Shown: one piece after another, positions 1 through 64,000 of the stretch
Layout of the letters: each line of letters begins with the position of its first letter
Position numbering within the stretch: position 1 is the first letter of the stretch
Assembly: GCA_041658665.1 (NCBI GenBank)
Contig: JBAZZR010000001.1
Span: 576-64,575, forward strand
Direction of reading: 5' to 3'
Origin: Patescibacteria group bacterium
GTDB lineage: Bacteria > Patescibacteriota > Patescibacteriia > Patescibacteriales > UBA12465
Length of the DNA: 64,000 bases
Notes under the pieces: model-generated
The model's database searches: none
Told to the model about the DNA's origin: nothing
The model's input: the letters and a program-made list of their open reading frames with translations, nothing else
Position numbers and translations under genes: made by a program

Positions 1-87
1 AAAAAGCTAAATTTAACAGCTTTATGGTCCGAAGTTTACGCTTCAATAACATTTCCGACGTTTCTTACTCTTTTTTATTTCCTGTTT

Positions 88-1290
88 GTGTCTGTCTTTG
101 ATCTTTCTTTTATCGAAAAAATAGTTGTTGTAGTTGTCTTTTCAGCAGCTCTAACAATTTTTATGGTAGAAAAGAGATGGGACTCTAGAAATAGACCGGA
201 AATAATGGTTCTCAGGAGGTTGGTACTGCTCGCTACCGGTGCGATTATTTTACTTTCTTTAGGCCAAAATAATTCTAACAAAACCAGTTTCGACATCTTC
301 TCCTGGCTAATACCTGCAGCATTATTCATAGTAATGTCTTCATTTTTTGTGTCATTTAGGGACGCCAGGTTCTTTAATAGTATCTTTAATAGTAATCATT
401 ATTACTCAGAGATAAGCAAATTGCTGGTATTTTTCCTTACCGCAGTCTGTGTTTGGCAATATTGGGTTAATTTTGGGACTCAATATGTATGGATTCCGGC
501 GGCAATATCGTTGTCTTCGATTTTTACTTGGCATGGCGATGTCGATTTCCCCGCAAAACGTCTTTTTTCCTTAGGGGTAGTAATTGCGAATATTATTGTC
601 TTAGCAGTAAGCAATCTTTACTACTTAGGATGTTTATTTTTTGCGGAGATTAAAAAAGGTTTTCGTCCTCTTGAACATCCATGGATTGCGAAAACGGCGG
701 AAATTTTGGTGATTATTATCGCAATTATTTTAGTCGTATTTGCAGCTATTAAAATTACATCCAAAAGAAATGAGAGAAAAATAAAAAAGTTGGCTGCGAA
801 AGAAGCCGAGGAAAGGCAGACTCAAAAGCTCGCTGCAGATGCAAAAGCTCAAAAGCAGTTGGAAGAGATAAAGGAAAAAATAATTTCTGGGCACGGGAAT
901 AACTGGAAAAATATTTTAACGGTCGCTAGATATTATAATTTAGACAGATATTATAATTTTAACATTGATAAATTTCAAGAAATCTGTGAAGTAATTTATA
1001 CCGTCCCTCTGTCCGAAGTAGTAACGGTATCAATGATCAAAAAACAAATTGTTTGGAATCAAGACTTCTCGTCAGCCGTTAAACTGATTGAAAAAATTGT
1101 AAGAAATACTTATAGGGATGAAAAAATTCGGTCCCACATACATCAAGTCAATAGCTTTATACAATTTCTTAAACCATATGAGCAATTTGTTGGTTATAAG
1201 GAGATTAAAGGTGAGCTGGAAAAGAATTGTCCAACGATTTGGGATCTCATTTTTTCCCCTGCTCTTGTAGAAAAAAATGAAATAAAATAA
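88..1290 (+). CDS. Multi-pass membrane protein with central charged coiled-coil segment; function unknown
   Basis: 400-aa ORF (GTG at 88; true start uncertain). Several hydrophobic helices in the first ~230 aa, then KKLAAKEAEERQTQKLAADAKAQKQLEE. Own hairpin+T-run terminator follows. Confidence 0.6.
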   Translation: MSVFDLSFIEKIVVVVVFSAALTIFMVEKRWDSRNRPEIMVLRRLVLLATGAIILLSLGQNNSNKTSFDIFSWLIPAALFIVMSSFFVSFRDARFFNSIFNSNHYYSEISKLLVFFLTAVCVWQYWVNFGTQYVWIPAAISLSSIFTWHGDVDFPAKRLFSLGVVIANIIVLAVSNLYYLGCLFFAEIKKGFRPLEHPWIAKTAEILVIIIAIILVVFAAIKITSKRNERKIKKLAAKEAEERQTQKLAADAKAQKQLEEIKEKIISGHGNNWKNILTVARYYNLDRYYNFNIDKFQEICEVIYTVPLSEVVTVSMIKKQIVWNQDFSSAVKLIEKIVRNTYRDEKIRSHIHQVNSFIQFLKPYEQFVGYKEIKGELEKNCPTIWDLIFSPALVEKNEIK

Positions 1291-1317
1291 TAATTTAAGT
1301 GAATAATTTCATTTTAA

Positions 1318-1345
1318 GCCCTCGTACATGCGACGAGGGTTTTTA
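1318..1345 (+). terminator. Intrinsic terminator of ORF 88-1290
   Basis: GCCCTCG-TACATGC-GACGAGGG hairpin followed by TTTTT. Confidence 0.7.
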
Positions 1346-1353
1346 TATTTCTG

Positions 1354-1415
1354 AATTTAAAGTTAAACTGCCAAATGAGCTCCAAACGAGAAACACCATT
1401 TTATTGGTGTTTTTT
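1354..1415 (+). repeat. Box+hairpin intergenic element, copy a (most divergent box)
   Basis: AATTTAAAGTTAAACTGCCAAATGAGCTCCA, then hairpin ACACCA-TTTTAT-TGGTGT and a T-run. The hairpin is nearly identical to that of copy d. Confidence 0.6.
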
Positions 1416-1454
1416 GTTGTCTATTCATCAATTAAGGTTTAGCCGTAACGGGAA

Positions 1455-1483
1455 TTGAAAAGCGTTTACTTAAACGTTATAAT
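1455..1483 (+). promoter_or_regulatory. Sigma70-like promoter of the HD gene (leaderless geometry)
   Basis: TTGAAA (1455-1460), 17-nt spacer, TATAAT (1478-1483). The ATG at 1490 lies 7 nt after the -10, at the expected transcription start. Confidence 0.55.
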
Positions 1484-1489
1484 TAGATT

Positions 1490-2137
1490 ATGAATAAAGC
1501 AGTGATTATTAAAAAAACCGCAGCATTTGCCAAGCAAAAATTATCCGGCGAAGGTAGCGGGCATGATTTTTGGCATGTTTATCGAGTCTGGAAAATGGCA
1601 GTATATTTAGCTAAGAAAGAAAAAGCGGACTTGTTTACTGTGCAGTTAGTCGCGCTATTGCATGATATTGCCGATTGGAAGTTTAATGATAATGATAAAG
1701 AGGGGAGTATTTTGTCTAAAAAATGGTTGCAAACACTACAGGTCGACGATGAACAGATTAATAAAGTTTGTAATATTATTGATCGGGTTTCTTTTAAAGG
1801 AGCTGGTGTTGTTAATAAAATAGAAAGTGAGGGCATGGTAGTCCAGGACGCCGATCGGCTCGATGCGATTGGAGCCATTGGTATCGCCCGAACATTTGCC
1901 TACAATGGGTTTAGGCAGAGAGAAATATATAATCCAGATATAAAGCCTAAATTTCATAAAACTTTTGCTTCGTATAAAAAAAATAATAGTACGGCGATAA
2001 ACCATTTTTATGAAAAGCTCTTACTTTTAAAGGATTTAATGAATACCAGAACAGCTAAAAAAATTGCCCGACATCGTCATCAAATCATGAGCCAGTATTT
2101 AAAAGAATTTTTTCAGGAATGGAACGCCAAGACGTAG
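1490..2137 (+). CDS. HD-domain metal-dependent phosphohydrolase
   Basis: H...HD signature (GHDFWHVYRV ... LLHDIADWK ... QDADRLDAIGAIGIARTF), typical of the HD superfamily; 215 aa. Confidence 0.85.
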   Translation: MNKAVIIKKTAAFAKQKLSGEGSGHDFWHVYRVWKMAVYLAKKEKADLFTVQLVALLHDIADWKFNDNDKEGSILSKKWLQTLQVDDEQINKVCNIIDRVSFKGAGVVNKIESEGMVVQDADRLDAIGAIGIARTFAYNGFRQREIYNPDIKPKFHKTFASYKKNNSTAINHFYEKLLLLKDLMNTRTAKKIARHRHQIMSQYLKEFFQEWNAKT

Positions 2138-2207
2138 AATTTATAGCCAAACTCCAAACTTCAAAAGGAGCTTAATAATAAAAATAGACTAATATTAGTC
2201 TATTTTT
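2138..2207 (+). repeat. Box+hairpin intergenic element, copy b
   Basis: AATTTATAGCCAAACT[CCAAACT]TCAAAAGGAGCTTAA starts immediately after the TAG stop, then hairpin ATAGACTA-ATAT-TAGTCTAT and a T-run. Contains an internal 7-nt duplication. Confidence 0.7.
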
Positions 2208-2248
2208 ATTATTAATGAAAATACATTTTAGTTGTGATTTATAAAATA

Positions 2249-2277
2249 TTGACAATATGATATATAAATGATATAAT
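2249..2277 (+). promoter_or_regulatory. Consensus sigma70-like promoter
   Basis: TTGACA (2249-2254), 17-nt spacer, TATAAT (2272-2277), ~145 nt upstream of the ATG at 2425. Confidence 0.6.
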
Positions 2278-2305
2278 TATTTAATTCTTTAATAAACACT
2301 ATTAG

Positions 2306-2369
2306 TGGCCATAACCAAAAAATGCTGATTCTATCGGCGTTTTCTGGTTATGACCAACAACGGTCATAA
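2306..2369 (+). promoter_or_regulatory. Structured 5' leader with two mutually exclusive hairpins
   Basis: Hairpin A pairs 2306-2322 with 2340-2356 (15 of 17 positions). Hairpin B pairs 2348-2355 with 2362-2369 (8 perfect bp). Segment 2348-2355 is needed by both. Confidence 0.45.
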
Positions 2370-2424
2370 TTCCTTCTCGGATGAGAGAAAATAAAAGGCG
2401 CAAATTAGCGCTAGGAGATTTATC

Positions 2425-3069
2425 ATGGATAAAAGTGAATTTATTATTTCTGGTTTGACGGGTGGCCAGCTCAATGCTTTGGTCAAAAATATTATGTCAC
2501 AAACAGGAGCTAGCACTCCTGACGAAGCGGTCAGGAGAATTAACGCCGGTGAGTGCGTTATTAAACGTTGGCGGAAAGACATAGAATCTGGAAATATTTT
2601 TTTAACTATTGAATCTAAAGGATATAATGGTTTCAGCTGGGCGGTCACTCTACAAAATGAGGGTTTCTATTTAGATGATTCTGTTAGAAAAGTATTCTTT
2701 TCAGACGATTTTAAGTCACACACTATTTTCATGGACGGCATTGTATCGAAGATTATTATTACTAAAGGATGGGTTCATGCAGAGGAAAACCACGGCAGGA
2801 GAATTCGCACGAAGAATGGTTGGCGTAATTTAACCGCGCCATCTATTGATGCGATCTGCTCTATTTTAGATGATGCTGAAGATATTATGGTAAACATGGG
2901 CTTATCTTCCATTATCGTCATGCATAATCCTATTAAAATTTCATCCGGCGAAGAGATTAATTTTAATATAATTCGTCATGGCCCTTCTTTTGGCATTGAG
3001 GCTTGCAGTGACATTATATATTATAGATCTTTACGGACCGATGTCGGTTTTGCTTGGCTCATTTCGTAA
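2425..3069 (+). CDS. Hypothetical protein (orphan)
   Basis: 214-aa ORF with TAGGAG Shine-Dalgarno ~8 nt upstream and its own terminator at 3113-3137; no family recognised. Confidence 0.6.
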   Translation: MDKSEFIISGLTGGQLNALVKNIMSQTGASTPDEAVRRINAGECVIKRWRKDIESGNIFLTIESKGYNGFSWAVTLQNEGFYLDDSVRKVFFSDDFKSHTIFMDGIVSKIIITKGWVHAEENHGRRIRTKNGWRNLTAPSIDAICSILDDAEDIMVNMGLSSIIVMHNPIKISSGEEINFNIIRHGPSFGIEACSDIIYYRSLRTDVGFAWLIS

Positions 3070-3112
3070 GTTATTGTCAGATAGTTTATTAAGTTTGAGT
3101 AATCAAACTACT

Positions 3113-3137
3113 GAGCGTTAGTGATAACGCTCTTTTT
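3113..3137 (+). terminator. Intrinsic terminator of ORF 2425-3069
   Basis: GAGCGTTA-GTGA-TAACGCTC hairpin followed by TTTTT. Confidence 0.7.
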
Positions 3138-3146
3138 ATTTCTCTA

Positions 3147-3208
3147 AATTTATGACCAAACCGCCAAAGGAGCCCACAAAACATTAACAGACAGAGATGC
3201 CTGTTTTT
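3147..3208 (+). repeat. Box+hairpin intergenic element, copy c
   Basis: AATTTATGACCAAACCGCCAAAGGAGCCCAC, then a weak AACAG...CTGTT hairpin and T-run. It lies downstream of an independent terminator. Confidence 0.65.
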
Positions 3209-3210
3209 GT

Positions 3211-3239
3211 TTGAACTTTTAATTTATATTTGGTATATT
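3211..3239 (+). promoter_or_regulatory. Sigma70-like promoter of ORF 3262
   Basis: TTGAAC, 17-nt spacer, TATATT; short leader without an obvious Shine-Dalgarno. Confidence 0.45.
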
Positions 3240-3261
3240 TGTTTTATAATCAGTAGAAAAT

Positions 3262-3681
3262 ATGAATGAATTCGCCGAAAAATACGGAGTAACGGAAGAT
3301 GAAAATACGGTCACCTTTCATCAAAGTCGTAGGATGTTTTGTGTACATCAAAATATTTTATTTATCGCAGAGCAGAACCTTCCTTATTCTCATGCGGTTT
3401 GGTTCGAAAAAGAAGATTGGTTGCCAAAAGTCGAAGTCGACCTAATAATGGAAATAGTCAGAGGAGTTGTCGATAGTCAGGGGGATATATATTTTTATAT
3501 TGGTTATAATTTTGAGATAAATAATGATTGTGAACATGTATTTTTTTCTCATCTTAAAGAATTAGTTGACAAGCTGAAATTAAGCCCCGAGGCTAAAATA
3601 TTTGGCGGTTTGATAAAATCGGAACCGGGTCAAATTTGGTCACCAGTTAAAAGTTATGGTAAGATTTCTGAAAATTTATAA
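3262..3681 (+). CDS. Hypothetical protein (orphan)
   Basis: 139-aa ORF; no family recognised. Its last codons and stop lie inside box copy d. Confidence 0.6.
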   Translation: MNEFAEKYGVTEDENTVTFHQSRRMFCVHQNILFIAEQNLPYSHAVWFEKEDWLPKVEVDLIMEIVRGVVDSQGDIYFYIGYNFEINNDCEHVFFSHLKELVDKLKLSPEAKIFGGLIKSEPGQIWSPVKSYGKISENL

Positions 3682-3737
3682 CCAAACCGCAGAAGGAGCT
3701 TAATCTAGAAAAAACACCAGGTTATTGGTGTTTTTTT
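3673..3737 (+). repeat. Box+hairpin intergenic element, copy d (closest to consensus)
   Basis: AATTTATAACCAAACCGCAGAAGGAGCTTAA, then hairpin ACACCA-GGTTAT-TGGTGT and T7. The box overlaps codons N-L-stop of ORF 3262-3681. Confidence 0.75.
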
Positions 3738-3748
3738 GCTTCTCTAGA

Positions 3749-4801
3749 CTAGTCTCTTCGATATTTGTCTATTTCCTGTTTTATGATAGCCGTAACTTTG
3801 TCTGGCGGCAGATTTTCGTCATAAAAAATATTATGGTAGTTATTGGGTTCAATACCCAGGACTCTGAGTATTTCCCAGACTTTATCCTGCTGCTTAACAA
3901 AATGATCCGGCAAAACTACTAGATGGGATATTTGTAAATTTTCCGGTTTTAAATAGGACGAAGCGTCTAAAGCCTCGCACATCCAACGGCCATTTTTTGT
4001 TTTTAATGTAATTTCTGAATATTCTGGATTTTCGGCGTCGGGGTTAATAAATTTAATTGCCTCTCCGTTCTTCTGTAAATAATTTTTACCATTAACATTC
4101 TCTAATCTAGCCACCAATTGCTCCGCTTCCTTCACCTTTTCGCTTTCCGATATCAAAAGGTAATTTTTTCCGGCGGCATCATCATTTTTTAGGACGCCTC
4201 GGTGTTGTAAAATATTTTCAATATTCTTTTTAAAATTAATTTTAGCCGTGTCGGAAATTGGCAATTGCGGCGCATCACGTAGTGGTAGCCCGCGAGCATC
4301 AGAGGAGTCAGACATTTCACTATTATATTCATCATATAAAGAAATCATTCTGGCTTCGGGAAATTCTTCACGCAGGGTTTTGGCCACGGCGAGGCCGATC
4401 TCATCGGATTTTACTAACATGTTTTCCCAGATATCTCCGGTCTTGCGATTATAGTCGGCTAAATAGGGGCTGAAACTTTCAAACTCTAAAGGTCGCCCTG
4501 ATTTACATTCTGCCAGTAAAGTATCCATCTGGCACTTGGAGAAATTTACACCGTCAATTGTCGCCTCTTTTTCCGTAAACGTCAGTTCTTCGCTCATTTT
4601 TCCGATTAAGTTCGGTCTAGATTCATGGAAAGAATTAATAATTTTTCGATAATTATCTCTTATTCCTCCCATTATTCGCATAATTTCCGAGGGCCTTTTT
4701 AGAACTACCCTCTCCGATAGAGCAACATTTTCCTTTATTGTTTGAGCGTCAACCTCATTAGTCTTTTTAAGTTCGGCGTTTTCTAATTTTTCTTTAAACA
4801 T
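3749..4801 (-). CDS. Hypothetical protein (orphan)
   Basis: 350-aa ORF, the only minus-strand gene in this block; sits between box copies d and e; no family recognised. Confidence 0.65.
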   Translation of the reverse strand: MFKEKLENAELKKTNEVDAQTIKENVALSERVVLKRPSEIMRIMGGIRDNYRKIINSFHESRPNLIGKMSEELTFTEKEATIDGVNFSKCQMDTLLAECKSGRPLEFESFSPYLADYNRKTGDIWENMLVKSDEIGLAVAKTLREEFPEARMISLYDEYNSEMSDSSDARGLPLRDAPQLPISDTAKINFKKNIENILQHRGVLKNDDAAGKNYLLISESEKVKEAEQLVARLENVNGKNYLQKNGEAIKFINPDAENPEYSEITLKTKNGRWMCEALDASSYLKPENLQISHLVVLPDHFVKQQDKVWEILRVLGIEPNNYHNIFYDENLPPDKVTAIIKQEIDKYRRD

Positions 4802-4872
4802 ATAATTATCTCTGTTTTTCTTTATAATAACATATTATTTTTAACGGCACTATTATCTAATACTATTTGTTA

Positions 4873-4935
4873 AATTTATAATCAAACCGCAGAAAGAGCT
4901 TACACAAAAAATGTCTTATCCTTAGGGCATTTTTT
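4873..4935 (+). repeat. Box+hairpin intergenic element, copy e
   Basis: AATTTATAATCAAACCGCAGAAAGAGCTTAC, then an imperfect hairpin and T-run. The downstream flank TTTTTGCTATTCTAGAGAC resembles the flank of copy d (TTTTTGCTTCTCTAGAC). Confidence 0.7.
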
Positions 4936-4984
4936 GCTATTCTAGAGACATTCTTCCAAGAGGTTTACGCATTGCCAGATTTTG

Positions 4985-5013
4985 TTGAATTGTATAACAT
5001 ATTTATATATAAT
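4985..5013 (+). promoter_or_regulatory. Sigma70-like promoter of the SGNH hydrolase gene
   Basis: TTGAAT (4985-4990), 17-nt spacer, TATAAT (5008-5013). It lies inside the long ORF-track call, which supports the ATG at 5026 as the real start. Confidence 0.55.
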
Positions 5014-5025
5014 AACGTAAAAAAT

Positions 5026-5667
5026 ATGAAACAGATTTTTCTAATAGGTTCGAGCTTTGTTTATGGAGTTGGAGGAGAAAACGGAGGCTGGGGTGACTAC
5101 CTTAAACAAGCCTTGCACCAGAAAATGTATTCTGAGGGCGGAGTGGGAGAAAAATACGAAGTATATAATTTTAGTAAACCGGGAGCTACTATTGATTTTG
5201 CTATTAAAAATTTTCCTACCTGGCTAGAGCAATATGGAAGAGACGGGGAAATAATTACGATAGTTTCTACCGGTGGTAATAATGTAAAAGCTAAAAATAC
5301 TCCTGATAATTTTGTTTCCACGGTAGATGATTATATTAACCAAATGTCCGAGTTGTTGGATATTCTAAAAAAAGGTAGCAGCCATGTGATAGCAGTCGGC
5401 GGCGGATTTTATGATGAGTCTAAAACAAATCCTAAGTCTAGTCCGTTTGACGGAGAACAATCTTATTTTAAGAATGACCGGAAGCAATTATTTGAATCTC
5501 ATTTCAAGCAGCTCTGCCAAGAAAAAGATATTACATTTATTCCCTTAGATATTGATGAGAATAGTTGGAAAGCTAACTATTTGTACAAAGATGGTCTACA
5601 TTCAAATATGGCTGGGCATAAATTAATCAGTCAGAAAGTATTAAATGAGGTAGAAAAATTATTATAA
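5026..5667 (+). CDS. SGNH/GDSL-family hydrolase
   Basis: Block I GSSFVYG, block III GGNN and block V DGLHSN, typical of SGNH esterases/lipases. Start moved from 4972 to the ATG at 5026. Confidence 0.8.
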   Translation: MKQIFLIGSSFVYGVGGENGGWGDYLKQALHQKMYSEGGVGEKYEVYNFSKPGATIDFAIKNFPTWLEQYGRDGEIITIVSTGGNNVKAKNTPDNFVSTVDDYINQMSELLDILKKGSSHVIAVGGGFYDESKTNPKSSPFDGEQSYFKNDRKQLFESHFKQLCQEKDITFIPLDIDENSWKANYLYKDGLHSNMAGHKLISQKVLNEVEKLL

Positions 5668-5674
5668 TATAATC

Positions 5675-6559
5675 ATGAGAATTTTCTATTCTGATATGTC
5701 GCCCTTATATACTCAAATTACAGAATCCTCACTCTTTAAAAAAATTATAAAGCAATTTTTTCAATCCGAAGAATACGAAATTGTAGAAAGACCAGCCAGT
5801 TTTTCTGTCCGTTTAAAAGAAGAAAGTTCGGAGATAGTTAAAAGAATAATTTTACTCCCTCCACATGGCTTTACGGCCGATAAGATTAATTTATTGAGTC
5901 CTCATCCGGAGGCGCGTAATGCTAAAATAAGAATTCTTGGAAAAATTAAACCACAGAATAGGGGTCTTGCCCCAGTTAAGCAAGAAATAAAATTTGTTTT
6001 TTCTTTGATTAGAGAGATTCCGACGGAAAAAGACTCATCTTATTCCGATTATTTTAAGTTTTCTAAGGAATACTATAAAAGTCAGTTAAAATCTTGGCGG
6101 AGTTGGTTTTACGTAGTGAAAGAGAATGGTTGGGGTAATTTCCATAATTTAATTAATCTCTCTGATGATTGGGTTATCCTATTACTTGAAAAAAATCTAA
6201 TAGACAGAAAAGAAATAAATATTGATAAATTTTTAAAGCAGCTAACGATAATTGAAGCTGAAAGACTAAAAAGCAGTTTGAAGCAGATAGAGAGGGACGG
6301 AGATAAGATTTTTAGAGATGTTACTTTAGTTGAAAATATTTTAATCCTTGATCTTAAGATATTAGTCCCCATCTTAATTCGGATGTTAAATTCTTCAGAG
6401 ACCGGCAAACATGAACCTTGTACTTTTTTTGCGCTTTTATTGAAAGCCGTTAAAAAGGATAAAAAATTAGTTTTAAAAGAAGTAAATAAATCGATTAAAA
6501 TGAAGATCGCGCCGCGCTACTATTTAGAAGATTTAAAGAATAAACTCGTTAAGCATTAG
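5675..6559 (+). CDS. Hypothetical protein
   Basis: 294-aa ORF starting 7 nt after the previous stop (operon-like); no family recognised. Confidence 0.6.
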   Translation: MRIFYSDMSPLYTQITESSLFKKIIKQFFQSEEYEIVERPASFSVRLKEESSEIVKRIILLPPHGFTADKINLLSPHPEARNAKIRILGKIKPQNRGLAPVKQEIKFVFSLIREIPTEKDSSYSDYFKFSKEYYKSQLKSWRSWFYVVKENGWGNFHNLINLSDDWVILLLEKNLIDRKEINIDKFLKQLTIIEAERLKSSLKQIERDGDKIFRDVTLVENILILDLKILVPILIRMLNSSETGKHEPCTFFALLLKAVKKDKKLVLKEVNKSIKMKIAPRYYLEDLKNKLVKH

Positions 6560-6659
6560 TAAATGTTATTATATAATTAATGAATAATATGGATATAATA
6601 ATCAAAAAAGCTGTAATAGAAGATTTATTTAATGTTCAAGAGTTAAATCTAAGATTTTT

Positions 6660-7517
6660 ATGTCCATAGAATCATCCGTTAATAAAATAGAATTATCAAG
6701 TAATCCAGAAAAATTTGGCAGAAATGTTAATATTAATGCGATCTTTCTTCGGCACGGGGAAAAAGTTTTGTCGACTAGCTCATCGCATACGGGGTTGGCC
6801 GAAGAAGGGGTAGAGATGGCGATTGATTTTGGCAAGCAACTTACGAAAAAAGACGTCATCAAGCCGTATTCTAGCGATACCGAGCGGACAATCGATACGG
6901 TGATTTTGGCTATTGACGAATCACCGACTGAGAAAAAATTATCTTTAGCTATTAAGGATGATTTAAAGCCGGAGTATGATGAAAAGGGAACATTCATGAC
7001 TAGCGTGTTAGCTCTAAAAAAACAGATATTGGGCCCAGATTTTGATAGTCTTCAGCCCGAGGAACGAAAACGGCGTCTTGACGATTATTATACGCAGCAA
7101 CAGGACTTATACCTTAGTTATGATGATAAACGACCCGACTCTAAAACTTAGTCGCCTTTAGAAACGGCCGCCAAGATCGCTCGGCGGGTAGATATATATA
7201 TCAGAATGGCTGATCGTTTAAAATCAGGTTCCCAAGTTGACCTGCTGAATTCTACTCACGATTGGTCGATTGCTTCCTTTTTGAAAGCAATTTTAGTTAG
7301 AGAAATAAACGGTCAAGAAGTTTGTGGTTTTAATTCGGTTAATGATATTGGTGGCCCTATCGGCTATACCGAACATTTTGATATTAATATTACTACTAAC
7401 GAACGGGGTGAAAAATTTGTCGCATTAATATTTCGTGGCCAGAAATATAGACTCGATCAAAGTCGTTTGCAGGAATTAATTGAAATAGCGGAAAAATTAG
7501 AGGTTCATAAAAATTAG
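6660..7517 (+). pseudogene. Histidine-phosphatase (PGAM-like) family gene interrupted by a single in-frame TAG at 7149-7151
   Basis: ORFs 6660-7151 and 7206-7517 share a frame with no other stop between them. N part has LRHGEK and SSDTERTIDT. The span across the stop reads SPLETAAKIARRV. C part has STHDWSIASFL, the distal catalytic His region. Confidence 0.7.
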
Positions 7518-7529
7518 TCAATTTTTGTT

Positions 7530-8555
7530 ATGAAAATTATTTTAGTAAAAGCCTTCACGCGAGAATTTCCGTTAGTCCATTTGCAAATGTGGGGTCGACG
7601 GTATGAGAAAGAATTTTTAGGCGAACCAATGCCACCAATACCGATATATGTTTTTGTTTTGAAGGATGGTTTGACCGCCGCCTACCGTAATTTGGATGGG
7701 CAAATTAATTCCGTTCATGAGATTATTAGATTAAAGATTGAGGCGGATAAGGATTATATAGATCATTTAGTTTTAAAAGACGCCGCCAGCGTAGATTATC
7801 TAATTAGGGTTAATAATAAGACGGAAATAACCAATTCGGAATTTGTCGCCTATTTAGATAAGCTTTTTGATGTTTGGCAGCTTCATTATATAGCGCAGTT
7901 TGTACCCTTGGATGAAAAAAGATTTAATGCCGAGATTAGAACTAAAGCGCTAGAGCTTAGAAAAACAGTGGATAGTAAAATTATAGATTGTTGGGATTCG
8001 CTCACGCCAATGCTAAAAAAATTGTATCCGAGACTTGGCAGTCTAGTTGTTTATATAAGTTGGGATGAAATAAGAAATTTTACTATACCGAGTCAGAAAG
8101 AGTTAGAAAAGAGAGCTGGTGAAGGAATATTATTATTTAACGGGGGAGTAGTTAGCTCGGAAAAACTGGAAAAATTAAAAAAGCAGTATGATTTTAGGCT
8201 AGAGGATAACGTCGTTATTAGCGGCACGAAAGAATTAAAGGGACAGACCGCTTGTCCGGGTCTAGTAACGGGAAAAGTAAGAATCATTTTGAGAAAAGAA
8301 GATGTTGCGAATTTTCTTGCCGGGGAAATTTTAGTTTCTTATATGACCATGCCAATTTTTATTTCAGCCATGAAAAAAGCGGCCGCTTTTATTACCGACG
8401 AAGGCGGGATTACTTGTCATGCGGCTATTTTATCGCGAGAGGTGCAGATACCTTGTGTTATTGGGACTAAAATTGCGACGCAAGTATTAAAAAATGGAGA
8501 TTTAGTTGAAGTTGATGCCGATAAGGGGGTAGTAAAAATTTTAAAAAGGGCTTAA
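7530..8555 (+). CDS. PEP-utilizing-enzyme mobile (swivel phosphohistidine) domain protein with unrecognised N-terminal domain
   Basis: C-terminal ~100 aa (GQTACPGLVTGKVRII ... DEGGITCHAAILSREVQIPCVIGT) matches the PEP-utilizers swivel domain, including the phospho-His context. The N-terminal ~230 aa are unassigned. Confidence 0.75.
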   Translation: MKIILVKAFTREFPLVHLQMWGRRYEKEFLGEPMPPIPIYVFVLKDGLTAAYRNLDGQINSVHEIIRLKIEADKDYIDHLVLKDAASVDYLIRVNNKTEITNSEFVAYLDKLFDVWQLHYIAQFVPLDEKRFNAEIRTKALELRKTVDSKIIDCWDSLTPMLKKLYPRLGSLVVYISWDEIRNFTIPSQKELEKRAGEGILLFNGGVVSSEKLEKLKKQYDFRLEDNVVISGTKELKGQTACPGLVTGKVRIILRKEDVANFLAGEILVSYMTMPIFISAMKKAAAFITDEGGITCHAAILSREVQIPCVIGTKIATQVLKNGDLVEVDADKGVVKILKRA

Positions 8556-8598
8556 ATCTATAACTAATTTCCCTGTATTGCCGCTCCACAAATAAATT

Positions 8599-9255
8599 AT
8601 GACTTTTGAAGGTATTTCGTCTATTAGTAATCAAGAAACTCTCGCTAATTATTATGAGAAAGATTTTAATATTGAGGAAAAGCTAAGAGAGCTTAAAGGT
8701 CCATATATCGAAATTGCTGGTCCCACCGCGAAAGGGTATGAGTTAATAGATGTAAACAATTTAGATAAAAAATTGTATGTTTCTAATTTTTATGATTCTT
8801 CACGGCGGGGTCAGCTTGATTTTAGAGGCGATGTTAAGAGATTGCCGATTAAAGACGCCTCTGTCGGCGCGTTATTTGTTTCAAATTTGGGCGGCTCACA
8901 AAGTGATAGTTCAAGTGAATTAAAGAAATTAAGGGGTAAGCTATTTAGCGAGCAGAGAGACCTGGTTACTAATAAGGAAATGGAGAAATATTCGCAGTTA
9001 TCACGCGATGAGCAAAGGCAATTAAAAGATGAAGCTATTGGGGAAGCTTTTAGGGTTCTTGAAAATAAAGGATTGTTAATTTGGCAAGGGGGCGATAATG
9101 GAGATGTTGTCACTGCGGAGCGCTTAGGTTTTGTTAGAAAAATAATAAAGAATACATTAGATCGGGATAGGATCAATAAATCCCCCCAACTGCTGGGCAG
9201 CGATTATGATTGTGTGTTTGAGAAGGTTTTGTTAGAAGCAGTAAAAGAGAGATAA
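8599..9255 (+). CDS. Hypothetical protein, weakly class I methyltransferase-like
   Basis: 218 aa. YIEIAGPT and DVKRLPIKDASVGALFVSNL resemble SAM-methyltransferase motifs I and post-II; weak call. Confidence 0.5.
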   Translation: MTFEGISSISNQETLANYYEKDFNIEEKLRELKGPYIEIAGPTAKGYELIDVNNLDKKLYVSNFYDSSRRGQLDFRGDVKRLPIKDASVGALFVSNLGGSQSDSSSELKKLRGKLFSEQRDLVTNKEMEKYSQLSRDEQRQLKDEAIGEAFRVLENKGLLIWQGGDNGDVVTAERLGFVRKIIKNTLDRDRINKSPQLLGSDYDCVFEKVLLEAVKER

Positions 9256-9275
9256 ATTTTTAGCTGTTTCGATAA

Positions 9276-9306
9276 AAAACCCGTCCACATTAAGTGAACG
9301 GGTTTT
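9276..9306 (+). terminator. Intrinsic terminator ending the 4972-9255 block
   Basis: ACCCGT(C)CAC-ATTAA-GTG(A)ACGGGT hairpin followed by TTTT. Confidence 0.65.
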
Positions 9307-9328
9307 GGTATATTTGTTATGTTTAGTC

Positions 9329-9357
9329 TTGACAAAAATAGATATAAGTTTTACAAT
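9329..9357 (+). promoter_or_regulatory. Sigma70-like promoter
   Basis: TTGACA (9329-9334), 17-nt spacer, TACAAT (9352-9357). A second TATAAT lies at 9375-9380. Confidence 0.55.
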
Positions 9358-9385
9358 AAATAATTACTTTTTTATATAATTTGAC

Positions 9386-9643
9386 GAGGAGACTAGCCAT
9401 AATGATTTTATGGCTAGCCTCTTCTTCAAATCATCCGGGAGAAGGCATGCCAGCGGCATGAAAATCGGTGAACTATAAAGTGTTAGTTCAAACATTACTA
9501 GTAGTAGTGGCTGATTAGAATAATATTCCTCAAGATGAAACGCGAGGCGTTGAGGACATCGCGGCTATATTACTTAGTCACTAATATAGCGCTTTCTAGA
9601 GAAAGTTAGCGGTGATTCAAAAGACTAAAAGAAGGAGAAAGAG
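9386..9643 (+). ncRNA. Long structured 5' leader or candidate cis-regulatory RNA (unclassified)
   Basis: Perfect 10-bp hairpin 9393-9417. Hairpin 9446-9460. H-type pseudoknot with S1 9527-9533/9550-9556 and S2 9541-9545/9559-9563. Perfect 9-bp hairpin 9564-9590. Hairpin 9592-9605. Then the GAAGGAG Shine-Dalgarno. Confidence 0.4.
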
Positions 9644-10459
9644 ATGAATAAGTCTCAAGCTGCCACCAAGGAGTGGAATGAAAAGTTCGGGTTCTTTAAA
9701 ATTACAGGTTTAGGTCACATGTATTTAGCTATTCTGGCTATCGCCAAGAGCAAGGCGGATATCTCTAAACTGCATGAGATGTTGCCAGATAATCAGCGAT
9801 TATTTAGGGGGGATTTGATTAAACTAGAAGATTTCTGGTATAAGCACATCAAAAACTCTCATTTTTTTGAGGGTTCGATCAGATGGCTACTGGGCATGCT
9901 CGCAGAATATGAAGAATATGGATTAATAGGCAGGCCGCCTGATCAAAAAAGTAATGTTAGATATTATTTAGATTACGTATGCTCACGACGAGTTGAACCG
10001 AAGGGAAGAGTATGGCAAAATTTTCGTCGCCATCATTTGATTTTGAGTTCGGCAGAGAGACGAGGGCATGGTTATTTCCATTTTTCCACCAGCCTTATTG
10101 ATTCTAAGGATTGGGCTGTTTTTCCTCTTTTGCTAGGATGCTATCTGTCTAAGGATCAAGCGAGCCTGATAGTCCAACTAGTTACCTATTCAGAAAGTTT
10201 GACTGAACGGTCAGCTTATCTTATAGGCCGCTTACCTGATTATGTGATGATAAGTGCTGTTTTTGGGCCAAAGGGGCAAGAGGTTGATCTATCGTATAGT
10301 TTAACTGCCGTAGGGCTTAAAGATAAATTAAGCCCATATGAAGATCCTGATTGTCCTGGTAGTTTATATTACATGGCTAATTCAGATTTTTTGGAGAAAC
10401 TTGAATTTAGGCTTAAAGAATTCGGAATCCCAGTGGGGAATATTAGCCCTATACTTTGA
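9644..10459 (+). CDS. Hypothetical protein (orphan)
   Basis: 271-aa ORF with strong Shine-Dalgarno, followed by two hairpin+T-run terminators (about 10487-10520 and 10535-10563). Confidence 0.65.
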   Translation: MNKSQAATKEWNEKFGFFKITGLGHMYLAILAIAKSKADISKLHEMLPDNQRLFRGDLIKLEDFWYKHIKNSHFFEGSIRWLLGMLAEYEEYGLIGRPPDQKSNVRYYLDYVCSRRVEPKGRVWQNFRRHHLILSSAERRGHGYFHFSTSLIDSKDWAVFPLLLGCYLSKDQASLIVQLVTYSESLTERSAYLIGRLPDYVMISAVFGPKGQEVDLSYSLTAVGLKDKLSPYEDPDCPGSLYYMANSDFLEKLEFRLKEFGIPVGNISPIL

Positions 10460-10622
10460 ATTCGGAAAATTCGGAAACTTAAAGGTTTACCAGTTGCCCT
10501 CAGCAACTGGTTTTATTTTTTATCTGTATCAAATAAAAACACGGAGCGATATCCGTGTTTTTTCGTTGTTTTAAATATTAGCAGGAAGGCGGTGATAAAA
10601 CTAAAAAAGTAGATTATATTTT

Positions 10623-10829
10623 TTATAATAGTTCGTCGACTTTACAGCCTAAGGCATCGGCAATTCTTTTGACGGTTTCTACTCTCGGATCAAGGGTGGC
10701 CCCGGATTCTATTTTGGTAATGGTATGCAAAGTTACTCCGGCTAGCTTCGAGAGCTTGTCTTGTGATAATTCCGCTTTTTGACGGTATTTTCTAACGTTT
10801 TTGGCAATTGACATAGTAATCTTATGCAT
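10623..10829 (-). CDS. XRE-family helix-turn-helix transcriptional regulator
   Basis: 68 aa; NVRKYRQKAELSQDKLSKLAGVTLHTITKIESG is a typical HTH_3/Cro-C1 motif. Confidence 0.85.
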   Translation of the reverse strand: MHKITMSIAKNVRKYRQKAELSQDKLSKLAGVTLHTITKIESGATLDPRVETVKRIADALGCKVDELL

Positions 10830-10832
10830 ACA

Positions 10833-10861
10833 TTGACGTTATAGTAAAACTTTACTATAAT
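10833..10861 (+). promoter_or_regulatory. Sigma70-like promoter overlapped by a perfect palindromic candidate operator
   Basis: TTGACG (10833-10838), 17-nt spacer, TATAAT (10856-10861). The spacer and -10 contain TTATAGTAAA-AC-TTTACTATAA (10839-10860). An extra half-site CTTTACTATT lies at 10878-10887. Confidence 0.55.
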
Positions 10862-11086
10862 TATTATATAATTAAATCTTTACTATTAACCAAATTCCGT
10901 TTATTATTTTCTACTTTATTTGATTTTGGAGACAAAACTAATGAGTACCTAATACATAAGTACCATAATCCGTAAAAGAAAGCAATAACTAACTAATAAA
11001 TATTATAAAAAATTATGGAGCGGGGAAGCCTCTGGTGGGGCACGGACAATAAAATAAAAAATTGAAAAATGTAATCAATAAATTAT

Positions 11087-13327
11087 ATGAAAAAATTTAA
11101 CAAAAAAGTATCAGTAGTTATTCTAGCGGTTTTAATGGTTCTTGGTTTAAGCGGTCCGATGACGGCTCTAGCGGCTGGCCCGGCCGCCGTTAATCTTTTG
11201 ACGGCTGGTAATTTTTCGATTTTATCAAAAACCGGCATTACTAATACTGGTAGTCATACTTCGGTTATCCTCGGCAATATCGGTTCTAGCCCGATTACGG
11301 CGGCAGCGATGAATAATGTTTTTTGTTCAGAAATTACGGGAACAATATATGGTACTAATGCGGCCTACGTTGGTAGTGGCGACCAAGCTTGTTTTGCCGG
11401 TAATCCGCCGTTATCTAATATGACCTTAGTAGACGATGCCGTTCTTGATATGGAAGCGGCTTACTCTAACGCGGCTTTAAGACCACTACCTGATAGCGTT
11501 GAGCCATTTCTTGGAAACATTGGCGGGCAAACGTTTGCGCCAGGACTTTATAAATGGAGCACTGATGTTAATGTTGCTAGCGATGTGACGCTTTCGGGCG
11601 GTTCTAGCGACGTTTGGATATTTCAAATAGCCGGAGATCTTAATATCGCCTCAGGCGGTAGTGTGCCGGCCGGCATTAAAGTATTACTTATTGGGGGAGC
11701 CCAAGCTTCAAATATATTTTGGCAAGTTGGGGGCCCAACCGGAGCAACACTAGGAACATACTCAACATTCAATGGGAATATTTTGAGCGCCAAACAAATT
11801 ATCATGCAAACAGGGGCTATTTTATATGGTCGGGCCTTAGCGCAAACTCAAGTTACTTTGGATGCTAATAATATTTCTACTCCGACGACCACTCCCGCGA
11901 CTTTGCATGTTATTAAACAAGTAGTAAATAATAGTGGCGGGACGGCAACTAGTTCTAATTTTAATTTACACGTTAAGCTTTCTGGAGTTGATGTCGTCGG
12001 GAGTCCAGCGGTTGGAACGACCACGCCGGGGACCACTTATTCACTAGCCGCGGGGACTTACGTAGTGAGTGAAGATATTAATGCCTCTTATGTAAAAAGT
12101 TTTAGTGGTGATTGCGATGCTAGTGGAAACGTGACTCTTGCTTCTGGCGCTAATAAAACTTGTACAATTACTAATACTGATATTCCGCCTGTTCCGGCGA
12201 CTCTTCATGTTATTAAGCTCGTTGTTAACGGTAACGGCGGGACAGCTGTTCCGGCGGATTTTAATGTGCATTTGAAAAATGCTGGCGTAGATGTAGCCGG
12301 GAGTCCGGCGGTCGGAACCTCGATACCGGGGACGGCTTATTCGCTAGCGGCGGGTACTTATGTAATAAGCGAAGATGCTAATACTTCTTATGTAAAAAGT
12401 TTTAGCGGGAATTGTGATTCTAACGGGAGCATAACTCTTGCCGCGGGTACGGATAGAACTTGTACAATTATTAATACTGATATTCCCGTGCCAGCCCCGT
12501 CTGGCGGCGGCGGAAGTATGGGGACGCCGCTTGTGCCAGTAATTGGTATTTCTAAGGTTCCAACCCCTTTAGCTTTATCAGATGGACCCGGCTCAGTTAC
12601 TTATAATTATAATGTTTGGAATGTGGGCGGACAGTTAGCCTTAATTAATGTTAAAGTTAGTGATGATAAGTGTAGTTCAGTTAGTTTGTGGTCCGGTGAT
12701 TTAAATAATAATTCTAAATTAGACCCAGGTGAAAACTGGCGATACCGTTGTGTCGCTACTCTTTCAGATACTACCACTAATACAGCGATTGCTACGGGTT
12801 ATGGCGATGATGCCTATCGTCAGATAGCGGTAGCGACAGCAGTGGCGACTGTTGTAGTTGGCGCTCCTTTGCCAGCCCCTCTTATTAATATCGTCAAAGT
12901 CCCGAGTCGTTTAACCCCGTTTCCTTTCGGAGGTGGGAATGTTAAATATACTTATACAGTAACTAACCCTGGAGTAGTAACCATGGATAACGTAACAGTT
13001 GTTGATGACAAATGTAGTCCAGTTTCTATTGTTTCTGGTGATATTGATGATGACGGGTTACTTGACCCAAGTGAAAAATGGGTTTATACCTGTCAAACTA
13101 ATGTGGCGGTTTCTACTCGTAATATTGCTACAGTCGAAGGTAGGGGTAATGGTTTTATCGCTCTCGGTTATGCTTTTGCTAATGTTTTAGTTTCTTCTCC
13201 TAGTCTTCCTAACGCGGGAGTTCCGCCGTTAGAGGAAAGTCTTTCTTGGAACTTCGTTATATTTTCTGGTCTCTTTCTGTTAGTTTCGACGGCATTATTT
13301 CTAGTTTTAAGAAAACATAAAAGTTAA
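11087..13327 (+). CDS. Sortase-anchored modular surface protein with ice-binding-like (DUF3494-type) N-terminal domain
   Basis: Signal peptide. LLTAGNFSILSKTGITNTG...GNIGSSP and ...YGRALAQTQVTL resemble the DUF3494 beta-helix. Then 2 x 100-aa repeats and 2 x ~110-aa DUF11-like repeats. C-terminal LPNAG, hydrophobic helix and RKHKS form a sorting signal. Confidence 0.8.
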   Translation: MKKFNKKVSVVILAVLMVLGLSGPMTALAAGPAAVNLLTAGNFSILSKTGITNTGSHTSVILGNIGSSPITAAAMNNVFCSEITGTIYGTNAAYVGSGDQACFAGNPPLSNMTLVDDAVLDMEAAYSNAALRPLPDSVEPFLGNIGGQTFAPGLYKWSTDVNVASDVTLSGGSSDVWIFQIAGDLNIASGGSVPAGIKVLLIGGAQASNIFWQVGGPTGATLGTYSTFNGNILSAKQIIMQTGAILYGRALAQTQVTLDANNISTPTTTPATLHVIKQVVNNSGGTATSSNFNLHVKLSGVDVVGSPAVGTTTPGTTYSLAAGTYVVSEDINASYVKSFSGDCDASGNVTLASGANKTCTITNTDIPPVPATLHVIKLVVNGNGGTAVPADFNVHLKNAGVDVAGSPAVGTSIPGTAYSLAAGTYVISEDANTSYVKSFSGNCDSNGSITLAAGTDRTCTIINTDIPVPAPSGGGGSMGTPLVPVIGISKVPTPLALSDGPGSVTYNYNVWNVGGQLALINVKVSDDKCSSVSLWSGDLNNNSKLDPGENWRYRCVATLSDTTTNTAIATGYGDDAYRQIAVATAVATVVVGAPLPAPLINIVKVPSRLTPFPFGGGNVKYTYTVTNPGVVTMDNVTVVDDKCSPVSIVSGDIDDDGLLDPSEKWVYTCQTNVAVSTRNIATVEGRGNGFIALGYAFANVLVSSPSLPNAGVPPLEESLSWNFVIFSGLFLLVSTALFLVLRKHKS
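11894..12493 (+). repeat. Tandem 300-nt (100-aa) intragenic repeat, 2 copies
   Basis: PATLHVIKQVVNNSGGTA...CTITNTDIP versus PATLHVIKLVVNGNGGTA...CTIINTDIP. Unit starts are at 11894 and 12194. Confidence 0.9.
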
Positions 13328-13332
13328 AATTT

Positions 13333-14013
13333 ATGTTACCAAAAGTTTCCGTCCGATGGTCATTATTTATTGTTATTTTGATGGAGATTGCCATTCCTTC
13401 CTTCCTTATTTCAGTTTTTATTTTTGGTCTGCCGGTTCAGGGTTCTTATAAAAAACCCGTTAAGTTAGTCAGTGGCAGTCCAGTTTTATCAAAGGTTGTT
13501 GTCGCTAAGACTGGAGTGGCTAGCTCAAGCGTCGTTTCTCCAGAACAAGAGAATTCAAGAATGCCCAGTCGTCTTAAAATTCCTAAGATAAGAGTTAACG
13601 CTGGGCTAGAAAGTGTAGGGGTTACTCCTCAAGGCGCGGTCGGCGTTCCTCAAGGCGCTGTTAACGCCGCTTGGTTTAATCTTGGACCACGGCCAGGGGA
13701 TATTGGTAGCGCGGTTATTACTGGGCATTACGGTCGCTGGAAAAACGGTGTAGCGACGGTGTTTAATAATTTATCTAAATTAAAAAAAGGGGATAAAATA
13801 TACGTCGAAAATAAAAAGGGATCAACGACTGTTTTTATAGTACGTGAACTGCGAACTTATGGCCCAAAAGATGATGTTACGAATGTGTTTAATTCTAGTG
13901 ACGGTCAAGCGCATCTCAATCTTATTACCTGTGAAGGTGTTTGGGATAAAGTTTCTAAGAGTTATTCTAAGCGATTAGTAGTATTTACTGATAAGGAAAA
14001 AATTAATCCTTAA
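13333..14013 (+). CDS. Sortase-family transpeptidase
   Basis: N-terminal TM helix. Catalytic-type motifs ITGH, LNLITCEG (TLxTC-like Cys) and a distal Arg (KRLVVF). Starts 6 nt after the substrate gene. Confidence 0.8.
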   Translation: MLPKVSVRWSLFIVILMEIAIPSFLISVFIFGLPVQGSYKKPVKLVSGSPVLSKVVVAKTGVASSSVVSPEQENSRMPSRLKIPKIRVNAGLESVGVTPQGAVGVPQGAVNAAWFNLGPRPGDIGSAVITGHYGRWKNGVATVFNNLSKLKKGDKIYVENKKGSTTVFIVRELRTYGPKDDVTNVFNSSDGQAHLNLITCEGVWDKVSKSYSKRLVVFTDKEKINP

Positions 14014-14191
14014 GAAGGTTATTGATTTATTTTGTTAAGAGATATTTAAAAAATAGCCCGTCGGGGCTGTTTTTTATAGGAATAAGGCGTTTTTTTATCC
14101 CCTTGCAAAAATATGATTATTGTGTCAATATATTATTTACATAAAATAAATTAATTGTTTCATTAAAAATCATTAAATAAAGGAGATCACA

Positions 14192-14467
14192 GTGGAAACT
14201 ATAGTGGATCCAAAAAAACTGTTTCTAAACGCCGTTTTGCAGGGTTCAGATCCTTCTTCCTGGTATGAATTAGAGGCCTATGAACGGGCGGTTTTAAGAT
14301 TAGGTAATGTTCCGAAGAGGGTATTCGAGAATCTTAAAGAATCAATAGGTAGTGTCGAAGACGCAGAAATTGCTTTCGACGCTGTCGCTTCAGCGAAAGG
14401 AGAGCTGAGTTCAGAACTTAGTTCAGAAGAAATGGAAATCGGTAAAATATTGATGGGGTTCTGGTAA
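14192..14467 (+). CDS. Small acidic hypothetical protein
   Basis: 91-aa ORF with GTG start 7 nt after AAGGAG. Confidence 0.5.
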   Translation: METIVDPKKLFLNAVLQGSDPSSWYELEAYERAVLRLGNVPKRVFENLKESIGSVEDAEIAFDAVASAKGELSSELSSEEMEIGKILMGFW

Positions 14468-14469
14468 AT

Positions 14470-14519
14470 AGTTCTTGGTAAAGTTCTTAGTGAAAGTCCT
14501 TAGTGAAAGTTCGTATAAT
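14470..14519 (+). repeat. Short tandem repeat, 12-13 nt x ~4
   Basis: AGTTCTTGGTAA / AGTTCTTAGTGAA / AGTCCTTAGTGAA / AGTTCGTATAAT, directly after the stop of ORF 14192-14467. Confidence 0.7.
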
Positions 14520-14558
14520 TAACATTAGTTATTTTTTAAAAAAAATTCTGGAGTCAAC

Positions 14559-14687
14559 ATGGAAAATGTTTACCATCCCGATATCCCAGCGAAAAAACCT
14601 CGTACTTTTAAGTTAAGTGTTTTTGGCCTGGTATATGTCATAATATCCGGCCTCGTCACCTGGTTGATTATTAGTAGCTTAGGTTGA
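14559..14687 (+). CDS. 42-aa single-TM small protein (not in the ORF track)
   Basis: ATG 6 nt after GGAG. MENVYHPDIPAKKPRTFKLSVFGLVYVIISGLVTWLIISSLG. Followed by a hairpin+T7 terminator at about 14706-14748. Confidence 0.5.
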   Translation: MENVYHPDIPAKKPRTFKLSVFGLVYVIISGLVTWLIISSLG

Positions 14688-14871
14688 TTGCTTAAATTGG
14701 CAAATTTAAAACGGCTATTGTCAGAGATAGCTGTTTTTTTATTGGAGTTTATTAGAATTTTTCTGTCTTGACAGAATAGTTATAATTTATTATTATAATA
14801 TGAATATTTAAAATAAATATTTATGGTAAATGGTCTTTAAAAATAAAAAATAAAAAGAAAGGGATCGTGTT

Positions 14872-15399
14872 ATGAAAAAAATTTCAGCTCAAGCCGGAAC
14901 ATTCTTTATTATGTTCTTAGCTCTCGCGGTAGTGTTCTATGGAACACTAGTGACAGTAATTAGCTCGGACTTGAATCGAGATGTTAAATATTTGATTTAT
15001 AAGTCTGGCTCTAGTTTAGGGATGGTTAGTACTATTTATATTAATGGTAAATTATCAGATACTCGTTTGATAATTATATTTAAAGAAACGAGTTCTAGTC
15101 GTCAGGAAACTATAGCCATTTTTCCTTTTTGGCGCGGTTGGCTCGAAGGCAGTAATAAAATCGTTAAAATTATTAGAGCCGATGGCCGGGTAGTCAATAC
15201 GGACTATGCTGGTCGTATCGAAAAGTCGTCTGTTCAATGGGAAGATAGATTTCTATACTCTCAAGTCATAGAAAAAGTTAGGTTAATTACCAAGCCGGAA
15301 AATATAGCTTTTAAATTTAATCGTCACGGCTATGACGATCGAAATTTAGCCTTAATTGACCGGAATTTTGTTTTAGGTCTGTTCAAAAGTTATCGCTAA
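14872..15399 (+). CDS. Membrane-anchored hypothetical protein
   Basis: 175 aa with an N-terminal hydrophobic helix; no family recognised. Confidence 0.55.
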   Translation: MKKISAQAGTFFIMFLALAVVFYGTLVTVISSDLNRDVKYLIYKSGSSLGMVSTIYINGKLSDTRLIIIFKETSSSRQETIAIFPFWRGWLEGSNKIVKIIRADGRVVNTDYAGRIEKSSVQWEDRFLYSQVIEKVRLITKPENIAFKFNRHGYDDRNLALIDRNFVLGLFKSYR

Positions 15400-15447
15400 G
15401 AAATTTTAGGAAAAAATTAAATTCATTAACTTCAAAGGAGAACGAAA

Positions 15448-16254
15448 ATGTTGATCACCAGTGAAATATTACCCTTGGATATAGTTTATCTCCAAGAAAT
15501 TCAAGCCTTTTGTTTAAAGGCTCGAGAATTGCGACGGTTAGTTGTTTACGGAGGAGTGCCCAGTTTATTGAGTTATGATTATTTAAACCAAACTTTGCCG
15601 CTCCCCGATCGAGCGATTAGACATATTAATGTCTCCGCGGAAGAGTGGCGGGAAACTTTAAAAGACGCTTGTTCTAAAGTAGCGAGCGTATTCCGTTCAC
15701 ATGATTTGAGCAATGCCGCCGTCTATTATTTGTGGCGAGCGGGGCTAGCTTTCTCATTCGGGTTTCAGGAAATTGGAATAGATAACCATTTTCATTTCGG
15801 TCTACGACGAAATGAAAAGAGACCGGAAGAAACCGAAGAGATATATTTACCGCTAGATCTAGACAGAGATCAGCTAAATAGATTCAGCCATCACATCATT
15901 GCCGATGTGATGTTAGCAACCGGCGGGTCTTTTGATACGATTATTCGGCGATTGTTAGCTTCAGGAGTTAGAGAAAAACAAATTACTTTAGTTTGTCTAA
16001 TTTCGGCGCCCGAAGGGATATACAATCTCCTTAAAGAGTATCCGCAAATAACGATTGTCGCCGGCGCGCTCGACGATCATTTAGACAGAAATGGCTATAT
16101 CGACCCTGGTTTAGGGGATGCGGGAGATTTAACGTTTGAAGATCTTCAAATAAAATGGTTTGATCCCGTTGAAAGGCTCTTCAAGGGTAAAGAATGGGAC
16201 TTGCTTAAACAAAAAATTCATCAAGCAAATCCAGCTTACCAGTTTAATCAGTAA
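15448..16254 (+). CDS. upp: Uracil phosphoribosyltransferase-like protein with divergent, extended N-terminus
   Basis: PRPP-binding loop ADVMLATGGS and YIDPGLGDAGD uracil-binding motif; Shine-Dalgarno GGAGAA; 268 aa versus ~210 typical. Confidence 0.7.
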   Translation: MLITSEILPLDIVYLQEIQAFCLKARELRRLVVYGGVPSLLSYDYLNQTLPLPDRAIRHINVSAEEWRETLKDACSKVASVFRSHDLSNAAVYYLWRAGLAFSFGFQEIGIDNHFHFGLRRNEKRPEETEEIYLPLDLDRDQLNRFSHHIIADVMLATGGSFDTIIRRLLASGVREKQITLVCLISAPEGIYNLLKEYPQITIVAGALDDHLDRNGYIDPGLGDAGDLTFEDLQIKWFDPVERLFKGKEWDLLKQKIHQANPAYQFNQ

Positions 16255-16501
16255 TTTTAATCATTCATTTCGGGCTCGACGTCGTATGTCGAGCCTCTTT
16301 TATTTGGTATTAATATGTTTTAATTTAGACTTGACTGATTTTTGTTTTATCTATAAACTATCAATACAATATAGAATCACCTATAAGAAAACTCTGAGAT
16401 TTAGCGGCTTATTGCTTAATATTAGCCAAGGTGGCTCAGAGACTCGAATTCATTCGGGTTAAATGAGCTTTTTTTATTGTAAAAAGCCATTTTATAAAAA
16501 T

Positions 16502-17773
16502 ATGGAAGATAAAAATTTAGAGATTACTGACGAGTTCGCTAAGTTACTCGAGAAAGATGATATTAAGATTCCTCAAGTTGGCGACATTGTTAAAGGAACA
16601 GTAGTTGCCGCCTCTAAGGCGGAAGTGATGTTAGATATTGACGGTGTCTTAATGGGGATTATTCGTGGTCCGGAATTATATAACGAAGTTGAGGAATTTT
16701 CTAATTTACAGCCCGGCGATGAAATAGAGGCCGCAGTCATTGACGCCGAGAATGAAAATGGTGAATTAGAATTATCTTTTCGTTTAGTCGGTCAAGAAAA
16801 AGCTTGGAATAAATTACGTCAGGCGCTTAAAGATAAAACTACGGTTAAAGTTAAAATCGTTGACGCTAATAAAGGCGGTCTTTTGAGTCGTTATTGTCAG
16901 ATCGATGGTTTCTTACCAGTATCACAATTAGCGCCAGAAAATTATCCGCGTATTTCCGGCGGTGATAAAAGTAAAATATTAGAAAAACTAAAATCTTTTG
17001 TCGGCCAGGAATTCGAAGTTACTGTTATTACTTTAAATGAAGAAGATAATAAGATTATTTTTAGCGAGAAAGACGTTTGGAATAAAAAGCAGAAACCAGC
17101 TCTTGATAAATATCATATTGGCATGCCGGTAGAAGGCCGAATTACGGCGATTACTAATTTCGGAGTTTTTGTGTCTTTCGGCGATAATATTGAAGGTTTA
17201 ATTCATATTTCCGAGTTAGCTTGGCAGAGAATAGATTCGCCGAGCGAGATGTATCGCGTCGGCGATAAGATCGCTGCCGAGATTATTTCTATCGACGGGG
17301 CTAAGGTTTTCTTAAGCGCTAAGAAATTATTAAAAGATCCTTGGCTAGAGGCGAGCGCGAAATATCAGATTGGCCAAGTTGTCGCCGGCACTATTTTAAA
17401 GATTAATCCCTTTGGTTTATTCGTTAAGCTCGATGAAGAAATCCACGGCTTAGCGCATGTCAGCCAATTAAATTTAGGGGCGAAAGAAAAAATTACGGAT
17501 TTATTCCAAATGGGAGGAGCCCAGGATTTTGAAGTGGTCAGTATTTCGCCTAATGAACATCGTTTAGGTTTGAAATTAGCTACCGATAAATCAAAAACGG
17601 AAACGGCGGAAGGAGAAAAAATCGCGAAGAAAGGGAAGGCCGCTGCCAAAAAAACTGAAACCGCCACTGATACCCCGGAAAAGACGGAGACGACGGAAGG
17701 AGAAAAAACCGAGGTAGTCGAGAAAAAAGTTAAGAAAGAAAAAAAAGTTAAGGCGGAAAAGGAAAATAAATAA
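16502..17773 (+). CDS. rpsA: 30S ribosomal protein S1 (four S1 domains) with Lys/Glu-rich C-terminal tail
   Basis: Repeated S1 OB-fold motifs (GDIVKGTV, GQEFEVTV, GMPVEGRITAITNFGVFV, GQVVAGTILKINPFGLFV). Start taken at the ATG at 16502. Confidence 0.85.
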   Translation: MEDKNLEITDEFAKLLEKDDIKIPQVGDIVKGTVVAASKAEVMLDIDGVLMGIIRGPELYNEVEEFSNLQPGDEIEAAVIDAENENGELELSFRLVGQEKAWNKLRQALKDKTTVKVKIVDANKGGLLSRYCQIDGFLPVSQLAPENYPRISGGDKSKILEKLKSFVGQEFEVTVITLNEEDNKIIFSEKDVWNKKQKPALDKYHIGMPVEGRITAITNFGVFVSFGDNIEGLIHISELAWQRIDSPSEMYRVGDKIAAEIISIDGAKVFLSAKKLLKDPWLEASAKYQIGQVVAGTILKINPFGLFVKLDEEIHGLAHVSQLNLGAKEKITDLFQMGGAQDFEVVSISPNEHRLGLKLATDKSKTETAEGEKIAKKGKAAAKKTETATDTPEKTETTEGEKTEVVEKKVKKEKKVKAEKENK

Positions 17774-17914
17774 TTAGGTTAATGGTTAATTCTATCAATA
17801 AAAATGCCCGCCGTTGCGGACATTTTTATTAAAAGTTACTTTTTATTGGTCGCTCGTTAAATTGCCAAGAAGCTAATTTAGGTTTATAATAAAGAAAAAA
17901 TAATTCTTATAGAC

Positions 17915-19741
17915 ATGAAAAAATTAATTAAAAATTTTTTGATTTTCTTTGCCGTTTTTTTGTTTTTAGCCGGGGTCTTCAGCTCTTTTTCGGGAACGCC
18001 GACGAAAATTGAAACAGTCGGCCTAGGAACTTTAATTAGTCAAATTAACGCCGAGCAAATCTCAGAAATTGTGGTTACTGGCAATAAGATCAATGTTAGT
18101 TTAAACGATGGAAAAAAAGAAATTATTCAGAAAGAGACGACGGAATCTTTTTCGTCTTTATTGGATAATTTTAAAATTGATCCGACGAAGATCGCGAAAT
18201 TAAAAATTAGTGTTAAGGACGAAAGTGGTTGGGATTATTGGTTGACGAATATTATTCCTTTCGCTTTGCCATTTTTATTAGCCGGCGTTTTAATCTTTTT
18301 TATGATGCGTGGTTTACAGGGAGCGAATTCCCGGGCGATGAGTTTTGGCCAATCGACTGCGAAAGATTTTACGCCGGACGCTAAAAATCGGGTGACTTTT
18401 AAAGACGTCGCCGGAGCGAAAGAGGCCAAGGAGGAGTTAAAAGAAATTGTCGAGTTTTTACGCTATCCGAAAAAATTTCATGAGCTCGGAGCGAAAATTC
18501 CGCGCGGTGTTTTATTATTAGGAGCGCCTGGCACCGGTAAGACTCTCCTCGCCCGTTCGGTGGCCGGCGAAGCGCAAGTGCCATTTTTTCATATGTCCGG
18601 CTCGGAATTTGTTGAGATGTTTGTCGGCGTCGGGGCGTCTCGAGTTCGTTCCTTATTTCAAAAAGCTAAAAAAAATGCTCCTTGTATTTTATTTATTGAC
18701 GAGATTGATGCGGTCGGTCGGCGACGCGGATCTGGTTTAGGCGGTAGTCATGACGAACGAGAGCAAACACTTAATCAGATTTTAGTCGAGATGGACGGCT
18801 TTGAGCCGACGCAAAATATTATTGTTATCGCGGCAACTAATCGTCCCGACGTTCTTGACCCGGCTTTACTACGACCGGGGCGTTTTGATCGTCGAGTGAC
18901 GATTGATTTACCGGACATGAAGGATCGAGAGGATATTTTAATTGTTCATTCGCGGCAAAAGCCACTAGCGAAAAATGTTAATCTTAGGACGATTGCCGAG
19001 AGATCGGCGGGTTTTTCTGGCGCGGATTTAGCTAATATTTTAAACGAAGCGGCGATTTTAGCCGCGCGACACGATCGCAAGGAAATAATTAATGAAGATT
19101 TATTTGAAGCGATTGAAAAGGTTATGATTGGTCCGGAACGAAAGAGCCGAGTAATTACGGATCAAGAAAAGAAAATTACCGCCTACCATGAAGCCGGGCA
19201 TGCTTTAGTCGCTCATTTTTTGCCGGGCGTAGACTCAGTTCATAAGATTTCTATTATTTCGCGCGGTAGCGCCGGCGGCTATACCTTAAAAGTCCCTTCG
19301 GAAGATCATCATATGCATGCTAAGTCAGAATTTATTTCAGAAATTGCGGTTCTCTTAGCCGGTCACTTAGTAGAAAAAACTATTTTTGGGGAAGTAACTA
19401 CGGGCGCCACTTCCGATTTACGCCGCGCGACGGCTTTAGCGCGTAGTCTCGTAACTGATTACGGCATGAGCGATAATCTCGGACCGCGTACTTATGGCGA
19501 AAAAGAGGAGATGATTTTTTTAGGACGCGAAATTCATGAACAGCGTGATTATAGTGAAAAAGTAGCGGAAAAAATTGATGAAGAAATTGTGAGCTTTATT
19601 CGTCAAGGCGAAGATAAGGCCGCGAAAATTATTAAGGATCAAAAAGATCAACTAGAAAAAATCGTGGCGGTTTTACTAGAAAAAGAAACAATTGAGAAAG
19701 AAGAATTTGAAATAATTGTCGGCCCTAAACCGGTTATTTAA
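17915..19741 (+). CDS. ftsH: ATP-dependent zinc metalloprotease FtsH
   Basis: Two TM helices, Walker A GAPGTGKT, SRH region, HEAGHA zinc motif. Confidence 0.95.
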   Translation: MKKLIKNFLIFFAVFLFLAGVFSSFSGTPTKIETVGLGTLISQINAEQISEIVVTGNKINVSLNDGKKEIIQKETTESFSSLLDNFKIDPTKIAKLKISVKDESGWDYWLTNIIPFALPFLLAGVLIFFMMRGLQGANSRAMSFGQSTAKDFTPDAKNRVTFKDVAGAKEAKEELKEIVEFLRYPKKFHELGAKIPRGVLLLGAPGTGKTLLARSVAGEAQVPFFHMSGSEFVEMFVGVGASRVRSLFQKAKKNAPCILFIDEIDAVGRRRGSGLGGSHDEREQTLNQILVEMDGFEPTQNIIVIAATNRPDVLDPALLRPGRFDRRVTIDLPDMKDREDILIVHSRQKPLAKNVNLRTIAERSAGFSGADLANILNEAAILAARHDRKEIINEDLFEAIEKVMIGPERKSRVITDQEKKITAYHEAGHALVAHFLPGVDSVHKISIISRGSAGGYTLKVPSEDHHMHAKSEFISEIAVLLAGHLVEKTIFGEVTTGATSDLRRATALARSLVTDYGMSDNLGPRTYGEKEEMIFLGREIHEQRDYSEKVAEKIDEEIVSFIRQGEDKAAKIIKDQKDQLEKIVAVLLEKETIEKEEFEIIVGPKPVI

Positions 19742-19804
19742 TTTGACTAATGTCGGTTTTAAGTTATACTACAAGAGAGATAATAAAATTATTAAAAAAA
19801 TAAT

Positions 19805-20005
19805 ATGGCTAATCCTAAAAAAAGAAAAACCCATAGTGCGACTCATAAGGGGCGTTCCCATTTAGCTTTAAAAAAGGTAGTTTTGAATAAATGCCCGAAG
19901 TGTGGCCAGGCGCTTAAACCGCATACGGCTTGTGTCGCTTGTGGATTTTATAAAGGGAAAACGGTCGTGGCGGTTAAAATAAAAGCGGCTAGTAAGAAAA
20001 AATAA
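19805..20005 (+). CDS. rpmF: 50S ribosomal protein L32
   Basis: MANPKKRKTHSATHKGRSH...CPKCG...CVACGFY, typical zinc-ribbon L32. Confidence 0.9.
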   Translation: MANPKKRKTHSATHKGRSHLALKKVVLNKCPKCGQALKPHTACVACGFYKGKTVVAVKIKAASKKK

Positions 20006-20010
20006 TAATT

Positions 20011-20556
20011 ATGTCTAATCGTCATTTGGCTCGAACAATCGCTCTGCAAACTTTATTTGCTTGGGATTTTAACGGTCAAAAAGATGGTGATATTGAACGT
20101 CTAATTGTTGATAATTTTGCTAATTTTGCGCCTAATTTTGATGATGGAGGCTTTGTGAAAAGTCTGGTTTGTGGTGTTCGAGATAATTTAGATACAATTA
20201 ATAAATATATTATTAAGTACGCGACCGAGTGGCCGCTCGATCAGATTACGACGATTGACCGCAATATTTTGCGTTTAGGAATTTATGAGTTACTTTATAC
20301 GGCCATTCCGCCTCGGGTCGCGATAAACGAAGCGATTGAGGTAGCTAAAAGTTTTGGTAGCGACGCTTCCGGGAAGTTTGTTAACGGTGTTTTAGGGGCT
20401 TTATATAATGATGAGCCGGAAATTCAGACTAGGGATAATAAAGAAGAAGTCGAAGCGGGAAAGAAAGAAGCGGCTGAGGTTAACGCTGCCGCGGCGGTCG
20501 AGTCTGATTCTAAAAATGCGCCGGAGTTATCTTCGAAAATAAACGCCGACGCTTAG
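20011..20556 (+). CDS. nusB: Transcription antitermination factor NusB with acidic/Ala-rich C-terminal extension
   Basis: RHLARTIALQTLFAWDF ... DRNILRLGIYEL ... INEAIEVAK. Confidence 0.85.
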   Translation: MSNRHLARTIALQTLFAWDFNGQKDGDIERLIVDNFANFAPNFDDGGFVKSLVCGVRDNLDTINKYIIKYATEWPLDQITTIDRNILRLGIYELLYTAIPPRVAINEAIEVAKSFGSDASGKFVNGVLGALYNDEPEIQTRDNKEEVEAGKKEAAEVNAAAAVESDSKNAPELSSKINADA

Positions 20557-20577
20557 CGAAGCGCGCGGAATTTTTAT

Positions 20578-21279
20578 ATGGTTAATAATACGGATTTTTT
20601 AAAATTACAGAAACGTTTAGGAGGAAAATTTAATGATGAGCTTCTCTTAAAACAAGCCTTGGTCCATCGTTCTTATTTAAACGAACACCCTGATTTTATT
20701 GTGGGGCATAATGAACGTTTAGAATTTTTAGGCGATGCCGTTTTAGAAATTGTGGTGACCGAATTTCTCTATCTTAATTTTACGGCTACTCCTGAAGGCG
20801 ATTTAACTAATTGGCGAGCGTCGCTAGTTAACGCGCGCATGCTTTATGAAATCGCCGGCGAATTAGAAATTGAAGATTGTCTTTATCTATCAAAAGGCGA
20901 AGCGCGGGATAAAAATAAAAAATCGCGACAATTTATTTTAGCGAATGCGGTGGAAGCGATTATCGGCGCCATGTATTTAGACCAGGGAATCGAAGCGGCG
21001 AAAAAATTTATTTTAAAAAATGTTATTTCTAAGCTTGATGATATTTTAAAAAATCAAACTTATCTCGATCCGAAATCTTATTTTCAAGAAAAGGCTCAGG
21101 AAATTAAAGGCGTCACGCCTCATTATCAAATTTTAGACGAGCATGGTCCGGATCATGCGAAAATTTTTACGGTTGGTCTTTATTTGGAGAGCGATTTAAT
21201 TACCACCGGCGTCGGCTCCTCGAAACAAGAGGCGCAAGTCGATGCCGCCGCGCGAGGCATTAAGAAAATGGTTTGGTAA
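20578..21279 (+). CDS. rnc: Ribonuclease III
   Basis: Signature NERLEFLGDAVL plus a C-terminal dsRBD. Confidence 0.95.
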   Translation: MVNNTDFLKLQKRLGGKFNDELLLKQALVHRSYLNEHPDFIVGHNERLEFLGDAVLEIVVTEFLYLNFTATPEGDLTNWRASLVNARMLYEIAGELEIEDCLYLSKGEARDKNKKSRQFILANAVEAIIGAMYLDQGIEAAKKFILKNVISKLDDILKNQTYLDPKSYFQEKAQEIKGVTPHYQILDEHGPDHAKIFTVGLYLESDLITTGVGSSKQEAQVDAAARGIKKMVW

Positions 21280-21285
21280 AAATAT

Positions 21286-22344
21286 ATGGATATCAACAAT
21301 CTCTTAAAATTAGCCGCGGAAAAACAGGCTTCCGATATTCATCTTTTAGTCGCTTATCCGCCGATTTTGCGGATCGACGGCGAACTGCATGATATTAATC
21401 AGATTGTTTCGGACGGAAACTTCGCGCCTTTAGCGGCTAGTGATTTAGAAGGATTTTTAGACGCGCTGTTAACTAAAGAACAAAAAACGCAATTTTTTGA
21501 TAAGCGAGATTTAGATTTAGGCTATCAAGTAGAGGCTTATCGTTACCGGGTTAACTTTGCTTTTGAGAAAAATAATATTGTCATCGTAGCGCGGGTAATT
21601 TCGGAAAAAAAACAGACGCTGCAAGATATTGGGATGCCGGCGGTAGTCGAAGAATTATTAAATTTGCCGCAGGGTTTTATTTTAGTCACTGGTCCGACGG
21701 GTTGCGGTAAGTCGACGACTCTGGCAGCCATGATTAATTACATTAATACTAATCGGAGTTGTAATATTGTGACGCTCGAGGATCCCGTCGAGTATGTTTT
21801 TACGCCGCTTAAATCAATCATCGTTCAAAGACAGCTCGGGACAGATATGCTTAGTTTTTCGGCCGGGCTGAAACATGTTTTGCGGCAAGACCCAAATATT
21901 ATTATGTTGGGCGAAATGCGTGATTTAGAAACAATTTCGACCGCGGTTACTTTAGCAGAAACCGGACATTTAGTTCTAGCGACTTTGCATACTTATAGCG
22001 CGGCGCAGACGATTGATCGGATTATTGATATTTTTCCGCCTTACCAGCAGGCGCAAATAAAATCACAGTTGTCGACGGTTTTATCGGCGGTTATTTCTCA
22101 GCGGCTTTTACCGCGGCTTAGCGGTGGCCGAGTAGCGGCGCGCGAAATTTTAATTAATAATGAAGCGATTGCCAATTTAATTAGAGAAGGGAAATCGGCG
22201 CAAGTGAAAAGTACGATTGAAACTAGTTCGGGGGTTGGCATGATTACTTTAGATCGGCATATTAAACAATTATTCCAAGCCGGTGAAATTAGTCGCGAAG
22301 TGGCGGAACGAAATATGGAGGACGCCCGCCTTTTAGATAATTAA
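21286..22344 (+). CDS. pilT: Type IV pilus retraction ATPase PilT
   Basis: Walker A GPTGCGKSTT, Asp box, Walker B, His box, and the AIANLIREGK PilT motif. Confidence 0.9.
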   Translation: MDINNLLKLAAEKQASDIHLLVAYPPILRIDGELHDINQIVSDGNFAPLAASDLEGFLDALLTKEQKTQFFDKRDLDLGYQVEAYRYRVNFAFEKNNIVIVARVISEKKQTLQDIGMPAVVEELLNLPQGFILVTGPTGCGKSTTLAAMINYINTNRSCNIVTLEDPVEYVFTPLKSIIVQRQLGTDMLSFSAGLKHVLRQDPNIIMLGEMRDLETISTAVTLAETGHLVLATLHTYSAAQTIDRIIDIFPPYQQAQIKSQLSTVLSAVISQRLLPRLSGGRVAAREILINNEAIANLIREGKSAQVKSTIETSSGVGMITLDRHIKQLFQAGEISREVAERNMEDARLLDN

Positions 22345-23828
22345 TCGTTTTTCAATTTATATAGATAAAAAGAGCCGCCGCTCATAGTCGGCGTTTGGTT
22401 AGCGCCTAGGAGAATTAGATCGCTATCGATTTTTTCTAGAGGCAGACAAGATAGAATTAAAAAATCTCGATTAGGAAAGAAGGCTAGCATCCTTTTTTTT
22501 GTTTCGGGGTAAAGAATCCGCGACCCCTCAACATATTTAGCATCCAGAGTCACAAAAGTCCCGTAGGCCTCTCTTTCTGGTTGCCAGAATGTTTTATTTG
22601 GTAAATAGGGTAGTAGAGAAATATTAACGAATGAGCTAAAAGAAGCGATCTCTTTTTTGTCTAAGCCAGTATTTTTTAGATAGGCCGCCATTTCTTGGCC
22701 GCCGGAAAAATTATAATGATAGTCTTGCCAATAAATAGTGGCGGCGATAATTATTCCCGGCATAAGAGCGAGACCGAAAATATAAGCGGCTATTTTTTTA
22801 TTTAGGAAAAAAGAGAATCTTGGCCGATTAGATAATTTTAAGGCGGCCGACGGTCCGGCTTGGTAATAATAATTTAGCCACCAGGAAAAAATTAAGAAAA
22901 TTAAGAAAAAGCCGTAGTGACGCAGACCGCCGTCGACTTTAAATAAAAAAATATAAATTAGCCAGGCGGCTGACGCCACGTAAAGAAGTAAAGGGATTTT
23001 TTTCTGGACTAGAGAAAAAAGTAAATAGCCGAGAATAATAATCGCTCCGCCGCCGATTAAATAAGACCAAGGACCGTAGAAATAGATTTCGCCGAAGGCT
23101 TGATTGCGGGGAATAAATATCGCTCCTAAAGAGGAAAAAAAGACGGAGAATTTTGGGGACATCAGTCCGGAGTGGAGTTGTCCGTAGTAGGGGATTATTT
23201 GTAAAAGAGCGCTAATTCCGGCGAGCGCTAAAATTATAGTCGCCGGAATTATTTTTTTGTTATTTATTTCTTTAGAGTAATCAATAATAAATAAGCCAGC
23301 GAGAATTAAAGCGGGCACGAAACTCAAGAGATTTGTTTGAAATAAAAGAGCGATTAGGACTGAGTAAAGGATCGGTTTTTTAAATCTCTCGGAGTATAAG
23401 GCGGCGACCAAAAAAAGAAAGAGTAAACTTAGGTTATAGTTGCGAGCAATGACGGCGTATTCATAGAGCGGATAATAGGAAAAAGCAAAAATAAATTTAA
23501 AAATTTTTGGCAGAGGCGAAAAGAATAAAAAAACAAAAATTAAACTGCCAGCGATCAGCCAGTGTAATAATCCTTGCGCTAAGATCGGCAGCCCTAATTT
23601 AATTAGCGACCAGTTGAGTAGGTGCCAAAGAGCCGGCGTTCCTTCATAAGGCATTTGTTTAAGTAGTTCGCCGAGGCCTAAATCGCGGGCAATGAGCCAA
23701 GCTTGAGCTTCATCACACCAAGGTTCGTGGTGTAAAACGCCTAAGAGCGTCAGAGCTAAATAGATTAAAAATGCTCCCCACAGCCAATAGTCGCGAAGAT
23801 TAGGATTTTGCAATTTCTTGATAATCAT
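22341..23828 (-). CDS. Polytopic membrane protein, GT-C/GT39-like glycosyltransferase fold (tentative)
   Basis: 495 aa with ~12 predicted TM helices. An early DEAQAW acidic-loop motif resembles ArnT/PMT-type enzymes. Overlaps the upstream gene by 29 nt. Confidence 0.55.
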
Positions 23829-25395
23829 TTTCGGTATTAATTTGCCAGATATTAGTCTTATCTTTTTGTCCCGTTATAATATTATTGACGGCGGTCATCG
23901 CTGTTAGCATGGAATGATCCATATTATTATAACGATGCAGGCCGTTACGACCAATTAAAAAAAGATTCGCGAAACTGTTCAAATATTTTTGAATTTTCGG
24001 TAAGTCGCTATCAGCGGCCGAGTAAACAGGATAGGCTTGTCTTTGTCGGTATAAAGAGCCGGTTATAAAATCGTCCGGCGTCGCTAGACCAATAATTTTT
24101 AATTCCTGTTTAGCTAGGGCTATTAGATTTTCCTCAGTCATCTGCCATAGTTCGTCCCCTTGGGTACAAAAATACTCAGCGCTAATAAGAACTTTATCAC
24201 TTTCTTTTAAGAGCCAAGGACTAAAATTATTAAGAATACTTAAGCGTCCGATTTTGACATTCTTTTCTTGAACATAGAGCCAATTATCGGGGATAAGCTG
24301 GTTTTTTGTTTTAAGATTAGTTTGGTTTTTTTTCTGCAGTTGTTTGTAGACCAGGGTTACTAGAATTAAATCGCGGTACTGCAACTGCGCGGCGGCCTTT
24401 TTTATTTCTACGGGCGCCGTCGGCCAACTACCAATTAAATCTTGGAGCGAAGAGCTGGAAAAAAAATAATCACCTTGATAAGTCTCGGTCGCGCCCGTTG
24501 ATGTCTGTTGTGATTCTAAAGAGATAATTTTTTCTTCGGTTGTCGTTAATTTTGTGACGCGGGAATTTAATTTTATTTCGCCGCCTTTTTGGCGGATGAT
24601 TTCCGCTAGCGTTTCGTACATTTGGCCGGCGCCAAATTTAGGATATAGAAAACTATCGATTAAGCTAGTTTCGTGAGAATGATAGCCGGGCAGGAGGTTT
24701 TTTTTGATAGCCTCTTTGATAACTTTAGATACGGAGAGTCCTTTAATTCGTTGTTCGCCCCAGCTTTTAGGCATGTCCTGGCATTTTGTTCCCCAGACTT
24801 TTTCGGTATAACTTTGAAAAAATGTGGTGTAAAGTTCGCGGCCAAAACGGTTAATAAAAAAATCTTCGAGACTTATTTCCGGGCGACAAGGGAAAAGTCG
24901 AGCGAATAAATAGCTAATAATTATTTTAAAGATTTTTTTAAATCCTAAATTTTTTAGATTAGGGAGACTAAGTCTTAAGGGGTAGTCGAAGAATTTTTGA
25001 TTATGGATGATTCGCGTCAGACGATTTTTGAAAAGCATAACTCGGTCAACTTTTTCCGGATCAGGCGCGCCGGGTTTTTCTGATACTTTAATTATTCTTT
25101 CTAAGATTTTATCTTCGGCAGTGGGAAACCCTTGGCGCGGTAATATATCTTCCCAAAGTTTATTAATTAAAGGAGACTTAGAAAAAAAACGATGTGGCCC
25201 TAAGTCAAAACGCCAACCCTGGGAATTAATAGTTTTAGCCAGACCGCCGACTTGAGAGCTTTTTTCTAAAATTATAGGTTTAATATCGGTTTTAGTTAGG
25301 AGCTCATAAGCGGCGGTCAGTCCGGCTGGTCCCGCTCCGATAATAATCGCTTGTTTAGATTTTTGTTTTATCTCGTCTTTAATGGAAGGGGGCAT
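23800..25395 (-). CDS. FAD/NAD(P)-binding oxidoreductase (amine-oxidase/UDP-galactopyranose-mutase-like)
   Basis: N-terminal Rossmann dinucleotide motif [15 protein letters not shown]; 531 aa; apparently translationally coupled to the GT-C-like gene. Confidence 0.7.
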
Positions 25396-25539
25396 AGTTT
25401 ATTATATTAGGGGTTAGGTACCTGAATTTATTAAGAATTAGATTTTTAATTTACTATCATTATACCTTATTATTATTTTTAATAGAATTAAAGAAAAATT
25501 ATGTTAAAAATTAACCAAAATTAAGCGCTTTTTAAGCCC

Positions 25540-25567
25540 TTGACATTATTTTTAAAACCGTTATAAT
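25540..25567 (+). promoter_or_regulatory. Consensus promoter of the 23S-5S unit
   Basis: TTGACA (25540-25545), 16-nt spacer, TATAAT (25562-25567), ~280 nt upstream of the 23S helix 1. Confidence 0.6.
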
Positions 25568-25674
25568 TGGTATCAGTTTTAATAGGGCTATAAAAGCCGA
25601 AAAATATGCAAAAAAGATTAGGTGTTTTATTCCATAAGCGATTCTAATTAGTCTGCTATTTTGCGATTACTTAG

Positions 25675-25723
25675 AACCGCCTAAGCAGCGGTTTTTTTGC
25701 GCCCTATCGGTTCGTTAACAATT
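25675..25723 (+). promoter_or_regulatory. rRNA leader: boxB-like hairpin with T-run followed by a boxA-like antitermination element
   Basis: Hairpin AACCGC-CTAAGCA-GCGGTT plus T7 (25675-25698). Then GGTTCGTTAACAATT (25709-25723), compared with E. coli rrn boxA TGCTCTTTAACAATT. Confidence 0.5.
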
Positions 25724-26422
25724 CAGTTAAGTAAAGACATCAAAAATATAAAGAAAAGATCAATATCTGGATCCCTTATCTCAACTTTTTCGTCCGAGAC
25801 CGAGGGGCTGTAATCGGGATATTGAAAAACACGCTTTTGTAGCTTTAAAAATAAAAGCGTGGGAAAATCTCAGTAAGAGTATCTGGTGGATGCCTTGACA
25901 TAAGAAGACGATGAAGGACGTAGCAGCCTGCGATAAGCTGCGGTGAGGTGGCAAGCAACCTTTGACCCGCAGATCTCCGAATGGGGAAACCCCCTCTATT
26001 GAAGATAGAGGAAGCCAGACCTTTTAGGTCGGCTGGAAGACCCGGTGAACTGAAACATCTTAGTAGCCGGAGGAAAAGAAAATAAAAATCATTCCCTAAG
26101 TAGTGGCGAGCGAAAGGGGAGGAGTCTAAACCAAAATAACTGAGGAATTGGCTTAATTTATTAAGTTGATTCCAGACGGCTCTGGAGCCATATGTTTTTT
26201 CGGTGTTGCAAGATATTAGCGCCTGTTGCCAGATCAACGGGGCGAAGTAAAAAAAGTTGATTATTAGTTGAATGAGCTGGAAAGCTCGGCCAGAGACGGT
26301 GATAGCCCGGTAAGCGAAAATGATTAACTCTTCGTGGCTTTTGTTCTTAAGTAGGGCGGGACTCGTGAAATCCCGTTTGAAGCCAGGTCGACTATGACCT
26401 AAGACTAAATACTTCTTATGAT

Positions 26423-26459
<37 letters not shown>

Positions 26460-27938
26460 CATCCCGTTGAGGGAGGTGAAATAGTACCTGAAACCATATA
26501 CTTACAAAGAGTCGGAGCCCCGCAAGGGGTGACGGCGTGCCTATTGAAGAATGAGCCAACGAGTTTGTTCTATGTGGCTTACATAATCTCCGTTTGGAGA
26601 GCATGTATAGTGAAAGCGAGGGTTAATAGCCCGCATTGTGCTTCACTTTTACGCATTAATTTATTAGTGCGTTAAAGTGAAGTACACGTCGCATGGACAA
26701 GACCCGAAGCCGGGTGATCTAACCATGAGCAGGTTGAAGTCCGTCGAAAGACGGATGGAGGACCGAACCCATTAGCCGTGCAACACTATGGGATGACTTG
26801 TGGTTGGCGCAGAAATTGTAATCGAACTCGGCAATAGCTGGTTCTCCTCGAAATAGCTTTTGGGCTAGCCTCGGATGTTGACCCCAGGGGGTAGAGCACT
26901 GGATGAGGGCAGGTCGCAAGATACTGTCTTCAATCAAACTCCGAATACTTGGGGGTAGAGTCCGGGAGTCAGACTATGGGCGCTAAGGTCCATCAGTCAA
27001 AAGGGAAACAGCCCTGATCACAATCTAAGGTCCCTAAATTCAAGCTAAGTGTAAAAGGTGGTGTTGTGACTACGACAGTTAGGAGGTTGGCTTAGAAGCA
27101 GCCATCCTTTAAAGATAGCGTAATAGCTCACTAATCAAGTTGTTTCGCGCCGAAAATTTATCGGGGCTAAGCTTGGTACCGAAGATGTGAACTCTCTGAT
27201 TTATTTCAGGGAGTGGTAGAGGAGCATTCTCTTTAGCGTTGAAGTCGTGTCGTGAGGCGCGGTGGAGCGGAGAGAAGGGAGAATGTTGGCATGAGTAGCA
27301 AAAAGGCGGGTAAAAACCCCGCCCATCGAAAACCTAAGGTTTCCTGGGCAACGCAAATCGACCCAGGGTTAGTCGATCCTAAGGCCCATCCCGTGTAGTG
27401 CGGGAGCTAGCCGATGGATGAGCCGGTTAATATTCCGGCACTACTGTTGTTTTCCGAAGGGGAGACGCAGCTCTAAAGTTTAAGCGTGCTATGGTATGTA
27501 CGTTTGCGGTCTTGAGAAACGACCTAGGCAAATCCGGGTCACTAGTTTCAAGAGATTGTGAAGAGACGAAGCCGCAAGGTAGAGTCAATTTAAGTGGCAG
27601 AGCTGACTAGAAAAGCCTCTAGGGCTAAGGCAACAGTATTCGTACCGTAAACCGACACAGGTAGGTGAGGCGAGAAGCCTCAGATGTACGAGAGAAACTT
27701 CGTTAAGGAACTCGGCAAAACAGCGGCCGTAATTTAGAGATAAGGCCTGCCCTACGCAAGTAGGGCCGCAGCTAAAGAGCCCAAGGGACTGTTTATCAAA
27801 AACATAGCTCTCTGCTAACTCGCAAGAGGATGTATAGAGGGTGATGCCTGGCCAGTGTCCGAACGTTAAGAGGAGAGGTTAGCCGCAAGGCGAAGCTTTG
27901 AATCCAAGCGCGGATGAACGCCGGCGATAACTATAATC

Positions 27939-27991
<53 letters not shown>

Positions 27992-28478
27992 TTAACCACT
28001 TGGGCACTGTCTCAACGAAGTACTCGGTGAAATTGCAAGACGAGTAAAGATGCTCGTTAACCACAGTTGGACGAAAAGACCCCGTGAAGCTTTACTACAA
28101 CTTGATATTGAATTAGGGATACACATGTTCAGAATAGGTGGGAGCCGCAAGGCGCCAGTGAGATACCACCCTTGTCTATTTTTAATTCTCACCCTGAAAT
28201 TCAGGGGACAGTGTCTGGTGGGTAGTTTGTCTGGGGCGGATGCCTCCCAAAAAGTAACGGAGGCGTTTACCAAGGTCGGCTATCCCGGAATGGAAACCCG
28301 GGAGATAGTGTAAAGGCATAAGCCGGCTTTACTGCGAGACCTACAAGTCGAGCAGTCGCGAAAGCGGAACTTAGTGATCCGACCATTCAATATAGGATGG
28401 TGGAAGCTCATCGGATAAAAGCTACTCCGGGGATAACAGGCTAGTCAGGTCCAAGAGTCCACATCGACGACCTGGTTC

Positions 28479-28511
<33 letters not shown>

Positions 28512-28521
28512 GTGGAGAAGC

Positions 28522-28574
<53 letters not shown>

Positions 28575-28578
28575 CCGT

Positions 28579-29280
28579 TTAGCGGCTAATATTATTGGCC
28601 ATTAAACACTCTGAATCCACGAGGTAAAAGACATCAAATTACGGCGGCAATATCAAGTAATTGATATTGGTATAAAAAGTTGACTCATATCGATGGAGTC
28701 CTAACAAGAGTTGAAAAACAACCTGTCATATGTTAGGATAATATCGAGGGAAGTCGCTTATGTTAAAATTAACGCAACAACAATTAGCGTATTTAGCAGG
28801 ATTCATTGATGGTGATGGGAGTATTTATGTAAGACTTAAGCCGAATGATACTTATCGTTATGGTTTTCAGATAGCTCCTTATATAATATTATTCCAATCC
28901 GCCAAAGATGAGGTAAATTTTCAGAAGATTTGTGAAATGCTAGATTGCGGCTATTTGCGAAGAAGAAAAGATGGAATTTTAGAGTATACTATCGGTAGAA
29001 AAGAAGAGATATTGTCTTTAATCCAAAAGATTAAACCATACTTAATTCTAAAACACCGGCAGGCAGATTTATTAGAGAAGATATTTAAATATAAGTCTCT
29101 AGTAAAAAATGCCCATGATTTTTCCAAATTAATGGATTTAATCAATCAATTTGGGGAGATAAATTATTCTAAGAAACGCATCAAACATAAGTTGACCCCG
29201 TAGAGACTAAACGTCAGCCTCCTGAAAGCGTTTCAGGATGAAGGTATAGTCCAATGCACTTAGTAATAAGTGAAAACATG
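28579..29280 (+). mobile_element. Group I intron at the E. coli U2593-equivalent site (the I-CreI / Cr.LSU site)
   Basis: Joining 28578 to 29281 restores GGGTTCAGACCGT|CGTAAGACAGGTCGGTC (E. coli GGGTTTAGAACGTCGTGAGACAGTTCGGTC). Exon 1 ends in U and the intron ends in G. P7-type core GTAGAGACTAAAC / AAGGTATAGTCC. Confidence 0.85.
28760..29203 (+). CDS. Single-motif LAGLIDADG homing endonuclease, I-CreI-like, intron-encoded
   Basis: LAYLAGFIDGDGSIYVRLKPN...GYLRRRKDG...IKPYLILKHRQADLL aligns by eye with I-CreI (LLYLAGFVDGDGSIIAQIKPN...GYVRDRGSV...LQPFLKLKQKQANLV). The stop TAG lies in the P7 core. Confidence 0.9.
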   Translation: MLKLTQQQLAYLAGFIDGDGSIYVRLKPNDTYRYGFQIAPYIILFQSAKDEVNFQKICEMLDCGYLRRRKDGILEYTIGRKEEILSLIQKIKPYLILKHRQADLLEKIFKYKSLVKNAHDFSKLMDLINQFGEINYSKKRIKHKLTP

Positions 29281-29676
29281 CGTAAGACAGGTCGGTCTCC
29301 TATCCACTGTGGTCGTGGAAACTTGAGAGGGCCCTTCCTTAGTACGAGAGGACCGGGAAGGACGAAGCTCTAGTGTACCTGCTGTTCTACCAAGGGCATC
29401 GCAGGGTAGCTACCTTCGGTTAAGATAAGCGCTGAAAGCATCTAAGTGCGAAGCTGTCCTCAAGATTAGGTTTCATAGACTGGTTAGAGAATATAACCTT
29501 GATAGGCCGTACGTGTAAGTCCCGTAAGGGATTGAGCGGAGCGGTACTAATAAGTCATTTGATTTTCCCACACTTTTATTTTTAAGTATTTTGAATCTTT
29601 ACGAGACATTAATTTGCAATGGTTACCCATTAGCGGCTTCGGCTCTTAATGGGGTCTATATAAAAGACACCATTGT

Positions 29677-29791
29677 TCTGGTGGTTTGAGCGGAGGGGTC
29701 ATACCTGATCCCATCCCGAACTCAGAAGTCAAGCCCTCCAGCGCCGATGATACTTGGGCCTGAGCCCTGGGAAAGTAGGTCGCCGCCAGAA
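29677..29791 (+). rRNA. rrf: 5S ribosomal RNA
   Basis: TCTGGTGG...CCCATCCCGAACTCAGAAGTCAAGC...GGGAAAGTAGGTCGCCGCCAGA. Flanked by a complementary processing stem (CACCATTGT / ACAATGGTG). Confidence 0.9.
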
Positions 29792-29848
29792 CAATGGTGT
29801 TTTTTAATTGGGAAAGCCTCTTATTTGTAGTCATTAAAAAATAGATGT

Positions 29849-29875
29849 AAAATAAGAGCATTCCTCTTATTTTTT
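29849..29875 (+). terminator. Intrinsic terminator after 5S
   Basis: ATAAGAG-CATTC-CTCTTAT hairpin followed by T6. Confidence 0.7.
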
Positions 29876-29881
29876 AAATTT

Positions 29882-31375
29882 ATGTCTCTTATAAAATCTA
29901 TTTCGGGTATTCGCGGGGTGATTGGCGGAGCCCCGGGAGAAAATTTGACGCCGCCGGATATTGTTAAATTTACGGCGGCTTTTGGCATGTTTATTAAACA
30001 AAATAATTCCGGCCAGAGGGTAAAAATAATTATTGGTCGTGACGCTCGAATTTCCGGAGAGATGGTAAAAAATTTGGTTATTGGCACACTTTTAAGTCAG
30101 GGAATTGATATTATCGATTTAGGTTTAGCCTCAACGCCGACGGTCGAGTTAGCGGTCGCTAGTCAAGATGCTCAAGGAGGCGTGATTTTATCAGCTTCTC
30201 ATAATCCCCAGGGTTGGAATGCTTTAAAGTTATTAAATTCTCAAGGAGAATTTTTGTCGCCAGACGAGGGGGAGACTCTGATTCAACTCGCCGAGAAAAA
30301 TAATTTTGATTTCGTGAGTGAAGAAAAATTAGGGACTTACCTTTTTAATCCTTATTTGGCGGCCGAGCATCTTCGGAAAATTTTGCAGCTGGCTTTGGTT
30401 GATAAAAATATCATTGCTCAGCGTAATTTTAAAATAGTTGTTGATGGTATTAATTCGGTAGGCGGAATGATCGTCCCAGAATTATTAAAAGTTCTGGGCG
30501 TTAATAATATTGTTGAATTAAATTGTGAACCAAACGGACAATTTACTCATCAGCCCGAACCTTTAGCGAAAAATTTGACGCAGATTATGGATAAAGTTAA
30601 ACAAGAAAAAGCGGATCTAGGAATTGTCGTCGATCCGGATGTTGACCGTTTGGCTTTTATTAATGAGAAGGGAGAGATGTTGGGCGAGGAGTATACTTTA
30701 GTCGCCGTGGCTGACTATGTCTTAAGAAATTTTGAAACGATTAATATTTCGACTGAGAGTCGTTCCGCCAGTCGAGTAGATAATCAAGCCGATAATCAAT
30801 TAAATAATAAATATAATAAATCAACAGTTTCTAATTTATCTTCTTCACGGGCTTTAAAAGATATTACGGAAAAGTATCAGGGAGAATATCAAGCGGCGGC
30901 AGTGGGCGAGGTTAATGTTGTGAGAAAAATGAAAGAAATAAAGGCCATCATTGGCGGCGAAGGAAATGGGGGAATTATTTATCCGGAGTTACATTATGGC
31001 CGAGACGCGCTCGTTGGTATTGCTTTATTTTTAACTCATTTAGCGAAAGAGAATAAAAAAGTATCGGAATTGCGCCAAGCGTTGCCGGAATATTTTATGG
31101 TTAAGGATAAATTAGAATTACAGCCCGGTTTAAATTTATTGGATTTGTTATTAAGAATAAAACATGACTATGAAAGCCGAGGATCAGAAGATAATAGCCA
31201 ACTTAAAATAACCGATATCGATGGCTTAAAAATTGATTGGACAAATTCTTGGGTTCATCTGCGCTCGTCTAATACCGAGCCGATAATTAGAATTTATGCT
31301 GAGGCTAAAAGTTTAAACGTCGCTGAGCAGAAAGTTAAGGAAATTAAAGAGAAAATTTTAGCTTATATTAAATAA
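29882..31375 (+). CDS. Alpha-D-phosphohexomutase (phosphoglucosamine/phosphomannomutase family)
   Basis: Active-site loop SASHNPQGWNALK and metal loop VVDPDVDR. Contains a low-complexity N/Q/S-rich insertion (RSASRVDNQADNQLNNKYNK). Confidence 0.85.
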   Translation: MSLIKSISGIRGVIGGAPGENLTPPDIVKFTAAFGMFIKQNNSGQRVKIIIGRDARISGEMVKNLVIGTLLSQGIDIIDLGLASTPTVELAVASQDAQGGVILSASHNPQGWNALKLLNSQGEFLSPDEGETLIQLAEKNNFDFVSEEKLGTYLFNPYLAAEHLRKILQLALVDKNIIAQRNFKIVVDGINSVGGMIVPELLKVLGVNNIVELNCEPNGQFTHQPEPLAKNLTQIMDKVKQEKADLGIVVDPDVDRLAFINEKGEMLGEEYTLVAVADYVLRNFETINISTESRSASRVDNQADNQLNNKYNKSTVSNLSSSRALKDITEKYQGEYQAAAVGEVNVVRKMKEIKAIIGGEGNGGIIYPELHYGRDALVGIALFLTHLAKENKKVSELRQALPEYFMVKDKLELQPGLNLLDLLLRIKHDYESRGSEDNSQLKITDIDGLKIDWTNSWVHLRSSNTEPIIRIYAEAKSLNVAEQKVKEIKEKILAYIK

Positions 31376-31504
31376 AATATATCATAATAGTCTGTTTGCT
31401 TCTGAGCCATAAAAATGCTAAGATAAATAGTGATTTTAATAATCTCTTTTTATTATTAGTTTCTGTTTAGCCTGGTGGCGAGGCTTAAACTTATCGATAA
31501 TCTT

Positions 31505-32263
31505 ATGCTCCGCATCGTTATTTTAGCGGCTGGCAAGGGGGCGCGGATGAACTCCGAATTGCCGAAAGTCTTAGTCGATTTAAAAAGTCGGCCGATGATT
31601 AAATATTTATTAGACTCGGTGGTTAATTCCGGTCTAGATCCGCAACCATTAGTAGTTGTTTCTCCTGACAATCAGAAAATAATCAGTTCTGCCCTGGCTG
31701 ATTATAATTTGGAATATATAATTCAGGATAAACAGTTAGGGACTGGTCACGCCGTCGCTTGTGCGCGCGCTACGCTCGCTCAAAAAGGAGAAACTCCGGA
31801 AAATATTATCGTTCTTTACGGCGATCATCCTTTTTTGAAACCGGAGTCAATAAAAAATCTAGCTAAGTCGGGTCCTGAAACGGTTACTATTATGCCGGCC
31901 ACTTTGCCGGATTTTAGCGGTTGGTTTCATAATTTTTATCATTGGGGACGGATTTTACGTAATCCCGCCGGTGCGGTAGCGGAGATTAGAGAATTTAAAG
32001 ATGCTAGCGATGAGGAAAAGTTGATTTCGGAAGTAAATAGTGGTTTTATGTGTTTTAATACAGAGTGGCTTTTTAAAAATATTGATCGTTTGACTGACCA
32101 TAACCAGCAGAAGGAATATTATCTGACCGATATGATAAAAATCGCCGTTGACGAACAACAAAAGATTAAGACAGTGAGTATCGGTCCGGTTGAGGCGATG
32201 GGTATTAATAGCTTAGAGGAATTACAAATTGCGGAAAATATTTTGCACCAAGATTATAATTAA
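31505..32263 (+). CDS. Sugar-phosphate nucleotidyltransferase (GlmU N-terminal-domain-like, no acetyltransferase domain)
   Basis: VILAAGKGARMNSELPKVL and QLGTGHAV motifs. Start taken at the ATG at 31505. Confidence 0.8.
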   Translation: MLRIVILAAGKGARMNSELPKVLVDLKSRPMIKYLLDSVVNSGLDPQPLVVVSPDNQKIISSALADYNLEYIIQDKQLGTGHAVACARATLAQKGETPENIIVLYGDHPFLKPESIKNLAKSGPETVTIMPATLPDFSGWFHNFYHWGRILRNPAGAVAEIREFKDASDEEKLISEVNSGFMCFNTEWLFKNIDRLTDHNQQKEYYLTDMIKIAVDEQQKIKTVSIGPVEAMGINSLEELQIAENILHQDYN

Positions 32264-32272
32264 TTAGCTTGT

Positions 32273-33562
32273 ATGCAACAAATTCTTGATCTTCATATTC
32301 ATTCTCGTTATTCTCGCGCCTGTTCTCCCCAATTAACTCTGATTAATATTGATCGGGTTTGTCGAAGTAAAGGTATTGATATTATTGCTACTGGCGATTT
32401 TACTTATCCGGCCTGGTTCGCGTCCTTGGAGGACGAATTAGAGGAAATAAGCGCCGGGGCAGGGCTTTATAAACTTAAAACAGCGAATGATAATAAGATT
32501 AAGTTTATTTTAAGCACGGAAGTATCTCTAATATATAAGGACGGGGAAAAGGTTAGACGGCTGCATTTAGTAATTCATGCGCCTAATTTAAAAGCGGTCG
32601 TCGAACTTAATCGTCAGCTTGATCGGCGTTTTAATATTAAAAGCGACGGTCGGCCAATTCTAGGAATAAAAGCGCCGGATTTAGTTGCTCTAATCCTAAA
32701 TATCGATCCCCGTTTTCTAATTTATCCGGCGCATATCTGGACGCCCTGGTTTTCTGTCTTCGGTTCTAAATCCGGCTTTGATTCTTTAGCAGAATGTTTT
32801 AAAGATCAGGTGAAAAATATTTTTGCGGTCGAAACAGGTTTGTCGAGTGACCCGGCCATGAATTGGCGTTTATCGGCTTTAGATAATTTAACTATTTTAT
32901 CTAATTCTGATGCCCATAGTTTAAATAATATCGGCCGGGAAGCCAATATTATGGAAATCGCCGGTGAGCCGGATTATTTAAAAATTTATAATATTATCAA
33001 AGAGCATAAACGGGTAAAAGAGGGGTCGGGGGGCTTGGAAAAATCTGGTCTTAAGGCGACGGTGGAATTTTATCCGGAAGAAGGTATGTATCATTTCGAC
33101 GGTCATCGAGATTGTAATTTCAGTTGCGCGCCGGCCGCGAGCCGCCGCTTTAAAAATCTTTGTCCGGTCTGTCAAAGACCTTTAGTAATTGGAGTTTTAA
33201 ATCGGGTTGAAGAATTAGCTGATCGGCCCCTAGGTTATCGCTCGTTGGGCGCTGTCGACTTTAAAAAATTAGTAGAATTAGATAAGATTATAGCAGAGGC
33301 TTTCGCGATTAAGAGTCGGAGTTCTAAGGCCGTGCAAAAATATTATCACGAGCTGATTAACCGTTTCGGCAGCGAGCTCTCTATTCTCTTAGATCTTGAT
33401 CTAGATAAGGCCGGTTCAGATATCGATTCGCGAGTGAGAGAGGGAATTAAAAGAGTTCGTCGAGGCGAATTAATCATTAAACCGGGTTTCGATGGCCAAT
33501 ACGGCGAAATTAATATTTTTTCCGCCGAGACTAGAGGAGAGCATCAGTCTTCTTTATTATAA
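32273..33562 (+). CDS. Endonuclease Q (EndoQ)-like PHP-domain protein with zinc ribbon
   Basis: DLHIHSRYSRA, ATGDFTYPAW, PAHIWTPW, LSNSDAHS..GREAN, CPVCQRPLVIGVLNRVEELADR and PGFDGQYGEI match, from memory, the conserved blocks of archaeal EndoQ (TIGR00375 family). Confidence 0.7.
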   Translation: MQQILDLHIHSRYSRACSPQLTLINIDRVCRSKGIDIIATGDFTYPAWFASLEDELEEISAGAGLYKLKTANDNKIKFILSTEVSLIYKDGEKVRRLHLVIHAPNLKAVVELNRQLDRRFNIKSDGRPILGIKAPDLVALILNIDPRFLIYPAHIWTPWFSVFGSKSGFDSLAECFKDQVKNIFAVETGLSSDPAMNWRLSALDNLTILSNSDAHSLNNIGREANIMEIAGEPDYLKIYNIIKEHKRVKEGSGGLEKSGLKATVEFYPEEGMYHFDGHRDCNFSCAPAASRRFKNLCPVCQRPLVIGVLNRVEELADRPLGYRSLGAVDFKKLVELDKIIAEAFAIKSRSSKAVQKYYHELINRFGSELSILLDLDLDKAGSDIDSRVREGIKRVRRGELIIKPGFDGQYGEINIFSAETRGEHQSSLL

Positions 33563-33569
33563 AATTTAT

Positions 33570-34178
33570 ATGTTATTCGCTCGTAATTCATTAGCCAGCT
33601 TACTTCTAATCGTGATGTTTTTAGCGTTAATATCTATTGCCACAATTTTATACGGCAGTGATAACCAGAAAAAGGCGGATTTAGAGCAAAATTTTATTTG
33701 GCGTCAAACTCGTCTAGCCGCTGATTGGGGTCTAGCATTTTTAACGGGAATAAGCCGAGGCGGTTTAGACCAAGATGTAAAACGATTGTTAGCAGAAAAT
33801 AATCAGTCTCTCGGTCAAGCCGAAAGTACCGGAGGGACTGAGAATACTGATGGAACTGAAAATTCTGAAAGCACTGAGAATTCTGAAGGCGTTGAGAATT
33901 CGAAGACTAGTAGTTCGTCGCCTGTAGCGGCAGTGAGCAATGAGACGGGAACTTCTAATCAAGATAATTCTTCGTCCTCTTGGGAGCTAGTTATGTCGGA
34001 CTTAAAAAATGAGTGGGATAAAGCCAAAGATAATCCGGATAAAATTGATTTATCTAAAAATAGTTGGCGTAATTTTATCGGTTGGGAGCGGCACGCTACC
34101 GGAGCGGATCTAATTTTGCGGAGCAAGAATAAAGACGTTTATCGTCTGTCCCTGCCGTTCAAGTTTTTAGGTAAATAA
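33570..34178 (+). CDS. Membrane-anchored acidic low-complexity protein
   Basis: N-terminal TM helix, GTENTD/GTENSE/STENSE/GVENSK repeat, Ser-rich linker. Start moved to the ATG at 33570 because the longer ORF overlaps the previous gene. Confidence 0.6.
   Translation: MLFARNSLASLLLIVMFLALISIATILYGSDNQKKADLEQNFIWRQTRLAADWGLAFLTGISRGGLDQDVKRLLAENNQSLGQAESTGGTENTDGTENSESTENSEGVENSKTSSSSPVAAVSNETGTSNQDNSSSSWELVMSDLKNEWDKAKDNPDKIDLSKNSWRNFIGWERHATGADLILRSKNKDVYRLSLPFKFLGK
33834..33905 (+). repeat. 18-nt (6-aa) tandem repeat x4 within a CDS
   Basis: GGGACTGAGAATACTGAT / GGAACTGAAAATTCTGAA / AGCACTGAGAATTCTGAA / GGCGTTGAGAATTCGAAG. Confidence 0.85.
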
Positions 34179-34339
34179 TGGGAAAATATTTAAAAAATAG
34201 GGATTTTTGCGATATTTTTATAGAAATAGTCCTAGAAAATTGTTAGTAAAAATTTATTGAATATTTATTAATTTTTATAGGTTATTTTAGGGGTCTTGTG
34301 CTATAATAAGTTTGTTAATTAAATAATATTGTTAAAAAT

Positions 34340-35392
34340 ATGGCTAAAGAAAAAGAGAAAAAAAATACGGCAGAGCGGGAAGATAGTAAAAATAAACGCG
34401 AAGACGCTGCTTTAAACGCGATTGAACAAATTCGCAGTCGTTTTGGTGAGGGAGCGATTATGAAATTTGGTGATATTCCGAGAACTAACGTTGATGTAAT
34501 TTCGACCGGTTGTTTATCTTTAGATATGGCGACTGGTATCGGCGGAGTGCCGCGCGGTCGGGTAATTGAAATTTTTGGTCCAGAGTCATCGGGCAAAACA
34601 ACTTTAGCTCAACATATCGTGGCTGAAGTTCAAAAAGCCGGCGGGATTGCGGCTTTTGTTGATGCGGAACACGCCCTCGATCCGGAGTATGCTACTAAAA
34701 TTGGGGTTAATATTAAAGAGATGCTTTTATCACAACCAGATAGCGGCGAACAAGCGCTCGAAATCGTCGAGACTTTAGTCCGCTCTAATGCGGTTGATGT
34801 GATCGTAGTTGATAGCGTCGCTGCTTTAGTGCCGCAAAAAGAAATCGAGGGAGATATGGGCGATCAGCATATGGGTTTACAAGCGCGACTGATGAGCCAA
34901 GCGCTACGTAAATTAACGGCGATTATTGCTAAAACTAAGACGGTCGTTATCTTTATTAATCAGATTCGTAATAAGATTGGAGTTTTCTTTGGTAGTCCGG
35001 AAACTACGACCGGCGGCAATGCTTTAAAATTTTATTGTTCTGTACGAATTGAAGTAAGGAAGGCGGCGCAAATTAAACAAGGCGAAAAAATTATTGGTAA
35101 TCGGGTTAAGGTGAAGATAGTAAAAAATAAAGTGGCCGCTCCTTTTAGAACCTGTGAATTTGATATTATGTATAATGAGGGTATTTCGGTTTCCGGGGAT
35201 TTAGTTGATTTAGGCGTTGAGTATAATGTCGTTAAAAAGAATGGCAATTCTTATTCTTTTGGTGATCTTAAATTAGGAACTGGCCGAGAAGTCGCCAAGA
35301 AGCTGATAAAAGACGATAAAAAGTTAGCCGGAGAAATTCGGAAAGCGATTATCGCTGAAGTAAAGAGTAAGGAAATTGAACAGAATAAATAA
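34340..35392 (+). CDS. recA: Recombinase RecA
   Basis: Walker [12 protein letters not shown]1/L2 loop regions, near-canonical RecA throughout. Confidence 0.97.
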
Positions 35393-35445
35393 TTATAATT
35401 TAGAGTATCGCCTCCCGGAATTGCCGCGGAGGCGATTTTCAAAAT

Positions 35446-36129
35446 ATGAAAAAAACTTTTGTTTTATCAGTCGGTGGTTCGCTGCTGGTTACTAAAGAAG
35501 GAATTAATGTTGATTTTTTGAGGCGATTTACCGCTTTTATTAAAGAACAAGTAAAGAGGGGCCAGCGGTTTTATTTAGTAGTTGGCGGCGGCTATACCGC
35601 TCGAGTTTATATCAAGGCGGCTTTAGAGACCGGTCCGATTAAACATTCTGATCGCGATTTAGTCGGTATTAGGGCGACTCGGTTAAATGCGGAATTATTA
35701 AAAATTGTTTTTGGCCGCTTAGCTTACGACGAGGTTATCACCGACCCGACTAAGAGAAAGAAAATTAAAGAAGCGGTAATTTTTGTCGGCGGCTATAAGC
35801 CGGGCTGGTCGACTGATTATGTCGCCGTCCTAGTAGCGAAGCATAATAAAACTAAAATAGTGATTAATCTTTCTAATATTGATTATGCTTATGATAAAGA
35901 TCCTAAAAAATTCCCGGCGGCGAAAAAATTAGAAGCAGTCGCTTGGCCGGCTTTTCGTAAAATTGTTGGCAGTCGGTGGCAACCGGGTTTAAACCTGCCT
36001 TTTGATCCCGTGGCCTCGCAGGAAGCCCAGAAAGAAAAATTACAGGTAGTAATTTTAAATGGTGATAACTTACCTAATTTAGCTAATTGTTTAGCGGGCA
36101 AGAAATTCAAGGGGACAGTGATTAGTTAA
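35446..36129 (+). CDS. pyrH: UMP kinase, archaeal-type
   Basis: Amino-acid-kinase fold VLSVGGSLL...VVGGG. The ~227-aa short form is typical of archaeal PyrH. Confidence 0.75.
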   Translation: MKKTFVLSVGGSLLVTKEGINVDFLRRFTAFIKEQVKRGQRFYLVVGGGYTARVYIKAALETGPIKHSDRDLVGIRATRLNAELLKIVFGRLAYDEVITDPTKRKKIKEAVIFVGGYKPGWSTDYVAVLVAKHNKTKIVINLSNIDYAYDKDPKKFPAAKKLEAVAWPAFRKIVGSRWQPGLNLPFDPVASQEAQKEKLQVVILNGDNLPNLANCLAGKKFKGTVIS

Positions 36130-36173
36130 GGCTAGTTTTTAGATAATAAAAGATATTTATCCACAGCAAACCC

Positions 36174-36201
36174 TTGACTAGCTAATTGGTTTTAGTATAA
36201 T
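36174..36201 (+). promoter_or_regulatory. Sigma70-like promoter preceding box copy f
   Basis: TTGACT (36174-36179), 16-nt spacer, TATAAT (36196-36201). Confidence 0.55.
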
Positions 36202-36220
36202 GGGTAGTATGTTTAATCAT

Positions 36221-36283
36221 AATTTACAAGTAAACCGTTGGAGCCTCATTAAGCCGGTCATTATTTTAGATGGGTCGGTTTTT
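36221..36283 (+). repeat. Box+hairpin intergenic element, copy f (distal copy)
   Basis: AATTTACAAGTAAACCGTTGGAGCCTCA, then a wobble-rich hairpin CCGGTC...GGGTCGG and T-run. A second clean terminator lies at about 36340-36368. Confidence 0.55.
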
Positions 36284-36423
36284 ATTTGTAAATTGAATGC
36301 GTAAATAGTCAGACAAATTTCAATAGCAAATAAAAACCGAGTTAAAAGACTCGGTTTTTATAAAGTTCCTTTCAAATTAAATAAACCCAATTAATTCAAT
36401 CATTCATAAATAATGGAGTCCCT

Positions 36424-37236
36424 ATGTGTATTTCCTCCTTGCTGCTCATTAATCAATTTGGTTGTGAGCTAAAACAAACAGTTCTGTCCGATTCAATAAA
36501 GAATGAGGTTGCGGCGGCGGTTTCTCATTGGACCGCTTGTCTAGCTAGCAGCTTAACCGAGGGACAGCCCTCGGTGATCGCGGCGAAATGTGTTTTAAGA
36601 TCCGGCTCAGTTGATATTTTGAATTTTCAAAAAGATCCAAAAAGTTTTATTTTGGTAAAAGAGTTGCATCCGTTAGCTAAATCTTTATTGAAGGGTCATT
36701 CGGAAAAACCGGCCAATAAGAAGAAGCTGTCTCGTAATGGGTCAGCGCTAGCGCCAGTCGGTTTCTTCAAGCCTAAACGTAACTCGAAGGGAAGTTCAAT
36801 AGTTAAATTTCCAGAAGAGTTTCGAACCGGCGATTATCGGGAACTTCCCTTTAATCAGGGCTTACGAGTTTCAGGGCCATTTAGTCAGGTCAGGATATTA
36901 CCGTCCGAAGAAACTTTAGCGATTCTAAAAAAGCATAGAATTAAAGGTGGTCCTCCCAATAAAAATACGGTGCAAGGTTTTAACGAACATAAGGTTAAAG
37001 GGATATCGACCAAACCGCAAATACTCCGGTATTTGAAAGAAGTCGAGGTTTACGGGCCTAAATTATATAAGTATGTTGAACCAGTTTTTTATGATGATGG
37101 ACGGGTTTTAATTCATAAGTTATATTGGGCCAAAACGCCCAATGGATACGTTTATATGGGTGGTTTATCCATTGCCAGCCAGAATATAAACGTATCATTG
37201 AATGATGATTGGGTTTCTATTGGCTTAATCCAATAG
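36424..37236 (+). CDS. Hypothetical protein (orphan)
   Basis: 270-aa ORF with GGAG Shine-Dalgarno; no family recognised. Confidence 0.55.
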   Translation: MCISSLLLINQFGCELKQTVLSDSIKNEVAAAVSHWTACLASSLTEGQPSVIAAKCVLRSGSVDILNFQKDPKSFILVKELHPLAKSLLKGHSEKPANKKKLSRNGSALAPVGFFKPKRNSKGSSIVKFPEEFRTGDYRELPFNQGLRVSGPFSQVRILPSEETLAILKKHRIKGGPPNKNTVQGFNEHKVKGISTKPQILRYLKEVEVYGPKLYKYVEPVFYDDGRVLIHKLYWAKTPNGYVYMGGLSIASQNINVSLNDDWVSIGLIQ

Positions 37237-37290
37237 GCCGATCATAATTCAAAAAAAGGGGGGAATTTATCATTCTCCTCTTTTTCTTTT

Positions 37291-37863
37291 TTATTTTTGG
37301 CTATTTTTTATTTGCTCAGCTATAAATTGAAAAATGGTTTTTATGTCTGGCCGACCGTCGATATTAATTAGTTTTTTTTGTTTTTTATAATATTCTAAAA
37401 TGGGTTCGGTCGCTTGACGATAAACTTGAAAACGCTTTCCAATAGTCCTAGTATTATCGTCCGATCGGCCGGAAGTTTTGCCGCGCAGTAATATTCGTTT
37501 AGCCGCCTCTGGTTCGCTCAATTTTAAATTAATAATTAAAGACAAGAATATTTTATTGGTTTGATAGAATTTATTTAAAGCTTTAGCCTGTTTAATAGTG
37601 CGCGGATAACCGTCGAAGATAAACCCCCGGCCGTTGAAATTTTTTTGTATGGCGCTCTCCATCATTTTAATAATTAAGGCGTCTGGCACTAATTTGCCGC
37701 TTGTTTGATAATTTTTAATTTTAGATCCTAATTCGCCGTTCTTGAGTTCTTGTCGTAAAATCTCCCCGCTGGATAAATGGGTTAATTTATATTTTTTAGC
37801 GATTAAAGCGGCCTGGGTTCCTTTGCCGGCTCCGGGCGGGCCAAAAATAATTAGATTGAGCAT
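37291..37863 (-). CDS. adk: Adenylate kinase (short LID form)
   Basis: P-loop GPPGAGKGTQA; GFIFDGYPRT; RSDDN. Confidence 0.93.
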   Translation of the reverse strand: MLNLIIFGPPGAGKGTQAALIAKKYKLTHLSSGEILRQELKNGELGSKIKNYQTSGKLVPDALIIKMMESAIQKNFNGRGFIFDGYPRTIKQAKALNKFYQTNKIFLSLIINLKLSEPEAAKRILLRGKTSGRSDDNTRTIGKRFQVYRQATEPILEYYKKQKKLINIDGRPDIKTIFQFIAEQIKNSQK

Positions 37864-37870
37864 ATTGTCG

Positions 37871-37946
37871 TGGTGCGCCCAGCAGGATTCGAACCTGCGA
37901 CCGTCTCCTTAAGAGGGAGCTGCTCTACCAGCTGAGCTATAGGCGC
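37871..37946 (-). tRNA. tRNA-Lys (anticodon CTT), CCA encoded
   Basis: Minus strand GCGCCTATAGCTCAGCTGGTAGAGCAGCTCCCTCTTAAGGAGACGGTCGCAGGTTCGAATCCTGCTGGGCGCACCA folds as a cloverleaf; anticodon loop CTCTTAA. Confidence 0.9.
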
Positions 37947-37981
37947 GTATTTATTAGTAATCGTATTTTAATCACCAAAAG

Positions 37982-38055
37982 TGGCGGGGGCGGGGCTCGA
38001 ACCCGCGACCTTAGCGTTATGAGTGCTACGCTCTAACCAGCTGAGCTACCCAGCC
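37982..38055 (-). tRNA. tRNA with CAT anticodon (elongator Met, or Ile2 if lysidine-modified)
   Basis: GGCTGGGTAGCTCAGCTGGTTAGAGCGTAGCACTCATAACGCTAAGGTCGCGGGTTCGAGCCCCGCCCCCGCCA. Cloverleaf with U4-C69 and A31-C39 mismatches. Confidence 0.8.
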
Positions 38056-38074
38056 ATTTCTTTTCAGCCTTTCG

Positions 38075-38148
38075 TGCGCCCAGCAGGATTCGAACCTACA
38101 ACCCCTTGGTCCGAAGCCAAGTACTCTATCCAGTTGAGCTATGGGCGC
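38075..38148 (-). tRNA. tRNA-Arg (anticodon TCG)
   Basis: GCGCCCATAGCTCAACTGGATAGAGTACTTGGCTTCGGACCAAGGGGTTGTAGGTTCGAATCCTGCTGGGCGCA; anticodon loop CTTCGGA. Confidence 0.9.
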
Positions 38149-38197
38149 TATAAGACACCCTGTTTAAAGGATAGTAATCCTCAAACGGGCACTCTAT

Positions 38198-38485
38198 TTA
38201 TCTTTTTCCCTTCAAAGCCTGTTTCAGATGATAACCGGTTTTGAATTTCGCGACCTTAACGGCCGGAATAGTAATTCGTTCACTTGGCTTTTGTGGGTTG
38301 ACGCCTCCACGAGCGTAGCGAACACGAGACAGAAAAGTACCGAAACCGGCGAGCGTGACTTCGCGGTCATTTTTCAGTTCTTCGATGACGGTTGTCGTTA
38401 AGACATCCAGCATCTTTTCCGCCTGTTTTTTGCTGAGACCCTCGACATCATTATGAATTTTGTCGATAAGTTGTGCCTTGTTCAT
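38198..38485 (-). CDS. hup: HU-family DNA-binding protein
   Basis: MNKAQLIDKI...LAGFGTF...R.GRNP-like arm (ARGGVNPQKPSERITIPA). Confidence 0.9.
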   Translation of the reverse strand: MNKAQLIDKIHNDVEGLSKKQAEKMLDVLTTTVIEELKNDREVTLAGFGTFLSRVRYARGGVNPQKPSERITIPAVKVAKFKTGYHLKQALKGKR

Positions 38486-38533
38486 ATTTTTATATTTAGC
38501 CTGACTAAAGCTTATTATAAATTTAATGATGAT

Positions 38534-40057
38534 TTAGCGAGCATATTCTGTGACCCGCATTTCTCTAATTACATTCACTTTTATCTCTCCTGGATATTTT
38601 AACTCATTTTCTATCTTTTTTGCAATATCCCTAGCCAAATTATAAGCTTTAAAGTCATCGATCTGATCTGGGTGCACAAAAACCCTGATTTCTCGGCCAG
38701 CTTGAATAGCGTAAACTTTTTCGATTCCTTCGAAGGTTAGAGCGATTTTTTCCAATTCTTCGAGGCGCTGTAAGTAGTTTTCGTGATTATTATCGCGGGC
38801 ACCGGGACGAGCAGAAGAAATAGCATCCGCTACTTTAACAATAACAGCAATCAAAGTCGAAGGTTTATCTTCATGATGAGTTTCAATTGGCGCGATTATT
38901 TCCGCGGGCAGATTAAATTTTTTAGCGATGTCGCGGCCGATTTCAGTATGATTACCTTGGACTTCATGATCAACCGCTTTGCCGATATCGTGAAATAAGC
39001 CGCCCTTTTTAGCGAGAGTAACATCGGCGCCTAATTCTTCGGCGAGCATCGCTGCAATATGAGCGACTTCAATAGAATGTTCTAAAACATTTTGACCGTA
39101 ACTTGTTCGGTATTTTAGACGCCCTAAAATTTGAATTAATTTTGGATCAAAGCCCGTGACGCCTACTTCGTATAGTGCCTCTTCACCCGCCTTTTTAATA
39201 TCTAAGACGATATCTTTTTTAGCATTCTCTACAGCGTCTTCAATTTTAGTGGGGTGTATCCGGCCGTCTTTAATTAAATAGTCTAAAGTTTTTTTAGCGA
39301 TATGACGGCGGATTAAAGAAAAACCCGAGACAGTAATAGCGTTAGGAGTATCATCGACAATTATTTCGACGCCAGTCATTTGTTCAATCGCTTTAATATT
39401 TCGGCCTTCTCGACCGATGATTCTGCCTTTCATTTCGTCGTTAGGCAAGTCGACAGTGGTCGTAGTCAGTTCGACAGTATAAGAAGAAACTAGGCGTTGC
39501 ATAGCTAACGCCATAATATCTTTAGCTTTTTCCGTTAAAGTTTCTTCAGAGTTATCTTCGAGTTTTCTCACTCGGACCATTAAATCTTCGGCATTTTTCT
39601 CTTCAACATCTTTTAAGATAAGATTTTTTGCTTCCTCCTTACTTAAATTAGATATTTGTTCTAATTTAGCCTCCTGCTCTTCTTTAATAGTTTTTATGCG
39701 TTCTTTAATTTCTTGGACTTCATTAACTTTGTCGTAGAGCTTCTGTTGTTTTTCTTGTAATTCTAAAAGTTTTTGGGAGAAAGCCGTTTCCCGTTGTTCT
39801 AATCTTTTTTGGAGATTGTTAATGTCATTACGACGCTCGCCCTCTTCTTTCTTAGATTCGTCGATGATTTTTAAAGCGCGGTCTTGAGCTTTGAGTAAAA
39901 GATCTTTTTCTTTAATTTTAGCTTCGCTGATTAATTTGTCCGCTTTTTCTGCGGCATTGCTGATCTTGGAGCTGGCTGATTTTTTATAGAATAAATAGCC
40001 AATAAAAAAACCACCTATCGCCAAAATCACGTACACTACGTAATTAAGGTATTCCAT
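38534..40057 (-). CDS. rny: Ribonuclease Y
   Basis: N-terminal TM helix, long coiled coil, KH domain (GRIIGREGRNI), HD domain (HSIEVA...LFHDIGKA). Confidence 0.93.
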   Translation of the reverse strand: MEYLNYVVYVILAIGGFFIGYLFYKKSASSKISNAAEKADKLISEAKIKEKDLLLKAQDRALKIIDESKKEEGERRNDINNLQKRLEQRETAFSQKLLELQEKQQKLYDKVNEVQEIKERIKTIKEEQEAKLEQISNLSKEEAKNLILKDVEEKNAEDLMVRVRKLEDNSEETLTEKAKDIMALAMQRLVSSYTVELTTTTVDLPNDEMKGRIIGREGRNIKAIEQMTGVEIIVDDTPNAITVSGFSLIRRHIAKKTLDYLIKDGRIHPTKIEDAVENAKKDIVLDIKKAGEEALYEVGVTGFDPKLIQILGRLKYRTSYGQNVLEHSIEVAHIAAMLAEELGADVTLAKKGGLFHDIGKAVDHEVQGNHTEIGRDIAKKFNLPAEIIAPIETHHEDKPSTLIAVIVKVADAISSARPGARDNNHENYLQRLEELEKIALTFEGIEKVYAIQAGREIRVFVHPDQIDDFKAYNLARDIAKKIENELKYPGEIKVNVIREMRVTEYAR

Positions 40058-40407
40058 ATAAAGATGGTCTGCTGAGGAATTAGTTAAAGTTAATATTAAA
40101 TTTTAAGAAAAACACACCGAAAATAAGCGATATTTATTTTAAAGATGGGGATTGTTTTGATTTTTTTGCTAATTTTAAGTTAAAAATCACTTGATACATA
40201 AACGATTAATCTATAAAATAAAGGGCTAATACTAACAAGAAACGGTGGCTATTCTTAGAATAACTCCTGAAAACAGACTTAGTTAATAAATGAATTATTG
40301 ATTATACTCTAGCAGGTAATCTAATCTTTGTAAAGTTTTTTTAATTGACTAAAGGGGAAAAATAAAGTAATATTAAAGCAAAGTACAAAGTAATTATTCG
40401 ATATTTT

Positions 40408-42381
40408 ATGAATATTACCGAACTAGCTCGGATTTTACGGATTTCGCCGCAAGAGCTGCGTGACTTATTGCCACAGCTCGGTTTTGCTATTGGGCAAAAA
40501 GCGATAAAAGTCGACAATAATACTGCAAAAAAAATTATTAAAGATTGGCCATATTTACGGCGCGAATGGGAACAAAAAAAAATAGCTGCGGAGATTAAGA
40601 AACAGGATGAGGTTTTACCTAAAGAGAGAAAAACTATTTCTGTGCCAAGAGTTTTGACGGTGCGCGCTTATGCCGAAATTGCCGGTATTCCGATTAATCG
40701 GATTTTGGCTGAACTAATGAAGAACGGGGTATTTACTTCAATTAATGAAAAAATTGATTTTGATACGGCCGTCATTATCGGTGAAAATTTAAATCTTGAT
40801 GTTCAGCCCGCCGAAGAGAAACTCGATAACAGCGAAAAAGAAGATAGGAAATTAGCCGATATTTTAGCTAACGAAGCGGACGGGGATTTAAAAGATCGGC
40901 CGCCAGTTATTGTCGTCATGGGACACGTTGATCACGGTAAGACTAAATTACTAGATTCTATTCGAGAAACTAATGTTATGGGCGGTGAAGCAGGGGGAAT
41001 TACGCAGCATATTGGTGCTTATCAGATAACGAGAAAAGGACGAGTCATTACTTTTATTGATACGCCAGGGCACGAAGCTTTTACGGCGATGCGGAGTCGA
41101 GGCGCTAAAGTGGCCGATATTGCGATTTTAGTCGTGGCGGCCGATGATGGCGTTAAACCACAGACGATCGAAGCTTTTCGAATAATTGAGGCCGCTAAAA
41201 TTCCTTATCTAGTCGCGATTAATAAAATTGATAAACCAGCGGCCGACGTCAATCGAACAAAGCAAGAATTATCAACGCAATTAAATATTTCTCCAGAAGA
41301 CTGGGGCGGAAAAATTATTTGTGCGCCAATTTCGGCTAAAGAAGGTACGGGGATTGAAGAATTATTAGATATGGTTCTTTTAGTCGCCGAGACGGAGGGG
41401 GCGAGTTTACGGGCTAATCCAGAGGCGGCAGCGGCCGGGACAGTAGTTGAATCAAATGTGGATAAGACGGCTGGACCGCTAGCGACTATTTTAGTTCAAA
41501 ATGGTACTTTGCGTATTGGTGATCAGCTTTGTTTTAATCAGGTTATTTATGGAAAAGTTAAATCTTTAAAAAATTATCAAGGGTTGGAAGTAGAATCAGC
41601 CGGTCCGTCTACGCCAGTTAAAATTTTAGGCCTAAAGATTTCGCCGGCCGTCGGTGATATTTTAACGGTTGGTGAAGGCGAGAAAGTTAAAGTTAAAAAG
41701 ATTAAAAGCGTTTCTAAGGCCAGTGATCTAGGCGCTTTAGCGAGTGATGATAATCCGGAGGATAAAACTCCGCGAGTTAATGTAGTTATTAAGGCTGATT
41801 TTTTGGGTTCGGCGGAGGCGATCGAAGAGTCTCTATTAAAGTTAAATGGCGAGAAAGTCAAAGTCAGAATTATTAGTAAAGGTTTGGGTTATATTACTGA
41901 GGGCGATATTAAGCGAGCGGAAGATTCCGGCGCTAAGGTTTTAGGTTTTAATGTCCGGATGTCTCCGGCGATTGAAAACTTAGTGCGCGAAAAGCAGGTG
42001 ACGGTTAAAAATTATTCGATTATTTATGATTTAATTAAATTTGTTAAAGACGAGATGCAACTTTTAGTTAAGCCAGAAATTAATCGGATTGAATTAGGAC
42101 GGTTGAAGGTCCTGGCCGTTTTTCGTACAGAAACTAATAGCCAAATTGTCGGCGGTAAGGTTTTAGACGGGATAATTAAAAATAATAGTTTAATTGATGT
42201 AAAACGCGGTGATAATTTTATTGTTTCGGGAAAATTGACCCGTTTACAGTCCGGCAAACAAGACGTCGAAATTGTTGAACAAGATATTGAGGCTGGTTTA
42301 AAATATGAAGGGAAGCCGGTTATTGAAGTCGGCGATATCTTAAATGTTTACCAGGAAGAAAGAATTGTTGATAAACTTTAA
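40408..42381 (+). CDS. infB: Translation initiation factor IF-2
   Basis: G domain [20 protein letters not shown]; C-terminal IF2 domains. Confidence 0.95.
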
Positions 42382-42382
42382 T

Positions 42383-42715
42383 ATGTCGAAATTATCTAGA
42401 ATCAATGAGCTTATTTTAGAGGAACTGGCGATCGTTGTTAATCGCGAAGTGGGTATTCCTAATACTTTAATCACCGTCACTTATGTCGAGTGTAGCCCTG
42501 ATTTAAAACAAGCGAAAGTTGGTATTTCTGTCTTGCCAGATGGTTTAGCGGGGACCGCTTTACGCAAGCTTAATACTTCAACCGGGCAGATTATTCCCTT
42601 ATTGCGATCTCGTTTAAAATTACGTAAATTACCGCATCTGATTTGGGAGTTTGACTCAACCGAAAGAGAGGCTCAGAAGATTGAAAAATTAATTGCGGAA
42701 GCTAACGAAAGTTAA
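42383..42715 (+). CDS. rbfA: Ribosome-binding factor A
   Basis: Typical RbfA N-terminus (RINELILEELAIVV) and the conserved infB-rbfA order. Start at the ATG at 42383, directly after the infB stop. Confidence 0.8.
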   Translation: MSKLSRINELILEELAIVVNREVGIPNTLITVTYVECSPDLKQAKVGISVLPDGLAGTALRKLNTSTGQIIPLLRSRLKLRKLPHLIWEFDSTEREAQKIEKLIAEANES

Positions 42716-42813
42716 AATTATAATAATTATCGGATTTTAGTCTAGGCTCTCTAAGAGGCTAGACTTTTTTGTTTTAGCAAGCTATAATAAGCGGTTATAT
42801 ATTTTATCAATCT

Positions 42814-43842
42814 ATGGATTTATTAGACTTAAACGCTAAATTTCAATTAGCCGGTGAAAAAATACGAGGCGCTAAGCGGCTGCTTATTATTGGGCATACT
42901 TCGCCTGATGCAGACGCTATCGCCTCAATGGGGGCTATGGTTGAGGTTGCTTCTAGCTTGGGCGTTCAATCGTATGCCTACGCCGATCGGAAAAAAGCGA
43001 ACAGTTATGATTACATTGCTCATGAAAAGTCGATTAAATCTGAACCGCCTGATGATTTAAGGGTTTTTGATATTATTTTAGTGTTAGACTGTGGTTCTAT
43101 TTCTCGCACAAACCTAGAAGCCCGGTTGCTGACTTTAATTAAGGCTAAAGAAGACGGGCATTTGTTGTCTCGTCCTTATATTATCGAATTTGATCATCAT
43201 GAGCCTCAGGATTCTTATGCCGACTTAGAGATTCGATTACCGGATAAGGCCTCTACGACAGAAATACTCTATCATTTTTTTAAAGCTAATTATTGGCCGA
43301 TTACTAAAACTTTAGCCAATTGTATTTTAATTGGTCTAATGACAGACACGGGGCATTTTTTACATGCTAATTCTTCACGGGAAGCTATTGCTGTTTCTTC
43401 AGAGATGCTGCTGCGAGGGGCGTCTTTAACAAAAATTATTAATCATACCGTGAATAACCGTAGTTTTTCCGCGCTAAAAGTTTGGGGCCGTATTTTAGAA
43501 AATTTATCTTTTAATCGAGAAACAGGCTTAGTTGCCTCGGGGTTAACGACTGTCGAATTAGACTCATTATTAGGGCCAAACCATCAGGATTCTTTATCTG
43601 ATTTATTTAACGACATGGTTTCTTTCATGTCTAATTTAAGCGGTTCGCGAGTCGCGCTACTTTTACGGGAGGAGGAGGGAAGAGTTAAGGGGAGTTTACG
43701 GACTAATAGTGAGGGCATTGATGTCGCTAAAATTGCTCATAATTGGGGGGGCGGCGGACACAAGAAAGCCGCCGGGTTTTCTGTTAAAGGAAAATTAATC
43801 AGAATAGATAATCATTGGAAGGTGCTTAAAGATCAAATTTAA
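42814..43842 (+). CDS. nrnA: DHH/DHHA1 phosphoesterase (NrnA-like oligoribonuclease/pAp phosphatase)
   Basis: GHTSPDADAIAS, DCGS, DHH and GGGGHKKAAG motifs. Confidence 0.8.
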   Translation: MDLLDLNAKFQLAGEKIRGAKRLLIIGHTSPDADAIASMGAMVEVASSLGVQSYAYADRKKANSYDYIAHEKSIKSEPPDDLRVFDIILVLDCGSISRTNLEARLLTLIKAKEDGHLLSRPYIIEFDHHEPQDSYADLEIRLPDKASTTEILYHFFKANYWPITKTLANCILIGLMTDTGHFLHANSSREAIAVSSEMLLRGASLTKIINHTVNNRSFSALKVWGRILENLSFNRETGLVASGLTTVELDSLLGPNHQDSLSDLFNDMVSFMSNLSGSRVALLLREEEGRVKGSLRTNSEGIDVAKIAHNWGGGGHKKAAGFSVKGKLIRIDNHWKVLKDQI

Positions 43843-43850
43843 AAAGTTTA

Positions 43851-43881
43851 AAAAAGTCTGGATTTTTAGCCAGACTTTTTT
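43851..43881. terminator. Bidirectional intrinsic terminator between convergent nrnA and trmD
   Basis: A-run, AGTCTGG-ATTTTTAG-CCAGACT hairpin, then T-run. Confidence 0.75.
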
Positions 43882-43882
43882 G

Positions 43883-44557
43883 TTAAGAGAGTTTTTTCTG
43901 TTGTTGATTTTGCCATTCTTTAATTTTTTGATGATTACCCGTCAGGAGTATTTTGGGGACCGGATATTTTTTACCCGCGGCCGTAAATATTTCCGGTCGA
44001 GTATACTGAGGATATTCTAAGAGGCCGATTTTAGAATGGGATTCCTCAAGCGGGCTAGCCACATTTCCTAAAACGCCAGGCAAGAGGCGAGTAATCGAAT
44101 CGATAATGGTTAGTGCCGGTAATTCGCCGCCCGTTAGAACATAATCACCGATTGATATTTCTTCATCTACAAATTTTTTAATTCTCGCATCCGCGCCTTC
44201 ATAACGACCACAGACGAAAATTATTTCTTCTAACTTAGAGTATTTTTGGGCGAGGGTTTGGGTCCACTTTTTCCCCGCCGCCGATAAGAGAATTACCTTT
44301 TTTTTAGTCGGTTTTATTTTTTTATTTAGTTTTTTTATACTCATTAAAGCTTTATAGAGGGGTTCAATTTTTAGAAGCATCCCGGCGCCGCCGCCGTAAG
44401 GCGCGTCGTCGACGGTTCGATGTTTATCATGAGTCCAGTCGCGGAGATTATGGGTTTTTATTTTGATAAGTTTTTTTTCTTGGGCCCGCTTAAGAATACT
44501 CTCAGTTACATAAGAGTCAAAAATAGCTGGAAAAATAGTTAGGAGATGAAAAGTCAT
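43883..44557 (-). CDS. trmD: tRNA (guanine37-N1)-methyltransferase TrmD
   Basis: LTIFP..F...ESILKRA...RTVDDAPYGGGAGM...GRYEG.D.R. Confidence 0.93.
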   Translation of the reverse strand: MTFHLLTIFPAIFDSYVTESILKRAQEKKLIKIKTHNLRDWTHDKHRTVDDAPYGGGAGMLLKIEPLYKALMSIKKLNKKIKPTKKKVILLSAAGKKWTQTLAQKYSKLEEIIFVCGRYEGADARIKKFVDEEISIGDYVLTGGELPALTIIDSITRLLPGVLGNVASPLEESHSKIGLLEYPQYTRPEIFTAAGKKYPVPKILLTGNHQKIKEWQNQQQKKLS

Positions 44558-44639
44558 AGTAATTTATAGTTCAAGATCATTATACCAAAAAAGTTCCATG
44601 ATGACACGGAACTTTTTTGTTTATGATAATTGTTGATGT

Positions 44640-44981
44640 TTAGATTTTTAAATCATCAATCGCGGAGGTATCGATATCATCACGACTCTCGGGACGAGAT
44701 TCGCTACGATGAACGCGGTTCATTCCTTCCGGGTCATAGATTTTTAAGTTAACACGAGAATTATTCTTAGCACCGATTATTTTTAATAAGGTGCGGATTG
44801 ACTGCGCAGTTTGACCCTTGCGGCCAATAACATAACCCATGTCTGACGGATTGGTTTTGAGGGTTAAAAGAACGCCTCTTTCATCAATCGTCCTGTCTAC
44901 GACTACATCGTTCGGATTGGCAACGATCGCTTTAACGACCATTTCCAGGAACTCTTTGTCTTGTTCTGCCATAGTTTTCAT
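44640..44981 (-). CDS. KH-domain RNA-binding protein (YlqC/UPF0109-like) with C-terminal extension
   Basis: VIGRKGQTAQSIRTLLK KH motif; conserved position between rpsP and trmD. Confidence 0.8.
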   Translation of the reverse strand: MKTMAEQDKEFLEMVVKAIVANPNDVVVDRTIDERGVLLTLKTNPSDMGYVIGRKGQTAQSIRTLLKIIGAKNNSRVNLKIYDPEGMNRVHRSESRPESRDDIDTSAIDDLKI

Positions 44982-45127
44982 TCGTCTTTCAACTTTTGAG
45001 AAGCTAAGCCCTTCAAAATAGAAAGAAATTTATTAAATAACGGCTGCATCGCAACCTTCTATATAATTATAGTTCTTTTCTTTAATTTGTCAATTTACTA
45101 ATTAGCGAATAGGGGGGTGGTTTTAAT

Positions 45128-45541
45128 TTAGACAGTCGCGCTTTCGGCCGGAACTTCTTCGACAATTTCACTAGGGGTTTCTTCTTTAGCTTCAACTACT
45201 GGAGCAGGAGCCGATTCACGAGCAGTTTTTTTGTCGGTTTTAGCTTTAATCTGTGCTAGGCGTTTCTCGCTTGGTTTTCCAGCGGTTTTAGGGGTTAATT
45301 TTTCTCCGGTAATTATTTTTTGTCCGACTAGTAAGTTGTTAATAGTCGCGGTCATTTGTGCTCCTTTAGATAGCCAATATTTAATTCTATCTTCTTTCAC
45401 GGCCAGTTCCTTAGAATGAGGATTGTAGGAGCCGAGGATTTCTAAAACATTACCGTATGGATCACGGCTTTTTTCAGAAATGATGACTCTAAACATCTTT
45501 TTATTGGTTTTTCCAGTCTTGGCTAATTTAATTGCTAGCAT
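45128..45541 (-). CDS. rpsP: 30S ribosomal protein S16 with C-terminal extension
   Basis: MLAIKLAKTGKTNKKMFRVIISEKSRDPYG...LGSYNP. Confidence 0.9.
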   Translation of the reverse strand: MLAIKLAKTGKTNKKMFRVIISEKSRDPYGNVLEILGSYNPHSKELAVKEDRIKYWLSKGAQMTATINNLLVGQKIITGEKLTPKTAGKPSEKRLAQIKAKTDKKTARESAPAPVVEAKEETPSEIVEEVPAESATV

Positions 45542-45620
45542 AATTTTATTCTTCGGTATTATTTATATGGGGAAATAATAGCTTAATATTAAATAAAAGT
45601 CAATAATTATCTAAGAGAGT

Positions 45621-47909
45621 TTAAGCTCTTGGTTTATGGTCGCTAAAACGACTTGGTCTAGCTGGCCCGCCACTGCGTCCGCCGAAGCTAGGGCGTCCGC
45701 CGAAGCTAGGGCGTCTCTCGCTACCGCCAAAACTACCATTCGATTTACCTTTTTCATCCTTCCAGAGCTCGGCATTTTCTTCTAGGCCCTTCATAGTGAG
45801 GTTGATTCTGCCTTGATCATCAATTTCCTTAATTTTTACGGTAACCATATCTCCTAAATTTAAGAAATCACTAGGTTTTTCAATTCGATAAGGGGCTAAT
45901 TCGCTAACATGAACCATCCCATCTTGGCTCGCATTTAGAGAAATAAAAGCGCCGAAATCCAGCATTCGGACTACTTTGCCTTTTAGAGTTTCTCCGGCCT
46001 CGAAAACATGCACTATTTCTTTAACTTGTCGGACTGCTTCATTAACTTTTTCCGGATCGGTGCCGCAAATCATCACTAGTCCGCTGTCTTCAATATCGAT
46101 ACTGACGCCAGTCTCATCAATAATCCGGTTAATAATTTTGCCGCCCGGGCCAATAATGGCACCAATTTTTTCGGGATCGACGTTAAAGCTGATAATTCGA
46201 GGGGCATATTGAGATAATTCTGGTCGTGGTGCGGGAATCGCTTTAGCCACAACTTCTAAAATTTGATTTAAAGCTGCTCGTCCCTGGCTTAAAGTTTTAG
46301 TGATGATTTCTGGAGTGAGTCCATCGGTTTTAGTATCAAGCTGAATAGCAGTTAGCCCGGTATTCGTACCGGTAATTTTAAAGTCCATACCGCCGTCGCC
46401 GTCTTCTAAGTCCTGAATATCAGTCAGAATTTCCCATCGGCTCATATCTTTATTAGAAGCTAGACCCATAGCAATCCCCACGACTGGTTTTTTAATCGGT
46501 ACGCCGGCATCCATGAGCGCTAAACTGGAGGCGCAAGTAGACGCCATAGAGGAGGAGCCATTAGAGCCCAGAGTTTCACTAACTAAGCGGACAGTATAAG
46601 GGAATTCTTCTTTAGTCGGAATCATCGGCATTAAGGCTTTCTCGGCTAAAGCGCCATGGCCAATTTCGCGTCGGCCAGTGCCTCTTAAAGGAGACGCTTC
46701 GCCAACGGAGTAGGGAGGAAAATTATAATGATGCATGTAACGTTTTTTACTTTGTCCCTCTAAGCCTTCTAGGGACTGTTCCATTCCCGGCGCTCCTAAA
46801 GTGACAATAGACATGACTTGAGTTTCGCCGCGAGAAAAGAGCGCCGTGCCATGATCACGTGGTAAAATAGCTACTTCGGCTGACAAGGCTCTGATTTCCG
46901 TGAGGGCGCGGCCGTCGACGCGACGCTTATCGTTTAAGATAGCGTTAGTTACTTCGGCGTCGATAGCATGTTCTACTAATTTTTTTATTACGTGATAGCG
47001 CTCGTTGTTGTCGATATTTTGACCGGTCAAATAAGTATTTAGTTGATCCTTAATTTCAGTTACCGCTGCCTTACGCTCTCCTTTAGTGTAATATTTTTTT
47101 TCAAATAATATTTTTTTGATGTTTTCCTGAAGCCAAGTCTCCCCGATTTTTAGGAGTTCTAGTTTATGAGCTTTAGCCTCGAGTTCGGCCGGGGTAGTTG
47201 GTTTTTCTTTTAAAGAATTATTTTGTCTTGGTTCGACGTTTTGTTTTAATTCTTTAATTAATTCAATCGCTCCTTGCATTTTTTCCTGACCAGCGATAAT
47301 TGCCTTTAACATTAAATCTTCCGGAATTTCTTGGGCGCCCGCTTCAATCATGATTGTTTTTTGGCTGGTGCCGGCCACGATTAAATCTAGAGAACTCTGG
47401 GCTTGTTCTAAGTAAGTGGGGTTGAAAATAAATTCGCCATTAATTAAGCCGACGCGAATACCACCGATTGGCCCATTCCAGTTTAGACCGGAAATCGCCA
47501 GAGCGGCCGAAGCGGCGATCATCGCCACAATATCATGGTCATTTTCTTGGTCAACCGCTAAAATAGTGATAATTATTTGGACATCGCGATTATCGCCCGC
47601 AGCGAATAAGGGTCTAATCGAGCGATCGATCATTCGGCCAGCGAGAATTGATTGGTCGGTTGGTCGTCCTTCGCGTTTTATCCAGCGCGAGCCTTTAATT
47701 ATTCCGGCCGCATAAAGTTTTTCTTCGAATTCCACCATGAGGGGAAAGAAGTCAATTCCTTCGCGTTCGGTTTTAGCTTGGACGACCGTCGCCTGAACGA
47801 CAGTTTCTCCGTATTGAACCCAAACGGCGGCATCAGCCTGTAAAGCGACTTTGCCTGTTTTAATTGTGAGCGGACGGCCAAGCCACTCTTTAGTGAATAC
47901 TTTTTCCAT
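45621..47909 (-). CDS. pnp: Polynucleotide phosphorylase with Arg/Gly/Ser-rich C-terminal tail
   Basis: Two RNase PH domains, KH (GPGGKIINRI) and S1 domain, then a GGSERRPSFGGRPSFGGRSGGPARPSRF tail. Confidence 0.95.
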   Translation of the reverse strand: MEKVFTKEWLGRPLTIKTGKVALQADAAVWVQYGETVVQATVVQAKTEREGIDFFPLMVEFEEKLYAAGIIKGSRWIKREGRPTDQSILAGRMIDRSIRPLFAAGDNRDVQIIITILAVDQENDHDIVAMIAASAALAISGLNWNGPIGGIRVGLINGEFIFNPTYLEQAQSSLDLIVAGTSQKTIMIEAGAQEIPEDLMLKAIIAGQEKMQGAIELIKELKQNVEPRQNNSLKEKPTTPAELEAKAHKLELLKIGETWLQENIKKILFEKKYYTKGERKAAVTEIKDQLNTYLTGQNIDNNERYHVIKKLVEHAIDAEVTNAILNDKRRVDGRALTEIRALSAEVAILPRDHGTALFSRGETQVMSIVTLGAPGMEQSLEGLEGQSKKRYMHHYNFPPYSVGEASPLRGTGRREIGHGALAEKALMPMIPTKEEFPYTVRLVSETLGSNGSSSMASTCASSLALMDAGVPIKKPVVGIAMGLASNKDMSRWEILTDIQDLEDGDGGMDFKITGTNTGLTAIQLDTKTDGLTPEIITKTLSQGRAALNQILEVVAKAIPAPRPELSQYAPRIISFNVDPEKIGAIIGPGGKIINRIIDETGVSIDIEDSGLVMICGTDPEKVNEAVRQVKEIVHVFEAGETLKGKVVRMLDFGAFISLNASQDGMVHVSELAPYRIEKPSDFLNLGDMVTVKIKEIDDQGRINLTMKGLEENAELWKDEKGKSNGSFGGSERRPSFGGRPSFGGRSGGPARPSRFSDHKPRA
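45677..45712 (-). repeat. Perfect 18-nt tandem duplication inside the pnp tail
   Basis: GTCCGCCGAAGCTAGGGC x2 on the plus strand, encoding RPSFGG-RPSFGG. Confidence 0.9.
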
Positions 47910-47917
47910 AAATTTGC

Positions 47918-47980
47918 GACCTGGCCATTAAATTACAGAACTGTATTGTCTACAGTGCTATCTATTTAATGGTCAGCGTC
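47918..47980 (-). promoter_or_regulatory. Long hairpin in the pnp 5' leader
   Basis: 13-bp outer stem CTGGCCATTAAAT (47921-47933) / ATTTAATGGTCAG (47965-47977, one G-U) enclosing smaller stems. It lies about 12 nt upstream of the pnp ATG. Confidence 0.45.
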
Positions 47981-48059
47981 ATTAGTTTTAGTTTTTAATT
48001 ATTTTTAAATTAATTTTATATAAATTAAGCGATACTCGTTGACTTAACAGGCAAAAAGA

Positions 48060-48560
48060 TTAACGGTAAATCAAAAATTTTCGGCTAGCGCCCAAATCAG
48101 TAAAGTCGTCCGCTTCCTCGATTAATTTAGAGGAACAAGTTTTGCGGAAAGCCATTATTTCGACTAGGCAGCCTTTATTGTTTTGTAAATAGGAAACGAG
48201 CGGTAAGTAATCACCATCGCCGGACACAATAACGATCACGTCTAATTTATCGGCTAGCTTAATAGCGTCAATGGCGATCCCAACGTCCCAGTCGCCCTTT
48301 TTCGCGCCGCCGGCAAAAATTTGCAGATCTTTCATTTTAACTTCAAAACCCTGTTGCGCCAGAGCCTCGATAAAAGGCGCTTCATCCTGATTTTCGGTCT
48401 TAATAGCATAAGCAGTGGCCCGGATGAGCTTCCGGTCGGCCACTGCTTTACTAAGGATTTCTTGGAAATTCACTTTTCGGCTGTATAAATTTTTGGCGGA
48501 GTGGTACATGTTCGAAACGTCTACCAGAATTCCCACTCTTTGTTCTTTGTGCTTAATCAT
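48060..48560 (-). CDS. NYN/LabA-like (PIN-fold) domain protein
   Basis: VGILVDVSNMYHS ... VIVSGDGDYLPLV, typical of NYN-domain proteins; sits between rpsO and pnp. Confidence 0.75.
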   Translation of the reverse strand: MIKHKEQRVGILVDVSNMYHSAKNLYSRKVNFQEILSKAVADRKLIRATAYAIKTENQDEAPFIEALAQQGFEVKMKDLQIFAGGAKKGDWDVGIAIDAIKLADKLDVIVIVSGDGDYLPLVSYLQNNKGCLVEIMAFRKTCSSKLIEEADDFTDLGASRKFLIYR

Positions 48561-48568
48561 AAATCTTT

Positions 48569-48946
48569 TTATTTTTCGTCCTCGAGAGCGCTATCTTTAA
48601 GATCGACAGTTTCTTCTTCGGGATCAATATACTTTTTTTCTTTTTTCTTTTCTTCTTCTTCCTCTTCTTGTAATTTTTGAGCGATTTTTAATTTTAGTTT
48701 ATCCGCTAATTCTTTAAATTGTTCGGCGTTTTCTTTTTGGAGATATTTAAGAAGCTTGCGTCGTTCACTAACCTTTTTTAATAAACCGCGACGCGAAGAG
48801 AAGTCATGTTTATGTTTTTTTAAGTGTTCGGTTAGCTCTTTAATTTCCTCAGTTAAAATAGCAATCTGGACTTGTGGGGAGCCGGTATCGGTGTCATGAA
48901 CCCGAAATTTTTTAATGATTTTTTCTTTAGCTTTCTTGTCTAACAT
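48569..48946 (-). CDS. rpsO: 30S ribosomal protein S15 with Glu/Lys-rich C-terminal extension
   Basis: [50 protein letters not shown]. Start taken at the internal ATG (48946) rather than 49012. Confidence 0.88.
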
Positions 48947-49047
48947 AATTTTGGCGCTCAATCCGAGAAGCGGCTTGACCCTTGGTATAAAGGTCGCGAT
49001 CTCCGCATCCAAGATGAGTACATTAATAATAAATTATTTAAATAATT

Positions 49048-49308
49048 TTATTTTACTAAATTAAGCTTTTTCATTAAGCTGGATTTTTTACGAGAGGCAT
49101 TATTTTTTTTGATAATTCCTTTTTTGACCGCTTTATCGAGCGCCTTTATCGTTTTTGTAAAATCTTCTTTAATTTTTTTGTCGCCCGCTTTAATTTGTTT
49201 TAGGCTAATTTTAACTAGTTTTTTTAATTTTTCGGACACTTTTTTGTTGGCGGCGTTTCTTTTGACGGTTTTGCGCAGTTCTTTCGCTGCCGATTTTTTG
49301 TTAGGCAT
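49048..49308 (-). CDS. rpsT: 30S ribosomal protein S20
   Basis: MPNKKSAAKELRKTVKRNAANKKV...; basic helical protein of typical S20 size. Confidence 0.85.
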   Translation of the reverse strand: MPNKKSAAKELRKTVKRNAANKKVSEKLKKLVKISLKQIKAGDKKIKEDFTKTIKALDKAVKKGIIKKNNASRKKSSLMKKLNLVK

Positions 49309-49555
49309 AACTCTTTCTAAAATAATAAATTAATTAAAATTGAGGTCTTCACCTCAGAATTATCGGCGATGACGTCTAAAAAATAGATTCTTTAGTCTTT
49401 TCGCTGGATAGTAGTCCCATATTAACACGATAATAAATAAAAATCAAGGGGTCGATGGTCAGTTTATGAGACGAATGTCCTAAATTATTTCTGGTTAAAA
49501 TTTTATGGATTTTTTAATACCTGCATATTTTTTCATTTTATTATATAATAAAAGT

Positions 49556-50320
49556 ATGGCTCAGAATTATTTGACTAAAATTTATTTGATTATTGGCTTA
49601 CTAGCTGTCTTAAGCGGGGGAATTTATTTAAATCGGGCTTATGCCTATATTTATCAGACGATTGGCGGCGCTCATTTAAAGGAATTTGATTTAACGTCCA
49701 AGTATATGATTAATAATGAGGGGCAGTCCACTAGTAGTTTAATTTATGTCGCCTTGGGAGATAGTTTAACGGCTGGTGTTGGCGCCTATACTCCGGAAGA
49801 TTCTTGGCCTTATTTAGTCGCTAAAAAATTAGCGGGCAGTCAGGAGAAGGTAATTTTAAAGAGCCAAGCCGTTCCCGGTTTTAAAACCAGTGATGTTGTA
49901 AGCGAACTACTGGAGCAGACGATTGTCGAGAAGCCTGATTTAGTGACGGTTCTTATCGGCGTTAATGATCTCCATAATCAAGTTTCCCCTCGAGATTTTC
50001 AAAGTAATTATGAACAAATTTTAAGTCGGCTGACCAAAGAAACTAAAGCCAAGATATACTTAGTTAATTTGCCTTATATCGGTGCCGATACTTTAATTCG
50101 CGTTCCCTATAATTTTTATTTCGATCACCAAACCAGAGCCTTTAATCAGATTATTAAAAAATTGGCCGCTAAGTATTTAGTTTCCTATGTTGATTTATAT
50201 ACGACCAGTTTTGAATTATTTAAAAAATCGGGCGACCATTACTCGGCCGATTTATTTCATCCTTCCGCTAAAGGTTACCAAATCTGGGCGGACATAATTT
50301 ATGATAGTATTAATCAGTAA
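49556..50320 (+). CDS. SGNH/GDSL hydrolase, membrane-anchored
   Basis: N-terminal TM helix; ALGDSLTAGVG (block I), GVND (block III), DLFHPS (block V). Start taken at the ATG at 49556. Confidence 0.8.
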   Translation: MAQNYLTKIYLIIGLLAVLSGGIYLNRAYAYIYQTIGGAHLKEFDLTSKYMINNEGQSTSSLIYVALGDSLTAGVGAYTPEDSWPYLVAKKLAGSQEKVILKSQAVPGFKTSDVVSELLEQTIVEKPDLVTVLIGVNDLHNQVSPRDFQSNYEQILSRLTKETKAKIYLVNLPYIGADTLIRVPYNFYFDHQTRAFNQIIKKLAAKYLVSYVDLYTTSFELFKKSGDHYSADLFHPSAKGYQIWADIIYDSINQ

Positions 50321-51395
50321 CCCGCTTCAAGCGACTTGGATATTTTCGGTTATTTTTTTTCTAATTATTTTTGCGACCGTCCGGCCGCGTCAGATTTCTG
50401 AGTGGCTCCCGGCGACAGTCTCCGCGGAGATCAAAGGGGCGGCGATTATTATGATCGTCCTGTCGCATATTGGTTATTTTTTAGTTAATGATACTCGTTT
50501 TCTTTGGCCGCTTTCGATTATGGCGGGCGTTGGCGTCAATCTTTTTTTATTTTTATCTGGTTTTGGTTTAACGGCTAGTCAATTAAGTAAGGACTTGAGT
50601 ATTAGGGATTTTTATAAGCGTCGGCTCTTGAAAATATTTGTTCCTTATTGGCTTTTGTTAGTCGTCGTTTTATTACTCGACATTTTTTTCTTAAACATTA
50701 ATTACTCTTGGCAATTTATTTTTTCCGCTGGTTTAGGAATTATTACCCACGCTGATTTATATTCAGATTTTAATTCGCCACTTTGGTATTTTACCTTTAT
50801 TATTGGCTACTATCTTTTATTTCCTCTAGTGTTTAGTCGCCGGCGGCCTTGGCTCAGCGCTATTGTATTGGGTCTAGTGGGTTACGGTTTAATTTATTAT
50901 AATCCAGTTTATTTTCAGAATGTTCTTCATTTATATCGCGTCCATATTTTTGCTTTTCCTTTAGGCGTATTAGCTGCTTGGCTCGTGACGAAGTTACCCC
51001 GACCAAATTTTTTGGCTAATCCATTACGTGGTTATTCGGTAATTATTTATTGGTTAGCGATGATCATGGCTAGCGCAGCTTTTATTTATTTTAATGTTAA
51101 TTCTGCTATTGGCGCCAGTTATCAAGAGGAACAGTTAATGAGTCTAATAGCGATGATCGCCTTGGTAGTTATTTTTATTATTAAGAAATTTGAATTTAAA
51201 GCCTTATCCTGGGTCGGAATTTATTCTTATGAAATTTATCTTTGGCATTGGCCGCTTATGTATCGTTATGATATTTTTTATCGTTTTATGCCGGCGTGGC
51301 TCGCCACTATTTTGTATTTAGTTTTATTTATTCCTTTAGCTTGGCTTTTAGCTAAGTTAGCTAATTTAATTTCGACTCGTATTTCGCCCCGCTAA
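50301..51395 (+). CDS. Acyltransferase family 3 (AT3) integral membrane O-acyltransferase
   Basis: ~10 TM helices; conserved early His (IVLSHIG) and a C-terminal YSYEIYLWHWP motif. Overlaps the SGNH gene by 20 nt. Confidence 0.8.
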   Translation: MIVLISNPLQATWIFSVIFFLIIFATVRPRQISEWLPATVSAEIKGAAIIMIVLSHIGYFLVNDTRFLWPLSIMAGVGVNLFLFLSGFGLTASQLSKDLSIRDFYKRRLLKIFVPYWLLLVVVLLLDIFFLNINYSWQFIFSAGLGIITHADLYSDFNSPLWYFTFIIGYYLLFPLVFSRRRPWLSAIVLGLVGYGLIYYNPVYFQNVLHLYRVHIFAFPLGVLAAWLVTKLPRPNFLANPLRGYSVIIYWLAMIMASAAFIYFNVNSAIGASYQEEQLMSLIAMIALVVIFIIKKFEFKALSWVGIYSYEIYLWHWPLMYRYDIFYRFMPAWLATILYLVLFIPLAWLLAKLANLISTRISPR

Positions 51396-51457
51396 AATAA
51401 AGCAGTAGTTTCCGTTTATAAAAAATAGCTCTTCACTGAGCTATTTTTTATTTTGCG

Positions 51458-51532
51458 TCGGGGTGGAGAGATTTGAACTCTCGATCTTCTGGTCCCAAAC
51501 CAGACGCCTTAGACCAACTGGGCCACACCCCG
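51458..51532 (-). tRNA. tRNA-Pro (anticodon TGG)
   Basis: CGGGGTGTGGCCCAGTTGGTCTAAGGCGTCTGGTTTGGGACCAGAAGATCGAGAGTTCAAATCTCTCCACCCCGA; anticodon loop TTTGGGA. Confidence 0.9.
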
Positions 51533-52219
51533 GTTTAAATTAAATTTTTCTTTTAAACTATCAATCCAGCCTATTAAACGAAAAAAACTGTTAACGTTAT
51601 TAATTCTTAGATGGATTGTTCCGTACGGTAATTTGTTATTACTTTTTTGTAAACTCGCTTTGCTGATCGAATAACAGGTTTTGATAAAATTTTTTTTAGG
51701 GATGCTAGTTAATTTATGCCAAAAATTAAGACATTTATTAGTTTCTTTCGTATCATGGAGCATTATTTGTATTTTAATATCAGATTCTTTTATTTTGAGA
51801 AAGTTGGTAAAAAAGTTGACCATTAATTTTATCATTTCTGGATCAGAATTAGCGAAGTCAATACTTTTCCATTTACTACCTAAAGCACCTTTCTTATAGC
51901 CTTCCGCCCAGTAGAGAGATACGCCTGCTAAAAATAGGGAGTCAGTTAATAATGGTTTAGCCTCTTTTCTAGCGGTTTCGCGAATACTCTCATGTCTCTG
52001 GTTAGCAATAGTTGTTTGTTGCTTGTTTCTCAAAATTAATTTACTGATTGCCGTGGCGTTTGTCAGCGCCTTAATTCTGTCTGAAGCTTTTTTAGATAAT
52101 TTAATATCCTTCAGCCACAGACTTAGTGTACTTTTTGGTATAAGCAAAATAGTACTTATTTGGCTATAAGATTTACCATTTTTTCTTAATTTTATAGCAA
52201 TAGTTTTATCAGAACGCAT
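51509..52219 (-). CDS. Free-standing HTH plus LAGLIDADG-like (putative homing-endonuclease-like) protein
   Basis: N-terminal HTH (KSYSQISTILLIPKSTLSLWLKD). Mid-protein LFLAGVSLYWAEGYK resembles a LAGLIDADG motif. TATAAT ~30 nt upstream of the ATG at 52219 (GTG at 52237 also possible). The last 8 codons are read from tRNA-Pro sequence. Confidence 0.55.
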   Translation of the reverse strand: MRSDKTIAIKLRKNGKSYSQISTILLIPKSTLSLWLKDIKLSKKASDRIKALTNATAISKLILRNKQQTTIANQRHESIRETARKEAKPLLTDSLFLAGVSLYWAEGYKKGALGSKWKSIDFANSDPEMIKLMVNFFTNFLKIKESDIKIQIMLHDTKETNKCLNFWHKLTSIPKKNFIKTCYSISKASLQKSNNKLPYGTIHLRINNVNSFFRLIGWIDSLKEKFNLNRGVAQLV

Positions 52220-52285
52220 AAATAAAATTGAACTCACGGTGACAGTATAAATTATAACATGAGTTCAATTATTTATCTATTTTTG

Positions 52286-52617
52286 TGCCCCGGGTCAGAA
52301 TCGAACTGACGACACAAGGATTTTCCTTGTTATGGCTTGGCTTAAGTTTCCTTAAGGATTGGACTATATCATCCCCGCTTATTTCTAAGGACGGGGTCGG
52401 GCGCTCGAGGCGGGTTTATTGTTGGGCTCACCCGCTAGTCTCTACACCTTCCTCAATTCTTTATCCCAATTGAGGCTTGGCTCGGGATTACCATTTTTAT
52501 TTACTAGATTGAGGTAAATAAATTTAGGCTTCCCCGAATTCACCCGATTTTCATCTTAATGTTTCCATTAAGCGGACCGAAAATCAGTCCTTTGCTCTAC
52601 CACTGAGCTACCGAGGC
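52286..52617 (-). tRNA. tRNA-Phe (anticodon GAA) interrupted by a group I intron in the anticodon loop
   Basis: Exons 52617-52586 and 52325-52286 join to GCCTCGGTAGCTCAGTGGTAGAGCAAAGGACT|GAAAATCCTTGTGTCGTCAGTTCGATTCTGACCCGGGGCA. This closely resembles E. coli tRNA-Phe. Confidence 0.85.
52326..52585 (-). mobile_element. Group I intron (260 nt, ORF-less) in tRNA-Phe
   Basis: P1 GGACU/GGUCC with a U-G wobble at the 5' splice site and terminal G. P2 CUUAAUG-GAAA-CAUUAAG. P8 GCGGGU...ACCCGC. P9 CUUAAG-GAAA-CUUAAG. P7 core GUAGAGACUAGC / GAUAUAGUCC. Confidence 0.8.
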
Positions 52618-52642
52618 TTGAAAATTTTGTTGTTAAAACAAG

Positions 52643-52715
52643 TTGCGGGAGTCGGACTCGAACCGACGACCTCTAGGTTATGGGCCTAGCGAGCTGCCAA
52701 CTGCTCTATCCCGCT
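52643..52715 (-). tRNA. tRNA-Met (anticodon CAT), initiator-like
   Basis: AGCGGGATAGAGCAGTTGGCAGCTCGCTAGGCCCATAACCTAGAGGTCGTCGGTTCGAGTCCGACTCCCGCAA. 1:72 mismatch (A-A). D-arm and T-arm closely resemble E. coli tRNA-fMet. Confidence 0.8.
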
Positions 52716-52761
52716 ATAATTATGTTAATTGCCAGCTCTCCGCTCAAGAAAGTGGCTGAGG

Positions 52762-52835
52762 TGGGCAATGGAGGACTCGAACCTCCGACCTCAACATTAT
52801 CAGTGTTGCGCTCTAACCAACTGAGCTAATTGCCC
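52762..52835 (-). tRNA. tRNA-Ile (anticodon GAT)
   Basis: GGGCAATTAGCTCAGTTGGTTAGAGCGCAACACTGATAATGTTGAGGTCGGAGGTTCGAGTCCTCCATTGCCCA. Confidence 0.9.
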
Positions 52836-52892
52836 AATTTTTAACTGAAAAAAATATATCAAATAATAAATAAAAAAGCAAGCAGCGGCTAA

Positions 52893-53861
52893 TTATAAGT
52901 TGGCAATTAATAGGTTAAGTTCGGTTTTAATATCCGCCTTACTATTTTTATTTAAGAAGTCTAGGCGAATTAAATTATTTAAATATTTTTTAAGGCTAGG
53001 ACTGTCGAAATTCTTAGCTTGCAGTAGACCTTTTTTAACGACAAAGGGGTGAAGTTTTAGCTGGCTAGCGAGGAGAGCGGGATTTATTTTTTTGTCCAGA
53101 GCATCTCTAATTTGCCAGAGTATTTTAAATTGGCGGATGAGCATAGTAATTAAATATTCATCGCTGAGGCCAGCGGCGTACTGCTCCTCTAATAAGGTGA
53201 GAGCTAATTTTTTATTTTTAGCGCTTAAAGCGTCGGTCAGGCCGAAAATGTTTTCGTCGTAAGACCCCGTGACCATTTCATTGACCGCGGCCAAGTTAAT
53301 AATTTTATGGTCGCTGCGAAAAGCTAATTTTTTTATTTCGGAGGCGATTAGCCAGGAGTCGCTGCTAGTGAGGTTTAGTAAACGTAAGGCCGCGGTCGCG
53401 TCAATTTCCTGATGATAAGTCGCTGCCTCTTTTTTGATAAAAGTAAGGAGTTGGCCGTCACTTAAAGTTTTAAATTCTTGGGAATAAGGTTGTTGAATTA
53501 AGAAAGTCAGTAATTTTTTAGCGTTTGTTTTGAATGATTTGTCTGTTGCATTTATTTCTTCATCCCAAAAGATAATAATATTATTTTCGCCACTAGGAAT
53601 TTTTTTTAATAAATCGTCTAATTCCGTGAAGATTTGGTCTTTTTTATTTTTAAAAATATTTTCTACTACGACTAATCTTTTTTTGACAAACAGGGAGCCG
53701 GTATTTATTTTTTCATTAATTTCTCTAATTGTCGTATTTTGGCCATCAATAAAATCGAGGCTGTTTTCTGTTGGGTCAACATCTTTAGTAAATTTATTCT
53801 TTAAATCCCGCAGGAAGCGTTTAGATCGAAAAGTATCGGCGCCGTGTAGTAAAATAATCAT
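52893..53861 (-). CDS. holA: DNA polymerase III delta subunit
   Basis: MIILLHGADTFRS start, 322 aa, helical C-terminal region typical of HolA; weak motif-level call. Confidence 0.6.
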   Translation of the reverse strand: MIILLHGADTFRSKRFLRDLKNKFTKDVDPTENSLDFIDGQNTTIREINEKINTGSLFVKKRLVVVENIFKNKKDQIFTELDDLLKKIPSGENNIIIFWDEEINATDKSFKTNAKKLLTFLIQQPYSQEFKTLSDGQLLTFIKKEAATYHQEIDATAALRLLNLTSSDSWLIASEIKKLAFRSDHKIINLAAVNEMVTGSYDENIFGLTDALSAKNKKLALTLLEEQYAAGLSDEYLITMLIRQFKILWQIRDALDKKINPALLASQLKLHPFVVKKGLLQAKNFDSPSLKKYLNNLIRLDFLNKNSKADIKTELNLLIANL

Positions 53862-54748
53862 AATTTAAGTTCACTTATTGAGACTTGGGCTAAATTAGTA
53901 ATTTTTCTTTCTAAAAATTTTTCGCCTAATTTTTTAAATTGTTCGGGGCTATCAGTCGTATAATACTTCAGTCGGGGCTGATGATTTTCAGTAATCCCTA
54001 ATTCGGAATGACGACTGAGATAAGCCTTAAGGCTGGTAGCGAGGATTTCTCCCGGCTGGGGCAAGCTTATTCCGTGGCCGAGGATTTGTTTAATTTGTTT
54101 ATATAAGAAGGGGTAATGAGTACAGCCTAAAATTAGCGCTTTGATTTGTTTAGTTCTGAGGGGGTGTAAATATTTTTTTAAGATCATTTTTGTTTCTGGT
54201 TTTTTGTCCCAGCCCTCTTCGATCAAGGGGACGAGCAAGGGGGTACTCGTTTCGATTATTTTTATTGTCTTATCTAATTTATTAATTTCTGTGGCGTAAG
54301 CGTGAGAGTTAATCGTTGCTTTAGTACCAATTACTCCTATCGTTTTTAGGGATTTATCTTGGACTATACTTTCGGCCAGCGGACGGATAACGCCAAGGAT
54401 CCGTCGTTGCGGATAATTCGTCGGCAGATATTCTTCCTGTAAGCGACGTAGAGCTTGGCTGGAAGCGGTATTACAGGCGAGGATGACCAGTTCACAGCCA
54501 GCGGAAAATAAAAAATCAACGGCTTCTTTCGTGTACTCGTAAATCGTGGCGGCTGATTTTTCGCCGTATGGCTGGCGGGCGCTATCGCCCAGATAAATAT
54601 AATTATAATTAGGTAAATCTTTAAGAAAATATTTAAAAATAGTCAGACCACCAAGACCGGAATCAAAAACTCCGATGATATTTTTTCCGGGGACAGTGGC
54701 TAGCCGATTGGATTTTTTATTTAATTTTAATTCACTATTTTTTAACAT
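53858..54748 (-). CDS. murI: Glutamate racemase
   Basis: GVFDSGLGGLT, ACNTAS and GCTHYP catalytic Cys motifs. Start taken at the ATG at 54748 (14-nt overlap with murD). Confidence 0.9.
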   Translation of the reverse strand: MLKNSELKLNKKSNRLATVPGKNIIGVFDSGLGGLTIFKYFLKDLPNYNYIYLGDSARQPYGEKSAATIYEYTKEAVDFLFSAGCELVILACNTASSQALRRLQEEYLPTNYPQRRILGVIRPLAESIVQDKSLKTIGVIGTKATINSHAYATEINKLDKTIKIIETSTPLLVPLIEEGWDKKPETKMILKKYLHPLRTKQIKALILGCTHYPFLYKQIKQILGHGISLPQPGEILATSLKAYLSRHSELGITENHQPRLKYYTTDSPEQFKKLGEKFLERKITNLAQVSISELKL

Positions 54749-56063
54749 ACTTTTGAAAAAGTAGGCCGCGTTCCTTGTAATTTTGAAATAGGCCAAAGCT
54801 CGCGCAAGCCGTTGAGAGTAAGACTACGTCGCCGCTAACCGCCGCTCTTTTAGCTCGGGTGACCGCGGTAAGCATATCCGGCGCTTCATAATATTTATGT
54901 TTAGGGTAAGCGTTTTTTTCCAGAGCTTTTTTTAAGCGAATTGTCCCGGCGCCCGGTAACAGGATTAATAATTTTACCTTTTTTTTGATAGTTTGAGCGA
55001 AAGGATAGAAATTAGCGCCCTTGTCGGCGCCGCCGCCGATAAGAATAATCGGCTCAGTAAAAGATTCAAGATCGAGGCGGCTGCTTTCCGGAGTAGTCGA
55101 GAAGCTATTATCATAATACCGGACGCCCGATTTTTCAGCGACCAATTCTAGACGATGTTCTAGATTTTGAAAATTAGCGATTGTTTTTTCGTAAGTCGAT
55201 TTTTTTATTTTTAAAAGTTGAGCGAGCGCTACGGCCGCTCCGATATTCTCCTGATTATAATGGCCATTAAGTTGAGTTTTTAAGGCACGCGCGCCGAAAT
55301 AAATGATTTTTTTTGTTTTATTGGCTAGATTATCTTTAGTTATTCGTGTCCGTAAAGTCTGGTTGATTAATAAGTAGCGGTTACCGGGAAAACGAGCGAT
55401 ATTTAATTTAGCTCGCCAATAATTATTGATTGAAGAATGGAAATTAGGATTATTAGGATCGGCGGCGGCGAGATGTTCTTTAAATAAATTAGTGATGATC
55501 GCCAAGCGGGGAGAATATTTTAAGTCTTCTAATTGAAAACTAGATAATTCTAGAATAATATAGTCGGTTTTTTTTATTTTTAGTAAAAAAGATAGAGGAG
55601 CGACGCCGATATTACCGCCTAACCAGACGCGTTGTTTGGCTTCTTTAAGAATTTTATAAATTAAGCTAGCCGTCGTTCCTTTCCCTTTCGTACCGGTGAC
55701 GCCAATAATATTTTGGCTAGGGGAAAGCTGAAAAAATAAATTAAGCGGACTGCTAAGTTCTGTTTTTTTATTATTGAGGGCTTGTTGAATGCCTGGGCAA
55801 GCAATCGGCCAGCCAGGTGACCGAAAGAGAATATCGAATTTATCTAAATTATAATTAAATCCCGCTCCTAGCTGATAGGATAATTTAAGATATGTTGTGA
55901 CTGGTAATTTTAGGAGCGCTCGCGGACGGGCGTCGCAAATAGTTAGGGTTGTGTTTATTTTTTTAGCTTCTAAAAGCTCAATTAAAGCCCGGTTTTCTAA
56001 ACCTAAACCTAAAATAGCGATTTTTTGTTGATTTAATTTTTTAAATATTTGTTTTTGAAGCAT
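54735..56063 (-). CDS. murD: UDP-N-acetylmuramoylalanine--D-glutamate ligase
   Basis: Mur ligase P-loop GVTGTKGKGTT; N-terminal Rossmann IAILGLGLEN. Confidence 0.88.
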   Translation of the reverse strand: MLQKQIFKKLNQQKIAILGLGLENRALIELLEAKKINTTLTICDARPRALLKLPVTTYLKLSYQLGAGFNYNLDKFDILFRSPGWPIACPGIQQALNNKKTELSSPLNLFFQLSPSQNIIGVTGTKGKGTTASLIYKILKEAKQRVWLGGNIGVAPLSFLLKIKKTDYIILELSSFQLEDLKYSPRLAIITNLFKEHLAAADPNNPNFHSSINNYWRAKLNIARFPGNRYLLINQTLRTRITKDNLANKTKKIIYFGARALKTQLNGHYNQENIGAAVALAQLLKIKKSTYEKTIANFQNLEHRLELVAEKSGVRYYDNSFSTTPESSRLDLESFTEPIILIGGGADKGANFYPFAQTIKKKVKLLILLPGAGTIRLKKALEKNAYPKHKYYEAPDMLTAVTRAKRAAVSGDVVLLSTACASFGLFQNYKERGLLFQKYVKK

Positions 56064-56111
56064 AAGTATACAAAGTATAAAATTATTTTTTGGGTTGTTG
56101 ATTAATTTTAA

Positions 56112-58919
56112 TTATTTTAAATCGCCCCAGTTATCGCCTTGATTTATTTCGACTTTGATCGGTACTTGTAATTTTAAGACACTTCCCATAATATTTTGAA
56201 TTTTCGGAGCGTAGTAATCTAGTTTATCTTTTTTTATTTCAAAAATCAATTCATCGTGTACTTGTAGCAGAAGACGAATTTCGGTTGGGGCGTCGCTAAT
56301 TAACGTCGCTATTTTAATCATGGCTAGTTTAATAATATCGGCCGCCGTGCCTTGAATCGGCGCGTTAATAGCCATGCGTTCGGCGCTTTTTTTTATCATA
56401 GCGATACTGGAATTTAATTCCGGCAGAGGGCGTCGTCGGCCAAAAAGAGTTAGAGCATAACCTTGAGAGCGCGCCTTTTTGATAAAATCATCCATCATTT
56501 TTTTAATCCCCGGGTAGGCGAGCCAATATTTTTTAATAAATTCGCTAGCTTGCCAATAAGGAATACCGGCGTTTTGACTTAGTCCATGTGCCCCCTGTCC
56601 GTAGAGAATTCCGAAATTGGTGGCTTTAGCGGCGCGGCGCATCGCTTTAGTTACTTCGTTTAATTTTACGCCGTTTATTTCTGCGGCCGTCGCGGTATGA
56701 ATATCAGCGCCCGCCTTAAAGGCGGTAATCATTTTTTTATCACCAGACATCGCTGCGGCTAAGCGAAGCTCTATTTGAGAATAATCTAAACCGAGGAGAC
56801 GCCAGCCAGTTTCGGCGATGAAGGCCCGGCGAATTTTTTGTCCGGCCAGGCCGCGCGTCGGAATATTTTGTAAATTCGGATCGTTAGAAGACAAACGGCC
56901 GGTGGCGGTTATAGTTTGATTAAAACTAGTATGGAGGCGCCCGGTTTTCAGATTGATCATTTTAGGCAGGGCGTTTAGATAAGTGGTTTGGAGTTTATTC
57001 AATTCCCGGTATTCTTGCAGAGGGCTAATTATAGGATGCAGGTCATGAAGCTTAATAAGTTCGTCTTCAGCGGTCGAGAAGCCCGTTTTGGTTCGTTTCA
57101 GATTAGTCGTCGGAATGTCTAGTTTAGTAAAGAGAACTTCTTTTAATTGTTTAGTGGAATTGATATTAAATTCAGTTTTAGCTAGTTGATAGATATTTTT
57201 TTCCAAACTTTTTATTTTTTGGCTTATTTCTTGGTTTAGTTCGTCAATTAAAGTCGGATCAAGCTTAATCCCGTTATTTTCCATATCGCCTAAAATACTA
57301 ACTAGGGGCATTTCTATTTTTTTAAATAAATCTTCTAGGCCGGCAGTTTTTAATTTTGGGGCTAATGATTTTACTAGACGATTAGTAAAATCAGCGTCTT
57401 CACAAGAGTAGAGACTTAATTTTTCGGGGTCTAGCGCGGAGAAATTTAGAGCTAGTTGGGCGCCTTGACTAGCGGCGAGATCCTTTTTACTAATTTTTTC
57501 AAAGCCGAATTCGGTAAAAACTAAGTTATCGAGATTGTGCTGGCGACTGGCGGGATTTAATAAATAAGAAGCGAGCATCGTATCAAAAGTTAGACCCCGG
57601 AGTTGAATGCCTTGATTTTTTAAAATTCGATAATCAAATTTTAAATTGTGACCAAATTTTTCTATTTTATTATTTTCTAGAATTGATCGTAATTTTTCTA
57701 AACGTTCCTTATTAATTAGAACAAAATAAGCTGCTCCGACTTGCCAGGAGAAACTGAGACCAATAAGCTTGACGCTTAAAGGGTCGAGGCCGCTGGTCTC
57801 ACTATCAATTGTAAAGTCGGGGCGAGTTTTTAATTTTTTGTAGAAAGTCGTAAATTTTTTATTGCCGGCGGCGCTAAAATCGATTAATTGATAATTAAAA
57901 TCTTGCGCATTTCGGCTAAACTTGGCTTGTCCGGATGGCGCTATTATTGGGGTTGTCAAATTTTTATCGCTCGGAACCTTATTAGCTAAGTTTTGATTTT
58001 TTTGGTCCGCGGCCTGGTTCAGATTATCGCGCACATCTTTGACTTTATTTAACAAAGATTTAAATTCTAATTCGCTAAATAAAGTTAGGACTGTCTCTAG
58101 TTGAAAATTAGAGAATTTAATATCGGTTAGAGAAAATTTAAGAGGGGCGTTAAGACGAATGGTCGCTAAATCTTGGCTTAAATAGGCATTAGCTTGATGT
58201 TCCTTTAATAGTTCTAATATTCGATTTTTTATTTTTTGATTTTTATTTTTTACTGCCTTATAAACGCCAGCTAAATTTCCAAATTCAATTAGGAGCTCGC
58301 TCGCCGTTTTTTCGCCGATACCTTTGACGCCAGGAATATTATCGCTCGGATCGCCCCGGAGGGCTTTATAGTCAATAATTTGATCTGGCCGAAGTCCATA
58401 GCGAGCGTGAATTTGTTCGGGGCCGTAAAGAACGCTATCAGAAAGACCGCGGCTCATTGTATAGACCTTAGTTTTTTCATTAACGAGTTGTAGAGTGTCT
58501 AAGTCGCCGGTAATAATTATTTTTTCTAGATTTTTTTCTAATTTAGTTTGTTCACAGATTGTGCCGATTAGGTCGTCCGCTTCGTAGCCGCTTAATTCAA
58601 AAATCGGGATATTGAAAGCCGTCGCCACTTTTTTAACGACAGGGATTTGTTCGTATAATTCATCGGGCGCTTTAACGCGGGTAGCTTTATAGTCGCTATA
58701 AGTTTCGTGGCGGAAAGTTGGATCTTTTTTATCTAAAGTCAGAACCACATATTCTGGTTTAAACTCGCTCAGAGCTTTTAAAAGAAAGGAGGTAAAGCCG
58801 TAGACGGCATTGACTAATAAGCCGTTTTTTGTTCGGAGAGTCGGCGGTAAAGCGTGAAAACTGCGATGAATTAGGGCATTACCATCAATAATGATTAATT
58901 TGGGTTTGGTTTTAGACAT
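56112..58919 (-). CDS. polA: DNA polymerase I (5'-3' exonuclease, 3'-5' exonuclease-like and polymerase domains)
   Basis: 5' nuclease LIIIDGNALIHRSFHA; pol motif A DYSQIELR; motif B RRAAKATNFGILYG; motif C QVHDE. Confidence 0.95.
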   Translation of the reverse strand: MSKTKPKLIIIDGNALIHRSFHALPPTLRTKNGLLVNAVYGFTSFLLKALSEFKPEYVVLTLDKKDPTFRHETYSDYKATRVKAPDELYEQIPVVKKVATAFNIPIFELSGYEADDLIGTICEQTKLEKNLEKIIITGDLDTLQLVNEKTKVYTMSRGLSDSVLYGPEQIHARYGLRPDQIIDYKALRGDPSDNIPGVKGIGEKTASELLIEFGNLAGVYKAVKNKNQKIKNRILELLKEHQANAYLSQDLATIRLNAPLKFSLTDIKFSNFQLETVLTLFSELEFKSLLNKVKDVRDNLNQAADQKNQNLANKVPSDKNLTTPIIAPSGQAKFSRNAQDFNYQLIDFSAAGNKKFTTFYKKLKTRPDFTIDSETSGLDPLSVKLIGLSFSWQVGAAYFVLINKERLEKLRSILENNKIEKFGHNLKFDYRILKNQGIQLRGLTFDTMLASYLLNPASRQHNLDNLVFTEFGFEKISKKDLAASQGAQLALNFSALDPEKLSLYSCEDADFTNRLVKSLAPKLKTAGLEDLFKKIEMPLVSILGDMENNGIKLDPTLIDELNQEISQKIKSLEKNIYQLAKTEFNINSTKQLKEVLFTKLDIPTTNLKRTKTGFSTAEDELIKLHDLHPIISPLQEYRELNKLQTTYLNALPKMINLKTGRLHTSFNQTITATGRLSSNDPNLQNIPTRGLAGQKIRRAFIAETGWRLLGLDYSQIELRLAAAMSGDKKMITAFKAGADIHTATAAEINGVKLNEVTKAMRRAAKATNFGILYGQGAHGLSQNAGIPYWQASEFIKKYWLAYPGIKKMMDDFIKKARSQGYALTLFGRRRPLPELNSSIAMIKKSAERMAINAPIQGTAADIIKLAMIKIATLISDAPTEIRLLLQVHDELIFEIKKDKLDYYAPKIQNIMGSVLKLQVPIKVEINQGDNWGDLK

Positions 58920-59097
58920 GAATTAATTTTATCATTTTTAATAGGTAGAAAGCAAAGATTAATAATGGTTAATAGATAAATAAAAAAGCGGCCTGAAGGG
59001 TCGCTTTTACTGGTCGAGTCGCGGCTCGAGGCAGAAATAGCTGTTTGGTTTGAATAAGAGTGTTTTTCCTGATAGAATATCTAATATTATAAAATAT

Positions 59098-60087
59098 ATG
59101 AAAAAAATTGGTTTATTTTTTGGCGGTCTGAGTAATGAAGCGGCGGTTTCTATCATGTCCGCTAAAAATGTGGTGCAGTATTTTAATTATCGGCGCTATA
59201 AATTAGTTTTGATTTATTGGCGAAAATCAGATCGCCGTTTTTATTTAATAAAAAATTTAGCAGATTTGAAATCGGGTTCTCGCCAGAAAATAGCCATTGA
59301 AGATTTTGCTAAATTATTCGATATTGCTTTACTGATGACTCACGGGCGTTACGGAGAAGACGGAGTCCTGCAGGCGATCTTGGCGAGCCAAAATATTAAA
59401 TATTGCGGTTGTCAGGTCTTAAGTTCCGCTCTTTGTATGGATAAGGCTATTTTTAAAGATTTAATCGCCGCGCGCGGTTACCAGCAAGTTAAGTATACTT
59501 ACTTAGATTTCGCTAGCCATAGCGCCCTGGAAATAAAAAAATTTAAGGCAGAGATTAAAAGTAAATTTAAATTGCCGATTTATGTAAAACCGGCTAATTC
59601 CGGTTCATCGGTCGGGATTACGGCCGTTACTAGAATAAATAAATTAGAGTTAGCTATTCAAGAGGCTTTGAAGCATGACTCTAAAATTTTAATCGAAGAA
59701 GGACTCGTTCAGCCTCAAGAAATTGAGGTGGCGATTATGGGCAACAGTAAATTAGTTATCTCTCAGCCCGGCGAATTAGAATTAGCCAAAGAATTTTATG
59801 ATTATGATGATAAATATAAACGGGGTGAAGCAAAAGTCGTGATTCCGGCTCGTTTAAATCAGTCTTTAATTAAAGAAATTAGAACGCTGGCGGAGCGGAT
59901 TTATCGTTTAATGGCTTGTCGAGGTTTCGCCCGTGTCGATTTTTTTGTTTCTCGAAATAAGATTTATATTAGCGAGATTAATACTCTGCCGGGTTTTACG
60001 GATATATCGATGTTCCCTAAATTAATGATGAATAGCGGTTTGAGCTATACGGAATTATTAGACGAGATTATTGAGCTGGCGGCCTAA
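59098..60087 (+). CDS. ddl: D-alanine--D-alanine ligase
   Basis: GLFFGG..E..VS, HGRYGEDG, ATP-grasp KPANSGSSVGI, EINTLPGFT. Start taken at the ATG at 59098 (track start is TTG at 59050). Confidence 0.9.
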   Translation: MKKIGLFFGGLSNEAAVSIMSAKNVVQYFNYRRYKLVLIYWRKSDRRFYLIKNLADLKSGSRQKIAIEDFAKLFDIALLMTHGRYGEDGVLQAILASQNIKYCGCQVLSSALCMDKAIFKDLIAARGYQQVKYTYLDFASHSALEIKKFKAEIKSKFKLPIYVKPANSGSSVGITAVTRINKLELAIQEALKHDSKILIEEGLVQPQEIEVAIMGNSKLVISQPGELELAKEFYDYDDKYKRGEAKVVIPARLNQSLIKEIRTLAERIYRLMACRGFARVDFFVSRNKIYISEINTLPGFTDISMFPKLMMNSGLSYTELLDEIIELAA

Positions 60088-60857
60088 TTTTGAGGAGTGG
60101 AGAATTCCGCCAAAATTGAACGGTGATCGGAAATATAAGCGCCTAGGGAAATCCTAGGTGTTTTTAGATCCCGCACGAAAAACCAGTCTAGTTTAAGGTT
60201 AAATATTTCTAAGTAGAAAGGCTTAATACACCAAGTCGTTTGAGAAATATCGAGCGCTTCGCGAAATCCCGCTCGCTCAGCGATTTTAACGAAAGGATAT
60301 CTTTCGTCTAACGGGGAACATTGGCCGTCCAAAATAAGACTGGCGTCGGTTTCTTTATGAAACCATTGAACAAATTTTCGTCCCCAGCCGGCCGCCGGGA
60401 TAGTAGTATTTAAATCGCCACAGATAATTACTGGGCCGATATGTTTTTTAGCGTCAGCTAAGACGACCGCTAGTTGGCTAGCCCTTTGTTGCGGTCCGAC
60501 GCCGATAATTTCAAAGTGGCAATTGTAAATTTTAAGAGTTTTTGTCTCAATAGCTATCTCTGCCCAAAGGACTTTTTCTAACGGATTATTAGTGAGCGGC
60601 GGGAAAGCTAGTTCGCCGCTAGAGATAATGGGGAATTTACTGAGGATTATATTTCGGTTATCTTCACTGGCCGGAAAAATGTGGTTAAGTTGTTGTAACT
60701 TATTAAAATTTGATAGTTTTTCTCTAAGTTCTTGCGCTTCTTGTAGACAAAAAATATCGGCGCTGGATTTTTCTAGGCTGGGAGTTATTTTATTTAAACT
60801 AGTGCTTGTGTAATATTTTGTCCCTTCAATATTCCAGTTGAGGACGGAGAAATTCAT
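60084..60857 (-). CDS. Endonuclease/exonuclease/phosphatase (EEP) family protein
   Basis: SVLNWNIEG, CLQE, GDLN, SDHRS motifs. Confidence 0.8.
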   Translation of the reverse strand: MNFSVLNWNIEGTKYYTSTSLNKITPSLEKSSADIFCLQEAQELREKLSNFNKLQQLNHIFPASEDNRNIILSKFPIISSGELAFPPLTNNPLEKVLWAEIAIETKTLKIYNCHFEIIGVGPQQRASQLAVVLADAKKHIGPVIICGDLNTTIPAAGWGRKFVQWFHKETDASLILDGQCSPLDERYPFVKIAERAGFREALDISQTTWCIKPFYLEIFNLKLDWFFVRDLKTPRISLGAYISDHRSILAEFSTPQN

Positions 60858-60876
60858 AATAATTTTAGATGTCGAA

Positions 60877-61644
60877 TTAATTATTTTTTTCTTTAATTTT
60901 TTCTATGTCTAGGTGGGAAAAATTTCCTTTAGTGCTGCGCCATTCATTGGAAAATCCCCAGTCGTTCCATTTCCAGAGGGCGATATAATCACCGTGGCAC
61001 TCCGGTGTTTGTGTATAATTTCCTTCTATGACGATTAAATCATTCTGGCCGTCTTTATCTATATCGGTGACGGCAAATTCACAATTTGGGACTGTCAGGT
61101 TTGATGACTGCCAAAGGGGTTCAACCTTTTCGGCGATTAGATCGAAAATGAAAAAATGATTTTTTACGCTGAGGTCGTCGTTTTTAACCCAAAAAGGTTG
61201 GGAGGGGCCGAAATTTCCGGATTTCCATACCGATAAATTTATATCGATTATGCCGTCGTTGTTAGCATCGGCTAGAATAAAATTATCTACCCACCAGTCA
61301 TTAGACGATTGCCAGATAATTTGGGTGTTTTCTGTAATTGTTAATCGGCCATTAGCTAGAGCGTAAATTTCTGGCAGGTCGTTATTGTTTAAGTTCGCCT
61401 GTTTCGTCCGGCGAGCCGTCATTTCATTTTTTAGAGACAGCTGTTTTTTCTGCCTTAAAAAATCGGAAAAATTTTTTTCCTTCGTCTCAGTTATTAATGA
61501 TTGATTGGTAGTATCCGCGGTGATGTAAGTAGTAAGTTCGGTCTGTTTATTAGTCGAGAGCCAATAGTAACTACTGCCCACAATAATTATAATTAGACTA
61601 AGCAGGAAGGGTGATATTATTCCCACAATTTTTTTGCCATTCAT
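60877..61644 (-). CDS. Membrane-anchored FG-GAP/VCBS-like repeat protein
   Basis: N-terminal TM helix; calcium-binding-like DANNDGIIDI and DIDKDGQNDL repeats. Confidence 0.6.
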   Translation of the reverse strand: MNGKKIVGIISPFLLSLIIIIVGSSYYWLSTNKQTELTTYITADTTNQSLITETKEKNFSDFLRQKKQLSLKNEMTARRTKQANLNNNDLPEIYALANGRLTITENTQIIWQSSNDWWVDNFILADANNDGIIDINLSVWKSGNFGPSQPFWVKNDDLSVKNHFFIFDLIAEKVEPLWQSSNLTVPNCEFAVTDIDKDGQNDLIVIEGNYTQTPECHGDYIALWKWNDWGFSNEWRSTKGNFSHLDIEKIKEKNN

Positions 61645-63807
61645 TTATTGAGCGATAAAAGTCTGAGTCCACGTCGGTGCGATGGGAGCCGGGTTGGCAT
61701 TAAGCATATCCCGCCATTTCTGGTCGGTCAGTCTGTCTGCTAGTGGCCAGGGAAATTCATAGTAAGAATAAACTCCGCCTTTGGCGATTTTTAATTGGCC
61801 GTCGATGGGAAATACCACGTAAATTTCAGAAATTTTTCCTGTGCCTTCTTCCAACACTTGGCCGTTAGGATCGGTCGCAACATCCGCCACAATGGCTGCC
61901 GGGTTTTGATCCAAAAAATATCCTTGTCCCAATTCTTTGAATTGCGGTTCGTCTTTGTTTACTTCTAACCAGAAATGCTCTAGTTGTCCGCCGTAGGAAC
62001 GAATTAGTTCGTAATCGGCGTCACTTAGTTTTTCATTATTCAATTCTTTTTCTGATATGGTTTTGACTGCTAGAGCCAGTTGCGCCATTTTATTTAAATT
62101 GTCTTTCAGGTTGGCAGTCAGCAAGCCTCGCGTTTCTAATCCGTCTATTGTCATATTCAGCAGTGAGACGAGACGAGCATAAACATCGGGATTTGGTTCA
62201 ACATAGCCGCGATCATCTTTTTTGCTCGGGTTACCGCCGCCACCCATTTCCGCGTAAACCTGTTTTGCGTAGAGAATGGTGTCATGTTTTAGTTCACTCC
62301 AACTTCCCAAAAAAGTATTGAGCTCCTTTCTTGCCCAGGCGGTGTTTTGCATAAATGTCGGATAGCCGTTCGGCTTGGCGACGGTGAGTGGGCGCAACTG
62401 ATATAGCCAGCCCCAATATAAATTTTGTGTCCAAGTAGTAGTCGGCAGATCGGCAAGATACAATTGCATTTTAGTCAGGTTGTCTAAGTATTTATTGTAT
62501 TTTGTTTCTCCTAATTGCGTTAAAATATTTAAGGCTTCTTTTGATCCCATTGCTGCCGGAATATCTAAACCTTTCGGCAACATACGTCCCGGTGTTTCTC
62601 TATCAATGAGTCTTTGAAATATTGCCGCATCTATGGTAAATCGTTGCCCCATAAAGCGGAAGCCCTTTATTTCTTTATCGCGGTCGGGCTGAATGGTGGT
62701 ATTAAAGATAGGCAGGGAATTTATTTGCGGCGACGCTAATGTGCTGGCGGCGTCAACAAAGGCCGAGAATTTATCTGGAGCGGTTAAGACGACGGTTAGG
62801 GTAGCGTTAGGGCCGTAGATTTTTTCGCTTAGATCCCGGAATTGGTAATAAGTAATATCATCGCTTTTACCAACGAAAAAATTTATAGGTTCATAAATTT
62901 TATTCCAGCTGCTTTGGTTCTCTATTTGGTTTAGAGTTAAGGTAATTAAAAGGCCGGATTTTATTTCGTCATTATTTTCAAGACGAAAAGTTAAGCGGCC
63001 GTACCACATCATTGATTTAAAATAAGCTTTTAGTTGTTCCGTTTTATCGTAATGTCCGCGCGGGATGTATTGCGAATAATCTTCTTTGAGGCCGTCTATA
63101 ATATTGGCATCACTGCCCATATTCATAATAGGAGAAAGGGTTATGTCTTGATGAGCGTTAATTAAGGCTAATTCTTGTTCAACTTCGTTTTGGACTAGCG
63201 GTGGTATACTTATTAATGGGTCTAAAAGCTTACCGCCCACCGCAAAAAATCCGACATTTCTTTTGGCGGCATTTTCCCAGGCCGTGCCTTTCAGTTCGTT
63301 ATATTGAGATAATGATGCGGCGAGCATGCTAGCGTTAAGTTGCTTGAGCTCAGCCGCTAATTTTTGTTCCTCTAATTGTTTAAGTAGATAATCAAACAGC
63401 AAATGATAATTGTGGAGCAGGGAATCGGTAGTAATAAAATTTGGCGTGTAATTATATCGATTGTTTTCGTAAAGTGAAAAGAATTCATTACTAAAAGCGG
63501 GTTTAACCGCAAAAGCATTTTTTACTAATAAATTTTTAATTTCCGGAGAGAAGATAAAATCACTGGCATTGGCTATATTACCTAAATCCGGCGCGACAGA
63601 ATAGGCCGGAATTTTAGGAGAGACATTAACCGCGACCTCTTGATAGGCCGCAAATTTAGAAGCCAGGGCGGTAGCGGGCGTATAGATATCGATTATGGTT
63701 TTTTTTACAACTTCTTGGTTCGACCGAGGGAGAACAAAATAAATGGCTGCGCCAATTAAAATTAGTAAAGAAATAATAGACACGACTAAAAATTTAGTTT
63801 TATTCAT
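61645..63807 (-). CDS. Large membrane-anchored/secreted protein of unknown function (possibly DUF3160-like)
   Basis: 720-aa ORF with an N-terminal TM/signal anchor, abutting the downstream FG-GAP gene with no gap. The family assignment is from memory only and tentative. Confidence 0.6.
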   Translation of the reverse strand: MNKTKFLVVSIISLLILIGAAIYFVLPRSNQEVVKKTIIDIYTPATALASKFAAYQEVAVNVSPKIPAYSVAPDLGNIANASDFIFSPEIKNLLVKNAFAVKPAFSNEFFSLYENNRYNYTPNFITTDSLLHNYHLLFDYLLKQLEEQKLAAELKQLNASMLAASLSQYNELKGTAWENAAKRNVGFFAVGGKLLDPLISIPPLVQNEVEQELALINAHQDITLSPIMNMGSDANIIDGLKEDYSQYIPRGHYDKTEQLKAYFKSMMWYGRLTFRLENNDEIKSGLLITLTLNQIENQSSWNKIYEPINFFVGKSDDITYYQFRDLSEKIYGPNATLTVVLTAPDKFSAFVDAASTLASPQINSLPIFNTTIQPDRDKEIKGFRFMGQRFTIDAAIFQRLIDRETPGRMLPKGLDIPAAMGSKEALNILTQLGETKYNKYLDNLTKMQLYLADLPTTTWTQNLYWGWLYQLRPLTVAKPNGYPTFMQNTAWARKELNTFLGSWSELKHDTILYAKQVYAEMGGGGNPSKKDDRGYVEPNPDVYARLVSLLNMTIDGLETRGLLTANLKDNLNKMAQLALAVKTISEKELNNEKLSDADYELIRSYGGQLEHFWLEVNKDEPQFKELGQGYFLDQNPAAIVADVATDPNGQVLEEGTGKISEIYVVFPIDGQLKIAKGGVYSYYEFPWPLADRLTDQKWRDMLNANPAPIAPTWTQTFIAQ

Positions 63808-64000
63808 ATAGTAAGGATAATTTACTTTTTATTTGAATTAATCATCTTATTCATATTTTACTCTTTACCTTAGTTTTTAGCCATAACAACTAAAAAATCC
63901 AAATAAATTTGGATTTTTCTTTGAGGAAATTAAGTATTGGGCGGAGTTTTTTAATCTTGACATAAAGAGACAAGTATGATAATATTTTCAACGTGAGCAA

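Follow-up and report, generated by a model that had tools for sequence, protein, structure and literature searches.

The window, by which we mean the whole 64-kb stretch of patescibacterial DNA analysed here, contains an array of five copies of a short conserved sequence (the box), and we consider it fairly probable that each of these boxes forms the right-hand (element-side) arm of a small gene cassette, and that such cassettes were inserted one behind another at a tRNA-Gly 3′ end. Cassette boundaries had been one option of the original prediction. This option is now favoured by strain differences located at boxes, a tRNA-Gly anchor present in 13 contigs, a junction shared by boxes and tRNA-Gly, and a cassette conserved as a unit; recombination itself is what we infer from them, as no recombinase gene was found.

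A conserved box family confined to one locus

The box is a short non-coding sequence of 32 nt with the consensus AAATTTATAACCAAACTGCAAAAGGAGC, and it represents a conserved family of Falkowbacteria-like Patescibacteria, present in ~23 Patescibacteria contigs. Its arrays comprise 2–5 copies, all on the same strand, at a spacing of roughly 350–2900 bp. Scored with a sequence-only model, built from the copies of other genomes plus window copies c, d, and e, the five boxes of the window (Table 1) reach 28–40 bits, with E-values of 1e-7 to 1e-11, and 0 occurrences of the exact consensus are expected by chance when up to 3 mismatches are allowed. The first G of GGAG varies between copies (G, A, T or C) and GAGC is constant. 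Box b contains a 7-nt tandem duplication (CCAAACT). Box a has decayed in the window, while its orthologue in L016 is near consensus. Six copies had been claimed, of which boxes a–e stand; the one at 36221 was rejected as a member of the family on its partial, low-scoring match.

Table 1. Features of the array and its surroundings in window coordinates; negative positions lie to the left of the window.
Feature	Position	Strand	Remarks
tRNA-Gly of the window's genome	about -525..-453		~450 nt left of window; co-oriented with array
18-nt copy of tRNA-Gly 3′ end	about -253..-231
Membrane-protein gene	88..1290	+	first unit after tRNA-Gly; gene caller start 163; own terminator 1316-1342
Box a	1351..1386	+	31.3 bits, E 1.2e-8; degenerate copy AATTTAAAGTTAAACTGCCAAATGAGC/TCCA
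Trailer type a	1385..1483	+	TCCA, hairpin 1385-1418 with T-run, conserved spacer, promoter TTGAAA-17-TATAAT 1455-1483
HD-domain hydrolase cassette gene	1490..2137	+	PF01966, E 1.7e-11
Box b	2137..2177	+	28.1 bits
Trailer type b	2175..2277	+	hairpin 2175-2212; promoter TTGACA-17-TATAAT 2249-2277
214-aa cassette gene	2425..3069	+	no family match; own terminator 3113-3132
Box c	3144..3180	+	38.6 bits, E 6e-11
Trailer type c	3179..3250	+	hairpin 3179-3212; promoter 3223-3250
139-aa cassette gene	3262..3681	+	no family match; stop codon inside box d
Box d	3671..3703	+	39.8 bits
Trailer d	3708..3745	+	a-like hairpin ACACCAGGTTATTGGTGT and e-like tail TTTTTGCTTCTCTAGA
350-aa cassette gene, inverted	3749..4801	-	conserved Patescibacteria family of unknown function
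Box e, final box of array	4870..4905	+	38.3 bits
Trailer type e	4906..5013	+	hairpin 4906-4935, tail TTTTTGCTATTCTAGAGAC, promoter 4985-5013 of GDSL gene
Claimed sixth copy, rejected	36220..36237	+	7.3 bits, E 0.37; model positions 4-21 only

The five copies fit within 3.6 kb. There is no further copy in the window or elsewhere in ~84 kb of its genome, and no box was detected in ~55 kb of further loci, including the stretch just past the right end of the window; 21 kb from a second patescibacterial genome also contained none. Core-gene terminators of the window's genome have no box, and a genome-wide occurrence at such terminators, the outcome that was to speak against the original prediction, was not seen in the ~84 kb: the box does not serve as a general terminator. 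No Rfam 15 covariance model matches the boxes at gathering thresholds, or the array at E up to 1, and a literature search found neither described. In predicted folds the box is unpaired, without conserved structure, and the terminator stem behind it is simple and near-perfect. Neither inverted ends nor a complementary downstream partner of the box were seen when looked for.

A short, non-coding repeat that is multi-copy and occurs in many genomes could be, together with its hairpin, a small non-autonomous mobile element (MITE-like or REP-like) targeting terminators. This suggestion, also made originally, fails on several points: terminal inverted repeats and target duplications were not found, every copy in a genome sits at one locus in one orientation, and box and hairpin are separable, the hairpin occurring also after tRNA-Gly with no box. 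We regard it as largely refuted, with very little probability left to it.

Genes, terminators, and stop codons around the boxes

Each interval between consecutive boxes of the window contains a single gene, and the genes on the plus strand have sigma-70-like promoters (Table 1), both as originally described. The statement that three of these genes are orphans is partly wrong: the 214-aa and 139-aa genes have no family match, but the inverted 350-aa gene has >150 homologues across Patescibacteria. The membrane-protein gene upstream of box a is also present in strain L011, and a GDSL gene lies downstream of box e.

Where a long co-oriented ORF precedes a box, its stop codon falls between 8 nt before and 10 nt after the box start, and TAA is supplied by the box in two frames; the reported overlap of copy d with the stop of ORF 3262–3681 is one such case. 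This position and the purine-rich AAAGGAG within the box would suit a 3′ UTR RNA element (a protein site, a sequence contacting the 16S 3′ end via AAGGAG, or part of an sRNA) whose conservation would serve to control accessory genes post-transcriptionally, and the box, being upstream of a terminator, would therefore be transcribed. Yet copies a and c lie directly behind complete terminators, as had been noticed, and so do copies in L007, L017, L036, L041, and L045, while copy e has no co-oriented gene upstream. The variable first G of GGAG, which together with these terminators weakens the earlier idea of a Shine-Dalgarno seed, also argues against an RNA element, as do the lack of conserved structure in the box, the lack of any Rfam match up to E 1, the decay of copy a in the window but not in L016, and the confinement of the box to one locus. 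Overall, we find a primarily RNA-based role quite improbable.

Trailers follow both boxes and tRNA-Gly

A hairpin with a T-run, predicted after each box, is present in all five cases and very likely terminates the upstream gene. The original prediction took box and hairpin as one element; they are instead parts of adjacent units. We refer to the hairpin module after a box as its trailer. The ACACCA..TGGTGT hairpin said to be common to a and d was recovered as family D12, and the TTTTTGCT..TCTAGA tail of d and e is likewise shared. Trailer type a stands directly after tRNA-Gly in L007 and after 12 other boxes, type e behind tRNA-Gly(TCC) in L019 and behind six other boxes, and type c behind tRNA-Gly in L020 and behind a copy of the tRNA-Gly 3′ end in L001; the stem pairing of type c is maintained by compensatory changes. 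In L016 and L027, too, boxes are followed by the type b hairpin. There is no consistent link between trailer type and downstream gene, the same type preceding unrelated genes.

In 13 contigs the first box is preceded, at a distance of 0.8–3.1 kb, by a tRNA-Gly gene of the same orientation. It comes after tmRNA and tRNA-Leu in nine of the 13, likewise in the window's genome, and the usual order upstream of the array is tig-smpB-tmRNA-tRNA-Leu, then tRNA-Gly. The anchor of the window's own array lies outside the window, and hence was invisible to the reader who made the original prediction.

Five trailer families each have members after a box and members after tRNA-Gly or its 3′ copy, and in both settings similarity sets in at the same nucleotide, namely ...GGAGC/TCCA after the box and ...CCCGC/TCCA after tRNA-Gly (slash, junction). 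The first nucleotides of the trailer are the discriminator T and either CCA or CAC, so that the junction falls inside the tRNA gene. At this point the sequence common to box and tRNA-Gly is GC(TCCA) only, and no inverted core-binding arms are evident. When box cassettes were tested for flanking direct repeats, the repeat consisted only of GC(TCCA), sometimes plus the same trailer type. A non-coding element of ~218 bp gave a different result, being flanked by 18–21-nt repeats of the tRNA-Gly 3′ end; in each of two independent pairs of near-identical strains, one strain has this element and the other lacks it, which speaks for activity at this site.

Cassettes as conserved units and strain differences at boxes

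A unit composed of trailer a, a 133-aa gene, a terminator, and a box is common to L045, where it stands behind a tRNA-Gly 3′ copy, and L044, where it stands behind a box. The two proteins are 60% identical, and the homology of the unit begins at GCTCCA and ends at the next GAGC. In addition, a 177-aa gene with its terminator and box is common to L044 and L022, which differ in the upstream flank. Apart from the conserved PEP-utilizer flank gene, these two are the only array genes that were found in common between distantly related genomes. Among the genes carried by the arrays are a DpnII restriction-modification pair and those for an OLD-like nuclease and a methyltransferase; many others have no family match. 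Neither an excised circle nor an empty site was seen for a box-type cassette.

An invariant locus among strains would have spoken against the original prediction, and comparison with L011 reveals differences at boxes b, d, and e. Identity of the two strains is 99.7% as far as box b and 97.5% in the stretch from d to e. In the interval from b to d, L011 has one inverted 97-aa ORF in place of two genes (the 214-aa and 139-aa genes, both absent from this strain) and box c. The left breakpoint maps to ~2156–2158, in the middle of box b and not at GAGC/T, and homology resumes at 3673 in box d, which is near-identical to its counterpart d′ despite the different upstream content. Homology ends again at 4898, inside box e, after which L011 has a different trailer. 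The mid-box breakpoint and the 7-nt duplication in box b both fit short-homology recombination between boxes.

These features raise the alternative that no dedicated recombinase is involved. Boxes and trailers would then be functional intergenic modules (terminator, promoter, 3′-UTR element) whose conservation makes them portable homology, and genes would be swapped via natural transformation and RecA, anchored on the tmRNA-tRNA-Leu-tRNA-Gly block, which is highly conserved, and on the boxes or trailers. Besides the resemblance of box b to short-homology events, the near-identity of d and d′ and the unrelated genes behind the same trailer type agree with this explanation, and so do the presence of recA within the window and the outcome of the recombinase search. 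The ~84 kb around the window array yielded no tyrosine or serine recombinase, no transposase, and no HUH enzyme. The Pfam Phage_integrase model had no match in the window, in ~5 kb beyond it, or in the 10 kb to its left, where the original prediction had suggested looking for a recombinase; the neighbours that were tested in other arrays gave none either, and neither a recombinase nor an integrase emerged from a crude motif scan covering 507 open frames across all loci. Homology-driven swapping, however, leaves unexplained the single nucleotide at which five unrelated trailer families meet both box and tRNA-Gly, the two boundaries of the 133-aa unit, which fall at that very nucleotide, and the near-identity of the 32-nt box across genera, not seen in other intergenic DNA; moreover, the 218-bp element is a clean att-like insertion. 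We consider this explanation unlikely, albeit the most serious of the alternatives.

Proposed mode of cassette insertion

According to our preferred reading, serial docking at tRNA-Gly, a cassette would open with a trailer, made up of TCCA or TCAC, a terminator hairpin plus T-run and, in most cases, a promoter; one or a few genes would follow, and then a box ending in ...GAGC. Its box/trailer site would be joined to the junction between tRNA-Gly nucleotide 72 (...CCCGC) and the discriminator-CCA-terminator or, alternatively, to a box/trailer junction already in the array. The newcomer's trailer would provide the tRNA with a correct 3′ end and a terminator, while the displaced trailer would move behind the newcomer's box and terminate the new gene. 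Repeated insertion would generate a same-orientation array in which the hairpin after each box belongs to the next unit, which would be why hairpins vary while boxes do not. The joining would be site-specific, with a putative recombinase, encoded at another place in the genome or by a helper element, acting in trans.

Taking all this together, we tentatively suggest, with somewhat less than even confidence, that Falkowbacteria-like Patescibacteria may own an integron-like capture platform, with the tRNA-Gly 3′ end as the dock and the 32-nt box plus the tRNA-trailer-like module as the cassette site. An unlinked putative recombinase or helper would move single-gene cassettes and the 218-bp rider in trans, and this may be a main route of accessory and defence gene turnover. 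Gene gain and loss in the tiny genomes of Patescibacteria are poorly understood. If the suggestion is true, swappable single-gene units behind tRNA-Gly, which in some genomes include restriction-modification and nuclease genes, would offer a concrete and searchable mechanism of turnover; the box would be a sequence tag to harvest the cassette pool from metagenomes, and the hunt for the responsible recombinase would become well-posed.

Comparison with known systems

Intrinsic (Rho-independent) terminators share with the array the G+C-containing hairpin and T-run that follow every box, but they need no conserved 32-nt sequence upstream. Xer-dependent dif modules (pdif) and IMEX are small modules or elements that rely for their movement on a recombinase of the host, encoded elsewhere; their dif-like sites take the form of 28-bp imperfect palindromes, which in pdif modules alternate in orientation. 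The arrays described here resemble them in that small gene modules are bounded by short conserved sites, whereas the box is non-palindromic and all its copies point in one direction.

Cis-mobilizable elements of streptococcal ICEs target tRNA or tmRNA genes and undergo tandem accretion. As in such islands, insertion here would occur at the 3′ part of a tRNA gene whose end is restored, newcomers would push older units deeper into the island, units without integrase persist, and the islands are hot spots of strain variation. Tycheposons of Prochlorococcus are also tRNA-targeted islands with tandem accretion (bioRxiv 10.1101/2020.12.28.424599). In tycheposons and the streptococcal elements the inter-unit repeats are ~40-nt partial tRNA copies and many units have an integrase; the corresponding repeat in the present arrays is the box, a non-tRNA sequence with only ~2–6 nt in common with the tRNA, and the box units measure 0.5–1.5 kb, none of them with a recombinase.

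With integrons (IntI, attI, and attC cassette arrays) and CALINs, which are attC clusters lacking an integrase, the arrays share a uniform orientation, a single fixed platform, and units that mostly hold one gene. Further common features are a repeat resembling a recombination site where each gene ends, often overlapping the stop codon, array sites that are each a hybrid of two neighbouring units, and cargo that varies between strains and is largely unknown or defence-related. Strain-variable content is bounded at the sites, as in integrons, with two of the L011 breakpoints inside boxes (b and e) and one at box d. The differences concern the lack of an adjacent intI and the platform, which is the tRNA-Gly 3′ end here and attI in integrons. 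They extend to the site itself: attC is a structured imperfect palindrome, R′′/L′′ + L′/R′ (RYYYAAC...GTTRRRY), and the box a conserved 32-nt sequence with no inverted partner. Furthermore, integron cassettes are promoterless and rely on a common promoter, whereas box cassettes carry their own terminator and promoter, and one gene is inverted. Under our preferred reading, the arrays would represent a novel form of tRNA-targeted integration, integron-like in its working.

The Box Family and Its Copies in the Window

For the box, a repeat of about 32 nt ending in GAGC, we trained a covariance model on sequence alone, using 39 copies, of which 36 came from other genomes and three were copies c, d, and e of the window. 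When all window positions were scored, boxes a to e reached 28–40 bits (E 1e-7 to 1e-11), and we consider the five copies genuine; the consensus given in the original prediction has 0 expected occurrences in shuffles at up to three mismatches. The sixth copy proposed at 36221 scored 7.3 bits (E 0.37), aligned with the first half of the model only, and does not belong to the family. This rejected copy is flanked on its 5′ side by a consensus promoter, TTGACT-17-TATAAT (36176–36204), and on its 3′ side by a weak hairpin and T-run; the region 36176–36285 may be a short leader or a small RNA unrelated to the box family, and a second terminator (~36333–36360) stands ahead of the gene at 36424.

The remaining description of the locus was largely borne out. 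A hairpin and a T-run follow every box, complete terminators stand immediately 5′ of boxes a and c, the stop codon of ORF 3262–3681 falls inside box d, the hairpin ACACCA..TGGTGT is common to boxes a and d, and each interval between boxes holds one gene, the plus-strand genes having promoters. The claim of three orphan genes needs correction for the inverted 350-aa protein, which has more than 150 homologues in Patescibacteria, and stands for the others.

To search other genomes, we used a degenerate pattern matching boxes a, c, d, and e, with AATTTA, AAAC, and GAGC fixed. Boxes were thereby located on 10 genome contigs assigned to Patescibacteria (Falkowbacteria, Parcubacteria/Paceibacterota, or unclassified) and on about 25 metagenome contigs; a few additional matches appear to be due to chance. 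The consensus is AAATTTATAACCAAACTGCAAAAGGAGC, then TCCA or TCAC, then a variable hairpin. The invariance at AATTTA, AAAC, and GAGC is partly built in by the search pattern; in the copies retrieved by the model alone, the best-kept parts are ATTTATAAC and GAGC. The rest of the 64-kb window and the stretch read past its right end, both of them with many core genes that have terminators, contained no further box, and neither did 21 kb of another patescibacterial genome. By the refutation test set in the original prediction, this absence from the core-gene terminators of the sequence searched favors a special element, and the box family is conserved without being a general terminator.

Rfam gave no match on the boxes, either at gathering thresholds or at E up to 1, and literature searches by exact sequence and by keyword returned nothing relevant to the box; in the literature searched we found no description of it or of tRNA-Gly cassette arrays in Patescibacteria. 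Several identities were considered and rejected. The box is not derived from a tRNA 3′ half by divergence, as no more than its final 6 nt align; it is not a promoter (no conserved −35 element upstream), and it is not a coding sequence (the copies have unrelated sequences upstream, and only one of the three frames lacks a stop codon). Bit scores showed no consistent trend of decay with distance from the tRNA. The viral collection contained no credible copy, its single match lying within an ORF without an array and being taken as chance. On contig L005, binned as Ignavibacteriaceae, a box (2480–2512, minus strand) has 29 of 30 positions in common with copy d of the window, which is too close for chance. 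The 3′ end of a 396-aa ORF encloses this box and reads through it in the one open frame; the match suggests a mis-binned contig or a transfer.

Coordinates and contexts of the features discussed. Positions are those of the window unless a contig handle (L001, the window's own genome; other L numbers, contigs compared) is given.
Feature	Location	Strand	Remarks
Box a	1351–1386	+	covariance model match
Box b	2137–2177	+	covariance model match; 7-nt tandem duplication CCAAACT
Box c	3144–3180	+	covariance model match
Box d	3671–3703	+	covariance model match
Box e	4870–4905	+	covariance model match
350-aa cassette protein	3749–4801	−	family of >150 members, no Pfam domain
~218-bp unit	L001 8059–8280		about 450–230 nt left of window position 1
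~218-bp unit	L045 3787–3995
~218-bp unit	L004 about 5557–5757
~218-bp unit	L046 7296–7519
~218-bp unit	L033 1080–1215
220-aa protein	L022 7675–8337	−	between tRNA-Leu and tRNA-Gly
220-aa protein	L045 3054–3722	+	between tRNA-Leu and tRNA-Gly
Trailer type a			after tRNA-Gly in L007 and 13 boxes, including window a and d
Trailer type c			after tRNA-Gly in L020, tRNA-Gly 3′ copy in L001, and 12 boxes, including window c
Trailer type g (two hairpins)			after tRNA-Gly in seven contigs and six boxes
Trailer type e			after tRNA-Gly(TCC) in L019 and seven boxes, including window e
Trailer type 5			after tRNA-Gly in L001 and three boxes

The Arrays Lie Behind tRNA-Gly and Carry Accessory Genes

The boxes of one contig are always on the same strand, with 2–5 copies per array (five in L044, four each in L022 and in L011, a near-identical strain) and a spacing of roughly 350–2900 bp. 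The window is part of an 821,845-bp contig, on which NusA, H+-PPase, trigger factor, SmpB, tmRNA, tRNA-Leu(TAA), and tRNA-Gly(GCC) lie to its left, the last ending ~450 nt before window position 1. Likewise, a tRNA-Gly is found 0.8–3.1 kb 5′ of the first box, in the same orientation, in 13 contigs (L007, L009, L011, L014, L019, L020, L022, L027, L036, L038, L041, L045, and L046); tmRNA and tRNA-Leu precede it in nine of these, as they do in the window's own genome. Species have in common the left flank (tig, smpB, PPase) and a PEP-utilizer-domain gene, located at the distal end of the array in several genomes, and almost nothing between these two landmarks. A number of short contigs end at or close to a box, a tRNA-Gly 3′ copy, or a trailer, which is what repeats with variable neighbors would produce. 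Contig L046 (Ga0247842_10006680, 12,925 bp), which carries the housekeeping genes PPase, tig, smpB, and tmRNA, has an identical 119-nt stretch at both ends, probably an assembly cycle through a repeat and not a true circle.

With respect to the upstream sequence, one subset of boxes is met by a long co-oriented ORF whose stop codon falls between 8 nt before and 10 nt after the box start, and another lies at a fixed distance behind a terminator, via the motif TTTTTTATTTYCCYA. The box may have a role at the RNA level, which would be compatible with either insertion of cassettes or RecA-dependent exchange; we hold this to be improbable, and neither the copies behind terminators nor the single-locus distribution would be accounted for by it.

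The genes enclosed are accessory content, partly defense-like. The window carries an HD hydrolase, two genes without a family match, and a conserved Patescibacteria protein without assigned function; the other arrays contain a DpnII restriction-modification pair, an OLD-like ATPase-nuclease, a Schlafen/AlbA_2 protein, an NYN-domain protein, a TIGR02391-type (Hypoth_Ymh) protein, an S51 peptidase, a SAM methyltransferase, a cupin, a trypsin-like protease, and many unknowns. The 350-aa protein family is spread over Parcubacteria, Kerfeldbacteria, Magasanikbacteria, Komeilibacteria, and Saccharimonadia in varied contexts, and one member adjoins a Xer-like tyrosine recombinase. Elsewhere in the window, we observed a group I intron (52285–52595, minus strand; Rfam 89.7 bits) that adjoins a tRNA-like 3′ segment and may interrupt a tRNA gene, an ORF for a LAGLIDADG endonuclease (28760–29203, plus strand) in the interval from the end of the 23S match to the 5S gene, and a gene for a 746-aa surface protein (Ice_binding/SpaA-like), followed by a sortase gene, with an internal 300-bp tandem duplication (11893–12486; copies 77% identical).

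Boxes and tRNA-Gly Share Their Downstream Sequence

The trailer, i.e., TCCA or TCAC followed by a terminator hairpin, a T-run, and usually a promoter, was analyzed by clustering the 130 nt after ...GAGC of each box together with the 130 nt after ...CCCGC of each tRNA-Gly. These sequences fall into a few families, five of which occur in both contexts. The similarity begins at the identical point in both, GGAGC|TCCA... versus CCCGC|TCCA..., which corresponds to the tRNA discriminator base plus CCA, and boxes and tRNAs have nothing in common further upstream. Therefore, each box is joined to what in other places constitutes the tRNA-Gly 3′ end and its terminator, and the hairpin after a box is part of the next unit. 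Pairing in the trailer stems is kept through compensatory changes, as expected for working terminators.

The most economical account, which we regard as probable, is a serial insertion of cassettes, each composed of trailer, gene(s), and box. Cassettes would join the tRNA-Gly 3′ end, or a box|trailer junction already there, one after another; the box would be the conserved element-side arm of the cassette and the trailer the arm restoring the tRNA end and terminator.

Two comparisons bear on the cassette as a unit. A segment consisting of TCCA, trailer a, a 133-aa gene, a terminator, and a box is common to L045 and L044 (DNA 69%, protein 60% identical), its homology starting at GCTCCA and ending at the next GAGC. 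This segment comes after a tRNA-Gly 3′ copy in L045 and after a box in L044, and its terminal box is followed by trailer a in the former versus trailer c in the latter. For a 177-aa gene common to L044 and L022, terminator and box are kept and the upstream flank is not. Taken together, the two cases indicate that the firm linkage is that of gene to box, the full unit being trailer-gene-box.

Differences Between Near-Identical Strains

The strain L011 matches the window at 1–2158 (99.7% identity) and 3673–4898 (97.5%). In the window, the 1514 bp that separate them comprise the right part of box b, followed by trailer b, a 214-aa gene, box c, trailer c, and a 139-aa gene; the corresponding interval of L011 is 466 bp, with another trailer and one inverted 97-aa membrane ORF. 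Furthermore, box e is followed by trailer e in the window versus trailer c in L011. The related pair L032 and L004 likewise differ between a tRNA-Gly 3′ copy and the box that follows it. Within box b, the left breakpoint is located mid-box and not at GAGC|T, so that either boxes also recombine with one another by short homology or the crossover can take place at more than one point. Such a breakpoint would be accounted for by transformation and RecA exchange, with the conserved RNA genes, boxes, and trailers serving as homology, as would the absence of a recombinase. Nevertheless, this main rival leaves the repeated, exact junction unaccounted for, and we deem it rather unlikely.

A non-coding unit of ~218 bp also distinguishes close relatives. 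It lies behind tRNA-Gly in the window's genome and is absent from L011; in L004 it is found at a relic tRNA-Gly 3′ fragment inside an array and is missing from the 99.8%-identical L047, so that presence and absence alternate in two pairs of near-identical strains. It combines a terminator of type 5 with a G+C-rich element, in which a long closing stem (GGGAATCG...CGAAATTCCC) encloses covarying inner hairpins. The unit is bounded by 18–21-nt repeats of the tRNA-Gly 3′ end and also occurs 3′ of boxes in L046 and L033. Rfam gave no match for this unit, which may be a small structured RNA on a non-autonomous integrative element. Its distribution suggests recent activity at the tRNA-Gly site and, given that it encodes nothing, whatever moves it acts in trans.

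Search for a Recombinase

Within the window, the 10 kb to its left, and the ~5 kb beyond it, no integrase, resolvase, or transposase family was detected. Similarly, Pfam, NCBIfam, and PADLOC searches revealed no recombinase among more than 60 neighboring proteins, including those of other arrays, a regex scan for recombinase catalytic motifs found none in 507 open frames from all the loci compared, and the short box-bearing contigs had no terminal overlaps indicative of circular cassettes. One candidate was a 220-aa protein that has a transposase-like HTH at its N terminus together with a "YWGEGD" motif (L022 and L045 copies 38% identical). It was rejected as the missing enzyme because it is present in these two genomes only, not in that of the window, and, apart from the HTH, has no match to a family or solved structure.

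Comparison With Known Systems

The array is functionally reminiscent of integrons; however, it has neither intI nor attC structure and its cassettes have their own promoters, hence it is not an integron. It differs from known tRNA islands in that its repeat is not a partial tRNA, its units are single genes, and none of them carries an integrase. The likeness to tRNA-targeted islands such as tycheposons, in which tandem accretion has been described (bioRxiv 10.1101/2020.12.28.424599), is that the array, too, would accrete in tandem.
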